IMG/VR virus record: IMGVR_UViG_2663763220_000005
DNA: 37,530 nt
Strand: one strand, 5' to 3'
Source: a virus
Lineage: Duplodnaviria; Heunggongvirae; Uroviricota; Caudoviricetes
Shown here: in pieces, positions 1 through 37,530 of the stretch
Position numbering within the stretch: position 1 is the stretch's first letter
How the letters are laid out: each line of letters begins with the position of its first letter
Notes under the pieces: generated by a model
Told to the model about the DNA's origin: nothing
What the model saw: the letters and a program-made list of their open reading frames with translations, nothing else
The model's database searches: none
Translations under genes and position numbers: made by a program

Positions 1-19404: not shown

Positions 19405-21138
19405 TTAAAGCGAGCGGATCCCGTAGGACTCAATGTGGTCAGACAGCGTGTCTTCTTTCTCGTACAGCATGGCTCTGCCAACCGCCATAATCAGCGCAAC
19501 TGCACCGTCAATTTTGTTTTCCGCCTGCTCCTTGACAGGCTTCACCACATCATCGTTACCCGGCATGTTTTTGCCGACCACGTTGCCGATACACCAGGTC
19601 ATGATGGGATTGCCGTCATGATGAAAACGTCCCGATTCAATCGCTGCTTCCAGCTCTTTCATCGGATCGGACATATTGGTGAAGTTCTGGACGATAGTGA
19701 CGGGATTCAGGTCTTCATCAGCAAGGTCATGTGAGAGCCCGGTCGCCCCGAAGGGGTCGATGGGTGACTCGCTGACCGGGCTGATTTTGTTCGCCGCTTT
19801 GGCCTCTTCGAGGATGTAGCGATAATCCACCTCTGCACCATCGGTAACGGTCAGGACGCCCATTTCCACCCATTTCTGAAAGCGTTCGGCGGTCCGGCGA
19901 TCTTCAGTTTTCTCGACGCTGTACACCGTGTCATACGGTACCCAGAAACGCGGGGCCACACTGTAGTAATGCGTTTTACCGTCAATCTCACGGGTATAAA
20001 GTCGCGCCATGCTGTTCATATCCAGCTTACGCGCCAGGTCAAAGGCCAGAATGCACGGCTGCCCCTCGAACTGCTCAAGGGTCAGTGATTTATCCTCGCA
20101 GCTCTGCCAGCTCACCAGGTTGAAATACGCCGAACGCGCCGACACCCAGATATTGAGGTGTTTTGTTTTAAAGACGTTTGCCAGACGGGCGTTATTTTTC
20201 GCACGCTGCTGCTGACTTAACAAAAATTCGCGATAAACCGACACGCCAATATTTGGATTGGCTTTTTCCAGCACCTGCGGGTCGGTCCAGTCATCGCCTT
20301 CGTCAACGGTATAGATGATCCCGAACAGTTCATCGTTGGGTACCGAACCGTTGAGCATCTCGATAACTTCCCGCCGCTTGTCGTAGCACGGCCCCTCAAT
20401 GTTGTACCCGGCGGTGGTGATGGCCCACATCAGTGGCTGACGTCGCGCGCCCATCCCGGTAAGCATCGTGGTATAAAGCGCATCGGTGGCGTGCTCGTGA
20501 TATTCATCCACCACGGCACAGTGGGGTGATGAACCATCACCGGGGTTACCGATCAGCGGTTCAAACCGCGCGCCATCCTCCGGACGGTTCATGTTTGAGG
20601 CGTTAACCTCAATCCCGAACGCTTCCGTCAGCATGGGTGTGCGTTTACACATCAGTCGCGCCGGGCGAAAGACTTCCCACGCCTGTTTCTCTGTCGTGGC
20701 ACCGGAATACACTTCCGCGCCAAACTCGTTATCACAGGCAAAACAATACAGGGCAACACCGGCAGAGATTGCCGATTTGCCGTTCTTACGGGGGATTTCG
20801 GTATACACCTCCCTGAAGCGGCGCAGCCGGGAGCCTTTATTGACCCAGCCAAACGCACAGCAGATCACAAAGAGCTGCCACGGTTCCAGTGTGATGGGCA
20901 TCCTCTTGAATGCCCACTCCCCCTTGGTGTGTGGCAACAGCTGAATAAATTTCGCGGCCCGTTCAGCCAGGTCCTTGTCGAAGCGGTAACGAAACGACTT
21001 ACTTTTTTCCGCCATCAGGTCATCAAGATGGCGCTGGCAGGCCTGAATCACAAACTGGCAGGCCACAATCTTTCCGCGCACGACATCACGGGCATACTGA
21101 TTGGCAGCATTTACGTTGGGGTAAGATTTCCGGCTCAT
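19405..21138 (-). CDS. terL: Terminase large subunit
   Basis: 577 aa with an N-terminal ATPase region and C-terminal nuclease region; start overlaps the terS stop. Confidence 0.9.
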
Positions 21139-21622
21139 GATTCGATGATTTTCAGAAACGGGTTAGTGGCTTTCTTCTGCCCCGCCAGGCCAATCAGACG
21201 CTGGCGGCTGCTGGGGTCGAGTCCGAGCATTGCCCCCGTGCTGCTCATCTCGGACTCCTGTTCTTTCTTGGCGGTCAGCTCCGGATTTTTAACCATGCCA
21301 CCCATTGCACCGGTGATGGTGTTGCCCTGTCTGGCAATATTTTTCACGGCACGTCGCCAGAACTCATAGGCCACGCACCACCGCTCAAGTACCGCAAGGT
21401 CAGTCACGCACAGCAGGCCCTGACCGCAGAGTTCTTTGGTTGTCAGTTGCCACATGATCGTGGCGAGAGGGAGATCTTCTTCTGCGAACCACTCCGGTGG
21501 CTCAACACCTTTGATGGGCGTAAAAACAGGTTCATCTTTGTTCAGGGCTCGCTTGCCGGGGTTTCCGGCCAGCGCCTTGCGCGCCGTTGGCTTGGGGCGA
21601 CGCCCGGAACGCCCCGCCGTTC
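21135..21622 (-). CDS. terS: Terminase small subunit, 5'-incomplete (N-terminus runs into the N gap)
   Basis: The reading frame stays open upstream of the Met at 21455 through ...[24 protein letters not shown]... to the edge of the N run. Confidence 0.7.
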
Positions 21623-21728
21623 NNNNNNNNNNNNNNNNNNNNNNNNNNNNNNNNNNNNNNNNNNNNNNNNNNNNNNNNNNNNNNNNNNNNNNNNNNNNNN
21701 NNNNNNNNNNNNNNNNNNNNNNNNNNNN
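21623..21728. other. Assembly/scaffold gap (106 N)
   Basis: Run of N characters. Confidence 1.
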
Positions 21729-21811
21729 AAAACGACGGGGCGGGCAGTCCGGAAGACGTCAGGTCACAGGGATTTGACCCGCCCCTCCCCTCTGGCAGTG
21801 GGAACTGGTTC

Positions 21812-22162
21812 TTACTTCAACCGTTCACGGGCCGTCTTCGCCTTATGACACGGCCAGCACAGGCTCTGCAGATTGCTGTCGGCATCAGTGCCGCCATGCG
21901 CTTTAGGGATGATGTGGTCAACGGTTTTCGCCTCACGTACCACACCACCACGCAGACATAACTGACACAGTCCTTTGTCACGCTTGAGCACACGTTCACG
22001 GATAACATCCCATTTCGAACCATAACCGCGCTGGTGTCTGGACTGGCCCGGCTTGTATTGCTTCCAGCCTTCACTTTTGTGGCTTTCGCAATAGCCTGAC
22101 GGGTCAGTTGTGGTATGGCGGCAGCCGCGAACACGGCAGGCTTTTGGGGTTCGTGGTGGCAT
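21812..22162 (-). CDS. HNH endonuclease (terminase-associated)
   Basis: C-terminal CQLC...HIIPKAHGG...CWPCH motif; start chosen at the internal ATG (22162) with a GGAG RBS, downstream of the terminator hairpin. Confidence 0.8.
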   Translation of the reverse strand: MPPRTPKACRVRGCRHTTTDPSGYCESHKSEGWKQYKPGQSRHQRGYGSKWDVIRERVLKRDKGLCQLCLRGGVVREAKTVDHIIPKAHGGTDADSNLQSLCWPCHKAKTARERLK

Positions 22163-22172
22163 GCTGGCTCCA

Positions 22173-22196
22173 ATAAAAAGCCCCGCGACGCGAGGC
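22173..22196 (-). terminator. Rho-independent terminator between the lysis-region cargo and the HNH/terminase genes
   Basis: Minus-strand GC-rich hairpin (GCCTCGCG...CGCGGGGC, one mismatch) followed by TTTTTAT. Confidence 0.5.
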
Positions 22197-22227
22197 TTAG
22201 ACAGAAAAAACACCGGATAAGATCTGG

Positions 22228-22431
22228 TCATTCTTCCTTTTTAATAATGACTTCTCGAGGGCGCAATTGTTGGATAGCACGACAAATACAATATGGAATA
22301 ACTGCCCATGCTACTCCCATTGCTGCACCTGCAGCCTGTTGTGGAGCACTCTGAGCACCGAAAACCCCGAGGATTCCTTCAATAAATCCAATAGCACTAC
22401 ACAAAAGACTGATGACCCAGAGAATTTTCAT
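22228..22431 (-). CDS. Small membrane protein (67 aa, two predicted TM helices), function unknown
   Basis: MKILWVISLLCSAIGFIEGILGVFGAQSAPQQAAGAAMGVAWAVIPYCICRAI; AAGGAG RBS about 9 nt upstream of the ATG; AT-rich. Confidence 0.5.
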   Translation of the reverse strand: MKILWVISLLCSAIGFIEGILGVFGAQSAPQQAAGAAMGVAWAVIPYCICRAIQQLRPREVIIKKEE

Positions 22432-22548
22432 AAACCCAAACTCCTTTTAAATAAACACATTACTAGGATAATTCTCATAAAATGTTAGTAAAGTATTTTC
22501 AGGAAAATAGCGTATCACTGCCTATTTTTGACACTGATGCTGGGATAA

Positions 22549-22923
22549 TTATTCCGATCGCTGGAGTTGCTCATGATGATACAGAGCGAGAATCAGGTCA
22601 TAAGACCCTTGCCTGTCTTTGTAACCAGTTTTATCAACCAATTCAGCTTTACTGATTCCGGGTAAATCAAGAATCAGATTCGCAACTTCAATTGCCCTTT
22701 GGTACAACTTACCGCCTTTTTTCTCCCCATGCAGTGGTTTTACATTCTTCAGGTAACCGCTATCCGCCAGGGCGAGAAATGTTGCCCTTGGGCATATCTT
22801 CTTTCTTGACGATTCGCTTTCTGTAACCTCTGCGATAGCTGCATCCCATGCATCACGAGGAGTCATTGAGCTATCAGCCACCAAATGATAAGCGATTAAA
22901 GCAACGTGAGCGTATTGAGACAT
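22549..22923 (-). CDS. Hypothetical cargo protein (about 124 aa) downstream of Rz
   Basis: ORF of moderate GC with a start at the internal Met (MSQYAHVALIAYHLV...); I recognise no family. Confidence 0.45.
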   Translation of the reverse strand: MSQYAHVALIAYHLVADSSMTPRDAWDAAIAEVTESESSRKKICPRATFLALADSGYLKNVKPLHGEKKGGKLYQRAIEVANLILDLPGISKAELVDKTGYKDRQGSYDLILALYHHEQLQRSE

Positions 22924-22961
22924 AATGCATCCATATACAAAAATCTTATGATAAGACTTTT

Positions 22962-23417
22962 CTAATATGAACACTGTGATCTCACATATTCTTGCAGGCC
23001 ATTCAATTGGTTAGTTATGGTTTCGATGCGCTCTCTGAGAACGAAATAATCCCGTTGAGCGGTGTCAGTAAGTCTGGGGCTGGAAGCATCATCCACGCCG
23101 GAGGCGGCGGTGGTTTTATGCTTGTCCGGACAGACTGCTTTGACGTGCAGCCACTTACGACCAGCAGAAACATCAGCACGAAGACTTTCGATAGTCGCGT
23201 TAGCATCAGCAAGCTCCTTTGTGTATCTGGCGTCGAGTTCAGCTACATCATGTTGACGCTTCTGCATGTCAGCGATGATGGATGTGGCTTTGTCGCGCTG
23301 TTCTTTGTAGGTCATGGCGTTATCACGGTAATGATTAACAGCCCATGACAGGCAGACGATGATGCTGATAACCAGAGCGGAGATAATCGCGGTTACTCTA
23401 CTCATTGTTGCCCCCAC
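22962..23417 (-). CDS. Rz i-spanin
   Basis: 151 aa with an N-terminal TM segment and coiled-coil periplasmic domain; the Rz1 ORF is embedded in an alternative frame. Confidence 0.8.
23015..23212 (-). CDS. Rz1 o-spanin (outer-membrane lipoprotein embedded in Rz)
   Basis: 65 aa with signal peptide, lipobox VVSGC and a PPPPP stretch. Confidence 0.75.
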
Positions 23418-23899
23418 AAACAGACTTCACGCTCAATCTCACGGCGAGTCATCAGCCCTTTCCATTGCTTACCGCCAGCGTATGTCCAGCGCCGTAGCTG
23501 ATCACATGCGCCTTTGATATCGCCCTGGTTTATTTTGCGAAGAAGTGTCGATGTTCTGAAATTTCCAGCACCAACGTTGTAAACGAACGAGTAAAGAGCG
23601 CCGCGCGTTGTTTCCGGTATATCGACTTTGATGTACGGGTTAATTTGTCTGGCGACAGTGGCAAGGTCTTTATTCAGGAGGGCTTTGCATTCTGCTTCGG
23701 TATACGTTTTACCGAGCATAATGTCTTTTCCGGTATGCCCGTAACATACAGTCCATACACCAACGATATCTTTATATGGTATGTAGCTGACGCCTTCCAG
23801 ACCATCGTTACCACTTGGGCCAGTGATTAACACAGATGCTATAGCAATAGCCCCGCCACCAATAGCCGCAGCAACGGCTTTTCGTAATGATGGAGGCAT
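23402..23899 (-). CDS. SAR endolysin (lysozyme, phage 21 R-like)
   Basis: 165 aa; N-terminal signal-anchor-release segment ([18 protein letters not shown]) followed by a lysozyme domain. Confidence 0.85.
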
Positions 23900-24114
23900 T
23901 ATTCACCTCTCGCAGCCTTGCGCTTATCTTCTTTAATCTTGAAATAAAGGTTTGTCAGGTACGTCAGCAGGCCAAATACCAGGCTACCCAGCACACCTAT
24001 TGCTGCCCACTGTGAGGGCGTGACTTTATCGAGCAGCTGTAAAAACCAGTAGCCAGCACTGCCTGCGGAGGTGCCGTAGGCAATGCCCGTTGTTAACTTA
24101 TCCATAGATTTCAT
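23899..24114 (-). CDS. Pinholin (phage 21 S-like class II holin) with dual-start motif
   Basis: 71 aa, [26 protein letters not shown]... with two TM segments; Met1-Lys-Ser-Met4 dual start. Confidence 0.85.
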
Positions 24115-24302
24115 AGCCTCACCTCCGCAAATAACGGATGGTGTACACGGTTCGGAACGAAGAGGAAAGGTATAGAAGTTACATTAGCGTAAGGCTTGAA
24201 CATCTATTCAAAAAGAAAAACGCCAGCGATTATTCTGGCGTAGCTGAAAGCATCATACAATTATCAAATACGAAAATTACAAAATCATTAAAACGCATCA
24301 CG

Positions 24303-25043
24303 TTACATCATGTCTTTTTCTAAAAAAAATCTTGATGAATATTGATGGGGAGGAACACCAAAATATCTTCTGAAAACACTCACAAAATATGACGTGTTTT
24401 CATAACCGCATATCTCAGCAACTTTTCCAACAGAATATAAATTGTAGCTTAATAACCTTTCCGCCATCACCATTCGCTCTTCAAGAATTAACTTACTAAA
24501 TGATAAGCCTTCGTGCTTTAATTTTCTTTTTAACAGACTTTCACTCAGATACAGTCTTGAAGATATATCACAAAGTCTCCATGCTGCAGATATATCCGTG
24601 TGAATAATAGCCTTAACTTTACTTCCTAAACTATTAAGACATCCAAATAAAAAACTTTGCACTATTTTCTCTGAAGATAAGATAGCAAGACATGCAAGTG
24701 ATATTTGATTTCTAACAAAATCCACAGTTCTGCCATCACAATTCAAGCATGCAATCAAGTTCTTTAACAATGAAAAATCTTCACATTCCACCATCAAGTA
24801 TGCCGGATAAAACCTTCTTACAGAAAAAGGTGAGAGTGTGTTGCTTTTAAAGAAATCATTAACTGTTTTCTCTTCAACATCTACGATCATTACATGATCT
24901 ATATTTGATGAAAAAAAATCTTTTAAATTGTAATCAATGAGAACAGCACTTCCTTTTTTAAACAAAATATCTTCTTTACCAATTCGGACATCAAACGAGT
25001 TCAACACCAAAATGATAGAACATATGTATGGCATATTATCCAC
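24303..25043 (-). CDS. AraC-family transcriptional regulator (AppY/GadX-like)
   Basis: 246 aa, AT-rich; C-terminal HTH_AraC signature (KVAEICGYENTSYFVSVFRRYFGVPPHQY). Confidence 0.8.
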   Translation of the reverse strand: MDNMPYICSIILVLNSFDVRIGKEDILFKKGSAVLIDYNLKDFFSSNIDHVMIVDVEEKTVNDFFKSNTLSPFSVRRFYPAYLMVECEDFSLLKNLIACLNCDGRTVDFVRNQISLACLAILSSEKIVQSFLFGCLNSLGSKVKAIIHTDISAAWRLCDISSRLYLSESLLKRKLKHEGLSFSKLILEERMVMAERLLSYNLYSVGKVAEICGYENTSYFVSVFRRYFGVPPHQYSSRFFLEKDMM

Positions 25044-25385
25044 CTGATATCATTGGGGTTACACCAGGTAAGTATAGGTGGAAAATCAATATTCGCAAGT
25101 TCAACAATAAGGAAAATTTCATTGCATCACAAGTATAAAATTATGTATTTAACTCACAAAGACAAATTATTAAACCAATCTGTTATATTATATATAGCTG
25201 CGTGGAATCATAATATTATATATTTTGACTGGCATGTTTACCAACTTTAAGTTGCATCTCAATTGTTTCTTCAGCGTAAACAGAGTTTTTATACAAACTG
25301 ACACTCTGGGTATCATAGTGTAGTTTTTACGATTGTAAATATCCTGCATGCAGGAACTCATCCTTTTGGATGATATCGCATACAA

Positions 25386-26345
25386 TTAATTTACCATCAG
25401 TCTTAGAGCCAGTTCGTCCGGATAGGGATCGAAGTAATTCTGTGTAAGCAAGTAATCATTAGGATACTCACCCAGATAATGCTTCAGCAGAGTCAACGGC
25501 GCAAGAAGAGGTAATGTGCCAGAACGATAGTTAAGTATAACCTCGCTCAACTCTTTACGCTGGCGTGTACTTAAGTAGTTACTAAAATACCCCTGTATAT
25601 GCATCAGCACATTCGTGTGATTTTTACGTGATGCAGGTTTTCTGAGAATCGCCATCAGCTTATCACGATACACCTCAAAGTATGATTCAAGGTCCGCCCA
25701 CTCGTGTATTGCAGCCACAAATGGTCCCATATCTTTATAGCCTGCCTGACTATGCGCCAACAACTGAAGCTTATAACGACTATGAAAAGCTAATAACTCT
25801 CTTCTTGATAATTTCTCCTTGTAAAGGTGATTGAGCTCATGCAAAGCAAAAACTCTTTCAACAAAATTCTCACGAAGCACTGGATCATGTAATCGCCCAT
25901 CCTCTTCAACCGGTAGCCAGGAAAACTTTTCCATCAAAGTACTCGTAAATAGTCCCACTCCATCTTTACGACCTCGATTACCATTTTCATCATAGACACG
26001 CACGCGCTCCATGCCACAGCTGGGAGATTTAGCACAAACCACAAACCCCGATACATCCTTTAATTTGTCCATATAAGAACGACTAAACTCTGTCATTCTC
26101 TCTGTCACATCCTCATTCTGGTCGTGGCTGAAACACATCCGTATATTTCCTTGCGTCGAGCGCACAAGACGTAGAGCAGGACGCGGAACTGGCAGCCCTA
26201 TAGCCATTTCCGGACATACTGGTCTGAATGTTACCCATTCCACTAATTTGTCCATTAAAAAGTCAGCTCTTTTGTGACCACCATCAAAACGAACAGCAGA
26301 ACCGGCCAAACAACCGCTGATTCCAATCACAGGTTTTTTTATCAT
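25386..26345 (-). CDS. DUF523 (TudS-like putative Fe-S thiouracil desulfidase) - DUF1722 (YbgA-like) fusion protein
   Basis: 319 aa; N-terminal GISGCLAGSAVRFDGGHK cysteine motif of DUF523, C-terminal half resembling YbgA. Confidence 0.65.
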   Translation of the reverse strand: MIKKPVIGISGCLAGSAVRFDGGHKRADFLMDKLVEWVTFRPVCPEMAIGLPVPRPALRLVRSTQGNIRMCFSHDQNEDVTERMTEFSRSYMDKLKDVSGFVVCAKSPSCGMERVRVYDENGNRGRKDGVGLFTSTLMEKFSWLPVEEDGRLHDPVLRENFVERVFALHELNHLYKEKLSRRELLAFHSRYKLQLLAHSQAGYKDMGPFVAAIHEWADLESYFEVYRDKLMAILRKPASRKNHTNVLMHIQGYFSNYLSTRQRKELSEVILNYRSGTLPLLAPLTLLKHYLGEYPNDYLLTQNYFDPYPDELALRLMVN

Positions 26346-26537
26346 ATTCTCCCCCTTGACTAATTCATTAACACATAAACTGTGTAGTGCACGGAATAAA
26401 TTGCCTTTCTGGCGTCATCACTGACAATTTTTCTGTTATGGACTATTCCTAATATAGTATGAAAGTTCTTTAAGTGATCGGTCGTAATCATCTATCTTTC
26501 ATACTTACTCTCAACTATCAAAAGTACAGGATTTATT

Positions 26538-27062
26538 ATGAAGTTATGGCCTGTGTTGACTGGCATTGCACTCTCTTTCACTCTTATAGCATGTAAGGCC
26601 CCGACACCACCTAAAGGTGTGCAGCCGATTACAAATTTTGACGCCAACCGCTACCTCGGAAAATGGTATGAAATAGCTCGCCTCGAGAACCGGTTCGAAC
26701 GTGATCTGGAACAGGTCAGCGCTACTTATGGAAAACGGAACGACGGAGGGATTCGTGTACTTAACCGTGGATACGATCCAACGAAAAATAAATGGAGCGA
26801 GAGCGAAGGTAAAGCATACTTTACTGGAGATACTAAAACTGCAGCATTGAAGGTTTCGTTTTTTGGCCCCTTCTATGGTGGCTATAATGTAATCAAACTG
26901 GATGATGAGTATAAGTATGCTCTTGTCAGTGGTCCGAACAGAGAATACCTATGGATTCTGGCAAGGACCCCAACTATTCCAGATAAAGTAAAAGCAGACT
27001 ATGTGCGAACCGCTCAAAAGTTGGGATTCAATGTCAATGAATTATTATGGGTTAAACAATAA
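26538..27062 (+). CDS. blc: Bacterial lipocalin Blc (outer-membrane lipoprotein)
   Basis: 174 aa; signal peptide with lipobox LIAC and the lipocalin motifs NFDANRYLGKWYEIARLENRFE and YLWILARTP. Confidence 0.85.
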   Translation: MKLWPVLTGIALSFTLIACKAPTPPKGVQPITNFDANRYLGKWYEIARLENRFERDLEQVSATYGKRNDGGIRVLNRGYDPTKNKWSESEGKAYFTGDTKTAALKVSFFGPFYGGYNVIKLDDEYKYALVSGPNREYLWILARTPTIPDKVKADYVRTAQKLGFNVNELLWVKQ

Positions 27063-27090
27063 AATCCCTACCCGAAATAATACTTATTAG

Positions 27091-27117
27091 AAAAAAACCA
27101 GCCTTTGGGGAGGCTGG
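27091..27117 (-). terminator. Rho-independent terminator downstream of Q (tR'-like)
   Basis: Minus-strand CCAGCC-N8-GGCTGG hairpin followed by TTTTTTT, about 100 nt downstream of the Q stop. Confidence 0.6.
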
Positions 27118-27217
27118 CTAAATCAGGAAACAAGCTGTTATATGGTAATAACTACGTTGCGATTCCAACATTTAAAATGTTAGACTAATGACAATCAGAC
27201 AGCAACTTTTCCTTTAA

Positions 27218-27595
27218 TTATTTCGAACAATCAGCATCCATCTCCAATCGGAGATCCAACACCATCAGCATACCCTCCACTACGCCCTCAGCTTTCTGGA
27301 GCATCCTGCCAACCCAACAATCAGATCGCCCATGCTTACGTGCAAGCGCCATAAAAGTCATGCCGCCGACATAATAGTCCACCAATAAATCATGCAAATC
27401 GCTGTTGTTCTTTTTCAGACGGGCCATGCACCCGCAAATGATCATCGCGTCATCGTCACAACATTGTGGGCGAGATTTTACTTTTGAAGGAATTAATCCC
27501 TTAAAACCGGCGGCAATGGACGACCAGGTCACATCTTCATGATTATTAGCCGCCCACGCTCCCCAACGCTCAAGAACCATCTGAATATCACGCAT
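27218..27595 (-). CDS. Q: Late-gene antiterminator Q (QuuD-like)
   Basis: [34 protein letters not shown]... matches the DLP12 QuuD-type Q family as I recall it; GGAG RBS upstream of the ATG at 27595. Confidence 0.85.
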
Positions 27596-27612
27596 CAACT
27601 TTCTCCACAAAA

Positions 27613-28608
27613 TCAGGCCAGCACGCCAGTTGCCAGCGCACGATCGATAAAACGAAATATCAACTCCAGCTGGGAGCCATACTTCTCTTCAAATGCCGCG
27701 GTATCCGCATGCAGCTCGTCGTGATGCTTTCTGCACAAAGGCAATACAAAGAGGTCATGCGCTTTTGTACCCATTCCGCCCTGACCGTGGCCTATCAGGT
27801 GGTGGGGATCATCAGCAGGCTTTCCACAACATGCACACGGCTGTGTCTTAACCCAGCGCGTGTACTTTTCGTTAACCCAGCGGCGACGTTTTGGGCGTAA
27901 CATAAAAGACTCCGGCGACTCCGGATCCACTTTCAGCGCCAGCACCTTTTTCACTTTATCCTGGATGATGCTGGTGGCAGGAACCGAAGGAACAAGGTCA
28001 CTTTCCCGGGTGACAGACGGCACAACAGGCTTCGGTAATCTCAGTGCCTTACGGGCTGCACTTTCCGGCAAGGCTCCCGCCAGGTCATTACGAACCAGCC
28101 ACCAGCACAGTTCCGGCATTGTCACAACGTGACTGTCATCAAAACCGAGATCCCGACGCACAACAGACAACACCCAGCGGGCACAGTTATCCGTTGCCAT
28201 TGATTCCAGCCGTTCCGTGAACTGATCGCGCAGCTGGTTATCGCAGTGCCAGCACAGACGGATTGCACCCGGCGCGTGTCGCATTGTGGTCATGTTCTCG
28301 CTGTGCCAGTCGGAATGAGGCCACTGGCAGCCTTTTTCACGAAGTAACCAGCTTTCAAGACATTCCACGCCACCAGCACGACGGATCACTGCCTCATTGC
28401 GGAACACGGCCCGAACGGCAGGATCATCCGCCAGCGGTTGTGATGCCGCCGGAACAGCACCACTGGCGAAAGATGAATAACGTTCCGGCTCAGGCTCCAG
28501 CAGGACACGCCCCTGCATAAACAGGGGCATCAGCTCTGAACCTGGTCTGAACAATACGATCCCCATACGCGGGGCAATTTCAGGGGTCAGTAGTGCTCTC
28601 ACGGTCAC
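27613..28608 (-). CDS. DUF968-family protein (YdfU-like) with C-terminal Cys/His zinc-binding motif
   Basis: 331 aa; C-terminal [16 protein letters not shown]...[12 protein letters not shown] motif. Confidence 0.65.
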
Positions 28609-28609
28609 C

Positions 28610-37530: not shown

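Follow-up and report, generated by a model that had tools for sequence, protein, structure and literature searches.

The interval between the antiterminator gene Q and the holin gene S of this tailed E. coli prophage is best explained as a composite lysogenic-conversion cargo (moron) module occupying the Q-S slot of a DLP12-type lambdoid late region, a reading to which we assign a probability of about 0.72. The module consists of a lipocalin gene, blc, on the plus strand and, on the minus strand, a DUF523-DUF1722 gene, rudS, and an AraC-family regulator gene. In the window, by which we mean the whole 37,530-nt stretch that was analysed (IMG/VR record IMGVR_UViG_2663763220_000005), positions 24115-27217 represent exactly the entire interval from the QuuD-like Q to the EssD-like holin. 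The blc product would be an outer-membrane lipocalin lipoprotein, RudS would act as a [4Fe-4S] desulfidase converting tRNA 4-thiouridine to uridine, with near-UV (UVA) growth delay blunted, and the AraC-family protein would probably feed into host acid-resistance (gadE/hdeAB-type) regulation by analogy with PatE and PsrB. Such an island is ordinary rather than new, being common and built of parts already described; the sequence-only reading, which had singled it out as notable, was right about its existence and missed both its commonness and its partial earlier publication.

Place and content of the island

The three genes had been placed between Q and the holin from inspection of the letters alone, and the open reading frames were indeed found there, with the flanks as described:

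27218-27595/27610, minus strand: antiterminator gene Q, QuuD-type (PF06530 at 2.5e-51); flank, not cargo
27177-27205, minus strand: weak candidate PR' (-35 TTGCTG, 17-nt spacer, -10 TAACAT), read directly from the sequence
27118-27143, minus strand: conserved block immediately before the terminator, ATATAACAG-N3-GTT-N5-A-N-TTAG
27096-27119, minus strand: tR'-like intrinsic terminator, a 9-bp stem followed by a seven-T run
26538-27062, plus strand: blc, outer-membrane lipocalin lipoprotein, convergent with Q (Pfam Lipocalin_2, PF08212, at 1.1e-43)
26346-26537: divergent blc/rudS control region, containing a rudS promoter-like site at 26514-26487 (minus strand)
25386-26345, minus strand: rudS, predicted TudS(DUF523)-DUF1722 tRNA 4-thiouridine desulfidase (PF04463 at 3e-40, PF08349 at 2e-40)
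25312-25339, minus strand: predicted sigma-70-like promoter of the AraC-family gene, TTTACA-16-TATGAT, 10 of 12 consensus matches
24303-25034, minus strand: AraC/XylS-family regulator of the YdeO/PatE-like group, 243 aa (HTH_18 at 1e-14; 31.8% GC)
24220-24241, minus strand: second intrinsic terminator, between the AraC-family gene and S, with TTTTTCTTTTT after the stem
23899-24114, minus strand: holin gene S, EssD/P21 pinholin type (PF04971 at 2e-35); flank, first lysis gene

The Q protein shares 88% amino-acid identity with K-12 QuuD and has a distant match to the Q21 structures 6P18/6JNX (E 1.8e-8), while the holin is 99% identical to K-12 EssD and is followed by the lysozyme gene and then Rz. 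With respect to base composition, the island has a GC content of 0.381 vs. 0.500 for the whole window, and more distant phage genes lie at 0.52-0.61. The claim that all three genes are AT-rich relative to the flanking ones held, to very different degrees: with 0.318 for the AraC-family gene, 0.433 for rudS and 0.436 for blc, against 0.478 for Q and 0.486 for S, the first is strongly AT-rich and the other two are merely 4-5 points under the adjoining genes. Within the Q-S interval no known RNA family scored above threshold and no tRNA gene was found. None of the three proteins matched a known defence family (0 hits to PADLOC models) or a protein with a phage-cycle function.

The three cargo proteins

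Blc passed the cutoff of the NCBIfam Blc subfamily model NF007786 (314.5 bits, cutoff 267), and is 59% identical to K-12 Blc and approximately 80% identical to Enterobacter/Leclercia copies adjoining rudS. Its N-terminus, MKLWPVLTGIALSFTLIAC-K, carries the lipobox LIAC (L16-I17-A18-C19) followed by Lys at +2, that is, a lipobox cysteine with no inner-membrane retention residue, and from the Lol +2 rule we infer sorting to the outer membrane. Mathieu et al. (Nat Commun 2020, PMC6969025), working on gut Lambda-like coliphages, reported blc as a moron carried by more than 50% of 19 "lambdas". Gene and phages coincide with those considered here, since their collection includes 1H12 and the Lambda_ev series; the available part of that paper names blc alone, whereas the island described here carries blc together with rudS and the AraC-family gene.

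The second gene had been called correctly by its domains, PF04463 at residues 7-149 (137.9 bits) fused to PF08349 at residues 192-309 (138.2 bits), but its identity as RudS, an enzyme of known activity, had been missed. The protein is 93% identical to RudS_vir (Escherichia phage 1H12 gp66, H3V29_gp66), both being 319 aa long. It retains the three ligands of the [4Fe-4S] cluster, Cys12, Cys44 and Cys110 (RudS_vir numbering of Table 1 in PMC11417400), together with Glu46, Arg55, Ser107 and Ser109, which were matched by motif spacing to the catalytic Glu51, Arg60, Ser111 and Ser113 of RudS_KT; none of the seven varies in an alignment of 61 sequences. RudS_vir expressed in E. coli lowered tRNA s4U, although its activity was modest and its tRNA desulfidation the weakest of the variants assayed (Jamontas et al., NAR 2024, PMC11417400). 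It shares with the protein studied here the TudS-DUF1722 architecture and the cluster ligands Cys12/Cys44/Cys110, and its gene has the corresponding position within a Q-S island of the same three genes. The 1H12 island is, however, another allele (approximately 88% nucleotide identity overall) on another phage backbone, and it was RudS_vir that was assayed; the island RudS is thus predicted to be a tRNA 4-thiouridine desulfidase.

The third protein has a recognizable DNA-binding domain (HTH_18 at residues 161-237, 54.9 bits; HTH_AraC, 44.1 bits) and matches phrog_1450 at 3.5e-107. Translation is taken to begin at ATG 25034, which is conserved as the start, and not at GTG 25043. The best NCBIfam family is YdeO (NF007407), aligned over the full length at 127.3 bits vs. 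a cutoff of 348, and since this is below the equivalog cutoff we refer to the protein as YdeO-like rather than as YdeO. It is 54% identical over 235 aa to an O157:H7 AraC protein encoded in a prophage remnant at 0.33 Mb, which from its genome position is probably PatE (z0321, OI-8); database cluster names were uninformative in this respect. PatE and PsrB are described as prophage relatives acting on host acid-resistance (gadE/hdeAB-type) regulation in PMC10877973. Like PatE, PsrA and PsrB of O157:H7 and YdeO of K-12, the island protein is a full-length AraC/XylS regulator of approximately 245 aa, and its gene is AT-rich and prophage-borne like those of PatE, PsrA and PsrB, but it is located in the Q-S slot while the latter three lie near tail or effector loci.

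Exchange, origin and spread of the module

The sequence-only reading had suggested that comparison of Q-S intervals among related phages would define the insertion boundaries, and this is what was obtained. In mEp332 and Kati, Q and S share 87-94% nucleotide identity with the genes studied here, but the slot is filled by nmpC (nmpC/ompD porin), and homology to these nmpC phages is lost between 24125 and 27236. In the DLP12 prophage of K-12, nmpC::IS5 is found in the slot, which nmpC likewise fills in many sibling phages. The nmpC module of DLP12 and mEp332-type phages therefore has the same frame of QuuD-type Q and EssD-type S, and the same breakpoints, as the island. In either module Q is followed by a convergent cargo gene for an outer-membrane protein, nmpC in one and blc in the other; the content of the slot is nevertheless unrelated, one porin gene as opposed to lipocalin, RudS and AraC genes, and the sequence downstream of Q also differs except for the 26-nt block at 27118-27143. 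Unrelated DNA in otherwise homologous phages and an atypical base composition (GC 0.381 vs. 0.50), the two features by which a moron is recognized, are both present. From these alignments the island is a swappable cargo module, and its interpretation as cargo gains support from the siblings that carry nmpC instead, from the chromosomal homologues of blc and rudS, and from the lack of phage-cycle matches for the three proteins.

What did not stand is the notion of a single three-gene unit. Homologues of both blc and rudS occur outside phages in the chromosomes of Enterobacteriaceae, where blc is divergent from rudS in 38 of 60 loci, none of which includes the AraC-family gene. The island is thus a composite of a blc-rudS divergent pair of chromosomal type and a separate, much more AT-rich AraC-family gene. 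In the Enterobacter locus examined, MerR/MlrA-like and transthyretin-like genes separate blc and rudS, while in Citrobacter sedlakii the two are directly adjacent; the phage pair would have been captured without the intervening MerR-type regulator and transthyretin-like gene. A recent donor was sought and none was identified; the best chromosomal matches reach only 67-75% nucleotide identity (66-77% amino-acid identity for RudS and 68-81% for Blc). The GC3 of phage blc and rudS is 0.39-0.40 vs. 0.68-0.82 in the two chromosomal loci examined.

Matches to the island were found in 1156 of 5426 complete E. coli genomes, approximately 1000 of them intact or nearly intact, and a 3.9-kb query spanning it (23800-27700) was recovered to at least 80% in 12 phage records. 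The backbones that carry it include one with an HK97-type head and a sheath/baseplate (contractile) tail, as well as lambda-like and Qin-like ones. With dS values reaching 0.35 among its variants, the island is old, and its link to the Q/S frame has stayed stable on several different backbones. All three of its genes are under purifying selection. Variants lacking the AraC-family gene or blc were considered as evidence of modular assembly and rejected, because they proved to be truncated copies or copies interrupted by IS1, IS3 or IS5.

Transcription and alternative roles of the cargo

The tR'-like terminator claimed to lie upstream of both minus-strand genes was recovered at 27119-27096 on the late strand, approximately 100 nt past the Q stop codon (minimum free energy -14.9 kcal/mol, z -4.2), and is conserved in phage 1H12. 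Read on the plus strand, the same segment is without a T-run and so provides no obvious terminator for blc. The second terminator, at 24241-24220 (minimum free energy -11.3 kcal/mol), has a stem that is invariant in all island variants, the sole difference being one loop base in variant L074. The promoter-like site at 25312-25339 is likewise invariant across island variants within an otherwise variable spacer, and the divergent control region at 26346-26537 is almost invariant in the alignment. With conserved promoter-like sites and an invariant terminator predicted from the sequence, the module may be an independent transcription unit.

With regard to the late promoter, neither a consensus scan nor inspection by eye, nor a comparison with the nmpC module and the binding-site layout of Q21, yielded more than weak, non-conserved candidates for PR', the pause element and the Q-binding site. 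The candidate PR' at 27177-27205 was missed by the consensus scan and has no conserved counterpart in the nmpC-type module, and nothing resembling the TGAGCA repeat of the Q21 binding site was found. The 26-nt block at 27118-27143 is the sole stretch that blc-type and nmpC-type regions have in common downstream of Q, and may possibly be a pause or Q-loading element. A repeated motif, ATATAACAG(A/C)TTG(G/T)TT, occurring at 27143-27128, at 25188-25173 and in part at 26439, was considered as a shared regulatory or Q-loading site and dropped except for the Q-adjacent copy: its core, ATAACAG, is not enriched (8 occurrences in the window, a number reached by 8 of 100 shuffles), and the copy upstream of the AraC-family gene (25188-25173) is deleted in 1H12-type variants. 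A search of the open literature found no paper on QuuD/EssD antitermination.

In the moron reading, every island gene would be expressed in the lysogen from its own sigma-70-type promoter, and minus-strand transcription would be halted at the invariant terminator 24241-24220, thereby shielding the holin. Upon induction, Q-modified RNA polymerase would initiate just downstream of Q, pass tR' and generate a transcript that is antisense over blc, has rudS and the AraC-family gene as its first sense genes, and continues past the second terminator into S-R-Rz. The order Q, tR', antisense blc, rudS, AraC-family gene, second terminator and S fits such Q-dependent read-through of both minus-strand genes. 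In Stx phages the cargo lies beyond PR'/tR', where read-through by Q allows its expression along with the late genes. The stx and other morons found between Q and S of lambdoid phages such as 933W share this placement with the island, which differs in carrying no toxin and no tRNA genes and in having one cargo gene antisense to the late transcript.

The same arrangement could be read as indicating that RudS, perhaps along with the AraC-family protein, serves mainly as an auxiliary of the lytic cycle rather than to the benefit of the lysogen. s4U would be stripped from host tRNA after UV/SOS induction, leaving late translation unslowed by photo-crosslinking or the stringent response. In keeping with this, rudS is sense-oriented and comes right after tR', ahead of S, and lacks the MerR-type regulator of the chromosomal loci; chromosomal RudS genes are located in light- or UV-responsive operons, and overexpression of RudS_KT diminishes UVA growth delay (PMC11417400). 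However, the conserved promoter-like region of rudS suggests expression in the lysogen as well, siblings with the same Q and S manage with nmpC in place of rudS, the activity of RudS_vir on tRNA is modest, and nothing in this system ties prophage induction to UVA at tRNA-crosslinking doses. We therefore consider a mainly lytic role unlikely. No better are the odds of its boldest form, in which RudS is an epitranscriptomic late gene, first in the Q-dependent transcript, that erases the UV-sensor modification s4U8 when a UV-damaged lysogen is induced. If true, tRNA photo-crosslinking and the stringent-response growth delay would be prevented and late-protein synthesis sustained, the YdeO/PatE-like regulator would simultaneously reprogramme host stress regulons, and SOS/Q control would have replaced the light-responsive MerR control of the chromosome.

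Still less probable is that Blc protects the phage at the cell surface by superinfection exclusion or receptor masking, like Cor, Llp or nmpC, making the island a phage-competition module. The predicted outer-membrane lipoprotein is encoded opposite the late-transcription strand, so that it is probably expressed in the lysogen, and the alternative cargo nmpC/ompD also encodes an outer-membrane protein in the same orientation; yet Blc satisfies the curated subfamily model, closely resembles ordinary Enterobacter chromosomal copies with which no phage is involved, and belongs to an island without a PADLOC hit. That the genes are decaying hitch-hikers devoid of current function is very improbable and already disfavoured: although some genomes carry IS-disrupted or truncated copies, BL21(DE3) included (blc intact and rudS a fragment only in the assembly examined), dN/dS among variants with dS up to 0.35 is 0.07-0.27 over all three genes (blc 0.07-0.23, rudS 0.10-0.21, AraC-family gene 0.13-0.27), the RudS catalytic residues, control regions and terminators are preserved, and, as noted above, the island is intact or nearly intact in approximately 1000 genomes.

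Cumulatively, the layout of the cargo module, in which two sense genes follow one antisense gene and the holin is preceded by a second terminator, is a tidy natural example of cargo insulated within a late operon, and lends itself readily to tests of Q-dependent co-expression. With the island, the pool of prophage regulators able to rewire acid resistance gains another YdeO/PatE-like member. E. coli has been stated to be without a TudS/RudS homologue (PMC11417400), which is true of K-12 only, as approximately one fifth of complete E. coli genomes carry phage-borne rudS. This makes phage-borne rudS relevant to work on tRNA s4U, the UVA response and 4-thiouridine labelling in natural isolates.

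Layout and base composition of the island

The prophage is oriented along the minus strand, and window 24115-27217 corresponds exactly to the gap from the stop codon of the late antiterminator gene Q (27218) to the start codon of the holin gene S (24114). As the sequence-only reading had claimed, three genes lie in this interval, with ORFs, domain matches and flanks in agreement, and blc is encoded on the strand opposite to the late genes:

26538-27062, plus strand: blc (Lipocalin_2, 1.1e-43; NCBIfam Blc subfamily, 314.5 bits against a cutoff of 267)
25386-26345, minus strand: rudS, with both the DUF523/TudS and the DUF1722 domain
24303-25034, minus strand: AraC-family gene, 243 aa from the ATG at 25034

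In an alignment of island variants it is this ATG that is conserved, not the GTG at 25043. Q matches PF06530 (2.5e-51) and is 88% identical to K-12 QuuD, while the holin is of P21 type (99% identity to EssD) and is followed by lysozyme and Rz. The further claim that the genes are AT-rich relative to the flanking phage genes holds for the island as a whole (GC 0.381; window, 0.500; outer phage genes, 0.52-0.61) and for the AraC gene (0.318), but blc (0.436) and rudS (0.433) are merely 4-5 points below Q and S. Directly 3' of Rz, a DUF6979 gene (22549-22974, minus strand) may represent further cargo ending the lysis cassette. A run of 106 N at 21623-21728 is an assembly gap between the genes for the terminase small subunit and an HNH endonuclease.

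Exchange and prevalence of cargo between Q and S

When phage records were compared with a 3.9-kb query spanning the island (window 23800-27700), the same island was found in 12 of them (IdasGreatGrand, 98%; 1H12 and the Lambda_ev series, ~90%), and in many further records a match of ~90% was limited to Q and S, with the porin gene nmpC/ompD between them. Direct comparison with two such phages, mEp332 and Kati, placed the homology breaks at 24125, 11 nt ahead of the S start, and at 27236, within the final codons of Q, with nmpC replacing the island. Like blc, nmpC is convergent with Q, and the same arrangement (quuD, nmpC::IS5, essD) occurs in DLP12 of K-12. These sequence comparisons bear out the earlier cargo-island interpretation and support the island being a swappable module of the Q-S interval. 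At the other end of the window, 680-3482 (plus strand) carries a gtrA-like gene (PF04138), a gtrB-like family-2 glycosyltransferase gene (PF00535) and an ORF of 506 aa lacking any Pfam match, which together resemble a cassette for O-antigen glucosylation (serotype conversion). Because these genes are AT-rich (GC 0.31-0.43) and adjoin the tail-fibre genes, we regard them as a second cargo module of the same prophage.

The island was found on at least three phage backbones: the window type (DUF968 and KilA-N genes upstream of Q, an HK97-type head and sheath/baseplate tail genes of contractile type), a lambda-like type (NinX, RusA, YlcG) and a Qin-like type (hokD, rem). Out of 5426 complete E. 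coli genomes, 1156 had a match to the island; the match extended across 80% or more of its length in 992 genomes and reached at least 99% identity in 603. Clustering at 90% identity places the exact window proteins in groups with 1131 to 2556 member sequences, and the number of contigs on which each protein was sighted ranges from hundreds to at least 1000. Where part of the island is missing, the cause is disruption by an IS element or truncation; one such case is the remnant in BL21(DE3), where in the assembly examined blc is intact and rudS is reduced to a fragment. Two short contigs binned in a 'Candidatus Nanosynbacter' MAG (L058 1-3209 and L063 1-2113) carry the island at 99% nucleotide identity and are almost certainly bin contamination. 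Comparison of island alleles shows purifying selection on each of the three genes, with dN/dS of 0.07-0.27 and dS up to 0.35, so their association with this slot is old and they have been maintained.

Composite origin and encoded proteins

Full-length RudS homologues (66-77% amino-acid identity) are encoded at the 60 chromosomal loci examined from other Enterobacteriaceae; 38 of these loci have a blc homologue (68-81% identity) upstream of and divergent from rudS, and none has the AraC gene. This makes blc-rudS an enterobacterial chromosomal pair, the AraC gene an element apart from it, and the island a composite of the two. The usual distance between blc and rudS in these loci, ~1.4 kb, is seen also in Enterobacter hormaechei (L016 3660-4898), where a MerR/MlrA-like regulator gene and a transthyretin/HIUase-like gene, both missing from the phage copy, precede rudS; in Citrobacter sedlakii the pair is directly adjacent, as in the phage. 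The chromosomal pair accordingly entered the phage minus its MerR-type regulator. No recent donor is visible, phage and chromosomal blc-rudS DNA being just 67-75% identical and GC3 far apart (0.39-0.40 in the phage vs. 0.68-0.82 in the two chromosomal loci checked).

PHROG assigns all three proteins to families of unknown function, and the defence models gave no match for any of them. Blc, which passes the curated cutoff and shares 59% identity with Blc of K-12, has a lipobox (LIAC, Cys19) followed by Lys at +2. Against the YdeO model the AraC protein gives a full-length alignment scoring 127 bits, well under the cutoff of 348, and it is therefore YdeO-like, not YdeO. It shares 54% identity with the AraC protein of an O157:H7 prophage remnant at 0.33 Mb, which by genome position fits PatE (z0321, OI-8); PatE and PsrB activate the acid-resistance genes gadE and hdeAB (PMC10877973). 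A 52%-identical YdeO/PatE-like gene lies at another genome position in nmpC-type siblings (mEp332 44454-45167; ev099 25201-25914; PhiR70_1 46989-47702), indicating that lambdoid phages repeatedly carry regulators of this family as cargo, in more than one genome position.

Probable expression of the island and the meaning of RudS

Consensus scanning, direct reading of the sequence and alignment of variants and module types yielded the following candidate signals on the late strand:

27205-27177, minus strand: candidate PR' (TTGCTG-17-TAACAT)
27143-27118, minus strand: 26-nt block ATATAACAG-N3-GTT-N5-A-N-TTAG
27119-27096, minus strand: tR'-like terminator (MFE -14.9 kcal/mol, z -4.2, then a seven-T run)
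25339-25312, minus strand: promoter-like TTTACA-16-TATGAT
24241-24220, minus strand: second terminator (MFE -11.3 kcal/mol)

Both intrinsic-terminator-like sites came from the consensus scan of the island's late strand. The first, ~100 nt past Q and kept in 1H12, leaves both minus-strand genes downstream of it, as had been proposed. The stem of the second, between the AraC gene and S, is invariant in all variants examined despite diverged surrounding spacer. Also invariant within variable spacer is the promoter-like sequence just past rudS and upstream of the AraC gene, and the divergent blc/rudS control region is nearly so. The most economical model is probably one of two states. In the lysogen each gene would be transcribed from its own promoter, with the second terminator shielding the holin; upon induction, Q-modified polymerase would pass tR', cross blc antisense and transcribe rudS and the AraC gene on into S-R-Rz. 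Such read-through is plausible, and lambda bor is a precedent for an opposite-strand moron within the late region. Late transcription starting instead between the second terminator and S is disfavoured, since the scan predicted no promoter there. The weak point of the two-state model is PR', for which the sole sigma-70-like candidate is poor and has no conserved counterpart in the nmpC-type module. The 26-nt block, the sole stretch downstream of Q shared by blc-type and nmpC-type modules, may belong to a site for Q loading or pausing; it recurs in part at 25173-25188, a copy absent from 1H12-type variants. The Q21 binding-site repeat TGAGCA was not found, and the relationship of Q to Q21 is distant (E 1.8e-8).

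The island is a known kind of element and largely itself known, because its sequence is present in deposited phages and in roughly one complete E. coli genome out of five, a rudS orthologue has been assayed, the AraC regulator belongs to a studied prophage family and blc is a published moron, described in PMC6969025 as present in >50% of 19 Lambda-like gut phages. RudS proteins are [4Fe-4S] desulfidases that remove 4-thiouridine (s4U) from tRNA; overexpression of one of them, RudS_KT, diminished UVA-induced growth delay, and RudS_vir (1H12 gp66) lowered tRNA s4U in E. coli, less than other variants did (PMC11417400). The window protein has the RudS architecture, is 93% identical to RudS_vir and carries Cys12, Cys44 and Cys110, with catalytic Glu46, Arg55, Ser107 and Ser109 assigned by motif spacing; all seven residues are invariant across 61 aligned sequences. 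We consider it rather improbable that rudS serves as an epitranscriptomic late gene under Q control and linked to UV induction. The statement that E. coli is without TudS/RudS homologues (PMC11417400) needs a small correction, since the prevalence of the rudS-bearing island makes it untrue of many natural isolates.

Follow-up and report, generated by a model that had tools for sequence, protein, structure and literature searches.

A prophage-borne AraC/XylS regulator in the Q-to-lysis slot of a lambdoid prophage, a candidate activator of host acid resistance

Results

The regulator occupies a cargo slot between Q and the lysis genes

Nearly all of the window (the whole stretch of DNA that was analysed, 37,530 nt) consists of one lambdoid-type prophage that looks complete. 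Its genes are ordered on the minus strand from the early, replication and Nin-region genes through Q, the lysis genes and the terminase to the head genes and a contractile, Mu-like tail. The window is collinear, at 97–99.5% identity, with a prophage located beside the csc/dsdA/emrKY region of E. coli WP8-S18-ESBL-07 (NZ_AP022261.1). The tail region of this near-identical prophage carries an IS421 insertion, and its tail-sheath gene has an internal stop (L001 4605-5717 and 8501-9997, NZ_AP022261.1). In the window, by contrast, the tail-sheath ORF is intact (498 aa, 12442-13938) and the IS has no counterpart, so the window prophage may still be viable.

The cargo slot reads Q, blc (antisense), ybgA, araC and holin, and the holin gene starts 188 nt downstream of the regulator (Table 1). 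ORF calls, Pfam matches and comparison with RefSeq place the regulator in the Q-to-lysis slot of a lambdoid prophage, in agreement with the original prediction that it is prophage-encoded. That it lies between Q and the holin was also correct as to position, but this description was incomplete, as the lipocalin and YbgA-like genes sit between Q and the regulator. Related phages carry other cargo in the same slot, such as nmpC in DLP12 and stx in Stx phages, and some related phages are without the regulator. With its predicted promoter and terminator, its divergent GC content and a slot that is empty or otherwise filled in related phages, the gene has the properties of a moron. The Q-dependent late transcription unit is predicted to start upstream of the tR'-like terminator; given the position of this terminator, a Q-modified late transcript would cross the antisense lipocalin gene, the YbgA-like gene, the regulator gene with its terminator, and then the lysis genes.

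Table 1. Genes and predicted signals from Q to the holin gene, in window coordinates
Feature	Position	Strand	Evidence and remarks
Antiterminator Q	27218-27595	-	Pfam Phage_antitermQ, E 2.5e-51; RefSeq model
tR'-like terminator (predicted)	27096-27119	-	Scan; hairpin -14.9 kcal/mol; ~100 nt downstream of Q
Blc-type outer-membrane lipocalin (cargo, antisense to late transcript)	26538-27062	+	NCBIfam Blc, 314 bits (cut-off 267)
YbgA-like protein (cargo), DUF523 (2-thiouracil desulfurase-type) fused to DUF1722	25386-26345	-	Pfam
Distal promoter-like element TTTACA-16 nt-TATGAT (predicted)	25312-25339	-	Top scan match, 10/12; just past the ybgA-like stop
Proximal promoter-like element TTGCGA-16 nt-TATACT (predicted)	25071-25098	-	Consensus scan; -10 region reads CCTATACTTAC
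Shine-Dalgarno-like AGGTGG	25040-25045	-	Found in the window, ev203, 64% and 56% homologues; near-match in PatE
AraC/XylS regulator CDS, 243 aa	24303-25034	-	ORF, Pfam, PHROG 1450, RefSeq, AlphaFold2
Intrinsic-terminator-like hairpin ACGCCAG-loop-CTGGCGT + T run (predicted)	24210-24241	-	Scan; -11.3 kcal/mol; before the holin gene
Holin, phage 21 S type, first lysis-cassette gene	23899-24114	-	Pfam Phage_holin_2_1, E 2.2e-35

Further cargo is found elsewhere on the prophage. Beside the tail-fibre genes, a three-gene block of 31–40% GC (680-3482, plus strand) encodes a GtrA-type membrane protein (120 aa), a family-2 glycosyltransferase (306 aa) and a 506-aa ORF without a Pfam match. This layout matches that of O-antigen glucosylation (serotype-conversion) cassettes, and the block is likely a second conversion module. 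Directly after the Rz-type lysis gene, a DUF6979 ORF (22549-22974, minus strand; 141 aa, shorter in the RefSeq model; 42% GC; PHROG 5039, of unknown function) is probably another cargo gene. A 144-aa ORF in a patch of 38% GC (34551-34985, minus strand), with no match in Pfam or PADLOC, adjoins the S24-peptidase (LexA/CI-type) repressor gene (33464-34138), a spot typical of immunity-region cargo or exclusion genes.

The gene encodes an intact two-domain AraC/XylS protein

The minus-strand ORF at 24303-25043 is uninterrupted. Its product exceeds the Pfam gathering cut-offs for both HTH_18 (E 1.1e-14, 54.9 bits against 33.6; residues 161–237) and HTH_AraC (E 2.1e-11, 44.1 bits against 26.6), which argues that it is not a chance ORF. 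The same matches confirm the proposed AraC family and show the two-HTH domain of AraC/XylS members. The ORF as originally drawn is thus real and intact, but its start is likely the ATG at 25034 (243 aa) and not the GTG at 25043. This GTG (25043-25041) falls within the Shine-Dalgarno-like AGGTGG, and the ATG begins 5 nt past it. A start at the ATG agrees with the RefSeq model WP_001146308.1 and with the lengths of the homologues (237–247 aa), and it yields an N-terminus that fits M-x-x-(V/I/T)-C-S-(V/I), a motif common to PatE, GadW, AppY and YdeO. The gene is AT-rich, as had been noted, with 31.8% GC compared to 50.0% in the window and 55.6% in the structural genes.

The protein comprises an N-terminal regulatory domain (~residues 1–130) and a DNA-binding domain with two HTH motifs (~residues 136–235). 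The AlphaFold2 model (pLDDT 83) shows a small, beta-rich N-terminal domain followed by a seven-helix DNA-binding domain (residues 136–241). Its top full-length fold matches were CsvR and Rns of ETEC and ToxT of V. cholerae (E 1e-11 to 1e-8, TM 0.5–0.58), and the DNA-binding domain of GadX was superimposed with a TM of 0.85–0.90 of the target and 1.5–2.1 A rmsd. Rns, CsvR and ToxT, for which sequence matches reach 6e-18, differ from the regulator in that they are only 17–20% identical to it and target pilus and toxin genes; the N-terminal domain is weakly similar in sequence to that of ToxT (E ~1e-10) and has no match in Rns or CsvR.

The regulator belongs to a sister clade of PatE

Comparison with proteins of E. 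coli K-12 and O157:H7 Sakai identified ECs_0287, taken as PatE, as the closest characterised relative (53.6% identity over 235 aa). ECs_0287 was equated with Z0321 by position, since Sp1 (the equivalent of CP-933H) has no other AraC-type gene, and not by sequence. PsrA (ECs_1087, full frame) is 39% identical over its full length, GadW 33–34% and AppY and YdeO ~31–32% each over ~235 aa. The label AppY/GadX-like given in the original prediction stands but can be made more precise: the protein is of the GadW/YdeO/AppY type over its full length, but PatE and PsrA are closer, and the similarity to GadX (41%) is confined to the DNA-binding domain. Among the NCBIfam models the best match was YdeO (residues 4–239, E 7e-37), with scores that fall far short of the equivalog cut-offs of YdeO (127.3 vs 348 bits), GadX (85.5 vs 500) and HilD (86.8 vs 354). 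The regulator is a full-length relative of the GadW/YdeO/AppY-type regulators and the ortholog of none of them.

A distance tree and an identity matrix split a prophage group from the chromosomal regulators and resolved three clades within it. The first contains the window regulator, the Lambda_ev203 allele (83% identical) and a 64% relative; the second is the PatE clade (79–99% identity to PatE), and the third the PsrA/PsrB clade. At 52–54% identity to PatE, the window regulator is not a PatE ortholog, and the distance tree places it in a sister clade. It is a member of the prophage PatE/PsrA/PsrB group, being prophage-borne, homologous over its full length and monophyletic with this group relative to the chromosomal regulators. 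PHROGs assigns the full-length protein to family 1450 ("unknown function"), and our literature searches found no paper on this clade. A link to a defence system was considered and rejected, as PADLOC returned zero matches for the regulator, its YbgA-like and lipocalin neighbours and two nearby ORFs.

Conservation is unevenly distributed along the protein. Compared with PatE, the N-terminal domain is 38% identical and the DNA-binding domain 72%, and HTH1 shares 21 of 23 positions. Residue K169 of the regulator aligns with K170 of AppY, where the substitution K170E abolishes DNA binding, and the recognition helix that holds this lysine, S-E-S-L-(L/I)-K-x-(K/R)-L, hardly varies among the regulator, AppY, GadW, YdeO and GadX. 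In HTH2, which includes the second recognition helix, 9 of 25 positions differ from PatE, so the binding specificity may have shifted.

These relatives resemble the window regulator to different degrees. PatE (Z0321/ECs_0287 of CP-933H/Sp1 in EHEC O157:H7) is likewise prophage-borne, of similar size (247 vs 243 aa) and endowed with the same N-terminal motif, and members of its clade that are 84% identical to it also lie between Q and holin. PatE itself, however, is encoded at the end of a degraded prophage where the tail-fibre genes lie, and its activation of gadE/hdeA is experimental, whereas for the window regulator we infer it. PsrA and PsrB, encoded by effector-carrying lambdoid prophages of EHEC, are 39% identical to the window regulator over the full length and 56% in the DNA-binding domain. 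The psrA gene is also found downstream of Q in the late region, but it belongs to a more distant clade, and what comes next is tRNA genes and effector or stx loci instead of an immediately adjacent holin. Both proteins have been characterised: they activate gadE/yhiF and repress type III secretion (PMC10877973). AppY (DLP12), GadW, YdeO and GadX of K-12 share the two-domain layout and, except for GadX, the N-terminal motif; AppY, GadW and YdeO are 31–34% identical over the full length and, together with GadX, 41–47% in the DNA-binding domain, but their genomic settings differ. The early region of the window also contains an ORF (30801-31295, minus strand) with a PerC-family domain (E 7.7e-9), named "PerC family transcriptional regulator" in RefSeq; prophage Sp4 pairs PchA, of the PerC family, with PsrA, and the window likewise pairs a PerC-type with an AraC-type gene.

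Promoter- and terminator-like signals flank the gene

The spacer upstream of the regulator (342 bp, 31% GC) contains two promoter-like sites (Table 1). The TATACTT of the proximal -10 is at a fixed distance from the Shine-Dalgarno sequence in the window, in ev203, in the 64% and 56% homologues and in PatE, where both elements are arranged as in the window, and the ~100 nt before the ATG are nearly identical across three alleles. The context of this -10, CCTATACTTAC, resembles the sigma-S consensus (TCTATACTTAA), in keeping with the reported RpoS dependence of Z0321 and the reported rise of ECs0287 in early stationary phase. The -35-like hexamer of the proximal site (25093-25098, minus strand) reads TTGCGA in the window and TGGCGA in at least 74 of 80 related loci; this single G-to-T change brings it nearer to consensus and might lead to higher expression in the window strain.

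At the distal site, the block TTTACAATCGTAAAAACTnCACTATGATA is kept between the window and ev203 alleles, and the rest of the spacer has diverged. One contig with an 86% allele (L072, IMGVR_UViG_2925877141_000002) has an insertion of ~1.3 kb with a transposase-like frame in the ybgA-araC spacer, which parts the distal promoter-like site from the gene; two other copies of the same allele (L084 and L095) are without it. Over the whole region, the number of promoter-like sites showed no clear excess (14, vs 10.4 ± 2.6 in shuffled sequence).

Downstream, the stem of the predicted terminator is kept in three alleles, and a similar hairpin lies past the 56% homologue; no terminator hairpin was found past the 64% homologue. 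The 3'UTR (24242-24302, minus strand) is 96% identical between the window and ev203, though the flanking coding sequence is only ~87% identical. It folds no better than its shuffles (z = -0.34), and an Rfam search of the cassette, including the 3'UTR, gave no match at gathering score and only chance-level matches at E<=1. The idea that it encodes an sRNA was dropped because, in the 86% allele, only the terminator stem is retained and the rest of the 3'UTR has diverged; the 96% conservation is most likely due to recent recombination.

The regulator is separable from its cassette neighbours

The order Q, blc (antisense), ybgA, araC, holin was found in all 74 IMG/VR contigs with enough flanking sequence and in all 12 phage records (alleles at least 85% identical), which include alleles 13–17% apart in protein. 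Within this allele group, such invariant linkage to the lipocalin and YbgA-like genes would suit equally well a regulator that controls the YbgA-like gene and/or the Blc lipocalin, and possibly itself, and not host regulons. The numbers of genomes with araC (993), ybgA (1064) and the whole module (958) are similar, and control of adjacent genes is common among AraC-family regulators. Some regulators of the Rns/ToxT fold class moreover bind fatty acids, in a pocket between the N-terminal and DNA-binding domains where basic residues hold the carboxylate, and the lipocalin Blc binds lipids.

More distant homologues, however, are found in cargo slots without these neighbours. The 64% homologue directly follows an unrelated Q family. 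The 56% homologue, itself 84% identical to PatE, has yet another Q family on one side and holin immediately on the other. Both are without lipocalin or YbgA genes and without any further cargo; in the longer of these contigs, holin directly follows the homologue. On Sp4, psrA is located between Q and tRNAs, with the holin ~6.8 kb further on the opposite strand, past IS elements, and in an Stx2k phage a PsrA-like gene lies between Q and stx2. PatE and the mEp332 ortholog are placed after tail-fibre genes. These arrangements point to an independent cargo gene and weaken the idea of a local regulator. PatE, PsrA and AppY, with their other neighbours, were shown to act on host genes, and tight linkage would be expected in any case for a 3-kb block flanked by recombination-prone conserved genes. 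A shared operator was also sought: the repeat search across the cassette returned only short matches typical of AT-rich DNA, with no repeated operator-like motif common to the DNA upstream of araC and the spacer between the divergent blc and ybgA genes. We therefore regard purely local control as unlikely, although it comes first among the alternatives to action on host genes, before an induction-coupled phage role and a silent passenger.

The position of the gene raises the second of these alternatives, in which it would be expressed mainly in a Q-dependent manner, late in induction, to reprogramme the host or tune lysis and late functions, and would do little in the lysogen. The regulator is oriented like Q and the lysis genes, with the tR'-like terminator upstream of it and the holin as the gene that directly follows, and this one slot is used behind three different Q families. 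The position is that of stx, for which induction-coupled expression is described (PMC8065619). Against this, PatE-clade genes are also found outside late operons (past the tail-fibre genes in mEp332) and are nevertheless expressed in stationary phase, even from the degraded Sp1, which has no annotated Q or lysis genes. The regulator has its own conserved (predicted) -10, Shine-Dalgarno sequence and terminator, and AraC-type proteins are not known to be linked to lambdoid late-gene control. A role confined to the lytic phase consequently appears quite doubtful.

The gene is widespread and under purifying selection

Selection was estimated from the pair formed by the window and the ev203 allele (83% identical). 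The dN/dS of the regulator was 0.27 for the whole gene, 0.33 for the N-terminal domain and 0.15 for the DNA-binding domain, and values for Q, the lipocalin, YbgA-like, holin and lysozyme genes ranged from 0.06 to 0.11. The regulator is constrained yet evolves faster than its neighbours (2.4–4.6 times their dN/dS), mostly in its presumed sensor domain. As this N-terminal domain is also only 38% identical to that of PatE, the input signal may differ. Column-wise polymorphism over 80 viral loci was discarded as unreliable because of an IS insertion and edge effects, and hand-checked representative alignments were used.

The gene is present in 1034 of 5426 complete E. coli genomes (576 at 99% nucleotide identity or more, 432 at 80–90%), and the entire 3.7-kb module in 958. 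Its reading frame is intact in most of ~1000 genomes and also in viable phages. A relative is encoded by 254 IMG/VR contigs; the isolated, plaque-forming phage IdasGreatGrand carries the gene at 98.8% identity, and eleven phage records of the Lambda_ev/1H12 type carry it at 82%. Lambda_ev phages come from an infant-gut collection in which more than half of the lambdas carry blc cargo (PMC6969025). Names in protein collections refer to Escherichia and Shigella only. A scan of one genome per species with stringent patterns returned nothing beyond one contig of a MAG and an HTH of Clostridia that is unrelated to the regulator, which fits an accessory gene of Escherichia. The former is a 3.2-kb contig (L014, JARKOR010000151.1) binned as "Candidatus Nanosynbacter sp." that carries a 99%-identical copy of this E. 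coli phage regulator and is almost certainly misbinned in the MAG.

Might the gene nonetheless be a silent passenger, intact, H-NS-silenced and currently without a role? It is very AT-rich, bears a generic name in every database and exceeds its neighbours in dN/dS, and most prophage genes are described as silent in lysogens (PMC10057817). But dN/dS remains in the range of purifying selection, above all in the DNA-binding domain; most of the genomes, and viable phages as well, keep an intact frame, and conservation extends to the ribosome-binding site, the -10 element and the terminator. We consider this last alternative very improbable.

Discussion

We consider it probable that the regulator is a functional AraC/XylS activator of the PatE/PsrA/PsrB group, a self-contained piece of Q-lysis cargo that acts on gadE and hdeAB of the host. 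The computed features of the locus (an intact gene, its family, the conserved DNA-binding residues, promoter- and terminator-like signals of its own, and purifying selection) are joined by the experimental record of its relatives, from which activation of host acid resistance would be its most likely function. The original prediction had stated that prophage regulators of this class rewire acid-resistance and virulence regulons, and the literature on PatE, PsrA/PsrB and AppY bears this out, with effects on gadE/hdeA and, by indirect routes, on type III secretion, motility and biofilm formation. PatE and PsrB activate gadE/hdeA and acid resistance, and PsrA/B repress type III secretion via GadE (PMC10877973); AppY directly activates gadE and gadY. 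On the strength of these precedents, the description "candidate lysogenic-conversion regulator" is a fair one, with the host targets extrapolated from relatives that are only 31–54% identical.

In the lysogen, the regulator would be transcribed from its own AT-rich upstream region, which is probably H-NS-silenced and would be induced in stationary phase or under stress, as for the RpoS-dependent PatE. With both HTH motifs, the protein would bind AT-rich sites that coincide with the -35 of host promoters or lie upstream of it. Its most likely targets would be gadE and hdeAB of the GAD acid-fitness island, where it would presumably counteract silencing by H-NS. Acid resistance would then rise, and further effects would follow through GadE, among them repression of LEE/type III secretion where a strain carries the LEE.

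Because the gene also lies on the Q-antiterminated late transcript, a burst of regulator would be expected upon prophage induction. It is improbable, though worth stating, that this late-transcript position is itself functional, with the induction burst, on top of low-level expression in lysogens, driving a GadE-type stress programme in the induced host cells or controlling the lipocalin/YbgA cassette in response to a lipid ligand sensed by the Rns/ToxT-like N-terminal domain. If so, the induction state of the phage would feed into a host regulon.

The clade described here is new and uncharacterised, and its kind, prophage regulators of the acid-resistance network, is already known; the expected gain is incremental rather than conceptual, as it extends an established theme. 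The clade is nevertheless found in about one-fifth of complete E. coli genomes and rides on viable lambda-like phages, which are common in the infant gut. Should the regulator switch on gadE/hdeA like its relatives, few phage-borne factors that alter survival in gastric acid would be as widespread, and its reach would extend beyond EHEC to commensal and clinical E. coli; it could also account for some of the differences in acid resistance between strains.

Follow-up and report, generated by a model that had tools for sequence, protein, structure and literature searches.

The closest described relatives of the gene studied here are the RudS proteins, which Jamontas et al. (NAR 2024; PMC11417400) named and characterized as [4Fe-4S] desulfidases that convert 4-thiouridine (s4U) in tRNA to uridine in vivo and in vitro. 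In that work, a RudS is recognized by a TudS domain followed by a DUF1722 domain, each matched at E < 0.001 over more than 80 aligned residues, and DUF1722 is the tRNA-binding module, which binds the anticodon region. All six orthologues assayed, including the phage protein RudS_vir, cut E. coli tRNA s4U by 4.7- to 26-fold, and stand-alone TudS or YbgA produced no decrease. RudS_vir was assayed in overexpressed form only, with an activity below that of the Salmonella enzyme RudS_ST at comparable protein levels. The biochemical prototype, RudS_KT of Pseudomonas putida (PP_0741), bound tRNA as a purified protein and removed ~80-95% of its s4U in vitro; its Cys, Glu and Ser mutants were inactive, its Y25F variant was as active as wild type, Ser243 and Arg244 were tRNA-contact residues in its DUF1722 domain, and the oxygen-labile cluster was seen spectroscopically for this enzyme only. 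Growth delay after UVA fell from ~105 to ~60 min with RudS_KT, a phenotype shown with the Pseudomonas enzyme and not with phage RudS, and its overexpression left two tRNA species ~2-fold lower (PMC11417400). In Vibrio cholerae, loss of s4U leads to degradosome decay of tRNA-Tyr and tRNA-Ser (PMC11417400; PMC13602947). Viral RudS had previously been reported in Siphoviridae only (PMC11417400), and recent literature, including a 2026 review, states that E. coli is without RudS (PMC13602947).

Each half of RudS has a single-domain relative. TudS (PDB 6Z92/6ZW9) has the catalytic fold and the three-Cys [4Fe-4S] site in common with RudS; it consists of one domain (~150-166 aa) and acts on free thiouracil and 4-thio-UMP, whereas the protein described here has the additional DUF1722. 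E. coli K-12 YbgA (b0707) is a stand-alone DUF1722 protein homologous to the C-terminal half of RudS, without the catalytic domain.

The window analyzed here, that is, the whole stretch of 37,530 nucleotides in IMG/VR record IMGVR_UViG_2663763220_000005 (Caudoviricetes), contains a prophage in which modules for head, tail, replication and immunity are present. An initial annotation made from the sequence alone had placed a phage-borne DUF523 (TudS-like)-DUF1722 fusion with cluster-binding cysteines at 25386-26345. The open reading frame exists exactly as described: it runs on the minus strand from an ATG start, with the stop codon included in its coordinates, encodes 319 aa with the N-terminus MIKKPVIGISGCLAGSAVRFDGGHK, and is preceded by a strong Shine-Dalgarno sequence, GGGGGAG, 5 nt 5' of the ATG. 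The gene, referred to below as rudS, and its neighbors are as follows, in the direction of late transcription.

27218..27610, minus strand: late-gene antiterminator Q (Pfam Phage_antitermQ, E 2.5e-51)
27096..27119, minus strand: tR'-like intrinsic terminator, ~100 nt 3' of the Q stop (stem AGCCAGCCT...AGGCTGGTT, then T7)
26538..27062, plus strand: blc, outer-membrane lipocalin lipoprotein (Pfam Lipocalin_2, E 1e-43)
26346..26537, no strand: AT-rich rudS-blc divergent intergenic region of 192 bp, holding the rudS ribosome-binding site
25386..26345, minus strand: rudS
25899..26327, minus strand: TudS/DUF523 catalytic domain of RudS, aa 7-149 (full Pfam profile)
25419..25772, minus strand: DUF1722 helical domain of RudS, aa 192-309 (full Pfam profile; all-helical in the AlphaFold2 model)
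24303..25043, minus strand: AraC/XylS-family regulator (YdeO/GadX-like), 31.8% GC, 3' of rudS (profile matches)
24220..24241, minus strand: second hairpin resembling a terminator, located after the AraC-like gene and before the holin gene (terminator scan)
23899..24114, minus strand: P21-type class II holin (essD-like), which opens the lysis genes and bounds the cassette on its downstream side (Pfam Phage_holin_2_1, E 2e-35)

The gene order is therefore Q, tR'-like terminator, blc on the opposite strand, rudS, AraC-like regulator, terminator and holin S, with lysozyme and Rz after the holin; the phage-borne character proposed for the gene is borne out by this position inside the prophage. The cassette has a GC content of 38.1%, compared to 50.0% for the whole window, and its position between Q/tR' and the holin together with this atypical GC marks it as a Q-S moron. 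Lambdoid Q-S morons at the stx position likewise carry cargo of foreign GC after pR'/tR' and before the holin, where it is transcribed together with the late genes upon induction; the cargo here differs in that it comprises a tRNA-modification eraser, a lipocalin and a regulator, with no toxin, and in the antisense orientation of blc relative to late transcription. The tR'-like hairpin recurs without any change in 67 of 81 related phage loci, and its position suggests that it is the late terminator antiterminated by Q, the start of which, by the RefSeq annotation of a near-identical locus, is equivalent to 27595. The hairpin in front of the holin gene recurs exactly or with at most three substitutions in 60 of the 81 loci. 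The Blc protein scores 314.5 bits against the NCBIfam Blc subfamily model (cut-off 267), and blc, transcribed divergently from rudS, has a dN/dS of 0.07.

A weak sigma-70-like candidate site for rudS (TTGAGA-16-GATGAT, minus strand, 26514..26487, 9/12 match) lies in the divergent intergenic region; promoter-like sites in the region scanned are not enriched relative to shuffled sequence (14 found, 10.4 +/- 2.6 expected). The 342 bp spacer between rudS and the AraC-like gene has two strong promoter-like sites, 25339..25312 and 25244..25215, with 10/12 matches each. The AraC-like protein belongs to phrog_1450 and shares 54% identity with ECs_0287 from the Sakai prophage Sp1. Neither an RNA family nor a tRNA gene was detected when the whole window was scanned at Rfam gathering thresholds and with ARAGORN, so the cassette is without a tRNA that might relate to RudS. 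A literature search on DUF1722/YbgA, lipocalin and prophage returned no relevant publication on the cassette as a unit; the phiv142-3 paper deals with other genes (PMC7724020).

Profile searches recovered both halves of the proposed fusion at full length, and both matches are far above chance. PF04463 ("2-thiouracil desulfurase", formerly DUF523) covers residues 7-149 with profile positions 1-141 of 141 (E 3.1e-40; 137.9 bits, Pfam cut-off 34.7), and PF08349 (DUF1722) covers residues 192-309 with positions 1-117 of 117 (E 1.9e-40; 138.2 bits, cut-off 22.5), in the two-domain order published for RudS. By this architecture, the gene is a member of the RudS family, a DUF523-DUF1722 fusion and predicted tRNA 4-thiouridine desulfidase. 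Two single-domain identities were rejected. A stand-alone TudS does not correspond to a protein of 319 aa with a full DUF1722, and the NCBIfam TudS-related model scored only 18.3 bits, for a cut-off of 130. The YbgA equivalog NF007549 (E 1.4e-56) stayed below its cut-off, with 190.8 of 237 bits, and matched residues 160-315 only. The phage protein is named "YbgA family protein" in RefSeq, and its full-length PHROG family is phrog_3275.

Five cysteines are present in RudS, at positions 12, 44, 71, 104 and 110. C12, C44, C104 and C110 are invariant across 60 phage and enterobacterial homologues, and C71 is variable. In a phmmer search of the PDB, TudS was the sole sequence match, with C12 and C44 aligned to the cluster ligands C10 and C43 of 6Z92. 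Cys12/44/110 are the positions given for the phage 1H12 and Salmonella proteins in Table 1 of PMC11417400, and Cys12, Cys44 and Cys110 are the predicted [4Fe-4S] ligands of the protein in the window, which bears out the cluster-binding cysteines of the initial annotation. The residues invariant in the 60 homologues also include R19, F20, D21, E46, R55, S107, S109, S239 and R240. Counting offsets from the ligand cysteines, with no direct alignment, places E46 (Cys2+2), R55 (Cys2+11), S107 (Cys3-3) and S109 (Cys3-1) at positions required in RudS_KT, where the corresponding residues are Glu51, Arg60, Ser111 and Ser113; R19 corresponds to Arg24, Phe20 to Tyr25 and Asp21 to Asn26. S239 and R240 differ by four positions from the tRNA-contact residues Ser243 and Arg244, which is the offset expected, a mapping by position and not by alignment. 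The AlphaFold2 model, built from a 26-sequence alignment, has a mean pLDDT of 65.7 and a pTM of 0.67, with pLDDT below 50 in the active-site and cluster-binding loops (around residues 12-30 and 106-109), and cluster geometry is not readable from it. Its only credible PDB fold match is TudS 6zw9_A (probability 1.00, TM 0.57 on target); a search with the same model found no similar fold in the PDB for the DUF1722 half.

The nearest relative with measured activity is RudS_vir itself (gp66, YP_009909557.1; Escherichia phage 1H12, NC_049947), which is likewise 319 aa long and 93% identical to the protein in the window, with 21 substitutions, no gaps and the same Cys12/44/110. On such close homology, the molecular function would appear settled, and of the roles offered in the initial annotation, alteration of s4U in tRNA names the right activity; the accompanying statement that no role was established is out of date, as RudS de-modification of tRNA s4U has been shown with the phage copy included (PMC11417400). 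Phage 1H12 has the same Q-blc-rudS-AraC-holin cassette at 90% nucleotide identity, with the AraC-like neighbor only 82.5% identical. The phages themselves differ, as 1H12 is a lambda-like siphovirus (Jouyvirus) and the prophage in the window has contractile-tail genes (sheath, tube, baseplate J/gp46/V). The two rudS alleles differ at 7.8% of nucleotides with a dN/dS of 0.10; the gene is under purifying selection, and the DUF1722 domain is retained at full length under that selection.

The best 120 homologues of RudS are all from Enterobacterales and do not include RudS_KT. Chromosomal copies in Enterobacteriaceae (Citrobacter, Enterobacter and others, Enterobacter cloacae being one example) are 66-77% identical to the protein in the window at 318-319 aa, and RudS_ST (Salmonella LT2 STM1389, ORF319) has its Cys positions as in the window protein. 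In more than 40 chromosomal loci, blc lies divergently less than 2 kb upstream of rudS, with blc homologues 76-81% identical. Chromosomal rudS genes stand beside a MerR/MlrA-type regulator, which is absent from the phage cassette, and in Enterobacter also beside a transthyretin-like gene; conversely, the AraC-like gene was absent beside the chromosomal copies examined. This MerR and blc neighborhood fits the light/stress-regulon context of PMC11417400, and the prototype RudS_KT, which has the same two-domain architecture as the protein in the window, lies in a LitR/photolyase light-inducible operon of a kind absent around rudS here. GC content is 47-62% for chromosomal rudS and 43% for phage rudS. 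Relative to the chromosomal copies, the phage copy has lost the MerR gene, gained the AraC-like gene and come to lie in a Q-dependent late operon. As blc often accompanies rudS in the nearest chromosomal relatives, both genes were probably acquired as a unit. Chromosomal copies reach at most 77% identity and dS is saturated, which does not allow a donor species to be named. When the blc-rudS intergenic region was compared with Citrobacter loci for a co-captured promoter, only the blc 5' end aligned convincingly (C. sedlakii).

The initial annotation considered this cargo unusual for a phage, which holds across phages generally, with full-length rudS in 12 of 50,697 phage records (12 sequenced coliphages), and fails for E. 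coli prophages, in which the cassette is very common. Of 5426 complete E. coli genomes, 1064 (19.6%) contain the gene with at least 80% of its length covered, and it is present in at least 127 IMG/VR viral contigs. In each of the 80 viral contigs examined, the reading frame is complete and uninterrupted, and at least 73 of these have all five of Q, blc, rudS, the AraC-like gene and the holin in this order. The BL21 copy is disrupted by IS3.

The best explanation overall, to which we give a probability of roughly 0.85, is that the gene encodes a RudS tRNA eraser carried on a low-GC Q-S moron, with lower host s4U as the most likely pay-off. The TudS domain would hold a [4Fe-4S] cluster on Cys12/Cys44/Cys110, the fourth, free iron of which would bind the s4U sulfur, and Glu46 with Ser107/Ser109 would complete hydrolytic desulfuration to uridine; DUF1722 would dock the enzyme on tRNA, the substrate being s4U at position 8 and not free thiouracil. 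The blc-rudS pair and the AraC-like regulator would form a low-GC moron in an E. coli prophage under lambdoid regulation. As rudS lies between the Q terminator and the lysis genes, all Q-modified late transcripts would cross it on their way to the holin gene, and RudS is expected to be expressed after induction. No light-responsive control of the phage gene is expected, since the cassette is without the MerR-type regulator of the chromosomal copies. Lower s4U in host tRNA would mean fewer near-UV s4U8-C13 cross-links, so that growth would be delayed for less time and the stringent response would be weaker, and the beneficiary would be either a lysogen in sunlight or the phage as it makes late proteins in an irradiated cell under SOS induction. 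Our best guess for the role in phage or lysogen is a presumed protection of translation against near-UV cross-linking of tRNA. E. coli lives mostly in the gut, where it rarely meets near-UV light, which counts against a UV pay-off.

Other roles for the same protein were weighed against this reading. The catalytic domain of RudS is a TudS domain, RudS_vir had the shortest 4-thiouracil lag of the RudS proteins tested in a uracil-auxotroph assay (PMC11417400), and TudS enzymes are reported to recycle 4-thio-UMP (PMC10611767), all of which would suit an enzyme of salvage or detoxification that really acts on thiolated bases or nucleotides in free form (4-thiouracil, or 4-thio-UMP from tRNA turnover) and not on tRNA. 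We regard this as improbable, as thiouracils did not sustain growth with any RudS as they did with TudS and were judged by the authors not to be the primary substrates, and tRNA s4U was lowered by all RudS proteins, RudS_vir included, and not by stand-alone TudS (PMC11417400); the retention of a complete tRNA-binding DUF1722 under purifying selection also argues against it.

Erasure of s4U8 might instead serve the phage by altering host tRNA stability or recognition, either evading a tRNA-targeting defense or reprogramming translation during lytic growth. The location of rudS inside a Q-dependent late transcription unit is compatible with such a takeover, and removal of s4U can change tRNA pools, given that overexpressed RudS_KT lowers two tRNA species and that Vibrio cholerae degrades tRNA-Tyr and tRNA-Ser once s4U is lost. 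We nevertheless hold it to be very improbable, and the suggestion in the initial annotation that the enzyme counters a host defense found no support: RudS, Blc and the AraC-like protein matched no PADLOC family at E <= 0.01, we know of no s4U-dependent defense system, phage tRNA genes that could offset a loss of tRNA are absent from the window, and the closest relatives are chromosomal genes of Enterobacteriaceae with ordinary housekeeping or stress roles. It is also highly unlikely that rudS travels as a passenger, without a selected phage function and kept only by linkage to blc or to the AraC-like gene as the true determinants of lysogenic conversion, even though both neighbors have plausible functions in a lysogen (blc as an envelope lipoprotein, the AraC-like gene as a PatE/YdeO-like regulator of acid resistance) and the loss of rudS to IS3 in BL21 had no obvious harm. 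The low dN/dS between diverged phage alleles, the intact reading frames in viral contigs, the coverage of the gene in more than a thousand genomes and the retention of all catalytic residues speak against neutral carriage.

In total, the RudS family, its chemistry and a phage orthologue were already known from published work, and the protein is routinely annotated; as a discovery, the locus therefore carries little weight, and the points that remain are of modest value. The presence of prophage RudS in 19.6% of complete E. coli genomes stands against the literature statement that the species has none, and because of this frequency the choice of strain could confound studies of s4U and UVA. The conserved pairing of blc and rudS, chromosomal and phage alike, hints at a shared stress function of the lipocalin and the eraser. 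With rudS placed in the late operon, a connection of prophage induction to tRNA de-modification becomes open to testing. Going beyond the tRNA-eraser reading, prophage rudS may be, in place of a relocated housekeeping gene, a UV-coupled phage function in which induction by UV and the SOS response switches on s4U erasure via the Q transcript, a possibility that we put forward tentatively and consider rather doubtful. If it is true, tRNA cross-linking and stringent shutdown would be averted in the irradiated host so that late proteins are made, and prophage induction would act as the UV sensor in place of the MerR/LitR light control of chromosomal copies. As a weaker corollary, the roughly one in five E. 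coli strains with RudS should differ from others in tRNA s4U dynamics and in near-UV growth delay.

The gene rudS lies at 25386..26345 (-) as a single open reading frame of 319 aa with an ATG start and a ribosome-binding site (GGGGGAG) just 5' of it, and the coordinates and N-terminus quoted in the initial annotation both match the ORF listing. The DUF523-DUF1722 fusion proposed there was confirmed by a Pfam search that matched both domains over the full profile length, with PF04463 ("2-thiouracil desulfurase", formerly DUF523) covering residues 7-149 (profile 1-141/141, E 3.1e-40) and PF08349 (DUF1722) covering residues 192-309 (profile 1-117/117, E 1.9e-40). TudS 6Z92 is the sole PDB sequence match to the protein (E 2e-4), and Cys12 and Cys44 align with its cluster ligands Cys10 and Cys43. 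The proposed identity therefore stands; the novelty attached to it is outdated, as TudS-DUF1722 fusions were given the name RudS by Jamontas et al. (Nucleic Acids Res. 2024, PMC11417400).

In that study (PMC11417400), RudS enzymes removed the 4-thiouridine (s4U) modification of tRNA. When six orthologues were overexpressed in E. coli, tRNA s4U fell 4.7- to 26-fold; stand-alone TudS and E. coli YbgA (DUF1722 alone) left it unaffected. The Pseudomonas putida prototype, RudS_KT, lost activity when the three cluster cysteines were mutated, or when Glu51, Ser111, Ser113 or Arg60 was; the purified enzyme bound tRNA and removed ~80-95% of s4U in vitro, and with RudS_KT the growth delay that UVA causes in E. 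coli fell from ~105 to ~60 min. One of the six, RudS_vir, is gp66 of Escherichia phage 1H12 (NC_049947), for which Cys12, Cys44 and Cys110 are listed. It lowered tRNA s4U, but not as far as the Salmonella enzyme when protein levels were comparable, and of the RudS proteins it allowed growth on 4-thiouracil after the shortest lag (PMC11417400). The window protein is 93% identical to RudS_vir, with all 319 residues aligned and no gaps. Since the family and its chemistry have been published, along with a near-identical phage orthologue, the window rudS is an already-known enzyme, carried on a widespread prophage cassette.

The 60 phage and enterobacterial homologues compared all retain C12, R19, F20, D21, C44, E46, R55, C104, S107, S109, C110, S239 and R240. 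By offsets counted from the ligand cysteines, the RudS_KT residues that matter (Glu51, Arg60, Ser111/113, Arg24, Tyr25 and Ser243/Arg244) have their counterparts among these positions; Tyr25 is replaced by Phe in the window protein, and the Y25F mutant of RudS_KT is fully active (PMC11417400). The window and 1H12 alleles share 92.2% nucleotide identity with a dN/dS of 0.10, indicating purifying selection on rudS among phages. AlphaFold2 gave only a moderate model from a 26-sequence alignment (mean pLDDT 65.7, pTM 0.67, cluster loops <50), for which TudS 6zw9_A was the one credible match in the PDB (probability 1.00, 140 columns, TM 0.57 on target); the same search found no solved relative of the helical DUF1722 half.

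The window is a prophage, 97-99.9% identical to that of E. coli WP8-S18-ESBL-07, and its modules and cassette elements are arranged as follows.

680-3482 (+): module of gtrA/gtrB/gtr-type O-antigen genes
about 3700-21100: module of tail fibre, baseplate, sheath/tube, head and terminase genes
22549-24114: lysis module (DUF6979, Rz, lysozyme, P21-type holin)
24241-24220 (-): second terminator-like hairpin, between the AraC-family and holin genes
24303-25043 (-): AraC-family gene, 3' of rudS
25339..25312 and 25244..25215: two strong promoter-like sites in the 342-bp spacer between rudS and the AraC-family gene
25386..26345 (-): rudS
192 bp between rudS and blc: AT-rich spacer
26538-27062 (+): blc, encoding an outer-membrane lipocalin, on the strand opposite to the rest of the cassette
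27119-27096 (-): terminator-like hairpin with a T7 tail, about 100 nt 3' of the Q stop, the position expected for tR'
27218-27610 (-): Q, stop codon at 27218, first in cassette transcription order
beyond Q: module of DUF968, KilA-N, RusA, PerC-like, replication and cro/cI genes

The Q-to-holin cassette spans 3.1 kb at 38.1% GC, compared to 50.0% for the whole window, and both hairpins are kept in most related loci. Read along the minus strand, the order is Q, hairpin, blc (opposite), spacer, rudS, spacer, AraC-family gene, hairpin and holin gene, and from this layout we infer that any Q-antiterminated late transcript would cross rudS ahead of the lysis and structural genes. Only one candidate rudS-proximal promoter was found, a weak one, and promoter-like sites in the cassette region did not exceed shuffled expectation in a promoter scan.

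Elsewhere in the prophage, the 680-3482 (+) module adjoins the tail-fibre genes and consists of three genes of low GC (33-41%), encoding a GtrA-like protein (PF04138), a GtrB-like family-2 glycosyltransferase and a protein of 506 aa that has no Pfam match and is presumably the serotype-specific Gtr; the module resembles a moron for O-antigen glucosylation (serotype conversion). At 30801-31295 (-), the early/replication region encodes a PerC-family transcriptional activator domain (PF06069, E 8e-9), potentially another host-directed regulator. The WP8-S18-ESBL-07 prophage carries an IS421 insertion, and its tail-sheath gene contains an internal stop (L001 3976-6106 and 8701-10197); as the window counterpart (9824-9847 and 12442-13938) has no IS and an intact sheath ORF of 498 aa, the window prophage looks the less degraded.

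The AraC/XylS-family gene at 24303-25043 (-) is very AT-rich (31.8% GC) and evolves faster than its neighbours (dN/dS 0.28). Its product has YdeO as best NCBIfam match (E 7e-37, below cut-off) and is 54% identical to ECs_0287 of the O157 Sakai prophage Sp1, which we take to be PatE (z0321, OI-8). The regulator is probably a member of the PatE/PsrA/PsrB group, prophage-encoded activators of the GAD acid-resistance genes.

Phage rudS sequences form a clade of 93-100% identity, separated by a clear gap from their nearest non-phage relatives, which among the matches listed are 66-77% identical and lie on the chromosomes of Citrobacter, Kluyvera, Enterobacter, Klebsiella, Pectobacterium, Serratia and Salmonella. 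In more than 40 chromosomal loci (including L009 5292-5813 and L028 4024-4545), a divergently oriented blc homologue, 76-81% identical to phage Blc, lies within 2 kb of rudS. The two genes are directly adjacent in Citrobacter sedlakii, as in the phage cassette, whereas in Enterobacter cloacae they are separated by two genes, one for a MerR/MlrA-type regulator and one transthyretin-like. The AraC-like gene was absent from all chromosomal rudS loci examined. We infer that blc and rudS were acquired together, leaving the MerR regulator behind, and that the AraC-like gene, at 31.8% GC, joined separately; saturation of dS against the chromosomal genes prevents the naming of a donor. The shared neighbourhood in chromosomes and phage suggests that the lipocalin and the tRNA eraser belong to a common stress regulon.

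Of 5426 complete E. coli genomes, 1064 (19.6%) carry rudS at ≥80% of length and ≥90% identity, nearly always chromosomal and single-copy, and 979 of these genomes have the entire Q-to-holin segment. Full-length copies occur in 12 sequenced coliphages (IdasGreatGrand, 99.7%; 1H12/Lambda_ev group, 93.4%), and near-identical proteins on at least 127 IMG/VR contigs, with the order Q, blc, rudS, AraC-like gene, holin complete in at least 73 of the 80 contigs kept. The protein's full-length PHROGs family, phrog_3275, is labelled "unknown function", and its protein-collection cluster at 90% identity has 2556 member sequences. The cargo, initially called unusual, is by these counts common among E. coli prophages, though rare across phages as a whole. 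Pieces 94-100% identical to the cassette (Q, blc, rudS, AraC-like gene, holin) on two short contigs (L055, L060) of the Saccharibacteria MAG 'Candidatus Nanosynbacter sp.' D148_maxbin.008 almost certainly reflect mis-binning or contamination rather than a real host, and a 403-aa E. coli protein (P0002, a single-member cluster from a single contig), in which 92% of RudS is fused to a GGDEF domain (PF00990), probably stems from an error of assembly or gene calling.

Viral RudS has been described as 'all within the Siphoviridae' (PMC11417400), which needs qualifying, since the window prophage has contractile-tail and baseplate genes. The host of the expression and UVA tests in that study was BL21(DE3) (PMC11417400). 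In BL21 (L068, NZ_CP053601.1, 2808-4147), a defective prophage retains a cassette remnant with Q and blc intact and only about the first 49 codons of rudS, cut off by an IS3 element, so that the strain is effectively RudS-null.

The molecular mechanism of the window enzyme follows from the family (PMC11417400): three cysteines would hold a [4Fe-4S] cluster whose free iron binds the thiocarbonyl sulfur, Glu and Ser residues would assist hydrolysis to uridine, and DUF1722 would dock on the anticodon region, making tRNA s4U8 the substrate. Our preferred reading of the phage role is protection from near-UV tRNA cross-linking, in which s4U erasure would limit s4U8-C13 cross-links and hence translation arrest and the stringent response, to the benefit of a lysogen in sunlight or of late phage protein synthesis in a UV-induced cell. 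Salvage of thiouracil or 4-thio-UMP is a weaker explanation because auxotrophs expressing RudS grew poorly on thiouracils (PMC11417400). Counter-defence and manipulation of the tRNA pool are likewise weaker, as the cassette proteins had no defence-family match and the window has no phage tRNA genes, and the strong purifying selection on rudS argues against a neutral passenger.

This prophage leaves a testable hypothesis of induction-coupled tRNA de-modification, together with a correction: E. coli has been described as lacking RudS in both the RudS paper (PMC11417400) and a 2026 review (PMC13602947), which is true of K-12 but not of about one-fifth of sequenced strains.
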